From an uncultured Clostridium sp. (lineage in GTDB: Bacteria > Bacillota > Clostridia > TANB77 > CAG-508), in NCBI GenBank assembly GCA_946545035.1, contig CAMNND010000002.1:1-49401 (forward strand): 49,401 bases of DNA, in the 5' to 3' direction. Numbering within the stretch: the first letter of the stretch is position 1; each line of letters starts with the position of its first letter. The position numbers were made by a program, and so were the translations under genes. Below are positions 1 through 49,401 of this stretch, in pieces. Below the pieces are notes generated by a model. The model did not search any database and had not been told where the DNA came from. It saw nothing but the letters and a program-made list of their open reading frames with translations.

Positions 1-31
1 AAGCTGCCGTACTATTATAGCACAGCAGCTT
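1..31 (-). terminator. Possible stem-loop just downstream of the 39..368 gene, cut by the window edge
   Basis: aagctgc (1-7) pairs with gcagctt (25-31). It lies a few nt past the minus-strand stop codon. Any U-tract would fall outside the window. Confidence 0.3.
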
Positions 32-38
32 ATTTATG

Positions 39-368
39 TCAATTATTAACTTCTTTTTTGTGTTTCTTTTCATTTAACTCTAATATATCCATTACAATTT
101 TCTTTTTTCTTTTATCAGCTATGTATCTTGTATACAAGTCAATTATAATACTGCATGCACATCTAGATAGACTTTGAATACCGTTATATCTATATTTATA
201 AAAGTTGTTTTTATTATTTCTCATTTCATCTATAGCTCTTTTAGGTATCTGAAAATATTCATCTCTTGGTATATAATTTAAAACTTCCAAAACTTCTACA
301 TATGCTTTACGCATATCTTCTTCACTATAACCATCCATAATAGCCATCCTATCTACGTTTTTTTTCAC
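39..368 (-). CDS. Small hypothetical protein (109 aa) with a lysine-rich C-terminus
   Basis: Open frame with a GTG start at 368; an alternative ATG is at 347 (MAIMDG...). No motif recognised. Its start overlaps the end of the start-less open frame at 352..594. Confidence 0.5.
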   Translation of the reverse strand: MKKNVDRMAIMDGYSEEDMRKAYVEVLEVLNYIPRDEYFQIPKRAIDEMRNNKNNFYKYRYNGIQSLSRCACSIIIDLYTRYIADKRKKKIVMDILELNEKKHKKEVNN

Positions 369-568
369 TTTTATTCTTCTTCATTGCCCTTCTTGATGCA
401 CGATTTAATTTTTCAATCTCAGCTCTTTCAATTTCTTGTGCACGAAGCACAGATTTAACAATTGAATCAAATCCTACAGGGCTAATCTCAATAATATTTT
501 TACTACTATTTTTTCTTATAATCTGTTCAAATCTATCTTTTATGGCCTGTATAAAATTTTTATTAACC

Positions 569-1726
569 TTATCTATATTTTTTCTTCCGTAATCTCATAA
601 AAATGTAATCATATATACTATTAATATCCATTACCTCTGTGTCAGAAAGTGCATTTATATCCGTAATATTTGAATATTCAATGAATTTTTCTTCTAAAAA
701 GTCTTCTAGCATCATATATGTTTCTTGTCCTTGCGGTACAAAATTTTCTCTTCTGAATTTTGTAGTCTCATTTATACCTTTAAAACGCGAAACTATATAA
801 CATAGCTTTTCTAAATTTTTAAAATCTAAACCTTCTTGCTCTACTTTCTTTTGATACTCTGGAATAACAAACCCATTAATAAATCCAAATTGAGCTATTC
901 CGTAAAATGTATCAAATGACTCTATGGATCTACTTGTTTCATCTCCTGGATTTTCTATATCTTCACACGCATCAATCGCAGCAAATTCTTTTGATGCAAT
1001 ATCAAAACTCTTTAAGAACAAGACTACATCGCCATCCTTCATATTAAGCATTTGACCTATTTTATGAAAATCTCCATCAGCTATTTTTAAAGTTTCTTCC
1101 TCGCCAATCAGCTCTGAAATCGTTTCAATATAGTATTTTTCAAGTGGATAAGCTTCTCTACTCATTTCAGTTCCTAGAATTTTCTCTGTAAGCCACACTG
1201 TAAATCCCTCATTAAATCCATCTCCAAGAGATGTATCATCTATTCTTCTATAAAAATTTTCTTTCATTAAAAATCGACGTAAAAAGCCTTTTGTACTTTT
1301 CAATTTAATAAATTCGTTAAAAACTCCTCTAATAACTTTTTTATTCTTTTTACCATTTGTCGAACATCCTGTTATTATTAGATCTTTCTGTCTTGCATTT
1401 ACCAATATAGCATGTATGCTTTCATGAACAACAATATGCATCATATCATTGTCTTTGCGAATATCCTCAATACTAAGTTTATTTTTAGAGCAGAAATGTA
1501 TTTCTTTATTAACAAGACTATATCTTGCTGCAACACCATCTTTTTTATCTATTGGTATTCTTCTAATAGAACTTATATTAGCTTCTAAAATTTCTTTCAT
1601 TCTATCGGGATTATTACCAAATAAATTCATAAAAGGTGTGTAATTTGGATACACTTCATCAACAAGAAATGTTATTAATTCTTGAACAGATATTTCATTA
1701 TCAATATATTCTTCAACTTCCTTCAT
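569..1726 (-). CDS. Cytoplasmic HExxH protein, putative gluzincin-like metallopeptidase
   Basis: 385-aa ORF. It has an HESIH motif (VVHESIHAIL), followed about 65 residues later by GFNEGFTVWLTE, which resembles the NEG third-ligand motif of gluzincins. No signal peptide or TM segment seen. Confidence 0.55.
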   Translation of the reverse strand: MKEVEEYIDNEISVQELITFLVDEVYPNYTPFMNLFGNNPDRMKEILEANISSIRRIPIDKKDGVAARYSLVNKEIHFCSKNKLSIEDIRKDNDMMHIVVHESIHAILVNARQKDLIITGCSTNGKKNKKVIRGVFNEFIKLKSTKGFLRRFLMKENFYRRIDDTSLGDGFNEGFTVWLTEKILGTEMSREAYPLEKYYIETISELIGEEETLKIADGDFHKIGQMLNMKDGDVVLFLKSFDIASKEFAAIDACEDIENPGDETSRSIESFDTFYGIAQFGFINGFVIPEYQKKVEQEGLDFKNLEKLCYIVSRFKGINETTKFRRENFVPQGQETYMMLEDFLEEKFIEYSNITDINALSDTEVMDINSIYDYIFMRLRKKKYR

Positions 1727-1744
1727 AAATTATCCTTTCATAAT

Positions 1745-3040
1745 TTATTCTGCAATCAAACATTCCGCATTTGCATCAACTATCATAACATCTTTTATTT
1801 TATTTTCTAATCCTTCATCTGTTCTATATTTTACAACCATATAATTTTTAGTATGGCCTTTATAATAGCCATTATCTTTTTCTTCAAAAAGGACTTGCAC
1901 TTTTTTACCTATATAAGATTTGTTATATTCTAATTCACTTTCATCAGAAAGCTCTATTAGTTTCTTACTTCTAATTTCTTTTATTTTAGAATCTACTTGA
2001 TTTGGCATTACAGCAGCTTTCGTTCCTTTTCGTGGTGAATATTTAAAAACATGCATATGATAAAATTTAATCTTCTTTAAGAATTCATATGTCTCATTAA
2101 ATTCTTCTACTGTCTCACCAGGAAATCCAACAATAATATCTGTAGTAAGTGCTGCATTTGGAAATTTTGCTCTTAGTCTGTTTGTTGCTTCAAAAAACTC
2201 CTCTGCAGTATATCTTCTGTTCATTCTTTTTAATGTTTCTGTACAACCACTTTGTAATGATAAATGAAAATGATCACATATTTTATCCAATTTAGATAAT
2301 CTTTCAATAAAATCATCAGTCATTATAATTGGCTCTATTGAACTTAATCTAATTCTTTGTAAGCCTTCGACTTCATTTATTTTTTCTAATAAATCAATTA
2401 ATGTTGTTCCATCTTTAAAATCTCTACCATAAGATGCAACATGTATTCCTGTAATTACAACCTCTTTAAATCCATCATCTACAACTTTTTTTACTTCTTC
2501 AATAACATTATCTATTGATCTACTTCTTATATGACCTCTTGCAAAAGGAATTAAGCAGTATGAACAAAATCTATCGCAGCCATCTTGTACCTTAATAACA
2601 GCTCTTGTTTTTTCAGTATATGTTGTTGGTCCAAATTCGACATATTCTTCCTTGTACATAACATCAGAAACAATTTCGTTTACTTTATTATCAGCTCTAT
2701 ATTTTTCAATTATTTCAATAATATCATTTTTTTCATTATTACCAATTACTAAATTAACATCTTCAATTTTTTCAATTTCTTTAGCTGCAACTTGAGCATA
2801 GCACCCACAAGCAACAACTATAGAATTTTCATTATGTTCCTTTGCACGTCTTAACATTTGTCTAGATTTTTTATCTGCAATACTTGTGACTGTACATGTA
2901 TTTACAATATATATATCCGCTGGCTCTTCAAAATCTACTACGCTATATCCATGCTCGATAAATTTTTGTGCCATTGCGTTTGTCTCATATTGATTCACTT
3001 TACACCCTAATGAGCAAAAAGCTACCTTTAACTTTTCCAT
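1745..3040 (-). CDS. mtaB: tRNA threonylcarbamoyladenosine methylthiotransferase MtaB (radical SAM, MiaB-like)
   Basis: N-terminus is KVAFCSLGCKVNQYETNAM...YIVNTCTVT (UPF0004 Cys triad). Radical-SAM motif CDRFCSYC is present. Strong resemblance to B. subtilis YqeV. AGAGGA lies 6 nt upstream of the ATG at 3040, so I prefer that start over 3055. Confidence 0.9.
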   Translation of the reverse strand: MEKLKVAFCSLGCKVNQYETNAMAQKFIEHGYSVVDFEEPADIYIVNTCTVTSIADKKSRQMLRRAKEHNENSIVVACGCYAQVAAKEIEKIEDVNLVIGNNEKNDIIEIIEKYRADNKVNEIVSDVMYKEEYVEFGPTTYTEKTRAVIKVQDGCDRFCSYCLIPFARGHIRSRSIDNVIEEVKKVVDDGFKEVVITGIHVASYGRDFKDGTTLIDLLEKINEVEGLQRIRLSSIEPIIMTDDFIERLSKLDKICDHFHLSLQSGCTETLKRMNRRYTAEEFFEATNRLRAKFPNAALTTDIIVGFPGETVEEFNETYEFLKKIKFYHMHVFKYSPRKGTKAAVMPNQVDSKIKEIRSKKLIELSDESELEYNKSYIGKKVQVLFEEKDNGYYKGHTKNYMVVKYRTDEGLENKIKDVMIVDANAECLIAE

Positions 3041-3196
3041 ATATTTTCCTCTCATAATAATCTCAATACCAGTGATTATACCATTTTTATGTAAATATGT
3101 AAATACAAAACTCTCTTCAAATACAAGTATTTAAATATTCTTGGAAAATAAGTTGTATTAAATTCCAATTATCGATATAATAAGTATGGTGATATT

Positions 3197-4057
3197 ATGA
3201 GTAGAACAAAAGGAAAGAGATTTGCCGATAAGAAATCAAAAAAATCGGCAGAAAATATTGAAAAAAGAGAGAATAATAGCTCTGGTAAAGTAAAACAAAC
3301 AAACTTAAAGAAAAAGAATAAAAAACTATATAATATAATAATACTTATTTGTATTTGTGTAATAATCTATTCGTTATACAATATAGTTAAATGGGCAATA
3401 GAAAATAAAAAAAATAATGAGTTACTAAGTGAAGTTCAAAATATTGCACATATAACCCATGAGGAAATAGTAATTAACGAGCAACCCGTTGTTAAATCTA
3501 ATTATGATTTAACAGAGCTTTTAAATAGAAATCCAAATACTGTTGGATGGATTTACGTTCCAAATACCAAGATAGACTATCCCGTTGTTCAAGCAAATGA
3601 TAATGACTATTATCTAACACATTCGTTCAATAATACAGAAAACTCTGCTGGTTGGGTATTTGCTGATTCATCTTGCGATGTTAAAAAATCTCAAAACGTT
3701 GTTATATACGGACATAATAGAAAAGATAGAAGCATGTTCGGATCACTAAAAAATGTTCAAGATGACGAATGGCTTTCTAACCCAAGTAACCACTATATTA
3801 CATTTGCTAATCTAGATGACACCGGTATCTATAAGATTTTTTCAGTATTTGTAGTCAATGACGAACATGTTAATTCATACTTAGAAACCGACTTTACTTC
3901 TGACGAAGCATTTAAAACTTACTTAAGAAAAATTAAAAATACAAGTTATCAACAATTTGACACTGATATAGAAAATACAGAAAAAATCATAACATTGTAT
4001 ACATGTTATGGAGCAAACAATCAAAGATTACTTGTATATGCTGCAAAGGTATTTTAG
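3197..4057 (+). CDS. srtB: Class B sortase
   Basis: N-terminal TM anchor. Motifs: GWIYVPNTKIDYPVVQANDNDYYL, catalytic His in VVIYGHN, catalytic Cys in ITLYTCY. The layout closely parallels SrtB of C. difficile and S. aureus. Confidence 0.88.
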   Translation: MSRTKGKRFADKKSKKSAENIEKRENNSSGKVKQTNLKKKNKKLYNIIILICICVIIYSLYNIVKWAIENKKNNELLSEVQNIAHITHEEIVINEQPVVKSNYDLTELLNRNPNTVGWIYVPNTKIDYPVVQANDNDYYLTHSFNNTENSAGWVFADSSCDVKKSQNVVIYGHNRKDRSMFGSLKNVQDDEWLSNPSNHYITFANLDDTGIYKIFSVFVVNDEHVNSYLETDFTSDEAFKTYLRKIKNTSYQQFDTDIENTEKIITLYTCYGANNQRLLVYAAKVF

Positions 4058-4083
4058 TTTTTAATTTATACTTTTTATACAAA

Positions 4084-4124
4084 AAAGCTTTATTTGATTA
4101 ACCCTATTAAATAAAGCTTTTTTA
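4084..4124 (+). terminator. Rho-independent terminator after the sortase gene
   Basis: A 12-bp stem, aaagctttattt (4084-4095) with aaataaagcttt (4109-4120), followed by a T-run. Confidence 0.75.
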
Positions 4125-4208
4125 ATTTACTTTTTTCCCCTCTACCCTTTATTTTTCTAATTTTATGTAGTATAATGGTGGAAATTTTATTTCGAAAGGA
4201 TGATGTTC

Positions 4209-6611
4209 ATGGATTATAATTATCAAGAAATTGAAAAAAAGTGGCAAAATTATTGGGACGAAAACAAAACATTTAAAACTGATGTATGGGACTTTTCAAA
4301 GCCTAAATATTATGCATTAGATATGTTTCCTTACCCATCTGGACAAGGTTTACATGTTGGACACCCAGAAGGATATACTGCAACTGACATTTTATCAAGA
4401 ATGAAAAGAATGCAAGGATTCAACGTATTACACCCTATGGGTTGGGATGCTTTTGGATTACCTGCTGAACAATATGCAATTAATACAGGAAATCATCCAG
4501 ACTTATTTACCCAAAGAAATATTGAAACATTTAGAAGACAATTAAAGATGCTTGGTCTTTCTTTTGATTGGGATAGAGAAGTTTCAACTTGTGATCCTAA
4601 TTATTACAAATGGACACAATGGATTTTTAAACAACTATTTAATGATGGATTAGCAAAGCTTGTTGACATGCCTGTTAACTGGTGCGAAGAGCTTGGAACA
4701 GTTTTAGCAAACGACGAAGTTATCGATGGAAAAAGTGAACGTGGTGGATTCCCTGTAGTTAGAAAAAATATGAAACAATGGGTTCTAGATATTCCAGCTT
4801 ATGCAGATAAACTAATAGATAACCTAGATAAAATAGATTGGCCAGAATCAACTAAAGAAATTGAGAGAAACTGGATTGGAAGATCCGAGGGAGCTCATGT
4901 AATATTCAAAGTTGCTGGTCACGATGATTTAAACTTCACAGTATTTACAACAAGATGTGATACTTTATTTGGTGCTACATATTGTGTGCTTGCTCCTGAA
5001 AGTGAATTAGTACAAAAAATAACAACATCTGAACAAAAAGCAGCTGTTGATGCATACATAAAAGAATGTAGCTCTAAATCAGACCTAGAAAGAACAGAAC
5101 TTAATAAGGAAAAAACTGGTGTATTCACAGGAGCTTATGCTATTAATCCTGTTAATAATAAAGAAATTCCTATATGGATTTCAGATTATGTTCTTGCATC
5201 ATATGGTACAGGAGCAATCATGGCAGTTCCAGCTCATGATACAAGAGACTACGAATTTGCTAAGAAATTTGGAATTGATATTATTCCAGTTCTTGAAGGT
5301 GGAGATGTTTCTAAAGAAGCATTTACCGAAGATGGTCTACATATTAATTCAGGATTCTTAGATGGACTAAACAAAGAAGATGCTATTGAAAAAATGATTA
5401 AATGGCTTGAGGACAACAAAGTTGGTGAAAAAAGAGTTAATTATAAACTTCGTGAATGGATATTTGCACGTCAACGTTATTGGGGTGAACCAATTCCAAT
5501 TGTACATTTTGACGATGGAAGTATGGATGTATTACCAGATGAAGATTTACCTTTAATTCTTCCAGAGCTAGAAGATTATAAACCTTCAAAAACTGGAGCT
5601 TCACCACTTGAAAAAGCAACAGACTGGTTAGATGTAACTATTAATGGAAAACATGGTAAAAGAGAAACAAGTACAATGCCTGGATCTGCTGGATCTAGCT
5701 GGTATTTCTTAAGATATATTGACCCACATAATGACAAAGAAATTTGTAATCCAGAGCTTCTAAAACACTGGCTACCAGTGGATTTATATATGGGTGGACC
5801 AGAGCATGCTGTAGGACATCTATTGTATTCAAGATTTTGGAACAACTATCTATTTGATAAAGGCATCGTTCCAGTTGATGAACCATTTGCAAAACTTCGT
5901 CATCAAGGTATGATTCTTGGTTCAAATGGTGAAAAAATGAGTAAATCAAAAGGTAATGTTGTTAATCCAGATGATATGATAAAAGAATATGGTTGCGATA
6001 GCTTAAGATTATACGAAATGTTTATGGGACCTATTGAAGCAGCTAAACCATGGGATCCAAATGGTATCGATGGATCAAAGAAATTCTTGGATAGAGTTTG
6101 GAGATTATTTACAGAATCTGGAAAAATTTCTGATGCTGAAAATAAGAATTTAGATAAGGTTTATAACTATACTGTTAAGAAAGTTACAAACGACTATGAA
6201 ACAATGAACTTCAATACCGCAATAAGCCAACTTATGATTTTCGTAAATGCAGCATACAAAGAAGATATCGTTCCTGCTAAATATGCAGAAGGATTCCTTC
6301 AATTATTAAACCCTGTTGCTCCACATATAACAGAAGAGCTTTGGAATGTAGTATGTGGTCATAATGAATCAATTGCATATTCAACATGGCCAACATTTGA
6401 TGAGTCAAAACTTGTTGATGATGATGTTCTAATCCCAGTACAAGTTAATGGAAAACTAAAAGACACAATAACAGTGCCAATTGATTCTGAGGAAAGTTTT
6501 GTAAAACAAACAGCTCATGAAAACATTAAAGTAAAAAATGCTATTGAAGGAAAAACAATTGTTAAAGAAATATATGTAAAGAATAAAATATTTAATATAG
6601 TTGTTAAATAA
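4209..6611 (+). CDS. leuS: Leucine--tRNA ligase
   Basis: [17 protein letters not shown]-terminus, a HIGH-type motif (HVGHPEGY) and KMSKS. Length is about 800 aa. AAAGGA at 4195-4200 best serves the ATG at 4209; the ORF track begins at 4200. Confidence 0.97.
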
Positions 6612-6642
6612 CTTATACATTTATTAGATTAATTAATACACA

Positions 6643-6671
6643 AAGGGACTGATCAAAAAGATCAGTCCCTT
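6643..6671. terminator. Bidirectional terminator between the convergent leuS and 6677..7261 genes
   Basis: A 12-bp perfect stem, aagggactgatc (6643-6654) with gatcagtccctt (6660-6671), and an AAAAA loop. Confidence 0.8.
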
Positions 6672-6676
6672 GTGCT

Positions 6677-7261
6677 CTAAAAGATGTCACAACAATCGTT
6701 TGGAACGTCCAAGCAATCACAACAGTCGCCATGCTCACCACAATAACGACAATCGTCATCCTCTTCTTCGCTACTCGCTTCGTTGACTTCGTCAGCCAGA
6801 CTTACTGCACTTTTACATTCATCAGTTTTGTCTTCTTTATTGACGTTGCATGCATCATTTGCTTCATCTGCTAAGTAACTATCGGTGTCAGTATCGTCAT
6901 TGTCATATAACTCATTAACGTAATCTGCAAAAGACATATACATGCACTTGAAGTAATCTGTAACATTCGACCATTTGTCATACACAATTGTTTCAGCTAT
7001 GGTGATGTTTACAAGGCTTCCCTGCATCCAGCCGAAGACCCTTCCACAAGATGAATGCTCATCCTCATTTTCTTTTGGTAATACTACCTTTCCATCAAGA
7101 ATCCTGAGCATATAATCGATACTCGAAATTGCATCTTTAATGAATTTTGCCTGAATATTAATAAGTTCAAGTCTTTCTCCGTCAGGCTTGAGAAATTCAC
7201 CCTTGAGAACTTTCTCAAAATCCCTTTTTTCACGCTTTAGCCGTTCTTTTAAAGTTGCCAT
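6677..7261 (-). CDS. Orphan acidic protein with a Cys-rich C-terminal tail (194 aa)
   Basis: Clean ORF with an AAAGGAGGA RBS. The last 24 residues, CRYCGEHGDCCDCLDVPNDCCDIF, contain 7 Cys. A long D/E-rich segment precedes the tail. The gene has its own promoter and terminator. No family recognised. Confidence 0.7.
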   Translation of the reverse strand: MATLKERLKREKRDFEKVLKGEFLKPDGERLELINIQAKFIKDAISSIDYMLRILDGKVVLPKENEDEHSSCGRVFGWMQGSLVNITIAETIVYDKWSNVTDYFKCMYMSFADYVNELYDNDDTDTDSYLADEANDACNVNKEDKTDECKSAVSLADEVNEASSEEEDDDCRYCGEHGDCCDCLDVPNDCCDIF

Positions 7262-7333
7262 TTTATCCTCCTTTGTAATATAGATTAGTTTATGGCTTCA
7301 ACTAATAGGCACTTTACCTAAAAGTATTTATAT

Positions 7334-7362
7334 ATTCTATCATATTTTATGTAAATGTTCAA
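7334..7362 (-). promoter_or_regulatory. Sigma-A-type promoter for the Cys-rich protein gene
   Basis: On the minus strand: TTGAAC (7362-7357), a 17-nt spacer, then TAGAAT (7339-7334) preceded by TGA (extended -10). Confidence 0.6.
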
Positions 7363-7367
7363 TAGAA

Positions 7368-7392
7368 AAGACATAGATATAATCTATGTCTT
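7368..7392 (-). terminator. Terminator downstream of the LCP gene
   Basis: A 10-bp stem, aagacataga (7368-7377) with tctatgtctt (7383-7392), immediately after the stop at 7400. Confidence 0.7.
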
Positions 7393-7399
7393 CATTTTA

Positions 7400-7900
7400 T
7401 TAGTTTCCGGATTCTGTAGAAGATGATGCGCTACTTGATTCTCCGCTACTACTTTCACTACCACTGTTACTACTTCCTCCACTTGAACTATTGCTACTGC
7501 TACTTTCTGAGCTTTCGCCACTACTTCCGCCACTTGAAGATTCTCCACTACTTGAACCAGATTCACTATTTCCTCCTGATGACGAACTTGTTCCTGAACC
7601 AGAGCTTGAGCTAGAAGATGTATTTTCTTCGTTGTTGGTTGATTTAGAAGATGTGTTATCTTCTTCATCCGTATCATTTTTCTTTGTTGTATTTGAAGTT
7701 TCATTTTTCTTGGTTGTAGATTTCTCTGTTGTTGTTTTAGTTGTGTTTGTTGATTTTGTTGTATTTGTATTTTTATCGGTATTGGTCGTTGTATTTTTAG
7801 TAGTGCTCTTATTTTCATTACTGCTGCTATCATTGTCTTTATTCTTTTTTGTAGTTATAGCCTGTATTGATTTTGTTGCAGATCCGTTACTTTTTATATA
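7400..7900 (-). repeat. Low-complexity, imperfectly repetitive coding tract (S/T/N/G/E codons) in the LCP tail
   Basis: It encodes ...TTKNTTTNTDKNTNTTKSTNTTKTT...SSSGGNSESGSSSGESSSGGSSGESSESSSS.... Near-repeats ctacttcctccacttgaa (7471-7488) and ctacttccgccacttgaa (7521-7538) are present. Several frames on both strands stay open here, a typical low-complexity artefact. Confidence 0.75.
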
Positions 7901-9058
7901 CTTTTTCTTTTCTGCGTCCGTCAAACCTAGCTTTTGGATATAACCATCAATTACTTCTTTTGATTTTTGACTATCTGGTTTAAAGAACCATAATGTTGTC
8001 TTAACCATACCTCCAGGTAATTGAGACATTTCAAGCTCTTCCATGTTAAAATCTATTGCATACGGAATATATCCTACTGCTTGATCCCATTTTATATTCG
8101 TTTCCAAATTATCAAAAATATCCTTTGCTATGCTCTTTATCTTATCAATATCTCTTGTTTGAAGAACCTTTTGTGCAACCACCTTCATAAACTCTCTTTG
8201 TGTTCTTGTTCTTCCCTCATCATTATCACCATAACTTGCTGGGTAAGATGTATTATTATTGTTATGTCTAAATCTTACAAGTTGCTCTGCCTGATCACCA
8301 TTAAGCTTTTGATATCCAGCTTTAAGATGAATGTGTAAATCCTGAGAATCATCATCATAATCCATATCTACTGGTACATCAAACTCAACTCCACCAATTG
8401 TATTAACAATGTTTACAAGTACGCTAGTTTTAACTATTACATAGTAATCTATGTTAATACCTGTAAGACTTTCAACCGCTTCAATTGTCTTTTCAGGATT
8501 CTTTTTATTAATTTGATATAGAGCATTTATCTTATCTCCACCAGCACCATTATTGATGTTATTACCTACATAAGTATCTCTTGGTATAGATAATACAAAT
8601 GATTGGTTTGTATCAGGATTATATCCTATAAGCATAATTGTATCAGTTAGCTCTGCAGATATATCCTCACTTATTCCCATGACAAGAACAAATATTGGGT
8701 CTTGATCTCCTACAGCATCTTTAAACATCTCTTTAACGGCTGCCTTAACATCCCCACCATTCTTTATGACATATCTTGCAAATATGGTAACAAAGACAAC
8801 AAGTATTATAATTAAAATAATTAAAATCGTTTTCAGAATTTTATTCATCTTCTTTTTCTTTTTTCTTTTTTCTTTATTTTTGTCTCTGTTTTCTGTGCTT
8901 ACTGTATCATCTAATACTGGAATGTTAACAACAACTTCATCTTCTTTAAAATCTTCTTTATGAATCTTTTCTTCTCTATTTTTATTTGTTTTTATAACTT
9001 CGGCTTTACGACTAGTGCCTCTCTTGCTCTTTTTGACAGCACTATGTCTTCCGTTCAT
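7400..9058 (-). CDS. LytR-CpsA-Psr (LCP) family protein with a long Ser/Thr/Asn/Gly-rich C-terminal tail
   Basis: Basic N-terminus plus one TM (ILKTILIILIIILVVFVTIFA). LCP core motifs: DTIMLIGYNPDT..SIPRDTYV, INALY, GGVEFDVP, LNGDQAEQLVRFRH. The last ~165 aa are low complexity. Confidence 0.88.
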   Translation of the reverse strand: MNGRHSAVKKSKRGTSRKAEVIKTNKNREEKIHKEDFKEDEVVVNIPVLDDTVSTENRDKNKEKRKKKKKMNKILKTILIILIIILVVFVTIFARYVIKNGGDVKAAVKEMFKDAVGDQDPIFVLVMGISEDISAELTDTIMLIGYNPDTNQSFVLSIPRDTYVGNNINNGAGGDKINALYQINKKNPEKTIEAVESLTGINIDYYVIVKTSVLVNIVNTIGGVEFDVPVDMDYDDDSQDLHIHLKAGYQKLNGDQAEQLVRFRHNNNNTSYPASYGDNDEGRTRTQREFMKVVAQKVLQTRDIDKIKSIAKDIFDNLETNIKWDQAVGYIPYAIDFNMEELEMSQLPGGMVKTTLWFFKPDSQKSKEVIDGYIQKLGLTDAEKKKYIKSNGSATKSIQAITTKKNKDNDSSSNENKSTTKNTTTNTDKNTNTTKSTNTTKTTTEKSTTKKNETSNTTKKNDTDEEDNTSSKSTNNEENTSSSSSSGSGTSSSSGGNSESGSSSGESSSGGSSGESSESSSSNSSSGGSSNSGSESSSGESSSASSSTESGN

Positions 9059-9280
9059 TTTCTCTATTTCCCATAAATTCCCTCTTTCGTATAATTTTTA
9101 CATTAATAAAAGAAAGTTTTATGAACTTTAAAAGTTCATTCGTAAATGCTTACTTTTTTTGATTGTACTATTAAGATTTTTTAAAGTCAATAAAATCACG
9201 CATTTTTCACATAACACATTAGTACAAAAAAAGATTATTTCTACAATTTAATTATTTGTAAAAACAATCTTTTTTCATTT

Positions 9281-9826
9281 CTACATCTTTTCAGCAACAA
9301 GTTTTAAATCTCTCCAAAATTCTATCTTCTTACTTTCATCTCTAAGCAACGCAGCTGGATGCCATGTTGGCATATAATGTATTCCTTTTTTTTCAATCCA
9401 TTTTCCCCTGCATGCTGTTATAGAAAGCTCTTTTCCTAATATATTTTTTAGTGCTGTACTTCCAAGCAATACTATTATTTTAGGTTTAACTAAAATAACC
9501 TGGTTTCTTAAATAATTTAAGCATCCATCCGCTTCATCTTGCTCTGGAACTCTATTTTGTGGTGGCCTACACTTAACGATATTTGCAATATAAACATCTT
9601 CTCTTTTAATTCCTATACCTTCAAAAGCCATATCCATTAATTTACCAGCTTTCCCTACAAAAGGAATTCCTTGAAGGTCCTCGTCTGCACCAGGACCTTC
9701 ACCAATAAACATGACATCAGCATTTTTATTTCCGCAACCAAATACAATGTTTGTTCTATTATTACATAGCTTACACTTGTTGCAATTATTAATTGATTTT
9801 TCTAAATCTTCCCAATTATCAAACAT
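9281..9826 (-). CDS. Uracil-DNA glycosylase, family 4 (Fe-S type)
   Basis: CNKCKLC cluster, the GEGPGADED motif, GIPFVGKAGKLMD, and WHPAALLR near the C-terminus. Confidence 0.88.
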   Translation of the reverse strand: MFDNWEDLEKSINNCNKCKLCNNRTNIVFGCGNKNADVMFIGEGPGADEDLQGIPFVGKAGKLMDMAFEGIGIKREDVYIANIVKCRPPQNRVPEQDEADGCLNYLRNQVILVKPKIIVLLGSTALKNILGKELSITACRGKWIEKKGIHYMPTWHPAALLRDESKKIEFWRDLKLVAEKM

Positions 9827-9844
9827 ATTCTCATATCCTTTTAT

Positions 9845-10621
9845 TTATATTAAACACATAATCGATGCATTTCTTCCAGCTTCACTTTTTTTATCTCTGT
9901 ATGAATGTAATAATTCCCTATTACATAATGTGCAGATTTTGCAATCAATAATATTCTCTGGTTTCAATCCACATTCTATTAGCATATTCTTAATTGCTTT
10001 TATGCTATCTACAAAATACTTCTGTTTTCCATCCTTTATCTCTCCAATTTTAATAATAGATTCATCTTTAAAAGCTTCCATAAATAATGCTCTAACATCA
10101 TCCTCTACTTCAAAATGGCATTGTCTAATTGAAGGTCCGATACAGCAAATAATATCAGAAGGACTGCATCCATATGTTTCAACCATTTTATTAATAGCAA
10201 CTTCTCCAATTTTTGCCACTGTACCTCTCCAACCAGAATGAATATTTCCAATTACATTTTTCACTGGATCATATAACAAAAGAGAATTACAATCTGCAAA
10301 TACAGCTGATAATACTTTGTTTTTTATATTTGTTATTAATCCGTCAACGTCCTGGAAATCTGAACTATTACTATCTCCAGTTACCACATCAACATTATTC
10401 GTATGAGTCTGTGTTGGTTGGATCACGTTATTATTATCTATTCCAAGAGAATTACATATTTTAATATAATTTTCATCATCTTTAGTTTTATTTCTTAAAT
10501 CTAATGGTTTTAGAGTATATGCATGTACCAATTTATCTTTATATTCAAGTAATCTTTTAAATTGTATATATTCTATATCACCATCTTTAACATGAATGAT
10601 ATTTTCGTTTGATAAGTCCAT
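9845..10621 (-). CDS. pgeF: YfiH/PgeF family (DUF152) multicopper oxidase-like purine nucleoside/peptidoglycan editing enzyme
   Basis: HSGWRGT motif, a C..H pair (CCIGPSIRQCHFEV), and CTLC...HSYR at the C-terminus. GAGAGGAAG lies 5 nt before the ATG at 10621, so I prefer that start over 10648. Confidence 0.85.
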   Translation of the reverse strand: MDLSNENIIHVKDGDIEYIQFKRLLEYKDKLVHAYTLKPLDLRNKTKDDENYIKICNSLGIDNNNVIQPTQTHTNNVDVVTGDSNSSDFQDVDGLITNIKNKVLSAVFADCNSLLLYDPVKNVIGNIHSGWRGTVAKIGEVAINKMVETYGCSPSDIICCIGPSIRQCHFEVEDDVRALFMEAFKDESIIKIGEIKDGKQKYFVDSIKAIKNMLIECGLKPENIIDCKICTLCNRELLHSYRDKKSEAGRNASIMCLI

Positions 10622-10634
10622 ATTATCTTCCTCT

Positions 10635-13600
10635 CTAGTCTTCAACATTTTCTCTAATCATTTCAAGTACTTCTTCTTTATCCATTTCACTTATGTAGTT
10701 ATACTTGTTATTTGGTGTTCCTGTATTAAATCCACATATTGCTTTATACTCGCAATATTCACAAGGTGTTTTTTTCTTCTTGTAGTATGGATAGATATTA
10801 ATGTTTCCAGAAAGTATTTCTTCTGCTATTTGTTTAATTATCACATTCATATACTTTTGTAGATAATTGAATTGTTTTCTAGAAACTCCTGAAGTTTTCT
10901 TATCACTCAAATCACCATTTGATCCAATATATGCAGGAACAATATTAGATTGACCGCTCTCAAGTTTAGTATCCATCATCTTCACAACATTTACATCTGC
11001 TAAAATAAGACCTTGCATTTTGAATTTTTTCCTAATTTCATTTTCAATCTCTTCTTCAGTCATATCTTTCTTTGATTTTATAACTGGATCGATTAAATTG
11101 AAATATAAAACGCCAGCTGGTTCGACATTATCTTCTTTACATATTGCATCTAAATATGTTAGTAACTGAATTTGAAGACCACTATAAACTGAATTTAAAT
11201 CAATATTTTTATATGATGATTTATAGTCAATTATTCTTAAATATTTGCTCTCACCATTATCAGCAATATCGATTCTATCAATCTTTCCAGTAATCTCAAC
11301 TTTTCGATTGTCATCAAGCTCCATTACAATTGGTTTATATGTTTTTCCGTCTTCAAATTCAACTTCGTTACCTGCAACATTAAACTCGCTATATTTTATA
11401 CTTTCAACAATATATTTCATACTTCGCTTAACAACACGTTTCAAGCGCTCTGTTAATACTTTATATTTTGGTGTAGCTGAGAAAATATAATTTACATTTA
11501 AACCAAGTTTTTCATTGATTATTTCTTCAATAATTGTATATATCTCATCTTCTTCAATTTCTTTAATATTTATTCCTCTTGCTCTTATTTCATTAAAGAA
11601 AGTATCAATTGTATCATGCATAAAAGTACCAGTGTCTAAGCTGTCAACCTTAAGTTTATCTTTTTCTGATACGTTTAGTCCATATCTTAAATAATATGAA
11701 AATGGGCAGGTTCTATACTTTTCAAGCTTAGAAATACTTGTTTTTAATGTGCTGCCATATAAAGCATCTACATTTTCTTTATTAATTTTTTCAGGAATGT
11801 TTGTGTAATTTAATGCCTTCATACTATAAACAAGTCTATGCTTCCACTTATCATCAGACATATAGTAATTATATGCAGCCATCCACTTTCCATCAAGCTC
11901 TCTTCCTTCATCTCTATAATCGCGTATATGATTTAAAAGCTCATCAAAAGTGTTGCTTTCTGTTAATATCTCAGAGCTTTTTTCTATAATATCACTTTCT
12001 TCTTTTACATCTGGAAAAATTCTTTTTATCTTAGAAACAAGTGTCGATGCCCTTAATGTCTTTCCATCAGCAGCTGATGAAGAATATGAAAGATAAATAC
12101 TGTTACTTGCAGCTGTGAATGCCTTGTATATATTGAAATTGTCTTCATACATTCTTTCAACAGTTCCTTTTGCAAGTTCAATACCTTGATTTTTTAGATT
12201 TTCTCTATCTTCGTCGTTAAAATATCCTTCATTTTTATTAACACTTGGAAACATTCCATCATTTAAACCAATGATAAATACAGTCTTTATTTTATGGCTT
12301 CTTGATCTATCAATATCCCCCATAATAACTTGATCTTGCGTTCCAGGGATTTTCCCTAAATCACTATTTCCAAGCCCTGTTTTTAGTATTTGCATATATC
12401 TATCAAAGTTTATTTTTTCGTCTCCAAATACAAGGACAATTTCATCTAATACTTTTACAATTATCTTCCAACTTGTTTCATATTCGGTTGCAATTTCTGT
12501 TTTACCAATCGAAATAAGCTCTTCTTCTTTTTCCTGAAGTCTTTTATCAATTTCATTCTCAATTAAGAAATTATATAGTCTAGCTGTAATCTCTTTAGCA
12601 GAATTCGTACCAAGAAGACCTTCTTTAAACTTAATTAATGGATCAACAATTAATCTTCTTATTTCTCTAAAGCGAATTATTTTATCACTATTTTTGTTAT
12701 CCTCATCGTGGAAATCCCACTCACCTTTATACCATTTGCTATACTTTATATCCCATTTTAAGCAGTAATTTTCGAATTCATAAATTTCTTCTTGTGATAA
12801 GCTTAAGAATCCAGTCTTGATGTAATTAAATACTGATTCATATGACCAATTTTTTGCAAATACTTCTAATATTGCTAGCAAATATTTTACAATGATATTT
12901 TGGCTTAAATCTTTCTTCTCATCGATAAATACTGGTATTTGATACTTATTAAATATAACCTTACATAGATTTGAATATGTATCAAGATTTTTCGTTATAA
13001 TTGATATATCACGATATCTATAACCATGCTCTTTAACAAGTTTTACAATATTGCCCGCAATATTTTCTATCTCTGAATATGGATTATTTGCTAAAAACAA
13101 TTTAATGTTGTTAACCGGCTTTTTTGCATATCTTTGATATGGAATTGCATATAAATTTTCTTCTAAAAACTTAAGCTCATCAGTTTCAAATCTGTGAACA
13201 TCTTCTAAATATACCGGCTTTTCTATCTTTGCATCTACATTTTTTGCTACGTCCATTATCTTCTGAACAGTCAATTTATTTGCGTAAAAGATATCCGTAT
13301 CTGGTGATATACTTTCTTCCAATGAATCTGTACAAATATTAATTGATACTCTAGCTGCTTGTTTTAAAAGTATCGATATAATATCATATTCTTGCTTTGT
13401 AAAACCAACAAATTCATCTATATAAATAAGTGTATTTTCAAATATATTTGTTTTAGGTAATTGTTCAGAAAGTATTGTTAACACATCATTTTCATCTATA
13501 TATCTATTTTTTATTGTTTCTTCAAACAAATTGTATACAGCTCTCATATCTGCCATTTTTGCTTTTAGATACTTATCTTCTGACTTACTCATTATTTCAT

Positions 13601-14000
13601 CTAAATTGTCAACACTAACACCATGCTTCTTAAATTCCGTTATCTGTGTTGAAATTAAATCAATATTTTCATCTGACTTGCCTAGAAAATTTAAATTATT
13701 TTTTTCATTTAAAAGTATGTTGTAAATCAGCATAGCCTTACCGCATGATGACAGTGCTGTTTTTGTGCTCCCACCAACTTCATTCATAACTCTATATGCC
13801 ATACGATTAAAAGTTAATACTTCTGCATTTAAAGCTGCACCATTAACAACATTCAATAGTTCACGCTCAGCAGTGAAAGAAAACTGCTCCGGTGTAATAA
13901 TATAAATTTTCTTATCTTCTTTTATTAAACTTTTTATCTCATTAAAAATATATGTACTTTTACCTGCTCCGGATTTACCATATACAAGTCTTAATCCCAT
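10635..14000 (-). CDS. addB: Helicase-nuclease AddAB, subunit B
   Basis: 1121 aa. N-terminal Walker A is GKSGAGKST. The C-terminal RecB-type nuclease has IIDYKSS. Fe-S cluster cysteines: CPFSYY ... CEYCEYKAICGF. Confidence 0.9.
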   Translation of the reverse strand: MGLRLVYGKSGAGKSTYIFNEIKSLIKEDKKIYIITPEQFSFTAERELLNVVNGAALNAEVLTFNRMAYRVMNEVGGSTKTALSSCGKAMLIYNILLNEKNNLNFLGKSDENIDLISTQITEFKKHGVSVDNLDEIMSKSEDKYLKAKMADMRAVYNLFEETIKNRYIDENDVLTILSEQLPKTNIFENTLIYIDEFVGFTKQEYDIISILLKQAARVSINICTDSLEESISPDTDIFYANKLTVQKIMDVAKNVDAKIEKPVYLEDVHRFETDELKFLEENLYAIPYQRYAKKPVNNIKLFLANNPYSEIENIAGNIVKLVKEHGYRYRDISIITKNLDTYSNLCKVIFNKYQIPVFIDEKKDLSQNIIVKYLLAILEVFAKNWSYESVFNYIKTGFLSLSQEEIYEFENYCLKWDIKYSKWYKGEWDFHDEDNKNSDKIIRFREIRRLIVDPLIKFKEGLLGTNSAKEITARLYNFLIENEIDKRLQEKEEELISIGKTEIATEYETSWKIIVKVLDEIVLVFGDEKINFDRYMQILKTGLGNSDLGKIPGTQDQVIMGDIDRSRSHKIKTVFIIGLNDGMFPSVNKNEGYFNDEDRENLKNQGIELAKGTVERMYEDNFNIYKAFTAASNSIYLSYSSSAADGKTLRASTLVSKIKRIFPDVKEESDIIEKSSEILTESNTFDELLNHIRDYRDEGRELDGKWMAAYNYYMSDDKWKHRLVYSMKALNYTNIPEKINKENVDALYGSTLKTSISKLEKYRTCPFSYYLRYGLNVSEKDKLKVDSLDTGTFMHDTIDTFFNEIRARGINIKEIEEDEIYTIIEEIINEKLGLNVNYIFSATPKYKVLTERLKRVVKRSMKYIVESIKYSEFNVAGNEVEFEDGKTYKPIVMELDDNRKVEITGKIDRIDIADNGESKYLRIIDYKSSYKNIDLNSVYSGLQIQLLTYLDAICKEDNVEPAGVLYFNLIDPVIKSKKDMTEEEIENEIRKKFKMQGLILADVNVVKMMDTKLESGQSNIVPAYIGSNGDLSDKKTSGVSRKQFNYLQKYMNVIIKQIAEEILSGNINIYPYYKKKKTPCEYCEYKAICGFNTGTPNNKYNYISEMDKEEVLEMIRENVED

Positions 14001-14012
14001 GTGATTTACCTC

Positions 14013-14879
14013 CTAATTAAGCGTACGTCTCCAATAAAATAGATATTGTTGTGCAAGGCCCGCATCTTTTCCAAATTTATCAAAAGCAACTTTATTGATA
14101 GCCTTGTTGCTAACTTTCTTTTCATCTGGATTCTTTATATATAAATCATTCATAACACGTCTAACCCACACATCTATTGGAAATATATCAAATCTTTTTA
14201 AATCTGAAAATAAAAGAATGCAATCTGCCACTTTTGGACCAACACCAGAAAGCTCTAGCAATCTTTCTCTAACATCCAAGGTCTTCATTTTATATAGCTC
14301 TTCTAAACTAGTATCTCCATTATTAATCATCTGTGTTGTTTCAAATAGTCTAATATCTCGAAAACCAAGTCCTAAAGATCTATATTCTGATGTTGTTACA
14401 TCTTTTAATTGCTCTGAAGTTGGAAATAGATAATAATCTTTATTATTAAATTCAACCTTCGTTCCATATTTCTTAGATAGCCTTTCGATTATTCCTTTTA
14501 TTCTTGGAATATTATTATTAGCAGAAATTATATATGAAATAATAGTCTCCCATAAGTCCTGATTAAGAATTCTAATCCCTTTTCCGTACTTAATGCTATT
14601 TTCCATATATTTATCAATCTTTGATAATTTGCTTTTAATCTCTTCATAATCCCTATCTAAATCAAAATACTTATCAACAAATGATTTAATATCACAATCT
14701 AGATTTCCTTTAAAATAAATATTTTTATCATCACAATTAACATTTAATACACCATATTTAACAACACCTGTATAACTTCCATCTAGCTCTTCATTCCATC
14801 TAAAACATTGGCCACACTCAAATATATCTTTAAGTTCAAACGCATCTATTTTCTTTATTACTAATTCCTGCAATTTCAT
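14013..14879 (-). CDS. ogg: 8-oxoguanine DNA glycosylase/AP lyase (Ogg, HhH-GPD family)
   Basis: HhH-GPD signature LSGVGPKVADCILLF followed by PIDVWV. At ~288 aa, its size and layout match clostridial Ogg. Confidence 0.85.
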   Translation of the reverse strand: MKLQELVIKKIDAFELKDIFECGQCFRWNEELDGSYTGVVKYGVLNVNCDDKNIYFKGNLDCDIKSFVDKYFDLDRDYEEIKSKLSKIDKYMENSIKYGKGIRILNQDLWETIISYIISANNNIPRIKGIIERLSKKYGTKVEFNNKDYYLFPTSEQLKDVTTSEYRSLGLGFRDIRLFETTQMINNGDTSLEELYKMKTLDVRERLLELSGVGPKVADCILLFSDLKRFDIFPIDVWVRRVMNDLYIKNPDEKKVSNKAINKVAFDKFGKDAGLAQQYLFYWRRTLN

Positions 14880-14990
14880 ATCTGTTCCTCTAAATAAATA
14901 TTTATTATTTTTCTTAACTATTTTTATTCTATAAATTTAGTTTATATTATCATAGAAAGTGCTCATTTACAAGAAAAAAGAGCACGAAAA

Positions 14991-15011
14991 AACCAGCTTT
15001 TAAAGCTGGTT
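14991..15011 (-). terminator. Terminator downstream of the G5/3D-domain gene
   Basis: aaccagcttt / aaagctggtt stem flanked by A- and T-runs, directly after the stop at 15016. A second small hairpin, gtgctc...gagcac, sits at 14960-14985. Confidence 0.7.
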
Positions 15012-15015
15012 TTTA

Positions 15016-16023
15016 TTAAAATTTATAAACATAACATTCCAGATTTCTTCTACCGAATCTGTTACATTCTGATAAATTATTCATAAATACGTCTATTTTA
15101 TTTCCCTTAATCGCACCACCTGTATCTTGAGCTATAAACCATCCACCGTTTGGATAATCAGCAAAATATGGTATATATACTATTGTTCCCATTGGATAAT
15201 ATCTTGGGTCTGTTGCTATTGTATAATATACTCTTGCTCTTGCTCCAGATGCTGTTGCAGTGTTACCACCACACTCATCAGCACTATATGCAGATGCATT
15301 CATTGTAACAACCTCTGGTGTCATACCTTCAACTCTTTCAGCTAATGCTGATCCTCTGCTTGAACCAGAGCTTTGAATTTCTTCTGCTTCAACTGATGTT
15401 GCAGATCTTGAAGTTACAACTGGAACTGGTTTATTTTTTATCTCTTTTATACAATTTACTGGCTCTTGAACTAAGTTCTCAGCAATCTGTATCTTTTCGA
15501 TTTCTTCACCATTTTCATACTTCATCAAGTATGCTATTTCTTTTAGACCATCTACACCATTTTGAGTAATTTTTTCTATTTTCTCTCCATCCCCTGTAGA
15601 CTTGTCGTTTGTTTCTGTCTCATATGGAATAGTAACTTTTTCTTTTACTATTTTTTCTGTTACAGAATTATAATCTTCTAATACATTTTCAACTGATAAT
15701 TCTTCAGGCTCTTCTTCAGCTAAAACAATATCACTTTCATTACTTGATATTATCTTTATAGTATTATTATCTGAAATATTCTCATCTAATGCAGGTATTA
15801 CCTTCTCATTTTGTGATACTACAATATGATTTTCTTCTAATATTTCTGATACTTTTGTTTTACCTGTATAAATATTAGTTTCGTAACCATCTACTGAAAT
15901 AATTTTCACGCATGTTACTTTAGAATTTGCTGCCATAACTCCTATTCCCATAACGAATAAAAGAATTATACTTATTGATATCACTTTTTTTAATGATATC
16001 GACGCTTTATCATCTCTCTTCAT
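15016..16023 (-). CDS. YabE-like cell-wall protein (DUF348/G5 region plus C-terminal 3D domain)
   Basis: N-terminal TM. The central region has a G5-like segment (VTIPYETETNDKS..GEKIEKITQNGVDGLKE). The C-terminus is 3D-like: ATASGARARVYYTIATDPRYYPMGTIVYIP...DTGGAIKGNKIDVFM. The tatD-yabE synteny matches B. subtilis yabD-yabE. Confidence 0.8.
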   Translation of the reverse strand: MKRDDKASISLKKVISISIILLFVMGIGVMAANSKVTCVKIISVDGYETNIYTGKTKVSEILEENHIVVSQNEKVIPALDENISDNNTIKIISSNESDIVLAEEEPEELSVENVLEDYNSVTEKIVKEKVTIPYETETNDKSTGDGEKIEKITQNGVDGLKEIAYLMKYENGEEIEKIQIAENLVQEPVNCIKEIKNKPVPVVTSRSATSVEAEEIQSSGSSRGSALAERVEGMTPEVVTMNASAYSADECGGNTATASGARARVYYTIATDPRYYPMGTIVYIPYFADYPNGGWFIAQDTGGAIKGNKIDVFMNNLSECNRFGRRNLECYVYKF

Positions 16024-16060
16024 AAGAAATTTATTACCTCCTTTTTATAGCAACGGATTA

Positions 16061-16089
16061 ATTATACCATTTTTTGTATTTATTGTCAA
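16061..16089 (-). promoter_or_regulatory. Near-consensus sigma-A promoter for the yabE-like gene
   Basis: On the minus strand: TTGACA (16089-16084), a 17-nt spacer, then TATAAT (16066-16061) preceded by TGG (extended -10). Confidence 0.65.
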
Positions 16090-16168
16090 ATTAGCGCACC
16101 TTATGTAAGCTAAGTCAATGACTTGGCCACCATACTATATAATTTATTCAACTTATATAAAAATATTA

Positions 16169-16948
16169 CTAATATATAGAAAATGCTTTCTTGGCATTCT
16201 CATATGTTATTCTTGCAACATCTTCAAGATTCATATTTTTTGAATTTGCTATTTTTTCAGCCACATACTTAATATTTCTTGAATCGTTTCTCTTGCCTCT
16301 ATTAGGCTCTGGTGATAAATATGGGCTATCCGTTTCTATTAGCTGATGATCAATTGGAATAATTCCAAGCATCTCATCTGCATTTTTTGAGTTCTTAAAT
16401 GTTATTGGACCTCCAAAAGAAATATAAAAATCTTTCTTTAATCCAGCCATTATTAAATCCTTATTTTGTGGACAACAATGGAATATACCAGGCTTCACAA
16501 AGTCTGTATTTGTTATTATATCTATTGTATCCATAATTGCATCTCTTGTATGTATTTGAATTGGCAAATTTAACTTGTTAGCAATTTCTATCTGTCTTTT
16601 AAAAGCTTCTAATTGTAGCTCTTTATTCTCTTTGTTCCAGTAGTAATCTAAACCAATTTCACCAATCGCAACAACCTTTTCACAAGTTATTGCTAATCTT
16701 TCAACTTCCTTTAGCTGCTCTTCAAGCTCTTCATGCGTTTCAGGAAGATCATTTGGAGAAATTCCACATGTTGTATAAATAAAATCATATTTTTGTGCAA
16801 GCTCAATTCCTTTTTTACTCGACTCTAGACTATAACCTGCACTAACGCATTTTGTAACTCCATCCTCATATATTGCTTTAATTATCTCATCTCTGTCTTC
16901 ATCGAACTTTTCATCATCGTAGTGAGCATGAGAATCAAATAGTTCCAT
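16169..16948 (-). CDS. tatD: TatD family metal-dependent hydrolase/DNase (YabD-like)
   Basis: N-terminal FDSHAHYD (HxH) motif. IGEIGLDYYW, IHTRDA and ETDSPYLSP motifs are present. Confidence 0.9.
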   Translation of the reverse strand: MELFDSHAHYDDEKFDEDRDEIIKAIYEDGVTKCVSAGYSLESSKKGIELAQKYDFIYTTCGISPNDLPETHEELEEQLKEVERLAITCEKVVAIGEIGLDYYWNKENKELQLEAFKRQIEIANKLNLPIQIHTRDAIMDTIDIITNTDFVKPGIFHCCPQNKDLIMAGLKKDFYISFGGPITFKNSKNADEMLGIIPIDHQLIETDSPYLSPEPNRGKRNDSRNIKYVAEKIANSKNMNLEDVARITYENAKKAFSIY

Positions 16949-16957
16949 TTTTTCCTC

Positions 16958-17329
16958 CTAATTTGTTATCGTAACTAGAGCTGTTGCCATTGCATATTCT
17001 TTAACATGTGAAATACTTATGTCTATGCTCTCAATACGATTAACATTTTTAACATTTGCAAAAGGTCTTCCTGCGTCATTATTCAATACCTCAATATCAG
17101 TCCACTGTATATAGTACTTGTTTTCTAGAAGCTCTGATATTGCCTTAAAAACAGCTTCTTTTGCTGCGAATCTTGCGGCATAACTTTGATATTTGTTTTC
17201 TCCCTTACTTTCGCAATATTCTATTTCTTTATCAGTAAAGACTCTTCTTTTAAACTTTTCAGGATATTTAAGAAGAATTTTTTTTATCCTTTCCGTTTCT
17301 ATTATATCATTACCAATTTTTAAATTCAT
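16958..17329 (-). CDS. acpS: Holo-[acyl-carrier-protein] synthase
   Basis: KIGNDIIETERIKK..., RFAAKEAVFKA and ISISHVKEYAMA motifs. TGGAGA lies 5 nt before the ATG at 17329, while the ORF-track ATG at 17341 has no RBS. Confidence 0.88.
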   Translation of the reverse strand: MNLKIGNDIIETERIKKILLKYPEKFKRRVFTDKEIEYCESKGENKYQSYAARFAAKEAVFKAISELLENKYYIQWTDIEVLNNDAGRPFANVKNVNRIESIDISISHVKEYAMATALVTITN

Positions 17330-17378
17330 TATTTTCTCCATTTTTTTATAAAAAGTTTTATTTGTTTTATTATATCAA

Positions 17379-17403
17379 AAAGTGGCCTCACAGGACCACT
17401 TTT
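17379..17403 (-). terminator. Terminator downstream of the WG-repeat gene
   Basis: aaagtggcc ... ggaccacttt stem with one bulge, flanked by A- and T-runs, right after the stop at 17406. Confidence 0.65.
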
Positions 17404-17405
17404 AA

Positions 17406-18914
17406 TTATTCTTCTATAAAACATATAGTTTTTACATCTTCCATTGAATGCCATTTTCCGATAAATGTTACCTTAGATATATCAGAAATTTCGTATTTAG
17501 GCTCTACAACTGTATTTCCATATTGATCAATAACGCCCCATTTACCATCTTTTTTTACTGCAACATATCCGTAATCATTTTGCTCTGTAATATCTTCATA
17601 TTCATATTGAATTACTAGAGTTCCATCTCTATTTACTAATCCATACTTTCCATCATTTTTAGCAGCATATAATGTATGATTTGCATACGCATCTCTGTTA
17701 GATTTCTCTTCAAACTTAAAGTTATAGAATTTATATTCGTCATTAACTTTTGCTCTAATATATCCATCTAATACTTCTACATCTGTTCCAGTAACTTTTA
17801 CTTCATGATTTCTATCAATTAAATATGTATTGTTATCATCAGCTTTTTTGCAGAATAAACAACCTGCTTTTTCATTAAATATAATAGATGTATATTCAAA
17901 AGGAACAAGCACTTCACCAGTTGAATTTATCACACCATATTTTTCATCTTTTTTAGCAATATAGTTATCTGTATATGCAAACTCTATTGATTGATATTCT
18001 GCTTTAACTTTTTCTGATTTATCAGTTCCAAATATTCCATATTTATCTCCTGTTTTTGCAACTATAATGTCAGAGCTTAGATATGTAATATCGTCGTAGT
18101 CGATTTCTAATGTCTTATCTCCTGCTTTATTTGTTATTTTCCACTTTCCATCTTCTTTAACGACGTACATATCATTTCCACAAACATGTTTTATTTCTTC
18201 ATATTTGCATTCTAATAATTGTTCCTTATTAACAGAAATTGCACCGTATTTTCCATCTTTTTTGACAATATATCCATCTGTATAGTTCTTTGTTAAAGCT
18301 TCAACGCTTTCATATTCACATTCAACAATAACATCACCTTGATTGTTAGCTAAACCAACTTTTCCATCTTTTTGTATAAGCAAACTATCCTTTATTCCTT
18401 TTATGACTTCTATCTTATCGTACGTACATGCAGCAAGCTCTTTCCCATCTAAATCAATTAAACCATATTTTCCATCTTTAGATACTCTTAAAACATTACT
18501 TTCAAACCATATATTATTGTTTGAATCAACATTATCAATTACTTCAACAGTAGCATAATCAGTAAATAATTGAGAATTATTTGCATTAATAACTTTAGTC
18601 TTTACTGTACTATTATCTTCACTTAATTCGTTACAAATAAATACTTCTTTTTTGTTATCAGGAATGACAATCATTAAACTATATTCTGGTTCAATAACTA
18701 TTTCCCCTTTGGAATTAATTACTCCCCATTTATCATTTTGAAGCATTGTATAATAAGCTACTTCTGTAAAATAATTAGCTGCTTGCTCTTTTTTCTTTGT
18801 TAGATTTTTTATTCCAATTATAAATAATATAATAACTGCTACAACAGCAATTGCAGCAAATACCTTTTTCAAATTTAACTTTTGTTCATCATTATATCTT
18901 TTACCCCTACTCAT
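17406..18914 (-). CDS. Membrane-anchored WG-repeat (KWG) protein
   Basis: N-terminal TM (VFAAIAVVAVIILFIIGI). It is followed by many ~35-aa repeats of the type DGK(Y/W)G(L/V)I(N/D)..G..V(I/V)EP.Y..I. Confidence 0.8.
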   Translation of the reverse strand: MSRGKRYNDEQKLNLKKVFAAIAVVAVIILFIIGIKNLTKKKEQAANYFTEVAYYTMLQNDKWGVINSKGEIVIEPEYSLMIVIPDNKKEVFICNELSEDNSTVKTKVINANNSQLFTDYATVEVIDNVDSNNNIWFESNVLRVSKDGKYGLIDLDGKELAACTYDKIEVIKGIKDSLLIQKDGKVGLANNQGDVIVECEYESVEALTKNYTDGYIVKKDGKYGAISVNKEQLLECKYEEIKHVCGNDMYVVKEDGKWKITNKAGDKTLEIDYDDITYLSSDIIVAKTGDKYGIFGTDKSEKVKAEYQSIEFAYTDNYIAKKDEKYGVINSTGEVLVPFEYTSIIFNEKAGCLFCKKADDNNTYLIDRNHEVKVTGTDVEVLDGYIRAKVNDEYKFYNFKFEEKSNRDAYANHTLYAAKNDGKYGLVNRDGTLVIQYEYEDITEQNDYGYVAVKKDGKWGVIDQYGNTVVEPKYEISDISKVTFIGKWHSMEDVKTICFIEE

Positions 18915-19096
18915 TAATATCCTCCATTAATAAATTCGTGTATACTATATCATTTTTATAGCCAAATTACAAGATTTTGCAGACAAAAAGCTTGATTTTT
19001 CGGTACTTTTAACAATATAAAAAGAAAAACCGTAGGAGAAAAATTTTAATATAATCATTCCTCATCCTTTGGTTTTTCTTCGTTATGTTTTATTTA

Positions 19097-20335
19097 CTAT
19101 CCTTCTATCTTAGTTCCACATTCTGGGCAGAATTTAGCTCCATCTTTAACTTCTTTTCCACAATTTGTACAGAATTTCTTAGCTGGTGCTTCTGGTCTTT
19201 TAGTTCCACATTCTGGACAGAATTTACCACTTACTGTGTTGTGACATTGTGGACATTCCCAAGTATCAGCTTTTGCTTCAGTTGCAGCTACTGCTCCAGC
19301 TTGTGCATTATTTCCACCTACTGGTGGTACTTGATAATTTTGAGCATTTTGAGCTTGTTGCCATGGTCCTTGAGCTGCTCCTCCAACCATTCCACCTGTA
19401 GACATATTCATCATTCCAATTCCCATGAATCCGTTCATTGCACCTGCTGAATTCTTAGCAGCATCTTGAACAGCTTTTCCATATGAATTAACTAATGTAC
19501 CTTGTTGTGTATAAGCATCTCCTCCAAGCTCGTATGTATCGATCTTTTCTTCTGATTTTTCATCAAATGTAACGCTTTCAACAACAAATGATTCAAGAGC
19601 AACACCTCTTTTTCTAATTGGCTCGTCAAATACATTTTCTTCCATCATAGCTCTAATTTCATCGGTTTTATTTGGTATATCCATAGCATTTACTCTGTAT
19701 TCATCACTACCCAAGCTGTTTGTAATGTTTGAAAATGCTCCAATAACTTCTGATTTTATTTGTGCATTTAGTAAGTCTTTTTTATATACGTCTGCTGTAC
19801 CAGCAATCTGTGACATAAATAAGAATGGATCGTTAATTTTGAATGTATATGTACCAAAACATCTAATTCCAACTTTCATTCCCATTAATGATTGAGTTCT
19901 TGGGTTCATAACTGCATGTTCCCAATCTCTGTATATAATTGGATTTGGTGTCCCAAATTTATTATCAATGATTTCTTTTGTATTAATGAAGAATACAGCT
20001 TGTTGCTTAGCACTTGCTCCATTATATGTGAATCTTTGCCACATTTCTTTAAACATTCCACCAAATTGTCCAGCAAATAGTGATGGTGAAGATGAACTAT
20101 CAAATGTATATGCTCCATCTTCTGCAGTAGCATCTAGAACTCTACCATTATCAAAAATAATAGCACATTGTCCTGGTGCAACAATAATTGTACTTCCAGC
20201 TGTAATAACACCTGTTGGTGTTGTTTTCTTAACCATTAAGATATCATTTCCCATATCTTCACATCTGATTGCTTCCTTCCATTGATCATGTAATGTTGAT
20301 CCAACTGCCCCAACGGCTGCTTTAATTAAACCCAT
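19097..20335 (-). CDS. SPFH-domain protein with a C-terminal double zinc ribbon (COG4260/YdjI-like)
   Basis: N-terminal MGLIKAA...STIIVAPGQCAIIFDNGRV pattern, as in YdjI-type SPFH proteins. A G/M/Q-rich linker follows. Then CPQCHN..KFCPECG and FCTNCG..KFCPECG zinc ribbons. Confidence 0.8.
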   Translation of the reverse strand: MGLIKAAVGAVGSTLHDQWKEAIRCEDMGNDILMVKKTTPTGVITAGSTIIVAPGQCAIIFDNGRVLDATAEDGAYTFDSSSSPSLFAGQFGGMFKEMWQRFTYNGASAKQQAVFFINTKEIIDNKFGTPNPIIYRDWEHAVMNPRTQSLMGMKVGIRCFGTYTFKINDPFLFMSQIAGTADVYKKDLLNAQIKSEVIGAFSNITNSLGSDEYRVNAMDIPNKTDEIRAMMEENVFDEPIRKRGVALESFVVESVTFDEKSEEKIDTYELGGDAYTQQGTLVNSYGKAVQDAAKNSAGAMNGFMGIGMMNMSTGGMVGGAAQGPWQQAQNAQNYQVPPVGGNNAQAGAVAATEAKADTWECPQCHNTVSGKFCPECGTKRPEAPAKKFCTNCGKEVKDGAKFCPECGTKIEG

Positions 20336-20348
20336 AATAATATACCTC

Positions 20349-21110
20349 CTAATTATTATAATCTTCTTTAAATGAGCTCATTTTCCATGCTCTCAAATTT
20401 ATTCTTTCTACCGGTGCCATACAATATTCACAATGGCTATCACCTAAGTTTGTAATTGGTGCTCCACAATTTTTGCAATGAACAGAAATTGCAAGTTGCT
20501 TATCATCAAACTTTGATTCATCGTACACATATACAAACTCTGTTGTATATCTTGTTTGTTTTTTTAAATCCGAATATGATTTCTTATCTTTACGATTTGA
20601 ATCATAATAATAACCTAGTGATGTAGACAGCCTTATAGTTGCTTTACCATCATCTTTTGTATATGAACTTATAGCACTTCTGTTGAATTCAATGTTATCA
20701 AACTTTTCATCTATTTGATTGGATTTCATATCTTCAATTGTTTCTCTTACCTTTGGCTCAATATAAATTAAATCCGGATCTGCATCTATTTCTGATATGT
20801 CTTTTGCCTCGATTCCATTAAGAATTTTCCTAATATTTTTTTCATTAATTGAGAATAATAAATCTCTATTAAACTCTGGAAAATCCCTTAATATTCTTGG
20901 TTCAAGCATGCTAGTTAACCCTGAAATACTTTTTACTCTTGTATACTCATCTCTCGCAATTTCTTTGGCATGAGTAAAAGCATTCTTTAGCTCCCCCATT
21001 TGTGCAGCACCAACTGAAGCTCTAAGTTTAAAATAAATTACTGCAATAAAAACAATAATTGCTAATATTATTCCAATAAATCCTCCTAAAATAGAAATAA
21101 AAAAATTCAT
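20349..21110 (-). CDS. Single-pass membrane protein with a C-terminal CxxC...CxxC zinc ribbon, operonic with the SPFH gene
   Basis: N-terminal TM (FFISILGGFIGIILAIIVFIAVIYF). The C-terminus is CKNCGAPITNLGDSHCEYC. There is a 13-nt gap to the downstream SPFH gene. Size and position resemble ydjH upstream of ydjI in B. subtilis; that comparison is an inference. Confidence 0.6.
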   Translation of the reverse strand: MNFFISILGGFIGIILAIIVFIAVIYFKLRASVGAAQMGELKNAFTHAKEIARDEYTRVKSISGLTSMLEPRILRDFPEFNRDLLFSINEKNIRKILNGIEAKDISEIDADPDLIYIEPKVRETIEDMKSNQIDEKFDNIEFNRSAISSYTKDDGKATIRLSTSLGYYYDSNRKDKKSYSDLKKQTRYTTEFVYVYDESKFDDKQLAISVHCKNCGAPITNLGDSHCEYCMAPVERINLRAWKMSSFKEDYNN

Positions 21111-21183
21111 AACTCTCCTTTCAAATCAGCTCCACTTAATATTACATTTAAAGTCTTATTTTGTCAATATTCCGCCATAAAAA

Positions 21184-21212
21184 AAGGAGTCCGTAGTTCT
21201 TACGCACTCCTT
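21184..21212 (-). terminator. Terminator downstream of the 21224..22306 surface protein gene
   Basis: aaggagtccgta ... tacgcactcctt stem with one mismatch, preceded by an A-run on the plus strand (a U-run on the transcript). Confidence 0.7.
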
Positions 21213-21223
21213 AATTATATTCA

Positions 21224-22306
21224 TTATTTGGTTGTTTTATATTTGTAAAATGAAACAGCTGATATTGTAGAGAAAACAATAATTCCTAGAATAGTTCCAA
21301 AATCATTTTCACCTGTTTGTGGCATAGTATCATCTGCTGTTGATGTTGAAGCAACTTTCTCTATTTCTTCAAAATCTGAAGTGTCAATAGAATCCTTATC
21401 TCCATTAGATACTTTATTTGCATTATTAGAATAATTACTATTACTTACATTGTTTGAGCTACTTGTTGTACTTTGAGATGCAGTTCCATTTGATGATGGT
21501 GCAACGTTATTATCATTGTTATTATTTTGTTTATTGTTGTTTTCATTGCTTACTGTAGGAACTTCTTCAATTGTTTGAAAATCATTTGATTCTGGCTCTT
21601 TATTATTATCTACGACTAATTGATCTTTTTGATTTTCACTTACTTGATTATTTTCTTGCTCTACAGGTTTGGCTTCTGGTTGCTTTTCTTCTACTGGAGT
21701 ATCTTGAGCAGGCTCTTGTGTTTGCTCCTCAACTTTTTCTTGTGGTTGAGTCTCTTGAGGCTCCTCAACTGGTTTATTTTCCTCTACTGGCTCATTCTTA
21801 TTATCCGTTGTATTTTCAACAACTTGTCCATTTTCCCCTTCACCTTCAACTGTCATCTTATGGCCTTCATCAGAATTATTTTCTTGATTAGTGTTTCCAT
21901 TGTTAGTGTCAGATTTTCCGGGATTACAATCTATATAATCACATAAACTACAGTTTCCAATTGATACATAAAAAACTACATATCTTTTATCGACGTTTGG
22001 AACTACAGCTGTATATTTATCATCTTCAGACTTATCTAAGTTTATTGTAGATCCAGAATCTCTTGTTTGTGCTAGTATATCATCTGACGTCAAAACATCA
22101 TCTGTTATTAAATACTTACAAACAATTCCTGTATATACATCTGAATTAACTGTGATATTTGCAGTTACTTCTGCATTTTCATAATGCATGCTTATCTCTA
22201 TACTTTCTTTTTCATTTGCAACTGTTCTAATTGGTAACAAAATGCTTAACATTAGTACACATGCTATTGTTAATGAGCAAATTGAAATCATCTTATATTT
22301 GTTCAT
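21224..22306 (-). CDS. Secreted cell-wall-anchored surface protein with an MPQTG sorting signal
   Basis: GAGGAGG RBS before the ATG at 22306 (MNKYKMISICSLTIACVLMLS... signal peptide). There is a P/E/Q/V-rich repeat region and an N/S-rich region. The C-terminus is MPQTG, then the hydrophobic stretch FGTILGIIVFSTISAVSF, then YKYKTTK. Confidence 0.8.
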   Translation of the reverse strand: MNKYKMISICSLTIACVLMLSILLPIRTVANEKESIEISMHYENAEVTANITVNSDVYTGIVCKYLITDDVLTSDDILAQTRDSGSTINLDKSEDDKYTAVVPNVDKRYVVFYVSIGNCSLCDYIDCNPGKSDTNNGNTNQENNSDEGHKMTVEGEGENGQVVENTTDNKNEPVEENKPVEEPQETQPQEKVEEQTQEPAQDTPVEEKQPEAKPVEQENNQVSENQKDQLVVDNNKEPESNDFQTIEEVPTVSNENNNKQNNNNDNNVAPSSNGTASQSTTSSSNNVSNSNYSNNANKVSNGDKDSIDTSDFEEIEKVASTSTADDTMPQTGENDFGTILGIIVFSTISAVSFYKYKTTK

Positions 22307-22396
22307 ACAATCCTCCTCTAAAATTTGATATTCTATCAATATGTGTACCATTATATCACAGAAGTATTGATTTTTCAATGTTTTTTGATGTTTTTG

Positions 22397-24325
22397 CTAT
22401 AAATTAATCAAATTAAAGTCTATATTTAGGGCTTTTAAGACCTCTTCCTCTCTTTTTGTACAAGTAAATAGTATAATTTGATGTCTTTTACTGTAGTTTT
22501 CACTTAAATTCTTTAAAGTATCTTTTAATCTATTATTGTCAAAATAAGCAAATATTTCATCAAAAATGATAGGCATGCTCTCTTTAGAAATATCTTCAAT
22601 CATTGAAAGTCTAAATGCTAAATACAATTGCTCAATAGTTCCTTTACTCAACAGATTAGCGCTCTTATAATCACCATTTTCAAGTTCAACTAATATACCG
22701 TCATTTTCATTTATTACAATTCTTTTATATTTATTTTCTGTAATAAGAGCTATATTTCTAGATAAATTTTCAGTAAATCTAGGTGCTACATTATTTTTCA
22801 TTTTTTGATATGAAAGCTCTATTATTTCTTTAGCCATTTCAATTGCTTCGTTCTTTTTAACAAGGTCTGAGTATACTTCTTTATCTGCAAAGATTCTTTC
22901 TTCATTTGAAGCATATTCTTCAAGCCTTGGTAATATATTTTCTTTATCTAGATTTAACTTATGTAACTCCATATTCTTATCATTCATAAGTCTACTATTT
23001 TGGCTAATTTCATTTTCAATATTGTTTTGATTTATAAAATAATTCATACTAGATGGATCAATCCTATTTGAATACTCATTTCTTAATATATTTATGCTAT
23101 CATCTAAATCTTTCATTATCTCATTTTTAATGCTTTCTGCTTCATTAATTTGCTCTTTCTGACTTTTTTCTAATAATTGAATTTGAGCATCTATTTCGAA
23201 TATTTTTTTCTCAATATTTCTATTATAGTTTAGTATTTCCTCCTGCTCTTTGCTTCTTTTTTGATTATATGTATTAACCTTTTTTACTTTTGTATAAAGC
23301 AAAATTAAACAAATAATGCCAATAATTAAAATAATAAATGAAAAGCTTTTTTGAGTTATAAAATATAAAGCTAAAGTTAATATAATGCTTATAAGTACTA
23401 CTGTAATATATGGTATTGCATTAACTTTTTCTTTTTTTACTTTTGAAATATTCTTCAGCTCTTTATTTATTCTTTCTTTTTCTTGCATTAAATTTTGAAT
23501 TTTTTCTTCAAGCTCATCAATCTTACTTTCATTATATTTAAGTTTGCTTTCTTCAATATTTTTTCTTTGATTAATATTTTGAAGTCTATTTAAAAACTGA
23601 CTTTTAGATTCGCTCTTACTTAGCTCTTCTTCTAATCTAGATTTTCTTTCTTCAATATCATACTTCAGCTCTTCATATTTACTTAGCTCTTCGTTAATCT
23701 CTGTCAAATTTTGTATTTCGTTTGTTACAATATTAATTGGTTTTCCTTGGCTCCTGCTGGTTCCTATTTCTTCCAATTGTCTTTTATTTAACTTTTCAAT
23801 CGCTTTTTTATATGATATTCCTTCATCACCAGATGATGATGTATTTGCTATTTTTTGCAACAATATATTTTGCGTTTGGTTATCGATCTCAGCAGCATTT
23901 TGAAAAGAAACAACTGTTGATGTAAAAGTAGCTTCATCAACCCCCGTTTGCTCATAAAAGAACTGACTGCCTGATGTTTTATCTATGGAAAAGTCCTTGC
24001 TAACGTCCTCCATATTTTTATCGTAAATTTTAACATTTTTTTTCCCAAACTCTCTAAAGACCTCAAAATTTTCATTATTATCTAATGTATATGAAATCTT
24101 ACCGGAAAACTCTTCGCTATCCCACGGTTTAAACCTATCATAGTCCGATATATCTTTACCTCTTTTATTTTTTGATGTACCATATAATAAATTTACAATA
24201 CTATTAAGTAATGTAGATTTTCCTCTTTCATTCTCTCCATATATTACGTTTATACCATCCTTTAATGTAATATCTTTATTCTTTAATTTTCCATAAGAGT
24301 TTATTTTTAAATTATTTATTCTCAA
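22397..24325 (-). CDS. SMC/SbcC-like AAA ATPase (YhaN/SbcE-type) with a central two-TM hairpin
   Basis: N-terminal Walker A is GENERGKST. The arms are long E/K-rich coiled coils. Residues ~303-344, AIPYITVVLISIILTLALYFI..SFSFIILIIGIICLILLY, are hydrophobic. The C-terminus has the signature LSKGTIEQL and Walker B IIFDEIF. TTG start with a GAGAGG RBS. Confidence 0.8.
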   Translation of the reverse strand: MRINNLKINSYGKLKNKDITLKDGINVIYGENERGKSTLLNSIVNLLYGTSKNKRGKDISDYDRFKPWDSEEFSGKISYTLDNNENFEVFREFGKKNVKIYDKNMEDVSKDFSIDKTSGSQFFYEQTGVDEATFTSTVVSFQNAAEIDNQTQNILLQKIANTSSSGDEGISYKKAIEKLNKRQLEEIGTSRSQGKPINIVTNEIQNLTEINEELSKYEELKYDIEERKSRLEEELSKSESKSQFLNRLQNINQRKNIEESKLKYNESKIDELEEKIQNLMQEKERINKELKNISKVKKEKVNAIPYITVVLISIILTLALYFITQKSFSFIILIIGIICLILLYTKVKKVNTYNQKRSKEQEEILNYNRNIEKKIFEIDAQIQLLEKSQKEQINEAESIKNEIMKDLDDSINILRNEYSNRIDPSSMNYFINQNNIENEISQNSRLMNDKNMELHKLNLDKENILPRLEEYASNEERIFADKEVYSDLVKKNEAIEMAKEIIELSYQKMKNNVAPRFTENLSRNIALITENKYKRIVINENDGILVELENGDYKSANLLSKGTIEQLYLAFRLSMIEDISKESMPIIFDEIFAYFDNNRLKDTLKNLSENYSKRHQIILFTCTKREEEVLKALNIDFNLINL

Positions 24326-24345
24326 GTATATACACCTCTCGTATC

Positions 24346-25416
24346 TTATTTTTCCAGTATATCAAGCCCAATTTCTAGTGCTTTTTCAACTGTTTCTTTG
24401 TCATATGTATCATCTTCAAGTCTATCTAAAATTTCTTTAACGAACAATCCTTTTAAATTATTACTTTTAGCAAGCTCTTCGAGATTATATGAAATTTTGC
24501 TATTGTCTTTTATTTTAATAACATTATTTTGCAAAATCATCTTTTTCAAGTTATATAAATCTATCTCAAAATTTTTATTTCCAACTAAATATATTTCATA
24601 AAACTTATTACTATCTAGTATCAGATTATTGATTGTATCAGCAATAGTCTCAACAGATTCAAGCTCAGATATATCGAGTTCATTAATTTTAAACTCACCC
24701 TCATCTAATGGAATAAACTCCGTTTTTAACTTTTTATCAGAAAATTCACCTACAACCATTCCATGTCTTCCAAGTTCATCAAATCCCATTGAAATAGTAG
24801 ATCCAGGATACACTATCGTCTCATTTTCTGTGTAATTTGATTTATGAATATGTCCTAATGCAACATAATCAAAACCTATATTCTCCAAAGTCCTTTTTGA
24901 AACAGCATTATATTGCAAATCAACATTATTTGTTCCGTCCAGAGATGCATGAGTTATCAAAATATTAATTTTATTTTTGTCTTCTAATTCTAAAGACTCG
25001 ATTTCTGGATTAGTATAATAAAAATCATCAAATCCATATCCATAAATATTAATGTTTCCATCATTAACACATGATATTTTTGAATTAAAAATATGAACAT
25101 TATCATTCCATTTATACTTATTATAAAATGAGTTTTTAATTAATGGATCATGATTACCTGGAGTTATAAATATTTTTGTCTGTTCGATTTCTTTAAACAA
25201 TTTATTAATGTATTCAATCGTGCTTTCTCTTATATATTTATGCTCATAAAAATCTCCTGCTATAAATAAATAATCCACATTATTTTCTTTTATATATTCA
25301 ATTATTTTCTTTAGAGCTTTCCTCTGCTCAAGTCTTCTGCTATTACCTAATTCAGTATTACTGATTTGCGCAAAAGACGTATCAAAATGCATATCTGCAA
25401 TATGTACAAATTTCAT
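24346..25416 (-). CDS. SbcD/Mre11-like metallophosphoesterase nuclease (YhaO/SbcF-type)
   Basis: Calcineurin-like motifs: HIADMHFD, AGDFYE, GNHD, ITHASL, GHIH. AGAGG lies 8 nt before the ATG at 25416. Confidence 0.85.
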   Translation of the reverse strand: MKFVHIADMHFDTSFAQISNTELGNSRRLEQRKALKKIIEYIKENNVDYLFIAGDFYEHKYIRESTIEYINKLFKEIEQTKIFITPGNHDPLIKNSFYNKYKWNDNVHIFNSKISCVNDGNINIYGYGFDDFYYTNPEIESLELEDKNKINILITHASLDGTNNVDLQYNAVSKRTLENIGFDYVALGHIHKSNYTENETIVYPGSTISMGFDELGRHGMVVGEFSDKKLKTEFIPLDEGEFKINELDISELESVETIADTINNLILDSNKFYEIYLVGNKNFEIDLYNLKKMILQNNVIKIKDNSKISYNLEELAKSNNLKGLFVKEILDRLEDDTYDKETVEKALEIGLDILEK

Positions 25417-25441
25417 AAACAAAACCTCTCTTATTCTTAAA

Positions 25442-25492
25442 TTTATATCATACGCTTTTTTTTAAGTCAATAATTTTATAAACATTTGTTCG
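25442..25492 (-). promoter_or_regulatory. Promoter with an upstream LexA (Cheo/SOS) box-like site for the sbcD/sbcC-like operon
   Basis: On the minus strand: CGAACAAATGTTTA (25492-25479; Cheo consensus is CGAAC-N4-GTTCG), an 8-nt gap, TTGACT (25470-25465), a 17-nt spacer, then TATAAA (25447-25442). Confidence 0.55.
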
Positions 25493-25529
25493 AATATTTT
25501 TAATTTATAATTTTATATTCATAAAAGCA

Positions 25530-25560
25530 AAAGTCATAGACGTTTAACGTCTATGACTTT
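25530..25560 (-). terminator. Terminator downstream of the large adhesin gene
   Basis: A 13-bp perfect stem, aaagtcatagacg (25530-25542) with cgtctatgacttt (25548-25560). Confidence 0.8.
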
Positions 25561-25577
25561 CTAATATTTTTATTTAA

Positions 25578-28500
25578 TTATATAATACGTCTCTTAATTG
25601 TATAAGATCCAATACCTACTATAGCTAAGAATGCTATCGCAAGTGTAACGTATCCAATAACAGCAGAACCTGTTTTTACAGATAACATTACTGGTGCATC
25701 ATCAATATCATCTTCTCCAGGAACTTTGTTGTTTGGAGTTGAATCAATATCTTTTGCTCCGTATTCATTATAATCTTTGCTTATTTCAGCTGTATTAATC
25801 TTTACACCCATGTTATTTGCATCATTAATCCATGTTAATACAATAGTAACTTCTGCGCTTTCACCTGGTTGTAATAATGTGTCAGCTAATAATTCGGTCT
25901 TAACTACATTTGGATCACTTGTTGTTGTCCAACCTTGATTATCTTCGCTAACGAATTTTAATCCTGCTGGAATGTAATCAGTAACTTCCTTAGCATACCC
26001 AGCGATTTCACCTTCATTAGTTACTCTTATTGAATATCTAAATTTAACTGTTACATTGTTTATTTTGCTCTTCTTAAGGTCAACTTTAACAATTGCTTCA
26101 GGATCATCTTCTGCATGATGTCCTGTTGGTGTAACTTGTGTTTCACCATTTTCTGTAACAATTGCTTCTGTAACCCATTTTCTTAAAGCTAAATCAAAAT
26201 ATCTTAATCTAATCTTCTCAATATCTTGATCATCTTCACCTTCAATCCACTCGTTAGGTGTAGAATCTCTATCGATAACTGTTGTGTTACCTTCAGTATC
26301 CTTATGCTCAGTAATTTGTGCATAATTAATAATAATTCTATCAGATGTGTTTGGCTCTACAACTTTGAAAGCAACCTTAACATCTTTATAATCTAATGTA
26401 CTCATTGTTTTTGCATCATAAGCTTTTATTAATTGATCTTTTAATGCATCTGTAACAATTAAATCTGCATTTTTAGCATCTGTAGTTGGTACATATATCT
26501 TCTTATTGTATGTAATACTTCCTTCAGTAGCTTTATCAGATTCAACGTACATATTCCATCTATTTGCTTTGTTAATTTCATTTTCTGGTAAATACTCTAA
26601 TCCGTCAGGAATATCATCCATAACCTTAGTAGCATATCCATCAACTTCACCTTCGTTGTAGATTCTTATAGTATATGTAACAATATTATCTTGAACAACA
26701 TCAACTGGGTCTTTAGTATGTTCATAGTTAGCTGTAGTTACTTTTCCAGATTTGAAGTCATCTGTTAATGTTACCTTTGGAATTCTAGAAGTAATTTCTT
26801 TTCCATTTACGTTTGTTATGAATTTACGTAGTGCTAAATCAAAATTCTTCTTAGTCTTCTCATCTTTAATTTCAATAGTAATAACGTTAGATTTAACATC
26901 TAATGATACTCTATCACTTGAGTCAGCTAATTTAGTATTTTTCTCATCAACAACATACTCACCATCTTCAGTTTTTGTAGCTACATTTAAAGTAATTTCC
27001 TTATCGTATCTATCATATCCTTCTGGAGCAGTTGTCTCTTCAAATGTATAAGAGAATTTTTGATTTTCCTCAGTTATTTTTTGCTCTTTAACTAATTCAA
27101 CATATCCATTTTCGTCAGTTGGTCCAACTTTTTCACCTGTTTTTAATGTAAAATATGCACCAGCTAATCCTTGGTTTTTATTAGCTAAATCAACTTTCTT
27201 AATTATAACTTTAAATTGACCTTTAATAGATTCAACTACTACTGTTTCAAAATCATCATCGTCTTGTACACCTGGGTAATAATCTGTAACTTCTTTAGCC
27301 TTACCATCTAAATCGTATGTATATGTTTTGGCATTTTCATACCATGTATCTAATCCAAGTGACTTACTAATTGTTTTTTCAACAGAGTCTCTGTCTGAAT
27401 CGCCAATAGCTTTTGCTTCATGCCATGTTCCTTCTTTATCTGTATATCCATAAACAGTAATTTCAGCTCTGTTTGTTATGTATCCAGCTGCTCCTTCATT
27501 AACTTTACAAATTAATTTAACTTCTTGATATTTATTATCTCTAACTGAACCTGCTGGAAGCACATCAGAACCTGTATATTTTAACACTACTTCTTTACTT
27601 CCTTCTTTAGTATCAGTAGTATATAATTTTGCACTTTCATCAGCAATCTTAACAAATGTTAATCCTGATGGTAAGTAATCAGTAATTTCTTTTGCCACTC
27701 CATCAACTTCACCTTCGTTGTATACTCTAATTGTGTATTCAACTTGGCTTCCAATTTTAACATCTAAAGCTTTTTTTGTATGATGATATACTGCAGTTCC
27801 TGTTAAATCTAAAACCTCTTTAGATTCTTGATCAATTACTGGAACCCTGCTTACTTCAACATCTTTTCCGTCAATTTTAGTGATGAATTTTCTTAAAGCT
27901 AAGTCAAATTTTGGGCTCTTTTTCTCTTCCTCTTTGTTTGGAACATAAATTTCAATTGTATTATCATTTGGAACATTTAATTTAACAGTACCTGTTTTTC
28001 CATTTGCTGTCATTTTAACTTTTTCTTTGTCTAATGCATATGTTGTTCCTGTTGTCTTGAATGCAACATCTAAATTAATAGTTCCATCATATTTCGTATA
28101 TCCTTTTGGAGCAGTATCTTCTACTATAGTATATTTTTCTGTTGCAGTAGCATCTGTAATTTGTTTTCCATCAGCAATTACTAATATACCATCTTTTCCA
28201 GTTTCAGCACCTTTTTTATCAACAGCACCACTAACTGTAAATACAGCTGGATTGTCTGTTATAACCGTAGAGCCATCAATCTTAGTTTTGATTAATTTTA
28301 CTGTATATTTTCCAGAATAAGTAATTGATTTTTCATCTGAAAAAGGTTTTGAATTATATGTTTTTCTTACATTTATTATATTTTGGTTCTTACCATTAAC
28401 AATTACTTCGAAAGTAACTGTACATCCTGTATAGATATCAGCAACATTAACTTTTACATTTGTTACTTGACCGCAGTCTTTAATATCTACGTAGAATGTT

Positions 28501-29450
28501 CCATCACTATCAACAACAATCTTGCTTGAATCTAAATTTACAGTAGATCCATCAGCTTTTGTTACAACAGCTGATAGCTTTGATTTTAATGTATTATCTA
28601 TATTTAAATTAACCCCGTTAGATTTTAATGCATATGGGCCCACTTGAGCTTTCTCTGTGTTTATTGTTGCTTTTGAAGTATCAAAACTTACACTATTTGC
28701 AACTGTACCATTAGATGTATAGTTTGAGTTATTTCCAGCTAAATGTTTCAATGCATAATATAAATATTTTGCAGCTTTTTGGTCGTTATCTGTTATATTA
28801 ATACCTGAAAAACCACCATTAACTAATGTGTCAGGATTTATTCCTGATGGGTTATTTGTGTAATTCCATAAAACTAATTGCTCAATAACTTCTATGAAAT
28901 TTTTATCCATAGCGTTTCCCTTTGAGTCTTTTTTACCACCAACAGTTTTATTTAGTGATTTAATATTCTCTGTAGTAATATTTCCATATTGTGTTACAAC
29001 TTTAGCAATATCTGGAGATGTAACAAGCTCTGCTAAATAGTCTAATCCAATACCGCTATTAGTACTATCAGCAATATACATGTTATCTACAAGCCAAACA
29101 GCAGATCCATAGTTCTTAAAATATTTACTAGATTCCCCGCTATTGTATCCATTATACTCGCTTGTATATACTCCATAGCTTAGATTATTTCCCTCTTGAA
29201 TACAAAACATATTTTTATATTTTGCCTTTTTATCTGCAGATTGATCAGGAGCAATTTCTGGGATTTGAATGTCTTTTGAACCAGCATTTATTCCCATTGA
29301 AGCAGCTCTAAATCCAACATTGATTTGTGAACCAGCGTTAGAAACTGGTATAGATATAATACTAGCAACAATAATAATAGTTGTTAATACTATAAAGATA
29401 TCCTTTACAATTGGATTCTTAAAAAATGTCATCATTTTCATTTTTAACAT
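25578..29450 (-). CDS. Large cell-wall-anchored adhesin: N-terminal Cys-Gln thioester-like domain, SpaA/CnaB-type domains, three DUF11-like repeats, and an SVKTG sorting signal
   Basis: Start MLKMKMMTFFKN at 29450, with an AAGGAAGGA RBS and a signal/TM segment. Thioester-like features: NMFCIQEG (Cys) and VIEQLVLWNYT (TQxA(I/V)W-like Gln). Two modules of the type F(T)L...TDENG...E(D)TAPxGY. Three repeats of FDLALRK(F/W)(I/V)T...Y(T/S)IRVxNEGE..G.A.E.TDY.P.GL.F. The C-terminus is SVKTG, a hydrophobic segment, then KRRII. Confidence 0.8.
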   Translation of the reverse strand: MLKMKMMTFFKNPIVKDIFIVLTTIIIVASIISIPVSNAGSQINVGFRAASMGINAGSKDIQIPEIAPDQSADKKAKYKNMFCIQEGNNLSYGVYTSEYNGYNSGESSKYFKNYGSAVWLVDNMYIADSTNSGIGLDYLAELVTSPDIAKVVTQYGNITTENIKSLNKTVGGKKDSKGNAMDKNFIEVIEQLVLWNYTNNPSGINPDTLVNGGFSGINITDNDQKAAKYLYYALKHLAGNNSNYTSNGTVANSVSFDTSKATINTEKAQVGPYALKSNGVNLNIDNTLKSKLSAVVTKADGSTVNLDSSKIVVDSDGTFYVDIKDCGQVTNVKVNVADIYTGCTVTFEVIVNGKNQNIINVRKTYNSKPFSDEKSITYSGKYTVKLIKTKIDGSTVITDNPAVFTVSGAVDKKGAETGKDGILVIADGKQITDATATEKYTIVEDTAPKGYTKYDGTINLDVAFKTTGTTYALDKEKVKMTANGKTGTVKLNVPNDNTIEIYVPNKEEEKKSPKFDLALRKFITKIDGKDVEVSRVPVIDQESKEVLDLTGTAVYHHTKKALDVKIGSQVEYTIRVYNEGEVDGVAKEITDYLPSGLTFVKIADESAKLYTTDTKEGSKEVVLKYTGSDVLPAGSVRDNKYQEVKLICKVNEGAAGYITNRAEITVYGYTDKEGTWHEAKAIGDSDRDSVEKTISKSLGLDTWYENAKTYTYDLDGKAKEVTDYYPGVQDDDDFETVVVESIKGQFKVIIKKVDLANKNQGLAGAYFTLKTGEKVGPTDENGYVELVKEQKITEENQKFSYTFEETTAPEGYDRYDKEITLNVATKTEDGEYVVDEKNTKLADSSDRVSLDVKSNVITIEIKDEKTKKNFDLALRKFITNVNGKEITSRIPKVTLTDDFKSGKVTTANYEHTKDPVDVVQDNIVTYTIRIYNEGEVDGYATKVMDDIPDGLEYLPENEINKANRWNMYVESDKATEGSITYNKKIYVPTTDAKNADLIVTDALKDQLIKAYDAKTMSTLDYKDVKVAFKVVEPNTSDRIIINYAQITEHKDTEGNTTVIDRDSTPNEWIEGEDDQDIEKIRLRYFDLALRKWVTEAIVTENGETQVTPTGHHAEDDPEAIVKVDLKKSKINNVTVKFRYSIRVTNEGEIAGYAKEVTDYIPAGLKFVSEDNQGWTTTSDPNVVKTELLADTLLQPGESAEVTIVLTWINDANNMGVKINTAEISKDYNEYGAKDIDSTPNNKVPGEDDIDDAPVMLSVKTGSAVIGYVTLAIAFLAIVGIGSYTIKRRII

Positions 29451-29565
29451 ATTCAACGATCCTTCCTTTCTCTGTATATGACTTGTTGCCATAAAACTGG
29501 TTTCTATTATATCATGGTTTTGCCTCAAATTCAAGGAAACAGCGTGCTTTTTTGTAAAAAAATAT

Positions 29566-29592
29566 AAAACCTACTAGATTATAGTAGGTTTT
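29566..29592 (-). terminator. Terminator downstream of smc
   Basis: An 11-bp perfect stem, aaaacctacta (29566-29576) with tagtaggtttt (29582-29592). Confidence 0.8.
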
Positions 29593-29610
29593 TAAATATT
29601 TATTCATTTT

Positions 29611-32600
29611 TTATTGAACAGCAACTTTACTTTCTGCAAGTTTCATTGAAAGTAACTTACTGATTCCATTTTCTTCCATCGTTACACCATATACTGTATC
29701 AGCTACTTCCATTGTACCTTTTCTATGTGTGATTACTAAAAATTGAGTATCTTCGCAGAATTTCTTTAAATACTCAGCATATCTATATACATTTACATCA
29801 TCAAGAGCCGCTTCAATTTCGTCTAGAATACAGAATGGAGCTGGATTTATTCTTAATATTGCAAATAATAACGCAATAGCTGTAAAAGCTTTTTCTCCAC
29901 CAGATAGGAGCATCATGTTTTGAAGTTTTTTTCCTGTAGGTTGCGCTTTTATATCAATCCCACATTCCAGTACATTTTCTTCATCCTCAAGTATAAGTTC
30001 AGCTTTACCACCACCAAATAATTCAATAAATACTTCATTAAAGTTCTTATTAATAAGTCTAAACTTCTCAATGAATTGCTTCTTCATTGTAGATGTAATA
30101 TCTTCTATCATTCTACGAAGTTTTGTTATTGTATTTTCAAGATCTAACCTTTGTTCACACATGAAGTCATATCTTTCCTTAGTTTTCTTATATTCTTCTA
30201 TAGAATCAACATTTATGCTTCCTAATTCCTTAATTTCATCTCTAATCTTATTGACTTCTTTTTGCGTATTTTGAACATTTTCAACTTTCTTATACTCAAC
30301 ACTAGTATTTGGAGTAAGTTCATATTCATCCCACAAATTATTAACTACAAATTCAATGTCTTGCTCAATCTTAGTCTTTTTAACTTCAATTTTAACAAGA
30401 TTTGCTTTTAATTCTTCCAATAAATTAAATTGATCTGTAATTTGAGTTTCAACATTCTCAGAAATCTTATTTTTCTCAGCTCTTTCATTTCTTAATGTTT
30501 CAATTTTTTCTGCACTGGTTGATACGCTTGCCTTTATTTCTTCAATTTGTTTAATATATTCCTCAATACTTATAGCAAGTTTCTTGTTGTCTTCTTCAAT
30601 TGTTTCTTTTTGTTTGTTTTTTACATCTATACCTTTCGTATAGTTTTCAATATCCTTATCAATACGTTCAATTATTTCATCAATTGAAGTACCGCTTTCA
30701 TCAAATGAAGATACTGATATCTTTAAATTTGTTATATCAAAATTCAAATCGTCAATGTATTTCTGGTTTTCACTATTATTATCAGCAAATTCTTTGATGA
30801 TTTTTGATAATTCTTCATTTTCTTTCTCAATTTCACTAACTTCTGTTGATAGATTCTCTTTTTGGCTTGCATATTCTTCTTTTTGACTATTAATTTTTTG
30901 TTCTTCTTCTCTCAACTTCTTTAGCGTATTTTCAAGTCTAAGAACAGTCTCCTCAATAGAAACCATTTTTTGCTTTTCTGTTGCATAACCAATATTAAAG
31001 TCAAGCATTTTTTTCTCAAGCTCTTGAGATTTATTTACAAACTCTGAAATCGAAGACGTATATTCGTCTTTTTCTTTTTGAATCTTTTCAATCTCACTAC
31101 TTAATTTTCTAATCTCTTTATCAAGGGCTTCAATCTCACGACCTCTTCCTAAAATATTGGCTGTTTTTTGAGCAACAGATCCACCAGTAATTGCACCAGA
31201 GCTATTAATAATATCTCCACCAACTGTAACAATTCTAAATGCATACTTATTTTCCTTAGCAACAGCAACTCCCGTGTCCATATTGTCAACAATAACTGTT
31301 CTTCCAAGTAAGTTAGATATGATATTGCCATATTTTTTATCAAAAGTAACAAGATCAGCTGCAACACCAATCAATCCTGCGAATTTTCCCTTAATTTTAT
31401 CTATTCTACTTGGTTTTACAGATGTAATTGGTAAGAATGAAGCTCTACCTAGATTATTATCCTTTAAGTGTTTTACAAGCTTCTTAGCAGTTTCTTCATC
31501 ATCCGTTACTATATTTTGAAGCATTCCTCCAAGCGCCATTTCGATTGCGGTTTCATATTTTTCATCAACTGATATAATATTAGCAATAGTACCATGAACA
31601 CCTTTATTTAGATTACTATCTTTTTCACAATCACTAAGAAGTGATTTTACAGCTTTTGCGTAACCTTCTTTTTCCTTCTCAGTTTCAATTAAAAATTTTT
31701 GCTTAGATTGCTTCATTCTAAGGTTATATGTGTTGTTATCTATCTTTTTATCAAATTCTTGTATCTTACTTTCAACTTCAGCCTTCTTATTTTTATTGTC
31801 TTCAATTGCTTCAGATAATTTATTTTTTTGAGCCTCAGTTTTAGTAAACTCACTTGAAATCTCTTGCTTTTTGCTTCTAGCTCTATCAAGCTCTGAGATT
31901 GTATCAGAAATTTCATCTTTCAATATATGTTGTCTTTTTTGTATATTTTCACAATTTGTATCAATAGTGCTTATTTCTATATTTTTTTCATATTTTAGAT
32001 CTGTATTAATTTCAATTTTTTGCTTTTTTCTCTCGATTTCAAGCTCTTTTTCAGATAAGTTCTGAGAAATTTTAGCAAGCTCAGCTTCCTTTTCTTTAAG
32101 CTCTTTCTCGAACTTTTCTTTGTTAGTAAATAAAGAATCTTTCTTTTGTATTTTATTATCTTTTTCTTCTTGTAAATCCTTTATCTTTTGCTCGTAATCA
32201 GCTATTTCTGATACAAGTCTTTCATTGTTTTCTTTATTATTTGAAATTTTTTCATTAGAAATACCAATTTCCGAATTAATCTTTTCAATTTTATTAGAGC
32301 TTTCAAATCCAATATTTTGACATTCTTCAATTTGCTCAGTTAGACTATCAATACAGTTTTTAAGCTCTATTTTCTTTGCCTGAATATCTGATAGTTTCTT
32401 TTCTTCACTATTCTTTTGCTCTTCAATTATCCCCATATCATCAACGATTTGAGATAGTTTTACCTTATATGATTCGATGTTATGTATAAATAGGCCAACC
32501 TCAATATCTTTAAGCTCTTCATGTAGCTCTAAATATCTCTTGGCTTTTTCAGATTGAATCCTTAGTGGATCTAATCCAGATTCAATTTCTGACAATATGT

Positions 32601-33177
32601 CATTAATTCTGAGTAAATTAAGTTTGGTTTGCTCTAATTTTTTTTCGGATTCAGTTTTTCTTGTTCTATATTTTACAATACCAGCTGCTTCTTCGAATAT
32701 ATGTCTTCTGTCCTCTGATTTATTACTTAAAATTTCATCAATTTTTCCTTGTCCAATTATTGAATATCCATCTTTACCAATACCTGTATCCATGAATAAC
32801 TCTAAAATATCTTTTAATCTACAAGGCACCTTGTTTATATAATATCCTGTTTCACCACTTCTATATAGTTTTCTAGTAACTGTTACTTCACCATATTCAA
32901 CCGGAAGCTCACCATCACTATTATCTATTACAATTGAAGCCTCTGCAAAACCAAGTGATTTTCTATTTTGCGTTCCAGCAAAAATAATATCCTCTGATTT
33001 TGAACCTCTAAGTGATTTCATGCTCTGTTCACCCAAAACCCATCGGATACTATCTGAAATATTACTTTTTCCAGATCCATTTGGACCAATTACTGCTGTT
33101 ATTCCAGGTTTAAATTCTAATGTAGTTTTATCTGCAAATGATTTAAAACCTTGTAGCTCAAGTCTCTTTAAGTACAT
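29611..33177 (-). CDS. smc: Chromosome partition protein Smc
   Basis: 1188 aa. MYLKRLELQGFKSFADKT...GPNGSGKSN Walker A, long coiled coils, and a central hinge (GVHGTIANIISV...GRASFLPI). The C-terminus has LSGGEKAFTAIALLFAI and FCILDEIEAALD. Confidence 0.97.
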   Translation of the reverse strand: MYLKRLELQGFKSFADKTTLEFKPGITAVIGPNGSGKSNISDSIRWVLGEQSMKSLRGSKSEDIIFAGTQNRKSLGFAEASIVIDNSDGELPVEYGEVTVTRKLYRSGETGYYINKVPCRLKDILELFMDTGIGKDGYSIIGQGKIDEILSNKSEDRRHIFEEAAGIVKYRTRKTESEKKLEQTKLNLLRINDILSEIESGLDPLRIQSEKAKRYLELHEELKDIEVGLFIHNIESYKVKLSQIVDDMGIIEEQKNSEEKKLSDIQAKKIELKNCIDSLTEQIEECQNIGFESSNKIEKINSEIGISNEKISNNKENNERLVSEIADYEQKIKDLQEEKDNKIQKKDSLFTNKEKFEKELKEKEAELAKISQNLSEKELEIERKKQKIEINTDLKYEKNIEISTIDTNCENIQKRQHILKDEISDTISELDRARSKKQEISSEFTKTEAQKNKLSEAIEDNKNKKAEVESKIQEFDKKIDNNTYNLRMKQSKQKFLIETEKEKEGYAKAVKSLLSDCEKDSNLNKGVHGTIANIISVDEKYETAIEMALGGMLQNIVTDDEETAKKLVKHLKDNNLGRASFLPITSVKPSRIDKIKGKFAGLIGVAADLVTFDKKYGNIISNLLGRTVIVDNMDTGVAVAKENKYAFRIVTVGGDIINSSGAITGGSVAQKTANILGRGREIEALDKEIRKLSSEIEKIQKEKDEYTSSISEFVNKSQELEKKMLDFNIGYATEKQKMVSIEETVLRLENTLKKLREEEQKINSQKEEYASQKENLSTEVSEIEKENEELSKIIKEFADNNSENQKYIDDLNFDITNLKISVSSFDESGTSIDEIIERIDKDIENYTKGIDVKNKQKETIEEDNKKLAISIEEYIKQIEEIKASVSTSAEKIETLRNERAEKNKISENVETQITDQFNLLEELKANLVKIEVKKTKIEQDIEFVVNNLWDEYELTPNTSVEYKKVENVQNTQKEVNKIRDEIKELGSINVDSIEEYKKTKERYDFMCEQRLDLENTITKLRRMIEDITSTMKKQFIEKFRLINKNFNEVFIELFGGGKAELILEDEENVLECGIDIKAQPTGKKLQNMMLLSGGEKAFTAIALLFAILRINPAPFCILDEIEAALDDVNVYRYAEYLKKFCEDTQFLVITHRKGTMEVADTVYGVTMEENGISKLLSMKLAESKVAVQ

Positions 33178-33274
33178 CTTTTAACCTTCCTTCTTATGCA
33201 TATATATAATTCATCTGTAATTTGTAATAATAATATATTAAACTTACCAATTTATCAAGTATGATAGAGAAAAA

Positions 33275-33303
33275 AAGAAAATATCAACAAGTGATATTTT
33301 CTT
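33275..33303 (-). terminator. Terminator downstream of the 33317..33805 gene
   Basis: A 12-bp stem, aagaaaatatca (33275-33286) with tgatattttctt (33292-33303). Confidence 0.75.
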
Positions 33304-33316
33304 ATAATTATTTTTA

Positions 33317-33805
33317 TTATCGATCTTCACTAAGCAAATCATCCACGTCAATAATTGGAATATCTATATCATTAATTTGATTACCTTTACGTCCTTCTTT
33401 CTCTGCCTGCTCTCTTGTCCATCCAGTCATAAGTCTTCTTCTTTCTTCTACTTCCGGAGCATCTGCATCAAGCATATATCTATACTCTATATCTCTAGCA
33501 ATTATTTTTGCTTTTTTAACCATTATTAAAATATCTTTCAGCTCTTCTTTTCTTTTTTCAGTTTTTTTAGCTTGATATTCTCTAATAGCTTTTTTAGCTA
33601 TTCTTATTATATTATCAACTTTTGCATTGACTTGCTTCATTCTATCTTTAGATAAACCATATCCTCTTCTTGCAACAGCAGCGATAGATTTCAATTCATC
33701 ATATTCAGAGCTAACCTGTCCTTTCATTGACATATCAACGTATACTGGATCAATATTAATTTTTTCACTACCACTTATTCTAAAATCTTTACCGTTATTT
33801 TTCAT
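33317..33805 (-). CDS. Hypothetical charged, helical protein (162 aa), co-transcribed with gdpP
   Basis: AGGAGG RBS, 18 nt after the gdpP stop. Rich in K/R/E with an acidic C-terminus (IDIPIIDVDDLLSEDR). No family recognised. Confidence 0.6.
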   Translation of the reverse strand: MKNNGKDFRISGSEKINIDPVYVDMSMKGQVSSEYDELKSIAAVARRGYGLSKDRMKQVNAKVDNIIRIAKKAIREYQAKKTEKRKEELKDILIMVKKAKIIARDIEYRYMLDADAPEVEERRRLMTGWTREQAEKEGRKGNQINDIDIPIIDVDDLLSEDR

Positions 33806-33823
33806 AATAACCTCCTACATCCT

Positions 33824-35848
33824 TTATATACTTTCAATAAAGTAGTCATTTATATTACTAATAAGATCAGATTTTACTTCATCAATTGTCTTCCCTTCTA
33901 CCTGTGCTCCTGCTTGAGTAATATGTCCTCCTCCGCCCATTTTTTCTAAGATAACTTGAACATTAATATCTCCAATTGAACGACCACTTATAAATACTCT
34001 ATTATCTTTTATACCAATAACAAATGAAGCACTTATATCGCTAATTGTTAATAATGTATCTGCAGCTTTTGCTCCAATAATATTTGCATTTTCATCATCT
34101 TTCTCATTTACAGCTAAAGCTATACTATCAAATACAATTTCTGCTTTAGAAACAATTTCAGAAACAGTAGTATATGTTTCAAAATCACTTTGAAACCATT
34201 TTTTTACCTTTATAATATCAACACCGCATCTCCTTAAATATGCAGCTGCTTCAAAAGTTCTAACGCCTGTTTTAAAAGTAAAGTTTTTGGTATCCATCAT
34301 GATACCGGCATATAAAGCTTCAACTTCAAGGTTTGTAAGTTTTATATCATTCTTAGAATATACAATAAGCTCTGTTACAAGCTCACTTGCAGAAGATGCA
34401 TATACTTCTTGGAATGATAATATAGGATTCTCAATATATTCAGTACTCATTCTATGGTGATCAATTACGACAACTCTATTTGTTAAATTTAATAATTCTG
34501 GTACTTCCACATAATTTTTTCTATTTGTGTCAACAACAACCACTAAACTTTCATTATCAGTCATTGAAATAGCCGCATCTTTTGAAACAAAACAATCTTT
34601 ATATGATTCGTCTTCCTTTATAACATCCATAAATTTTTCAAGACTCATACCATTTGTTTCATTAACTATATATGCTTCTTTTTCAAGAGTCTTTGCAATT
34701 CTATAAATACCAAGTGAAGCCCCCATAGAATCCATATCACCATTTGAATGCCCCATTATAAATATCTTATCTGAATCGAGCATAACTTCTTCCAAAGCTT
34801 GTGATACTGTTCGAGCTTTGACTTTTGTTATCTTTTCAAGCTCTTCGGTTCTTCCTCCAAAGAAAGTATACTTACCATTCTCTCTTACGACAGCTTGATC
34901 GCCACCACGACCAAGTGCAATATCAATACCATCTTTAGCATACTTAAGTTTTTGATAATTTCCATCACCTTCGTTAGTAATTGAGATACTTAACGTAGCT
35001 TGTACTTTTTCAGGCATATTAATACCCTTTATTGTATCTAATAATGTAAATTTTTCTTCCTCAAGTTTTTCTAAATCACGTTGCTCACAAACAAGTATAA
35101 ATGTATCCCTTTCAGATTTTACGATAACTCCTTTAAATTCATTAGCCCAATCGTAGATATTTTTTTCAATCTTAGCAAGTATTTGAGCTTGATCTTCATC
35201 TTCAATTCTTTGCATAGTTTCTTCATAGTTATCTATTTTAATAACACCTATACAAACTCTAGATTTTTCAATTTCTTCAGCTAATTTTTCTTTTTCTGTT
35301 TCATCTAAGAAATACAATGTTGCAATATATTCTTTCTCCTGTTTTTTATCGTTTGCCTTGATATTGTTCTTTGATCTTATATATTCACCAACAACCCTAT
35401 ATTTTTTCTTTTCTATCTCAAAATCTGTTACAAGTTTATTATTTTTGATTTTTTCATTATTCTCTATTTCAAGTTTTATTTCTTTTAATAAACTACTGAT
35501 AAACTTATTAATATCATAATTATTAAACTCTTGTACAAATTTGGTATTCTTCCATATTATATTGCCATTTGTCTCGGCAATTAATAATGGAAATGGTGAA
35601 TTAATTAATGACCTTTTTGACACTTTATCAACGTTGAAATTAAGCTCCCTAATATGCTCTGATAATTCTGCTTTTCTCTTATTATCCGTCCACATTGTAT
35701 ACACTACAATTGTAAAATATAAGAAAATAGACGGAATTATACACCATGGCTTAATAATACACAGTACGATAAATAAAATTGCTATTATAACTAAATAAAT
35801 TTTAGTCTTTGAAACAAGGTTATCAAAAAACTTATTATTATTTGCCAT
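33824..35848 (-). CDS. gdpP: Cyclic-di-AMP phosphodiesterase GdpP (two TM, PAS-like, degenerate GGDEF, DHH/DHHA1)
   Basis: Two N-terminal TM helices. DHH motifs: IMGHSNGDMDSMGA and VVIDHHR. DHHA1 motif GGGGHITQAGAQ. The ~670-aa size and domain order match YybT/GdpP. Confidence 0.9.
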   Translation of the reverse strand: MANNNKFFDNLVSKTKIYLVIIAILFIVLCIIKPWCIIPSIFLYFTIVVYTMWTDNKRKAELSEHIRELNFNVDKVSKRSLINSPFPLLIAETNGNIIWKNTKFVQEFNNYDINKFISSLLKEIKLEIENNEKIKNNKLVTDFEIEKKKYRVVGEYIRSKNNIKANDKKQEKEYIATLYFLDETEKEKLAEEIEKSRVCIGVIKIDNYEETMQRIEDEDQAQILAKIEKNIYDWANEFKGVIVKSERDTFILVCEQRDLEKLEEEKFTLLDTIKGINMPEKVQATLSISITNEGDGNYQKLKYAKDGIDIALGRGGDQAVVRENGKYTFFGGRTEELEKITKVKARTVSQALEEVMLDSDKIFIMGHSNGDMDSMGASLGIYRIAKTLEKEAYIVNETNGMSLEKFMDVIKEDESYKDCFVSKDAAISMTDNESLVVVVDTNRKNYVEVPELLNLTNRVVVIDHHRMSTEYIENPILSFQEVYASSASELVTELIVYSKNDIKLTNLEVEALYAGIMMDTKNFTFKTGVRTFEAAAYLRRCGVDIIKVKKWFQSDFETYTTVSEIVSKAEIVFDSIALAVNEKDDENANIIGAKAADTLLTISDISASFVIGIKDNRVFISGRSIGDINVQVILEKMGGGGHITQAGAQVEGKTIDEVKSDLISNINDYFIESI

Positions 35849-35884
35849 AACAAAACTCCTTTTTACAAATCTTTTTTAACAACT

Positions 35885-37069
35885 TTACTCTTCGTTGTCA
35901 AACTCCTCTTTTTTTTCAATCTCTCTAACTGTATTTTCGCTAGTAGCTAAATCTTTTTTCTTAGCATAATTTCTTTCAATAATATCATCCATTATTAACT
36001 TGATTAAAGCTGCAACTGGTACTGCTAGGAACATTCCCATTACGCCAAAATATGCGCCTCCAACAGTTACTGCAAATATAACCAATAGTGGACTAATCTT
36101 TACAGAATCGCCAACAATCTTTGGATTAATAATATTAGCGTCAATTTGTTGTAATGCAATAACAATTATAGCCATTTCAACAGCCTGTGCTAAACCTCCT
36201 GTAATCAATGTAATAATTACAGATATTATTACCGCAATTATTGCACCAAAGTATGGAATTAAATTGAATATTCCTATAAACATACCTAGTATAACTGCAT
36301 ATTTAACCCCCATAATTGACATTGCAATAGATGTCAATATACCTACTACAAAAGCATCAAATATCTGTCCAGCTAAGAAATTACAAAATATTTCACTTGA
36401 TTTATGGAAATATCTTCTAACTGATTGATATACCTCTGTACTAAATGATGATTCTGTGAATCTTTTGAAAAATCCAACAATTGCTCTACGCTCAAGTAAT
36501 AAATATACCGATACGATTAAAGCTACAAATACATCAAATATTCCCGATGCCACACTCAATAATCCTTGAGCATATACAGTTATTTTTTCTATACTGATTA
36601 AATCTTCAAACTTGACATTATTTAAACTACTGAATATATCTCTAAAACCTTGGCTTCTTAAGAAAGAATCTTCAGGTAAACTATCAATTCTCGATCTCAA
36701 ATCTATATAATAGCTTTGTACATTATTTGCCAAATCCCTGCAGCTCTCAATTAATGGTGGTATTAGGAATTTTATTGCTATTGTAAGTATTACTATTAAT
36801 GCAACATATACTATAAGTACACTTATCCCCTTCGCTCTCTTCTTTAAATATTTATTCTTGCTTAATATTCTCTCAAGATTTCTTGAGGGAACATATAATA
36901 CATATGCAATTATTAATCCAACAACAAAAGGTGCTAGCACTTTAAATAATCTTGCAAACCACATTGTCAATGCTGAAAAAGAATCTAGCACTTTATATAT
37001 AACTATTAATACTAATGCTAAAGAAAACCAATACAACCATTTCTTTACATTCTTCTTCTCTTTTCTCAT
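35885..37069 (-). CDS. AI-2E family transporter (UPF0118/PerM-like permease)
   Basis: Polytopic membrane protein of ~390 aa with the typical family pattern (NLIPYFGAIIAVI..., GDSVKISPLLVIFA..GG..FG..GMFLAVPV). Confidence 0.8.
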   Translation of the reverse strand: MRKEKKNVKKWLYWFSLALVLIVIYKVLDSFSALTMWFARLFKVLAPFVVGLIIAYVLYVPSRNLERILSKNKYLKKRAKGISVLIVYVALIVILTIAIKFLIPPLIESCRDLANNVQSYYIDLRSRIDSLPEDSFLRSQGFRDIFSSLNNVKFEDLISIEKITVYAQGLLSVASGIFDVFVALIVSVYLLLERRAIVGFFKRFTESSFSTEVYQSVRRYFHKSSEIFCNFLAGQIFDAFVVGILTSIAMSIMGVKYAVILGMFIGIFNLIPYFGAIIAVIISVIITLITGGLAQAVEMAIIVIALQQIDANIINPKIVGDSVKISPLLVIFAVTVGGAYFGVMGMFLAVPVAALIKLIMDDIIERNYAKKKDLATSENTVREIEKKEEFDNEE

Positions 37070-37125
37070 ATGTATCTTCCTTTCTTTCTCTTAATTAAAC
37101 CACATGTTAATTATACCACAAATTG

Positions 37126-37139
37126 CTGGAAATTTCCAG
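37126..37139. promoter_or_regulatory. Perfect 14-bp palindrome overlapping the -35 region of the AI-2E transporter promoter
   Basis: CTGGAAATTTCCAG at 37126-37139. An extended -10 (TGGTATAAT on the minus strand, TATAAT at 37115-37110) lies about 10 nt downstream. Confidence 0.35.
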
Positions 37140-37225
37140 TTTACTAAGCAAAAATGAGTAATTTAGAACAAATAACAATTATATACAAAAATAGACGGAT
37201 AAATTAACTTCATCCGCCTATTTTA

Positions 37226-38347
37226 TTATTCGCCTTTATATACAAAGTTTTGTGGATTAACTTGTGAACCATTAATTCTTACCTCAAAGTGTAAATGGTT
37301 ACCTGTTGAATGCCCTGTAGATCCTACTGCAGCTATAACATCACCAGCAGAGATTGTATCACCCTCTGATACAAATAATTTACTACAGTGAGCGTAATAT
37401 GTTTGAACTCCATTGCCGTGAGAAATAATTACTAAGTTTCCATATCCTCCAGAATTAAATTGCGCATAATCAACTGTACCATCTGCAACAGCAAATATCG
37501 ATGTACCATTACTTGCAGCAATATCTAATCCTTTATGCGTATGGTTTCTTACGCTCTCGTTAACACCATATCTTGAAGAAATATGTCCTGTTACTGGAGC
37601 AACAGCAAATGATATTCCATTAACATCAACATTATCTAATTGCTCTGATTCAACATAGTTATATGAAGATGAATCCTCAGCAGCTTCTATAGCAGCTTGT
37701 CTTTTAGCTTCTGCTTCTTCAGCAGCTTTCTTCTCAGCTTCAATTCTTGCTGCTTCAGCGGCAGCTTCTTCTTTAGCTTTTATATCAGATTCAATTGAGT
37801 TATCTAATTTAGCAATAGTCGCATACTTCATATCTTTATACTCTAATGAGTTATTTGTATAAACTTCTCTAATACCAAATTCAGATTCTATTTTTTCTCC
37901 ATATTGTTCAGTTAATTTATTTACTTCTTCTTGTGCTTCTTCAATTGTATCGGCATAAGCTTTATCTTCCCCATCTAAAGTTACTGCATATAATTTATAC
38001 GTTACTTCAGCCTTAAGTTTTAAAAGCTTGATTACTGAATTTTCATCAGTTTCTGTATTTGCACTAACTAATGTAGCTGAGTATTCAGGAACACTATTTA
38101 ATACAACTAATTCCATGTTGTCATTTTCTTGTTTTAATACTTGATTTGTTACCATACAAGTAAATTCTTCTTTATCACTTACATATCCAAGTACATTACC
38201 ATCTAATGTAACTTTGTATGCCACTTTATAATTCTTACCTAAAATTGCTGCTACTAAAACAATTACAGCAGCTATTGAAATAATCGCACTTAATTTTCTT
38301 TTATCATTAGTATAGTTTTTCGGTTTATCGTTTAAAATAAAATTCAC
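37226..38347 (-). CDS. M23 family metallopeptidase (LytM-type) with an N-terminal membrane anchor and an Ala/Glu-rich linker
   Basis: HKGLDIAASNGTSIFAVADGTV and GSTGHSTGNHLHFEVRING motifs. The ORF-track TTG at 38404 coincides with a consensus -35 hexamer, so the start is more likely the GTG at 38347 after AAAGGAG. That RBS spacing is short, so the start remains uncertain. Confidence 0.8.
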   Translation of the reverse strand: MNFILNDKPKNYTNDKRKLSAIISIAAVIVLVAAILGKNYKVAYKVTLDGNVLGYVSDKEEFTCMVTNQVLKQENDNMELVVLNSVPEYSATLVSANTETDENSVIKLLKLKAEVTYKLYAVTLDGEDKAYADTIEEAQEEVNKLTEQYGEKIESEFGIREVYTNNSLEYKDMKYATIAKLDNSIESDIKAKEEAAAEAARIEAEKKAAEEAEAKRQAAIEAAEDSSSYNYVESEQLDNVDVNGISFAVAPVTGHISSRYGVNESVRNHTHKGLDIAASNGTSIFAVADGTVDYAQFNSGGYGNLVIISHGNGVQTYYAHCSKLFVSEGDTISAGDVIAAVGSTGHSTGNHLHFEVRINGSQVNPQNFVYKGE

Positions 38348-38375
38348 ACTCCTTTTAGTACTGCGACTGATGACT

Positions 38376-38404
38376 ATTATACCATACCATATATATTTTG
38401 TCAA
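38376..38404 (-). promoter_or_regulatory. Consensus sigma-A promoter for the M23 peptidase gene
   Basis: On the minus strand: TTGACA (38404-38399), a 17-nt spacer, then TATAAT (38381-38376) preceded by TGG. Confidence 0.7.
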
Positions 38405-38485
38405 ATTTTAGCAAATTTTTAGGGTATGTTTGTATGCTTCAACACCAGTATTTACTGATGCTCGAAGCTTTAGTTTGTATCATTT

Positions 38486-39196
38486 TTACATAAAATAATC
38501 CATCAATCCACTATATATCCCCCAAGCTAATCTATCCTGATACTCGTCATTTAAAAGCTCTTTTTCTTCTTCTGGATTTGACAAAAAGCCACATTCTACA
38601 ATTGTAATTGGAATTTCTACATTCTTTACAATATAGATACTATCCAGTTTCATTGGAACTCTGTCATTTTTCTTTTGAATTGACTTATTTAAATTATTTT
38701 GGATTGATTTTGCAAGTTTTATACTATTTTCATCCGAAGATTTGTAAAAAGTTTGCCATCCGTAATACTTCTGATCTGAGATTTTATTTAAATGAATAGA
38801 AATAAACATATCTGCAGAAGACTCATTTCCAATCTTAACTCTATTTTTTAAATCTGATATCTTCTTCTCTTTAAGTGTTTTACTATCAATATCGTATATT
38901 CCGTTATCATCAGATCTCGTTAGTATTACTATTGCTCCACTTTGCTCTAGCAATTTTTGAAGTTTAAGAGCTATACTTAAATTTATTTTAGCCTCACTTA
39001 TGCCATTTATACTTTCAGCACCTTCATCCGGGATACCATGACCTGCATCTATTACAATTACTTTACCTGTTACAGGTAAAGTAACGGTTTGAAGAGTACT
39101 TCTATAATTTGTTTGTTCATATATACAAAACGCTATAACAGAAAGAAATATAAATATGGTTGATAATACCAATTTATCTTTTTTTATAAAAATCAT
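38486..39196 (-). CDS. cwlD: N-acetylmuramoyl-L-alanine amidase, CwlD-like (germination-specific type)
   Basis: N-terminal TM. Amidase_3 motifs: VIVIDAGHGIPDEGA, FISIHLN, VECGFLSNPEE. The ~236-aa size is typical of CwlD. Confidence 0.85.
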   Translation of the reverse strand: MIFIKKDKLVLSTIFIFLSVIAFCIYEQTNYRSTLQTVTLPVTGKVIVIDAGHGIPDEGAESINGISEAKINLSIALKLQKLLEQSGAIVILTRSDDNGIYDIDSKTLKEKKISDLKNRVKIGNESSADMFISIHLNKISDQKYYGWQTFYKSSDENSIKLAKSIQNNLNKSIQKKNDRVPMKLDSIYIVKNVEIPITIVECGFLSNPEEEKELLNDEYQDRLAWGIYSGLMDYFM

Positions 39197-39199
39197 AAA

Positions 39200-39229
39200 A
39201 ACACCTCATATTTTAATATATGAGGTGTT
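39200..39229 (-). terminator. Hairpin/terminator downstream of the Hip-like operon that also contains the cwlD Shine-Dalgarno
   Basis: An 11-bp perfect stem, 39200-39210 with 39219-39229. On the minus-strand transcript the 3' arm contains GAGGTG (39207-39202), and the following U-rich tract contains the cwlD ATG (39196). Confidence 0.65.
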
Positions 39230-39296
39230 CTTATTTATATTCTACCTTATTCAAATTAACATATTTTATTATTATAGAAACATTTATAATCTCAAA

Positions 39297-39644
39297 TTAC
39301 TTCTCTCTTATTTTCACAAAGTATCTGTCTGTAGCTAGTCTAGCTTCTGTAACACTTAATAGTTCCATCTCGTCATATTTTTTTAATCCATATTTTTTTA
39401 ATATTGAATCAATTTTTGGATGCTCTCTACTTGGTATACGATTGCTAAAGAATGGAAAAAGCTCTTTAGATACATATTTACTTTTTAGGAACTTAATATT
39501 TCCAATGCCGAAACACCCATGATGAGTAGCTTTTTTTAGCTCCGGCTCATTTATATATAATACGTATAACTCATTTATTCTCTCCAAAGTCGCCAAATTA
39601 TAATTATTCTTTTCAGTATCACTCCAATATAAATCTAAAATCAT
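39297..39644 (-). CDS. HipA N-terminal subdomain-like protein (HipS-like, 115 aa)
   Basis: ELFPFFSNRIPSREHPKIDSILKKYGLKKYDEMELLSVTEARLATDRYFV parallels E. coli HipA FNFFDNLLPDSPIVRDRIVKRY...FDLLSEIGRDSVGAV. Its ATG directly abuts the TAA of the upstream kinase gene, and an AGGGAGA RBS lies inside that gene. Confidence 0.7.
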   Translation of the reverse strand: MILDLYWSDTEKNNYNLATLERINELYVLYINEPELKKATHHGCFGIGNIKFLKSKYVSKELFPFFSNRIPSREHPKIDSILKKYGLKKYDEMELLSVTEARLATDRYFVKIREK

Positions 39645-40640
39645 TTAAGATATCTCCCTATCCTCTATATTTATATTTTGCGTATGATCAATAAATTCTT
39701 TAACTATTTCCATTTGCTGTTTCCAAAAATCCCTAAACACGTATTTTGATTCCTTACTAACCAGTCCTCTGTTAGGTCCTGATACTTTTATTGAAACAAC
39801 CCTATCAATGTCAATAGTTAATACTTTTTCTCTAATCCACTTTACCAAATCATCATCATCTTTATAATATTCAAGAACCGATGCCAATCCTTCTTTTCCT
39901 CGCACTTTGAAGCACTTCTTATTTGAAGCTACGTTTCCCATACAAAAATCGAAATCATATAATGGAGCCATTCTAACAACTCCATTATTAATTATAATTG
40001 ACATATTTTCTGACGAAATATCTGTATTATTTATAATCTCGCTCATACAAATTTTTCTTCTTAAATCTTGTATAAACCTGTCTATGTTTTTTTTCTTAAA
40101 ATGTCTTAATTGCAGCTCTCTTACTAATCTATTTTCTATAATTTCTATATCAAGACATTCTTGCCCAAAAATATCCTTAAAACTTAACATCTCATCACCA
40201 TCTTTTAAAAACGATGGTGTCAATAAAAAGTCATCTTCCCATGTAGTTACCGAATCATCCATAACCCAGTTCACAAGGTAGTACTCAGCAGAATCTAATC
40301 CAGCAGCTTTAACTAATCTAGGAACTACTAGTGCATTATCTCGCGTATAAAGACCAATTCTGTCAGAAAAAAATCTCCAACTTGGTAACTCTTTTAACAA
40401 GTAACTATTTAAATCACTAAGTCTTAACCAGAACTGTGAGAAACATCCTTTTACACTTTTATTTTCCATAAAATATGGATTTTTAAGTAAATCAACTATA
40501 ACGACATCTGGAGTTCTTCTTCCTTTAAGTTTATTATACTCTGCATATGCTTTCTCATATTCTTCCTGTCTTAATTGACTATCTGGCACTAATTCTTTTA
40601 TCTTCTGTATATATTCTTCCAGTGTTAATTTTTCCTTCAT
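39645..40640 (-). CDS. HipA-family Ser/Thr kinase core without the N-subdomain (HipT-like, 331 aa)
   Basis: By-eye alignment to E. coli HipA:
- SVKGCFSQFWLRL vs the Gly-rich loop SVAGAQEKTALLR
- SYLLKELP vs THIIKLP (ATP-binding Lys)
- LVKAAGLDSAEYYLV vs LAKELGLNVPDAEII
- MSEIINNTDISSENMSIIINNGVVRMAPLYDF vs FQWLIGATDGHAKNFSVFIQAGGSYRLTPFYDI (catalytic D, N, and D of YD conserved)
AGGAG RBS lies 7 nt before the ATG. Confidence 0.7.
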   Translation of the reverse strand: MKEKLTLEEYIQKIKELVPDSQLRQEEYEKAYAEYNKLKGRRTPDVVIVDLLKNPYFMENKSVKGCFSQFWLRLSDLNSYLLKELPSWRFFSDRIGLYTRDNALVVPRLVKAAGLDSAEYYLVNWVMDDSVTTWEDDFLLTPSFLKDGDEMLSFKDIFGQECLDIEIIENRLVRELQLRHFKKKNIDRFIQDLRRKICMSEIINNTDISSENMSIIINNGVVRMAPLYDFDFCMGNVASNKKCFKVRGKEGLASVLEYYKDDDDLVKWIREKVLTIDIDRVVSIKVSGPNRGLVSKESKYVFRDFWKQQMEIVKEFIDHTQNINIEDREIS

Positions 40641-40763
40641 AATTGTACTCCTAAAAATGATAAACAGATTATATCACGGATTTTTCCAATGTAAATATAT
40701 GTATGTTATTGTTGCTAATATTTTTTTATGATATTATATTTTAAGAGTTAAACGAAAGGGAAA

Positions 40764-42122
40764 ATGTATATGAATTTTTATAACATGAATAAAGGTATTG
40801 GGCTTGCCCAGGGTATTGATACGGATACAAGTACTTATATGTCATATAATACTAATATTTTTACAGTAAGTGATGATATATCAACTGTTTTTTCTAACTT
40901 TTTATCCCCAAATATTAAACGAAAGCTTGGTTCATATGTGATTTTTGATAAGAATTGTAAACTTTACGATCTATGCAAAGATCATTTTGAAAATTTTGGT
41001 TATGAAATAGAAAAATACCAACTAAACGATACTTTTAATACATTTAATAATGTAAACGGTGAAGATGACATACAGGCGCTCGTGACTGCTGTGCTTAGAA
41101 ATAGTTCAGAAATCCAAAGATTTTTGTATGAAGGACATACCGAAGTAGATTTACTTTATTCATACACTGATTTATTATTAAATCTAATCTTAATATATAT
41201 TGTAGATAAAGTCTCTTCTGAAAAGAAAAATTTTAATTATATTAATAAGATTTTACATAAGTTAAATCAAAATGATTTAGAATATTTTAAGAAAATATTT
41301 GGAAAAGTTGACTCTTCATATAAGATACATAGCTCTATATTTCATCTAAAATACATGAAAGAAGATGAATATAAGAAAAGTTTGTCTATTTTAATAAGCA
41401 TGTTGTCAAAAACAACCGATACCATTGCAACCAAAACTACTATTATTGATAAGATAGAGTCTTTATACACTAACAGAAAGCTAAAACTTATTTTTATTGA
41501 GCTAACTGACACTACCGTTATAGATTCTTTTTTCTGTTCATATGTTGAAGAAAATTGCTATAAAGCCGATGTTACAAAGAAAGCAATTCCAGTTTTTTAT
41601 GTGTATGCCACTTTGGAAAGAATTGGTTATATTCCAAATTTCAGAAAATTAATTGAAGATTATGATAAAAGAAACGATATCCATATTCTAGCACTAGAAA
41701 ATGTAGCAACTTCTATAAAATTATATGGAAAAGATATACGAACTATCATGAAAAATATTCACTATGGATTAATGTTCCAAACAAAAAACGAAAAAAATAT
41801 GAAATACACACAAAAACTACTATCTGATAGTAATATATCTGATCTAATGGAACAGATACTAATTAATCCAAATTATTGTGTTCTTTATAGAAACCAAATA
41901 AAGACATCTGTAGAACAAACGTTATCTGACGAAGAAGATTCTTCTGAAGATACAAGTAATACTACTAGCACTGACTCTGCTTCAGAAGCGTTAAAAAAGC
42001 TGATGGATTCTATAGATACAAAAGAAGATCTCATCGCTCAATTGCAAAAAGACATTAATGCTGAAACGGACTCAATAAAAAGACAACATTTTGTTAATTT
42101 ATATAATAATTTCGTAGAATAA
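40764..42122 (+). CDS. Soluble VirD4/TraG coupling-protein-like protein with degenerate Walker motifs
   Basis: SYVIFDKNCKLYDLCKDHFENFGYEIEKYQLND..FN parallels the T4CP pattern S.vv.D.KgE.y..T......GY.V...n...s..yNP. IPVFYVYATLERIGYIPNFRKLIEDYDKRNDIHILALENVATSIKLYGKDIRTIMKNIHYGLMF parallels .v.f.lDEF.n.g.ip.f...i...R..gi...l..Qs..QL...YG.....i..N....l.l. The Walker A position reads VSDDIST and the Walker B DEF reads ATLE. No TM segment. Acidic, Ser-rich C-terminal tail. The alternative ATG at 40770 has better RBS spacing. Confidence 0.45.
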   Translation: MYMNFYNMNKGIGLAQGIDTDTSTYMSYNTNIFTVSDDISTVFSNFLSPNIKRKLGSYVIFDKNCKLYDLCKDHFENFGYEIEKYQLNDTFNTFNNVNGEDDIQALVTAVLRNSSEIQRFLYEGHTEVDLLYSYTDLLLNLILIYIVDKVSSEKKNFNYINKILHKLNQNDLEYFKKIFGKVDSSYKIHSSIFHLKYMKEDEYKKSLSILISMLSKTTDTIATKTTIIDKIESLYTNRKLKLIFIELTDTTVIDSFFCSYVEENCYKADVTKKAIPVFYVYATLERIGYIPNFRKLIEDYDKRNDIHILALENVATSIKLYGKDIRTIMKNIHYGLMFQTKNEKNMKYTQKLLSDSNISDLMEQILINPNYCVLYRNQIKTSVEQTLSDEEDSSEDTSNTTSTDSASEALKKLMDSIDTKEDLIAQLQKDINAETDSIKRQHFVNLYNNFVE

Positions 42123-42125
42123 AAA

Positions 42126-42154
42126 AAGCTTGTGAATGTATAATTCACAAGCTT
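42126..42154. terminator. Bidirectional terminator between the convergent 40764..42122 and 42168..43115 genes
   Basis: A 12-bp perfect stem, aagcttgtgaat (42126-42137) with attcacaagctt (42143-42154), flanked by an A-run and a T-run. Confidence 0.85.
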
Positions 42155-42167
42155 TTTCTATCTTATA

Positions 42168-43115
42168 TTATTGAATTCTTATAATTAAACAATATATAAT
42201 TGCCGCAAATATTTGTAGAGCAACAATAATTCCAGTAACTTTAAATATTTTCTCAATTCTTGCTCTTTTTGCCGCACTATTATAATATTTTCCAATTTGA
42301 ACCTCATTATGCTCAATAAACTCTGTAATATTATCTACATACACATTTTTTCTCGAACTTCTGTCATAGTGTGAATATTTCTTCTTTGGAGCAATACCAC
42401 TATATAGAGCCGCAGTGATTCCTTGTCCTATTATATTACCTATACCAAATGCAATTATGAAGAATATAATAACATATGAATATTTTGTGCTCTCTACAAC
42501 CTTATGTATGACATCTGGCAGTTCATCATATTTGATATTAAGTAATAGCATTGCAATATAGGCAATAATGAAACCTATTGTTAATGATAAACATTGTGAT
42601 CTAATAAATCTACGTTTAATGGTTTTATTATATCTATTTGGGCAACTGTTAAAAATATTAGCAATATCTGAATGAAGCTTATATGCTTCTTCTTCTAATT
42701 CTGTCGTATCTACAGAATAACGTACTTCATTCTCATATAAGTACAATTCTACATTTAATGTTTTTAATTTATTTCCTATATTTACATCCGTGTTATTTGT
42801 TCTTTCTGATCTTAGAAACATATTAAAACTTATATGAATACTATCTATTGCTGGTAAAAATCTATCTGTTAATTGACTTTTTAACCATTCAATGTCTTCT
42901 TTTTCGATATTTTCCCCACTTTTAAGCCTTACATCATAACGAACTATATCTTGAGTAACTCTATATATATTTACTTCATTTTTATTGTAATAGTTAAATT
43001 TTTTATCATATAAACCTAGTTTTTGATAATGTAATTTCTCATTTTCCAATAATTCCGCAATTTGTATAATAGTATCAGCAGATATTATTTTATTCTTTAT
43101 TTCTTCTTTTGTCAT
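42168..43115 (-). CDS. Hypothetical membrane protein: ~170-aa cytoplasmic N-domain plus three TM helices
   Basis: TM candidates are LSLTIGFIIAYIAMLLLNI, YSYVIIFFIIAFGIGNIIGQGITAALY and VTGIIVALQIFAAIIYCLII. No recognisable family motif in the soluble domain. Confidence 0.6.
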   Translation of the reverse strand: MTKEEIKNKIISADTIIQIAELLENEKLHYQKLGLYDKKFNYYNKNEVNIYRVTQDIVRYDVRLKSGENIEKEDIEWLKSQLTDRFLPAIDSIHISFNMFLRSERTNNTDVNIGNKLKTLNVELYLYENEVRYSVDTTELEEEAYKLHSDIANIFNSCPNRYNKTIKRRFIRSQCLSLTIGFIIAYIAMLLLNIKYDELPDVIHKVVESTKYSYVIIFFIIAFGIGNIIGQGITAALYSGIAPKKKYSHYDRSSRKNVYVDNITEFIEHNEVQIGKYYNSAAKRARIEKIFKVTGIIVALQIFAAIIYCLIIRIQ

Positions 43116-43164
43116 ATTTACTCCCTTTCAAGTATTCAAATAACAAAATAAATTTCATTTTTAA

Positions 43165-44031
43165 TTAGTTATCTTGAGTTAAATTATAATATTGGTTATA
43201 TAGCTCTTGGATTTTTTTCTCAGTAACCTCAGCATTTATTGTTTCAGGCACATCATAAACTTTTCCTTTTGTGTCAATATCTAAGCTCTTTATAACTGGA
43301 GCACTTACAGGTTTAGACAGCTCAGATCCATTTGAAGTAACTTTAGTTTTAGAAATTTTGGTTACAACGTCATATCCTTCTATAACCTTTCCAAAAGCTG
43401 CATAATTTCCCTCTAAATATGAATTAGTACGGCTGTCATCTGTATTCATAATAAAAAATTGAGAGCAAGCACTATTATAACCTTCCTCAGCCATCCCCAA
43501 AGAGCTATAATCTGATCTTGCCATTGCAATTGTCCCTGCCTCAAACTTTACTTTATTATTTATACCATTTGATGAAAACTCACCTTTTATTGAATATTTA
43601 TGATCTTTGTCACTACCTTTTTGAATACTTTTATCTAAATCACTAAGTAAAGCTCCGCCAGTACCATTTCCATTTGGATCTCCACCTTGAATCATAAAAT
43701 CATCTACTATACGATGGAATGTTAATCCATTATAGAAATTATTATTTACTAAATTAACAAAATTAGCTACAGTTATTGGTGCTTTATCTGGATATAGCTC
43801 TAGCTTTATTGTTCCTTCTTCCTTATTTCCTTTTTCATCTATATATTCTACAACCATAGTAGCAATTGGATTTTCTCCATTTTCTTCATCAATTTGATTT
43901 GTTTGCTCTATACTATTATTTGTTTCATTTTTCTTCTTTGAATTACTTTCTTCTTCATCATTACAACCTACAAAAGTCACTAACATTGATACCGCTAATA
44001 ACATTAATAATATACTTCTGATTCTTTTCAT
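43165..44031 (-). CDS. Cyclophilin-type peptidyl-prolyl cis-trans isomerase, lipoprotein
   Basis: Lipobox LVTFVGC after a signal peptide. Cyclophilin core: FHRIVDDFMIQGGDP.GNGTGG ... GTIAMAR ... SQFFIM ... YAAFGKVIEG.DVV. AGGAG lies 8 nt before the ATG at 44031. Confidence 0.88.
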   Translation of the reverse strand: MKRIRSILLMLLAVSMLVTFVGCNDEEESNSKKKNETNNSIEQTNQIDEENGENPIATMVVEYIDEKGNKEEGTIKLELYPDKAPITVANFVNLVNNNFYNGLTFHRIVDDFMIQGGDPNGNGTGGALLSDLDKSIQKGSDKDHKYSIKGEFSSNGINNKVKFEAGTIAMARSDYSSLGMAEEGYNSACSQFFIMNTDDSRTNSYLEGNYAAFGKVIEGYDVVTKISKTKVTSNGSELSKPVSAPVIKSLDIDTKGKVYDVPETINAEVTEKKIQELYNQYYNLTQDN

Positions 44032-44091
44032 TTGCACTTCTCCTTTTCGAAAAAATTATATCATTGCAAAAAAATATAGTCAAAATTTTCT

Positions 44092-44532
44092 CTAATATTC
44101 TAACTCTAAATTATTAAAAATTTCACTTTGCATATCAACTATTTCTTTAACAGGAATAATCGTATCTTTTTCTGTTATAATTTCATGATTTAATACATCA
44201 ATTTTCTTTATATTTTCATCTATAGTCACATATTCTCCACCAGATTTTCTTTCGTCAGGTACAAAATATGTTATTGAAACAAATGGCATCTGTTCCACAC
44301 AGTTCATTAGAATTTGCATTTTTCTATCCAATATAAATTTTGCTTCCTCATTAATTTCAATTCTACTTTCAGTTAATCTACCTTCTTCTTCAATTATATC
44401 TTCATACCCAGTTAATGCTGCAAAAGGTGCAAATTGAGCTGCTCTTTCATACCTAGACATTTGCGCATGTCTTTTTGATACATGATGTGGTAAGTTAATA
44501 ATATCTCTATACTTTTCAATAGATTCCTTCAT
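44092..44532 (-). CDS. YolD-like protein (accessory partner of Y-family polymerases)
   Basis: RYERAAQFAPFAALTGYEDIIEE motif, typical of the YolD family. Its ATG directly abuts the TAA of the polymerase gene. Confidence 0.75.
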   Translation of the reverse strand: MKESIEKYRDIINLPHHVSKRHAQMSRYERAAQFAPFAALTGYEDIIEEEGRLTESRIEINEEAKFILDRKMQILMNCVEQMPFVSITYFVPDERKSGGEYVTIDENIKKIDVLNHEIITEKDTIIPVKEIVDMQSEIFNNLELEY

Positions 44533-46026
44533 TTACTCCCTATGACCTCCAATCTGGCTATTTCTATCTATAGCAGTTCCACCTTCTTCAAAGTTCATTC
44601 CTTTTAATATTGCATTCTTACCATATTTTCTCTTTAGCTCTAATACTGTGCTTTGTAATTTTCGTTCCTGCTCTTCCTTGATTTTTTTCTTTTTAACAGC
44701 ATCATAATCTGTAAATAAATCTATCTGTTCATATTCAATCTTACCTTTAGCTTCAACTTCACTCTCAAGGTTATTTGCCGTTATATTTAATCTTCTAGTT
44801 AACAAGTCAGGGTTAATAATTCTTTCATATAATTCAACTACCGCTTCAGAGAGAATCTTAGTAGAAGCTGTTTTGTGATCTAAGTTAATAGTACCATGTG
44901 CATGTTTTGGAATCTTTCTTCCGTATCTATCAATTGTAATCTCTCCATTATATAATTTTTTTCCATCATTATTCACAAGATTTAAACTATTTACATCATA
45001 TCCAACTGTCAAAACTAACTGGTTTGTAACTAATCCTTTTCTAGTTAAATCAAGTGATAAGCCCTCTATCATTTCTTTTACAATTAATTTTGTTTTTTTA
45101 TAATCATATGGACAATGCAAAACTTGTCCAGAGCTTAAACAACTTGTTCTTGGTTTATATTCTCTTGCATCTTTTAAAGTACAAGGTTCCCATCCCCAAG
45201 CATGATCTATAAGAAGCTCTGCATTAACCCCCAATAATTTGTATAAAAGTTCCTCATTTTCAACAGAGCATTTTGCAATATCACCCATTGTGTAAATGCC
45301 TTTTGATTCAAGCCTTCTACGATATCCTGGGCCAACTCTCCAAAAATCTGTAATTGGCTTGTGCCCCCAAAGTAATCTTCTATATGATATTTCATCAAGC
45401 TCTGCAATTCTAACTCCGTCCTCATTTGCCGGCATATGTTTTGCAACAATATCCATAGCAATCTTACATAAATACATATTAGTTCCAATACCTGCAGTTG
45501 CAGTAATTCCTGTTGTGTTACAAACATCTTGTATCATTTTTGTGACAAGCTCTCTTGCACTCATTTTATATAGACTTAAATACTTTGTTACATCGCAAAA
45601 TATCTCATCTATAGAATATGGATAAATATCTTCTTTTGAAACATATTTAAGATATATACTATATATTTTCTTACTATATTCCATATATAGTCCCATTCTC
45701 GGTTTTGCTGCAATATAATTTAGTTTATAATCTTTATGTTTTTTTAGCTCTACATCATCAATTGATTCACCTATTAGTTTATGATTTGGAGCTCTTCGAA
45801 TTCTTTCGATATTTATATTTTTTACTTTCTGAATGACTTCAAAAAGTCTAGCTCTTCCAGGAATTCCATACTGCTTAAGCGAAGGACTAACAGCTAAGCA
45901 TATTGTTTTTTCTGTTCTTGAACTATCCGCTACAACTAGATTAGTCGTTAATGGATTTAATCCACGCTCAACGCATTCAACTGATGCGTAAAAGCTTTTT
46001 AAATCTATACATATAAAAATAGACAT
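44533..46026 (-). CDS. Y-family (UmuC/UvrX/PolY2-like) translesion DNA polymerase
   Basis: N-terminus IFICIDLKSFYASVECVERGLNP (the ImpB/UmuC catalytic Asp motif), YSIDEIFCDVT, and TATAGIGTNMYLCKIA (palm/finger motifs). Confidence 0.88.
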   Translation of the reverse strand: MSIFICIDLKSFYASVECVERGLNPLTTNLVVADSSRTEKTICLAVSPSLKQYGIPGRARLFEVIQKVKNINIERIRRAPNHKLIGESIDDVELKKHKDYKLNYIAAKPRMGLYMEYSKKIYSIYLKYVSKEDIYPYSIDEIFCDVTKYLSLYKMSARELVTKMIQDVCNTTGITATAGIGTNMYLCKIAMDIVAKHMPANEDGVRIAELDEISYRRLLWGHKPITDFWRVGPGYRRRLESKGIYTMGDIAKCSVENEELLYKLLGVNAELLIDHAWGWEPCTLKDAREYKPRTSCLSSGQVLHCPYDYKKTKLIVKEMIEGLSLDLTRKGLVTNQLVLTVGYDVNSLNLVNNDGKKLYNGEITIDRYGRKIPKHAHGTINLDHKTASTKILSEAVVELYERIINPDLLTRRLNITANNLESEVEAKGKIEYEQIDLFTDYDAVKKKKIKEEQERKLQSTVLELKRKYGKNAILKGMNFEEGGTAIDRNSQIGGHRE

Positions 46027-46053
46027 ACAGCATGACTCCTTTCGTTTTTGAGC

Positions 46054-46092
46054 ATTATATCATACCATATGCCTGTTGTAAACATCTGTTTG
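46054..46092 (-). promoter_or_regulatory. Sigma-A promoter with an overlapping LexA-box-like palindrome for the Y-polymerase/yolD operon
   Basis: On the minus strand: CAAACAGATGTTTA (46092-46079) overlaps the -35 TTTACA (46082-46077). A 17-nt spacer precedes TATAAT (46059-46054). An AAAGGAG RBS follows, then the ATG at 46026. Confidence 0.6.
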
Positions 46093-46093
46093 T

Positions 46094-46627
46094 TTATATC
46101 TCAATATCTTCATCTTCCCTTACATCTTTAATCTGGGCATTCATCATATTATTACGTTTTGCTCCATATATGTCATCAAATAAACTATCACCAACAACAA
46201 GTATATGGTCTGGTCTTACCCCCAATTTCTTACATGCTTTTCTAAAACCATGTTTAGCAGGTTTCATCGCCAAATATATATAATCTATTCCTATCGATTC
46301 AAAGTACTTTTGTACCTCACTATTCCATCCATTTGAAAGAACTATTACTTTAAAATTTTTTCTAATAAGATCTATCCATTGCATATTACATTTAGGTATC
46401 TTAATTGTCTTATTTAAAATTGTTTGGTCAACATCTAAAATAATTCCTTCAATTCCATAGTTTTCCTTAAAGTCCTTAATTCTATGCTCATCAATTTCTA
46501 AAATATTATTAAATTTCATATCTGGCACTATCATTTTAGCAAGAATAACTCCAGCAAATGACATCAATTTTTCTGCCAAATTATCTTCGAACTCTCTATA
46601 CTTTTTACAAATTTTTATTATTCCCAT
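46094..46627 (-). CDS. yqeG: HAD superfamily phosphatase, subfamily IIIA (YqeG-like)
   Basis: GIILDVDQTIL (the DxD nucleophile motif), VLSNG, AMKPAKHGF, and VVGDSLFDDIYGA. The layout is the same as B. subtilis YqeG. Confidence 0.8.
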   Translation of the reverse strand: MGIIKICKKYREFEDNLAEKLMSFAGVILAKMIVPDMKFNNILEIDEHRIKDFKENYGIEGIILDVDQTILNKTIKIPKCNMQWIDLIRKNFKVIVLSNGWNSEVQKYFESIGIDYIYLAMKPAKHGFRKACKKLGVRPDHILVVGDSLFDDIYGAKRNNMMNAQIKDVREDEDIEI

Positions 46628-46755
46628 TTACTACATCCTTTTCTTCTTAGGTTGTATAGTTTAGCATATTTTAATATTTTTTTCAAATAATTGATTAAAT
46701 GATTTTTTTTAGTGATATAATTCTTTAAGAACAAAAGATATTGGAGATGAATTTT

Positions 46756-49383
46756 ATGATGAGTGCAAGTAATAGTACTAAACAACAAAAGGAAGAGCTT
46801 ACCGCTCAAAAAATGTATGGCATGGAAGGAACACTTCCAAAAGATGAGTTTATTAAAGAATACCACGTTAATCTTAATGGACTTTCCTCTTCTGAGGTTC
46901 AGGAAAGAAAACAAAAATATGGCTTAAATGAAGTAAAAAGTAGTAGGCCTAAACGTTGGTATAATTATCTGTTAGAAAGTCTACTTAGTCCATTTAATTG
47001 TATCTTGCTTGGAATAGTTGCAGTTTTATTTTACACAGATGTTTACCTTCCGGAAACACCAAGTTATGCCAATATAATTGTAATTATAATTCTTGTTACA
47101 GCTAGCACACTTTTAGAATTTTTTGAGGAATTTCGTTCAAATAAAGCCGCTGAAAAATTAAAAGAGCTAGTTGCAACTACAACAATTGTTATCCGTGATG
47201 GAAAAGAGATTGAAATTCCTATAAAAGATATTGTAATCGGAGATATTGTAATTTTAAATGCTGGCAGTATGATTCCTGCTGATTTAAGAATATTAGAATC
47301 TAAAGATTTATATGTAGGACAATCTGCTTTGACTGGAGAGTCAGATGCCGTAAGAAAACTAGCAACTACTAACTTAAAATCTGAAGAAATATCAAGTATA
47401 TCTGATTTAGATACAATTTGTTTTATGGGAACAAATGTAATTAGTGGCTCTGCCAAATGCGTTGTTATAAAGACTGCAAATAATACTTACTTTGGTAAAA
47501 TTGCAAAAACACTTTCTAGTAATAAACAAAAATCCTCATTCCAGAAAGGTATTGAAGGAATCAGTAAATTACTTATTAAGTTTATGATTGTTCTAACCCC
47601 AATTGTATTCATACTAAATGTATGGAAGCATGCACCGGTAACAGCTTTCACATTTGCAGTAGCTATAGCAATTTGTATAACACCTCTTCTACTCCCTGTT
47701 ATACTGTCATCAAGCCTTTCAAAAGGTGCTGTAAAAATGTCAAAAAAGAAAACCATTGTAAAAAAACTTGATTCTATTGAAAGTTTCGGTGGAATGAATA
47801 TTTTATGCACTGATAAAACAGGAACTTTAACAGAAGACAGAATCGTTCTTGAAAAATATTTAGACATTAACGGAAATGAAGATTTAAGAATATTAAAACA
47901 CGCATTTTTAAATTCCTATTTTCAAACTGGACTTCGCGATAATATTGATGAAGCTGTTGTTAAGAGAGCACTTTCAAATGATATGTCAGAATATATTGAT
48001 AAATATAAATTAGTAGATGAAATTCCGTTTGATTTCACAAGACGACGCTTATCTGTAATCGTTTCAGATGGAAATAAAAAACAAATGATTACTAAGGGTG
48101 CTGTTGAGGAAATACTTGAGCTCTGTACAATGGTTGACTATAAGGGTCAAGTATCCCCAATTACAAATAAAATAAAAGAAAATATAAAACAAATTTCTAA
48201 GAACTTAAATAAAGATGGCCTACGAGTAATCGCTGTTTGTCAAAAAAATAACTTAAGAGACACAAATATATTTAATGTTGATGATGAAAAAGATATGGTA
48301 TTACTTGGGTTTATTGGATTTCTTGATCCACCAAAGGAATCTGCCAAAGTAGCTATAGAAAAACTAAACAAGTCTGGAATTAGAGTTATCGTTCTTACCG
48401 GAGACAATGCCGAAGTTACAAGGTGTATATGTAAAAAAGTTGGTATAAATTCTGATGAGATAGTTGAAGGAAATCAAATAGAACAACTTGAAGACAGAGG
48501 TGTAATTAGACTTTTAAAGAAAACAAATATATTTGTTAAACTCTCTCCTATTCAAAAAGCAAGAATTGTCAGACTATTAAAAGAATCTGGAAATGTCGTC
48601 GGTTATATGGGTGATGGAATAAATGATGCCCCATCACTTACAAATTCAGATGTTGGTATCTCAGTTGATACAGCAGTGGATATTGCAAAAGAATCAGCTG
48701 ATATAATTCTTCTTGAAAAAGATTTACAGGTACTGTTAGATGGTGTTACAGAAGGAAGAAAAACATTCTGCAACTTGATGAAATATATAAAAATGGCAAC
48801 AAGCTTTAATTTTGGTGAAGTTATGTCTGTAATAATTGCAAGTGTTCTTCTACCATTTTTACCAGAGACGCCTATTCAATTACTAGTTGAAGGATTGCTA
48901 TATGATTTTGGACAACTAACACTCCCATTTGATAATGTTGATAAAGAGTATTTAAAGAAACCAAGACAATTCAATCTAAAAAGTCTTAAAAACTTTATGC
49001 TATTTATGGGACCATTAAGTTCAATATTTGATTTGATTGTATTTGCATTTTTATGGTTTGTATTTGGATTAAGAGAAGCTGCTTTATTCCAAACAATTTG
49101 GTTTACTTACAGTATCGTTTCAAATCTACTTGGAATGCATATTATTAGAACTCAAAAGAAACCATTTATCGAGAGTAACGCTCATAAATTTGTGTATTTT
49201 TCATCTATATTACTAATCATAGTAGGAGTCTTAATTCCTTATACATGGCTTGGTAATATAATTGGACTTGTTCCAATCCCTCTAAAATATATGTCGGTTA
49301 TATTTGGTGTACCTATTTTATATTGTTTTGTAGCATTAATTGCTAAAAAAATCTACATTAAAAAATATGGAGAATGGATTTAA
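46756..49383 (+). CDS. mgtA: Magnesium-importing P-type ATPase
   Basis: CTDKTGTLT phosphorylation site, TGES, MGDGINDAP, KGAVEEIL, and 10-TM topology. Size and N-terminus are typical of MgtA/MgtB. GGAG at 46743-46746 best serves the ATG at 46756; the ORF track begins at 46741. Confidence 0.92.
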   Translation: MMSASNSTKQQKEELTAQKMYGMEGTLPKDEFIKEYHVNLNGLSSSEVQERKQKYGLNEVKSSRPKRWYNYLLESLLSPFNCILLGIVAVLFYTDVYLPETPSYANIIVIIILVTASTLLEFFEEFRSNKAAEKLKELVATTTIVIRDGKEIEIPIKDIVIGDIVILNAGSMIPADLRILESKDLYVGQSALTGESDAVRKLATTNLKSEEISSISDLDTICFMGTNVISGSAKCVVIKTANNTYFGKIAKTLSSNKQKSSFQKGIEGISKLLIKFMIVLTPIVFILNVWKHAPVTAFTFAVAIAICITPLLLPVILSSSLSKGAVKMSKKKTIVKKLDSIESFGGMNILCTDKTGTLTEDRIVLEKYLDINGNEDLRILKHAFLNSYFQTGLRDNIDEAVVKRALSNDMSEYIDKYKLVDEIPFDFTRRRLSVIVSDGNKKQMITKGAVEEILELCTMVDYKGQVSPITNKIKENIKQISKNLNKDGLRVIAVCQKNNLRDTNIFNVDDEKDMVLLGFIGFLDPPKESAKVAIEKLNKSGIRVIVLTGDNAEVTRCICKKVGINSDEIVEGNQIEQLEDRGVIRLLKKTNIFVKLSPIQKARIVRLLKESGNVVGYMGDGINDAPSLTNSDVGISVDTAVDIAKESADIILLEKDLQVLLDGVTEGRKTFCNLMKYIKMATSFNFGEVMSVIIASVLLPFLPETPIQLLVEGLLYDFGQLTLPFDNVDKEYLKKPRQFNLKSLKNFMLFMGPLSSIFDLIVFAFLWFVFGLREAALFQTIWFTYSIVSNLLGMHIIRTQKKPFIESNAHKFVYFSSILLIIVGVLIPYTWLGNIIGLVPIPLKYMSVIFGVPILYCFVALIAKKIYIKKYGEWI

Positions 49384-49401
49384 AATTAAAAGGAAGAGCT
49401 A

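What the first reader, a model, noticed from the sequence alone, without database searches (positions are those of the whole stretch)
39297..40640. Split HipA-like kinase module in reversed order: kinase core first, HipS-like N-subdomain second, no HipB
- **Kinase core.** The 331-aa product aligns by eye with the kinase core of E. coli HipA. It has a divergent Gly-rich loop (SVKGCFSQF), a Lys in LLKELP, catalytic NNTD....N, and APLYD.
- **Missing subdomain supplied separately.** The kinase lacks HipA N-subdomain 1. The 115-aa gene that starts on the nucleotide after its TAA carries the hallmark of that missing subdomain (FPFFSNRIPS...YDEMELLSVTEARLATD).
- **Why the order matters.** In HipA the N-subdomain comes first. 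In the tripartite hipBST system the order is hipB-hipS-hipT, and HipS acts as antitoxin to the HipT kinase.
- **What differs here.** The order is kinase then HipS-like, so a nonsense mutation splitting a hipA gene cannot explain it. No HTH/HipB-type gene lies upstream; the upstream region is a 123-nt divergent promoter region.
- **Catalytic loop.** The conserved His and Lys of D-x-H-x-K-N are replaced, giving D-I-S-S-E-N.
- **Working hypothesis.** This is a two-component, HipB-less kinase toxin with a trans-acting N-subdomain antitoxin, of unknown target and unknown autoregulation. It sits in a small accessory islet.
Basis: partly seen in the sequence, partly recalled or inferred. Interest (0 to 1): 0.72.

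Follow-up and report, generated by a model that had tools for sequence, protein, structure and literature searches.

The report
Kinase-first split HipA-like kinase pair
Two adjacent genes in an uncultured gut Clostridia chromosome encode a very divergent HipA-type kinase core and, after it, the small domain that HipA normally carries at its front end; this gene layout was already described by bioinformatics in 2021, so it is a new and unusually divergent member of a known but never experimentally tested kind.

Summary
A 331-aa ORF (39645..40640, minus strand) and a 115-aa ORF (39297..39644, minus strand) meet at a TAA|ATG junction. They lie behind a near-consensus extended -10 promoter and ahead of a hairpin terminator.

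- **Kinase.** Its model has the HipA/HipT/CtkA fold (Foldseek E about 1e-7). The catalytic Asp, Asn, Mg-binding Asp and ATP-binding Lys are invariant, but it is too divergent to pass Pfam HipA_C.
[quoted passage not shown] 17 of 20 relatives match Pfam Couple_hipA.

- **Gene order.** Kinase first, HipS-like second and no HipB is the published hipJS / hipIN organisation (Gerdes 2021). PADLOC lists hipIN as defence candidate PDC-M03.
- **Location.** The pair is not in an accessory islet. It sits in the same housekeeping neighbourhood in at least five lineages, under purifying selection (dN/dS 0.10-0.16), yet evolves faster than its flanks. It has no close relative on sequenced plasmids or phages.
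- **Catalytic loop.** D-I-S-S-E-N is one point on a family-wide continuum, not decay.

Toxicity, neutralisation and target are all untested. Verdict: new member of a known kind, of modest interest.

The parts
40668..40695 (-). Sigma-70-type promoter of the operon: -35 TTTACA, 16-nt spacer, extended -10 TGaTATAAT
   Evidence: - The scan gives 11 of 12 matches with a TG motif.
- The core is conserved between the window and L006 although synonymous sites in the genes are saturated.
- L013 and L016 also carry TGaTATAAT upstream of the kinase.
- It is a consensus match only; function was not shown.
40648..40652 (-). Shine-Dalgarno AGGAG of the kinase gene, 7 nt before the ATG
   Evidence: Read directly from the sequence.
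39645..40640 (-). 331-aa HipA-fold kinase core without N-subdomain 1. Gly-rich-like loop at about residues 60-72, K83, catalytic D207...N212 (D-I-S-S-E-N), Mg-binding D229 in APLYD
   Evidence: - ORF.
- Invariant residues in 13 relatives.
- AF2 model pLDDT 72.6, core above 85.
- Foldseek hits to CtkA, HipT and HipA at E 2e-7 to 1e-5.
- Pfam HipA_C 19.1 bits, below the gathering threshold.
- PADLOC PDC-M03A E 6.7e-6.
- dN/dS 0.14-0.16.
39655..39659 (-). Shine-Dalgarno GGGAG of the small gene, inside the 3' end of the kinase gene, 10 nt before the ATG
   Evidence: Read directly from the sequence.
39297..39644 (-). 115-aa HipS-like protein of the HipN type, without a HIRAN domain. Hallmark L-F-P-F-F-x-N-R-I-P (residues 62-71) and a clade-specific invariant G-C-x-G-I-G loop (43-48)
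   Evidence: - ORF.
- All listed relatives are 109-134 aa.
- Couple_hipA is hit by 17 of 20 members.
- PDC-M03B N-terminal half, E 1.1e-19.
- phrog_8026, E 1.3e-12.
- hhalign to the phage HipN N-terminal domain, 98.2%, E 4.9e-14.
- AF2 pLDDT 92.5 with HipS-like order of elements (compared with PMC10627512).
- dN/dS 0.11-0.14.
39195..39234 (-). Intrinsic-terminator-like hairpin (17 pairs) plus T-run that closes the bicistronic unit. Its 3' arm contains the GAGGTG ribosome-binding site of the downstream Amidase_3 gene
   Evidence: - Terminator scan: 2 found against 0.3 expected.
- Inverted repeat with 20-nt arms, 90% complementary.
- Sequence.
40764..42122 (+). Divergently transcribed 452-aa gene of unknown function. 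It keeps this position in a related genome but is not shown to belong to the module
   Evidence: - 58% identical homologue in the same divergent position in L006.
- Absent from the other lineages.
- Only a borderline Pfam TraG-D_C hit.
- Nothing in NCBIfam, PADLOC, PHROGs or the PDB.

Best explanation
This is a self-contained two-gene operon of the kinase-first, HipB-less Hip family type: hipJS-like, that is, a hipIN module without the HIRAN domain.

**Shown**
- A strong constitutive-looking promoter drives a HipT-like kinase core. A ribosome-binding site inside the kinase gene's end and a TAA|ATG junction then lead into a 115-aa HipS-like protein. A hairpin terminator ends the unit.
- The kinase keeps every residue needed for phosphotransfer: ATP-binding Lys, catalytic Asp, Mg-binding Asn and Asp.
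- Both genes are under purifying selection.
- The pairing is conserved in several lineages.

**Inferred by analogy with HipS-HipT and with HipA N-subdomain 1**
- The small protein docks on the kinase N-lobe through its three-helix subdomain, which carries the conserved LFPFFxNRIP motif.
- Docking holds the Gly-rich loop in a conformation that cannot bind ATP, so the complex is inactive.
- Loss or displacement of the small protein frees the kinase. The kinase then phosphorylates an essential cellular target and arrests growth. By precedent the target would be an aminoacyl-tRNA synthetase, but here it is unknown.
- The likely context is abortive phage infection or another stress.
- Because the HIRAN DNA-end-binding domain of HipN is missing, any trigger must act on the HipS-like domain or on the kinase itself.
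For: **Unit structure**
- ORFs and junction.
- Promoter and terminator.

**Kinase**
- HipA/HipT/CtkA fold.
- Invariant K83, D207, N212 and D229.
- The family-wide catalytic-loop continuum shows that only D...N is required.
- An HMM of the extended kinase family reaches the phage HipI kinase over its full length at 84 bits, but E. coli HipA only locally at 21 bits.

**Small protein**
- Matches Couple_hipA at family level, PDC-M03B and phrog_8026.
- Its predicted order of elements matches the published HipS description.

**Pairing and selection**
- Kinase then HipS adjacency holds in five lineages. The reverse order occurs in a sixth.
- Purifying selection on both genes.

**Conflict-type signals**
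- The pair evolves faster than its flanks: 66% and 74% identity against 86-95%.
- Differences between near-identical strains form localised recombination patches confined to these two genes.
- One strain carries a frameshifted kinase with the small gene intact.
- A variable stretch of defence-type genes lies 1-3 kb away in one lineage.
- The bona fide hipIN relative sits next to a prophage integrase and is a PADLOC defence candidate.

**Published support**
- HipS neutralises HipT at the Gly-rich loop (PMC10627512, PMC9325769).
- hipJS and hipIN are described organisations (PMC8262856).
- A lineage-conserved Hip toxin-antitoxin module has a precedent in Legionella (PMC10653801).
Against: - No toxicity, neutralisation, complex formation or phage phenotype was or could be tested.
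- The small-protein model finds no structural neighbour, not even HipS or HipA.
- Its profile match to HipA N-subdomain 1 is weak, E 0.07.
- The pair is vertically inherited among housekeeping genes and has no close relative on plasmids or phages. That is atypical for toxin-antitoxin or defence modules.
- The putative antitoxin is consistently more conserved than the putative toxin.
- The putative antitoxin is encoded second, with no DNA-binding autoregulator. Both points are unusual for type II toxin-antitoxin systems (general knowledge).
- Kinase relatives without any HipS-like gene nearby exist.
Confidence: 0.5

Rival explanations
1. Domesticated split kinase. The two proteins form an obligate heterodimer that reconstitutes a HipA-like enzyme. 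The small protein is a structural or activating N-subdomain, not an antitoxin. The enzyme has a housekeeping or regulatory role in this Clostridia lineage, and its unusual catalytic loop may mean a non-canonical substrate.
For: - The chromosomal position among housekeeping genes is the same in at least five lineages, down to 34-47% kinase identity.
- The kinase has no tblastn match in 72,556 plasmid or 50,697 phage records. The small protein has no plasmid match and only one distant phage match, a HipN.
- No mobility genes flank the pair.
- The small protein is always more conserved than the kinase: 74/66, 66/41, 57/47, 59/34 and 46/28 %.
- Kinase-first order with a TAA|ATG junction favours roughly equal amounts of the two proteins.
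- A conserved strong promoter shows no operator-like palindrome, and the operon has no DNA-binding protein.
- The catalytic loop lacks the Ser/Thr-kinase-type Lys.
- Distant relatives sit beside sporulation or division genes, such as SleB-YpeB and SepF-DivIVA.
Against: - The pair evolves much faster than its flanks, and dN/dS is 2-5 times higher.
- Recombination mosaics are confined to the two genes.
- A frameshifted kinase allele is tolerated.
- All characterised HipS proteins inhibit their kinase.
- The nearest annotated relatives are prophage-borne defence candidates.
- Some relatives lack the small protein altogether.
- Synteny was seen in only a handful of metagenome-assembled genomes. 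A wider presence/absence test failed for lack of comparable loci.
Confidence: 0.3
2. Dedicated anti-phage abortive-infection system, a HIRAN-less version of PADLOC candidate PDC-M03. The mechanism is the same as in the best explanation, but the biological role is specifically phage defence and a phage factor removes the HipS-like protein.
For: - Both proteins hit the PDC-M03A and PDC-M03B models.
- The hipIN module of phage phiCDKH02 lies at the prophage integrase end, like a moron gene.
- HipA-family kinases have recently been validated in defence (PMC13092281).
- A variable stretch of defence-type genes lies nearby in L013-L015.
- Fast evolution and recombination mosaics.
Against: - The match to PDC-M03A is weak, E 6.7e-6.
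- PDC-M03 is itself only a candidate. No experimental validation was found.
- The proposed sensor domain, HIRAN, is absent.
- The pair itself is conserved, not variable.
- The window holds no recognised defence genes beside it.
Confidence: 0.15
3. Inactive pseudokinase, or a decaying remnant of a hipA-type gene. The loss of the catalytic-loop His and Lys, and the split, would reflect degeneration or a nonsense split.
For: - D-x-H-x-K-N is replaced by D-I-S-S-E-N.
- Both Pfam domains score below their gathering thresholds.
- The Gly-rich loop is divergent and modelled with low confidence.
Against: - K83, D207, N212 and D229 are invariant.
- dN/dS is 0.10-0.16 for both genes.
- The loop variant is conserved and lies on a family-wide continuum.
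- The domain order (kinase then N-subdomain) is the reverse of hipA, so a nonsense split is impossible.
- The two-gene form and the roughly 115-aa length are conserved in at least 186 clusters.
Confidence: 0.04

Closest known systems
[quoted passage not shown] 2021 (PMC8262856)
   Same: - Short kinase core lacking N-subdomain 1, with the Gly-rich loop near the N-terminus.
- The downstream gene encodes a stand-alone HipS-type protein.
- No HipB/HTH gene.
- The proposed origin, deletion of the HIRAN domain from hipIN, fits what is seen here.
   Different: - hipJS was defined from only 2 modules and never tested experimentally.
- Its HipS is reported to branch with HipBST HipS and HipA N-subdomain 1. 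The protein here is clearly of the HipN type: E 5e-14 to HipN against 0.07 to the HipA N-terminal region.
- The kinase here is 331 aa against the reported 279-321 aa.
- Its catalytic loop has neither the His nor the Lys.
- Direct phylogenetic placement was not possible, because the clade XI sequences were not retrievable.
hipIN modules (HipI kinase plus HipN, HipS-like-HIRAN), equal to PADLOC candidate PDC-M03; example Clostridioides phage phiCDKH02 gp03/gp02
   Same: - Kinase-first order.
- The partner begins with the same HipS-like domain: 31% identity over 104 columns, hhalign 98%.
- No HipB.
- Found in Firmicutes.
- The kinase catalytic loop also lacks the HipA Lys (DRHQNN).
   Different: - The partner here has no HIRAN domain (115 aa against 235 aa).
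- The kinases are only remotely related (hhalign E 0.005; PDC-M03A E 6.7e-6).
- The window pair is fixed in the chromosome, whereas the phage example is on a mobile element next to an integrase.
HipBST of E. coli O127:H6 and Legionella pneumophila
   Same: - Split HipA: a kinase core (HipT) plus a separate N-subdomain-1-like protein (HipS).
- The kinase fold matches (7AB4, 8EZR among the top Foldseek hits).
- The Legionella system shows that a Hip toxin-antitoxin module can be conserved across a lineage.
   Different: - The gene order is the reverse (hipS before hipT in HipBST).
- HipBST has a third gene, hipB, an HTH autoregulator.
- HipT keeps D-x-H-x-R-N and the Gly-rich-loop phosphoserines.
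- HipS is shown experimentally to be the antitoxin.
HipBA of E. coli K-12
   Same: - Same kinase fold.
- Same catalytic Asp, Asn and Mg-binding Asp.
- The FxFFxNxxP motif of N-subdomain 1 recurs in the small protein.
   Different: - HipA is a single 440-aa polypeptide with the N-subdomain first.
- HipB is both antitoxin and repressor.
- The catalytic loop is D-G-H-A-K-N.
- It passes Pfam thresholds easily, whereas the window kinase does not.
HipL (kinase core, HipS-like and HIRAN domains in one polypeptide)
   Same: The domain order is kinase then HipS-like, as in the gene order here.
   Different: - HipL is a single polypeptide with a HIRAN domain.
- A 493-aa relative of the window kinase (P0013) may be an analogous fusion without HIRAN, but the evidence is only a 14-residue echo of the motif (E 0.08).

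Membership tests
HipA-like kinase superfamily (Pfam HipA_C fold) | HipA/PI3-4K-like kinase fold | tested here: met
   The AF2 model matches CtkA 3akj, HipT 7ab4 and 8ezr, 7vkc, and HipA 3tpv and 3fbr by Foldseek at E 2e-7 to 1e-5, probability 1.00, TM about 0.5.
HipA-like kinase superfamily (Pfam HipA_C fold) | Pfam HipA_C score at or above the gathering threshold | tested here: not met
   - 19.1 bits against the 30.5-bit cut-off, covering only the catalytic segment.
- Relatives score 17-28 bits.
- A profile search of PDB sequences found nothing.
HipA-like kinase superfamily (Pfam HipA_C fold) | ATP-binding Lys, catalytic Asp, Mg-binding Asn and Asp | tested here: met
   K83, D207, N212 and D229 are invariant in 13 relatives. 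D...N and the (A/S)P-x-(Y/F)-D motif are kept in nearly all of the extended family.
HipA-like kinase superfamily (Pfam HipA_C fold) | Catalytic loop D-x-H-x-K-N as in HipA | tested here: not met
   The loop is D-I-S-S-E-N. D-x-S/T-x-E-N is conserved in the clade, and the family shows a continuum of variants.
hipBST (tripartite split HipA) | hipB (HTH) gene in the operon | tested here: not met
   There is no third gene between promoter and terminator. No HTH hit was found in the operon or its neighbours.
hipBST (tripartite split HipA) | Gene order hipS then hipT | tested here: not met
   The kinase comes first here and in five lineages. The reverse order was seen only in the distant L019.
hipBST (tripartite split HipA) | Separate HipS protein homologous to HipA N-subdomain 1 | tested here: inconclusive
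   - Couple_hipA is hit by 17 of 20 members, best E 9.8e-6.
- hhalign to a HipA N-terminal profile gives a colinear match at E 0.07.
- The order of secondary-structure elements matches published HipS.
- Foldseek finds no HipS or HipA hit.
hipBST (tripartite split HipA) | Ser/Thr autophosphorylation sites in the Gly-rich loop; HipS Trp65 wedge | tested here: inconclusive
   - S63 is not conserved (mostly Asn), while S68 is nearly invariant.
- This region of the model has pLDDT below 50.
- The residue equivalent to Trp65 cannot be assigned without a complex structure.
hipJS (Gerdes 2021, clade XI) | Short kinase core followed by a stand-alone HipS gene, with no HTH partner | tested here: met
   The length of about 115 aa is conserved in the family.
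hipJS (Gerdes 2021, clade XI) | Kinase falls within the HipJ subclade of clade XI | not testable with these tools
   - The stored Table S1 is cut before clade XI.
- Indirect evidence only: the extended-family HMM scores a HipI kinase at 84 bits over its full length, against 21 bits for HipA.
hipJS (Gerdes 2021, clade XI) | HipS branches with HipBST HipS and HipA N-subdomain 1, not with HipN or HipL | tested here: not met
   The match to the HipN N-terminal domain is far stronger (E 4.9e-14) than the match to HipA N-subdomain 1 (E 0.07). No HipBST HipS sequence was available for a direct test.
hipIN / PADLOC PDC-M03 | Partner protein has a HipS-like domain plus a C-terminal HIRAN domain | tested here: not met
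   - The 115-aa protein covers only positions 12-114 of the 232-aa PDC-M03B profile.
- It has no HIRAN hit.
- All listed relatives are 109-134 aa.
- The reference phage HipN has HIRAN at E 2e-12.
hipIN / PADLOC PDC-M03 | Kinase matches the PDC-M03A models | tested here: inconclusive
   E 6.7e-6 at 23.8 bits, partial, against 5.5e-140 for the phage HipI kinase.
Type II toxin-antitoxin system | Toxin arrests growth, the partner neutralises it by direct binding, and the partner is labile | not testable with these tools
   This needs expression, rescue and stability experiments.
Type II toxin-antitoxin system | Patchy, horizontally mobile distribution | tested here: not met
   - The pair is syntenic in at least five lineages.
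- The kinase has no match on plasmids or phages. The small protein has none on plasmids and one distant phage match.
- This feature is typical, not obligatory; Legionella HipBST is a counter-example.

The most novel reading that the evidence does not exclude
The pair is not a toxin-antitoxin or defence module. It is a HipA-type kinase that an uncultured gut Clostridia lineage has kept at a fixed core-genome position since before its genera diverged, split permanently into two subunits. The highly conserved HipS-like protein would be an obligate structural or activating subunit. The kinase, with its His- and Lys-less D-x-S-x-E-N catalytic loop, would act on a non-canonical substrate in normal physiology. 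That would be a domesticated Hip kinase.
Probability: 0.2. Interest if true: 0.6.

Novelty: new member of a known kind. Interest (0 to 1): 0.3.

Why it matters
- **An untested class.** Kinase-first, HipB-less Hip modules (hipJS, hipIN, hipL) were predicted in 2021, and I found no experimental study of them. This clade adds a compact two-gene example. It lacks the HIRAN domain, so it isolates the question of what the HipS-like domain does on its own: inhibitor or subunit.
- **A blind spot in annotation.** Pfam and NCBIfam thresholds miss both proteins, so standard pipelines call them hypothetical. Searches for toxin-antitoxin or defence systems in gut Clostridia therefore under-count this family.
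- **A test of the usual assumption.** The pair combines long-term synteny, faster-than-flank evolution and a partner more conserved than the kinase. That makes it a useful test of whether Hip kinases are always selfish or defensive toxins.
- **Limits.** None of this changes current understanding until toxicity, interaction and target are measured.

Tried and rejected
**Searches that found nothing**
- Sequence searches of the PDB with single proteins and with family profiles gave nothing significant.
- Foldseek with the small-protein model against the PDB and BFVD gave nothing significant. The best BFVD hits were 236-aa phage proteins at E 0.026 with TM 0.19.
- Rfam and tRNA scans of the window were empty.
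- No operator-like palindrome was found at the promoter.
- The 452-aa and 315-aa neighbours have no informative hit in Pfam, NCBIfam, PADLOC, PHROGs or the PDB.

**Data that could not be obtained**
- I tried to retrieve HipJ, HipI, HipT and HipS sequences from Table S1 of Gerdes 2021. The stored text holds only clade I hipBA rows.
- I ran a presence/absence test on metagenomic loci that encode relatives of the flanking Amidase_3. Only the near-identical locus was syntenic; the rest had different neighbours, so the test was uninformative.

**Ideas rejected or left open**
- The C-terminal extension of the 493-aa relative as a fused HipS: only a 14-residue colinear echo, E 0.08.
- Diversifying selection as the cause of the two divergence patches: rejected, because the differences are mostly synonymous (dN/dS about 0.1). 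Recombination tracts are the better reading.
- The dN/dS value for M23 against L006 (1.5) is an alignment artefact and was ignored.
- A compositional islet was rejected: GC is uniform at 26-31% across the region.
Full report
**1. The observation**

The window carries two abutting minus-strand ORFs: 331 aa at 39645..40640 and 115 aa at 39297..39644. The kinase stop codon TAA (39647..39645) is followed immediately by the ATG of the small gene. All quoted motifs are present.

The 123-nt region upstream (40641..40763) faces a divergently transcribed 452-aa ORF. It contains a near-consensus promoter: TTTACA, a 16-nt spacer, then TGaTATAAT, scoring 11 of 12. An AGGAG ribosome-binding site lies 7 nt before the kinase ATG. 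A GGGAG ribosome-binding site for the small gene lies inside the kinase 3' end.

A 17-pair hairpin followed by a T-run (39234..39195) comes after the small gene. Its 3' arm overlaps the ribosome-binding site of the next gene, Amidase_3. The unit is therefore a discrete bicistronic operon. No known RNA family or tRNA occurs in the window, and base composition is uniform.

**2. What the two proteins are**

*Direct profile hits are weak.*
- Pfam HipA_C scores 19.1 bits against a threshold of 30.5.
- Couple_hipA scores 16.5 bits against 22.5.
- NCBIfam gives similar results.
- PDB sequence searches are empty, even with family profiles.

*Family-level and structural evidence is clear for the kinase.*
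- An AF2 model (pLDDT 72.6, core above 85) matches CtkA, HipT (E. coli O127 and Legionella) and HipA at Foldseek E 2e-7 to 1e-5, probability 1.00.
- K83, D207, N212, D229 and G65 are invariant in the 13 close relatives.

*The small protein is HipS-like.*
- 17 of 20 relatives match Couple_hipA, best E 9.8e-6.
- The protein matches the N-terminal half of PADLOC PDC-M03B at E 1.1e-19 and phage family phrog_8026.
- A tblastn search of phage genomes found a 235-aa 'HIRAN domain-containing protein' in Clostridioides phage phiCDKH02, encoded just downstream of a 289-aa 'HipA domain-containing protein' and next to the integrase.
- Those two phage proteins are PDC-M03A (E 5.5e-140) and PDC-M03B (E 1.3e-109). 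They carry Pfam HipA_C and HIRAN plus a weak Couple_hipA match. So PDC-M03 is the hipIN organisation.
- The window's small-protein family aligns to the N-terminal domain of that HipN over 104 columns, at hhalign probability 98.2% and E 4.9e-14.
- By contrast, its profile match to HipA N-subdomain 1 is weak but colinear, E 0.07. That profile used E. coli K-12 HipA plus eight Table S1 sequences.
- The AF2 model of the small protein is confident, pLDDT 92.5. Its order of elements is four N-terminal strands, a three-helix subdomain and a fifth strand, as published for HipS (PMC10627512; PMC9325769). It has one extra helix and an invariant G-C-x-G-I-G loop.
- Foldseek nevertheless found no significant neighbour in the PDB or BFVD. 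I report that as unexplained.

**3. The catalytic loop**

D-I-S-S-E-N does lack the His and Lys of HipA's D-x-H-x-K-N. But D-x-S/T-x-E-N is conserved in the clade.

I aligned the 123 near-full-length representatives (270-600 aa), drawn from the close relatives and the exhaustive profile search. Their loops form a continuum: DAHAKN, DRHTEN, DE(H/N)xxN, then DISSEN. Only the Asp and the Asn are constant. The phage HipI kinase has DRHQNN, and HipT has DMHLRN.

So the loop is a lineage variant of a catalytically plausible enzyme. It is not a sign of decay. dN/dS values of 0.10-0.16 for both genes agree with this.

**4. Rarity and placement**

- The exhaustive search of 1.84 billion representatives with the kinase profile found only 155 proteins at E 1e-3 or better.
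- The word-seeded search found 13.
- The small protein is more widespread: at least 186 clusters, and all of the best 120 are 109-134 aa.
- An HMM of the extended kinase family reaches the phage HipI kinase over its full length at 84 bits, but E. coli HipA only locally at 21 bits.
- Distant relatives hit PDC-M03A only moderately.

The clade therefore belongs with the clade XI-like small Hip kinases. It is a divergent sister group, not a core member of PDC-M03A.

**5. Comparison with the literature**

Gerdes, Baerentsen and Brodersen 2021 (PMC8262856) define ten Hip gene organisations. In clade XI the HipM, HipI and HipJ kinases lack N-subdomain 1 and have downstream putative antitoxins.
- HipN is a HipS-like domain plus HIRAN (hipIN, 14 modules).
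- HipS stands alone in hipJS (2 modules).

I found no experimental work on hipJS, hipIN or PDC-M03.

HipS-mediated neutralisation of HipT at the Gly-rich loop is established for E. coli O127 and Legionella.

**6. Genomic context**

The pair is not in an accessory islet. In a sheep-ileum Clostridia metagenome-assembled genome (L006/L010) the order matches the window:
- IMS polymerase, a 146-aa gene, a divergent 381-aa gene, the kinase, HipS, Amidase_3, M23, AI-2E, GdpP and SMC.

Three further lineages keep the pair beside the same cation ATPase, Amidase_3 and M23 genes or beside HAD and PPIase.

Protein identity against L006:

| Protein | Identity |
|---|---|
| Flanking proteins | 86-95% |
| HipS-like protein | 74% |
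| Kinase | 66% |
| Divergent 452-aa neighbour | 58% |

- dN/dS is 0.03-0.06 for the flanks and 0.14-0.16 for the pair.
- The small protein is always more conserved than the kinase.
- Among near-identical strains, nucleotide differences pile up in two patches: kinase residues about 214-280 and HipS residues about 15-81. They are mostly synonymous, so they are recombination tracts.
- One strain has a 1-nt deletion in an A8 run that splits the kinase while the small gene stays intact.
- The kinase has no tblastn match in 72,556 plasmid or 50,697 phage records. The small protein's only match is the phage HipN.
- One distant lineage (L019) has the reverse order.
- Four lineages have a kinase relative with no HipS-like ORF within about 7 kb.

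**7. Mechanism and rivals**

*Best-supported reading (confidence 0.5).* This is a hipJS-type module. The HipS-like protein binds the kinase N-lobe as HipS binds HipT and keeps it inactive. Release gives a growth-arresting kinase, possibly in phage defence.

*Main rival (0.3).* This is a domesticated split kinase in which the small protein is a constitutive subunit. Supporting points:
- fixed synteny;
- absence from mobile elements;
- the partner being more conserved than the kinase;
- kinase-first order with a tight junction;
- no autoregulator.

Faster evolution, recombination mosaics, the tolerated frameshift and the defence-candidate relatives argue the other way.

*Minor rivals.* A pseudokinase or nonsense-split origin is essentially excluded (0.04). 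A dedicated anti-phage role is the same mechanism with a specific biological reading (0.15).

**8. Verdict**

- The novelty claim is not supported, because the organisation is published.
- What is new is a rare, highly divergent, chromosomally fixed Clostridia clade of that organisation. It has a HIRAN-less HipN-type partner and a catalytic loop without His or Lys.
- Rating: new member of a known kind; interest 0.3.

Noticed in passing
window 40087-40094 (A8 run on the coding strand, kinase codons K-K-K-N); L026 5558-6552: A strain with an identical flanking Amidase_3 has a 1-nt deletion in this homopolymer. It splits the kinase into 185-aa and 133-aa ORFs while the small gene stays intact. 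It could be a real toxin-inactivating or phase-variable frameshift, or an assembly error.
   Followed up: partly
window 39800-39999 and 39400-39599: Among strains that are otherwise nearly identical over 12 kb, nucleotide differences cluster in two 200-nt bins. One lies in the kinase (14-17 differences) and one in the HipS-like gene (27 differences). They are mostly synonymous, which suggests imported recombination tracts at this locus.
   Followed up: partly
window 39195-39234 and the Amidase_3 start at 39196: The terminator hairpin after the small gene contains, in its 3' arm, the GAGGTG ribosome-binding site of the downstream CwlD-like Amidase_3 gene. Folding of the hairpin could therefore occlude translation initiation on read-through transcripts.
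   Followed up: no
window 40764-42122 (+) and 42168-43115 (-): - A 452-aa ORF transcribed divergently from the kinase gene has a 58% identical homologue in the same position in L006.
- A 315-aa ORF with predicted C-terminal membrane segments is absent from L006.
- Neither has an informative database hit; the 452-aa ORF has only a borderline TraG-D_C match.
- Together with a PPIase gene, they form the truly variable part of the region.
   Followed up: partly
L013, L014, L015 positions 1-4000: Three otherwise syntenic contigs carry different defence-type genes 1-3 kb upstream of HAD, PPIase, kinase and HipS.
- L013: OLD-TOPRIM ATPase plus UvrD helicase (Gabija-like).
- L014: AAA_21 plus RloB.
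- L015: DpnII plus an AAA_21-like gene (faint Pfam hit) plus TnpV.
This looks like a variable stretch of defence genes beside the conserved pair.
   Followed up: no
L002-L005 and L011 (protein P0013, 493 aa): A kinase relative sits in the same upstream synteny as L016 (ArsC/Spx-like gene, then the kinase) but has no separate HipS-like gene. It carries a C-terminal extension of about 150 aa with a colinear 14-residue echo of the HipS hallmark: EKELFNYLCDRIY against SKELFPFFSNRIP, hhalign E 0.08. It may be a decayed kinase-HipS fusion.
   Followed up: partly
L019 7001-8476: A distant lineage has the opposite gene order: a 113-aa HipS-like gene, then a 368-aa kinase relative. The pair lies between QueH and DNA polymerase I, so both orders occur in this family.
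   Followed up: partly
L020 (1-5089) and L023/L024: More distant kinase relatives without a HipS-like partner lie beside sporulation or division genes.
- L020: M50 protease, BofA, SleB, YpeB, then the kinase.
- L023/L024: a 614-aa HD-domain protein, the kinase, then SepF and DivIVA.
Together with the CwlD-like Amidase_3 next to the window pair, this hints at a recurring association with the spore or cell envelope. It may be coincidence.
   Followed up: no
window 39297-39644, residues 42-48 of the small protein: An invariant H-G-C-x-G-I-G loop follows an extra helix (residues 33-41). It is specific to this stand-alone family and absent from the phage HipN domain. Its function is unknown, and it may explain why Foldseek found no HipS match.
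   Followed up: no
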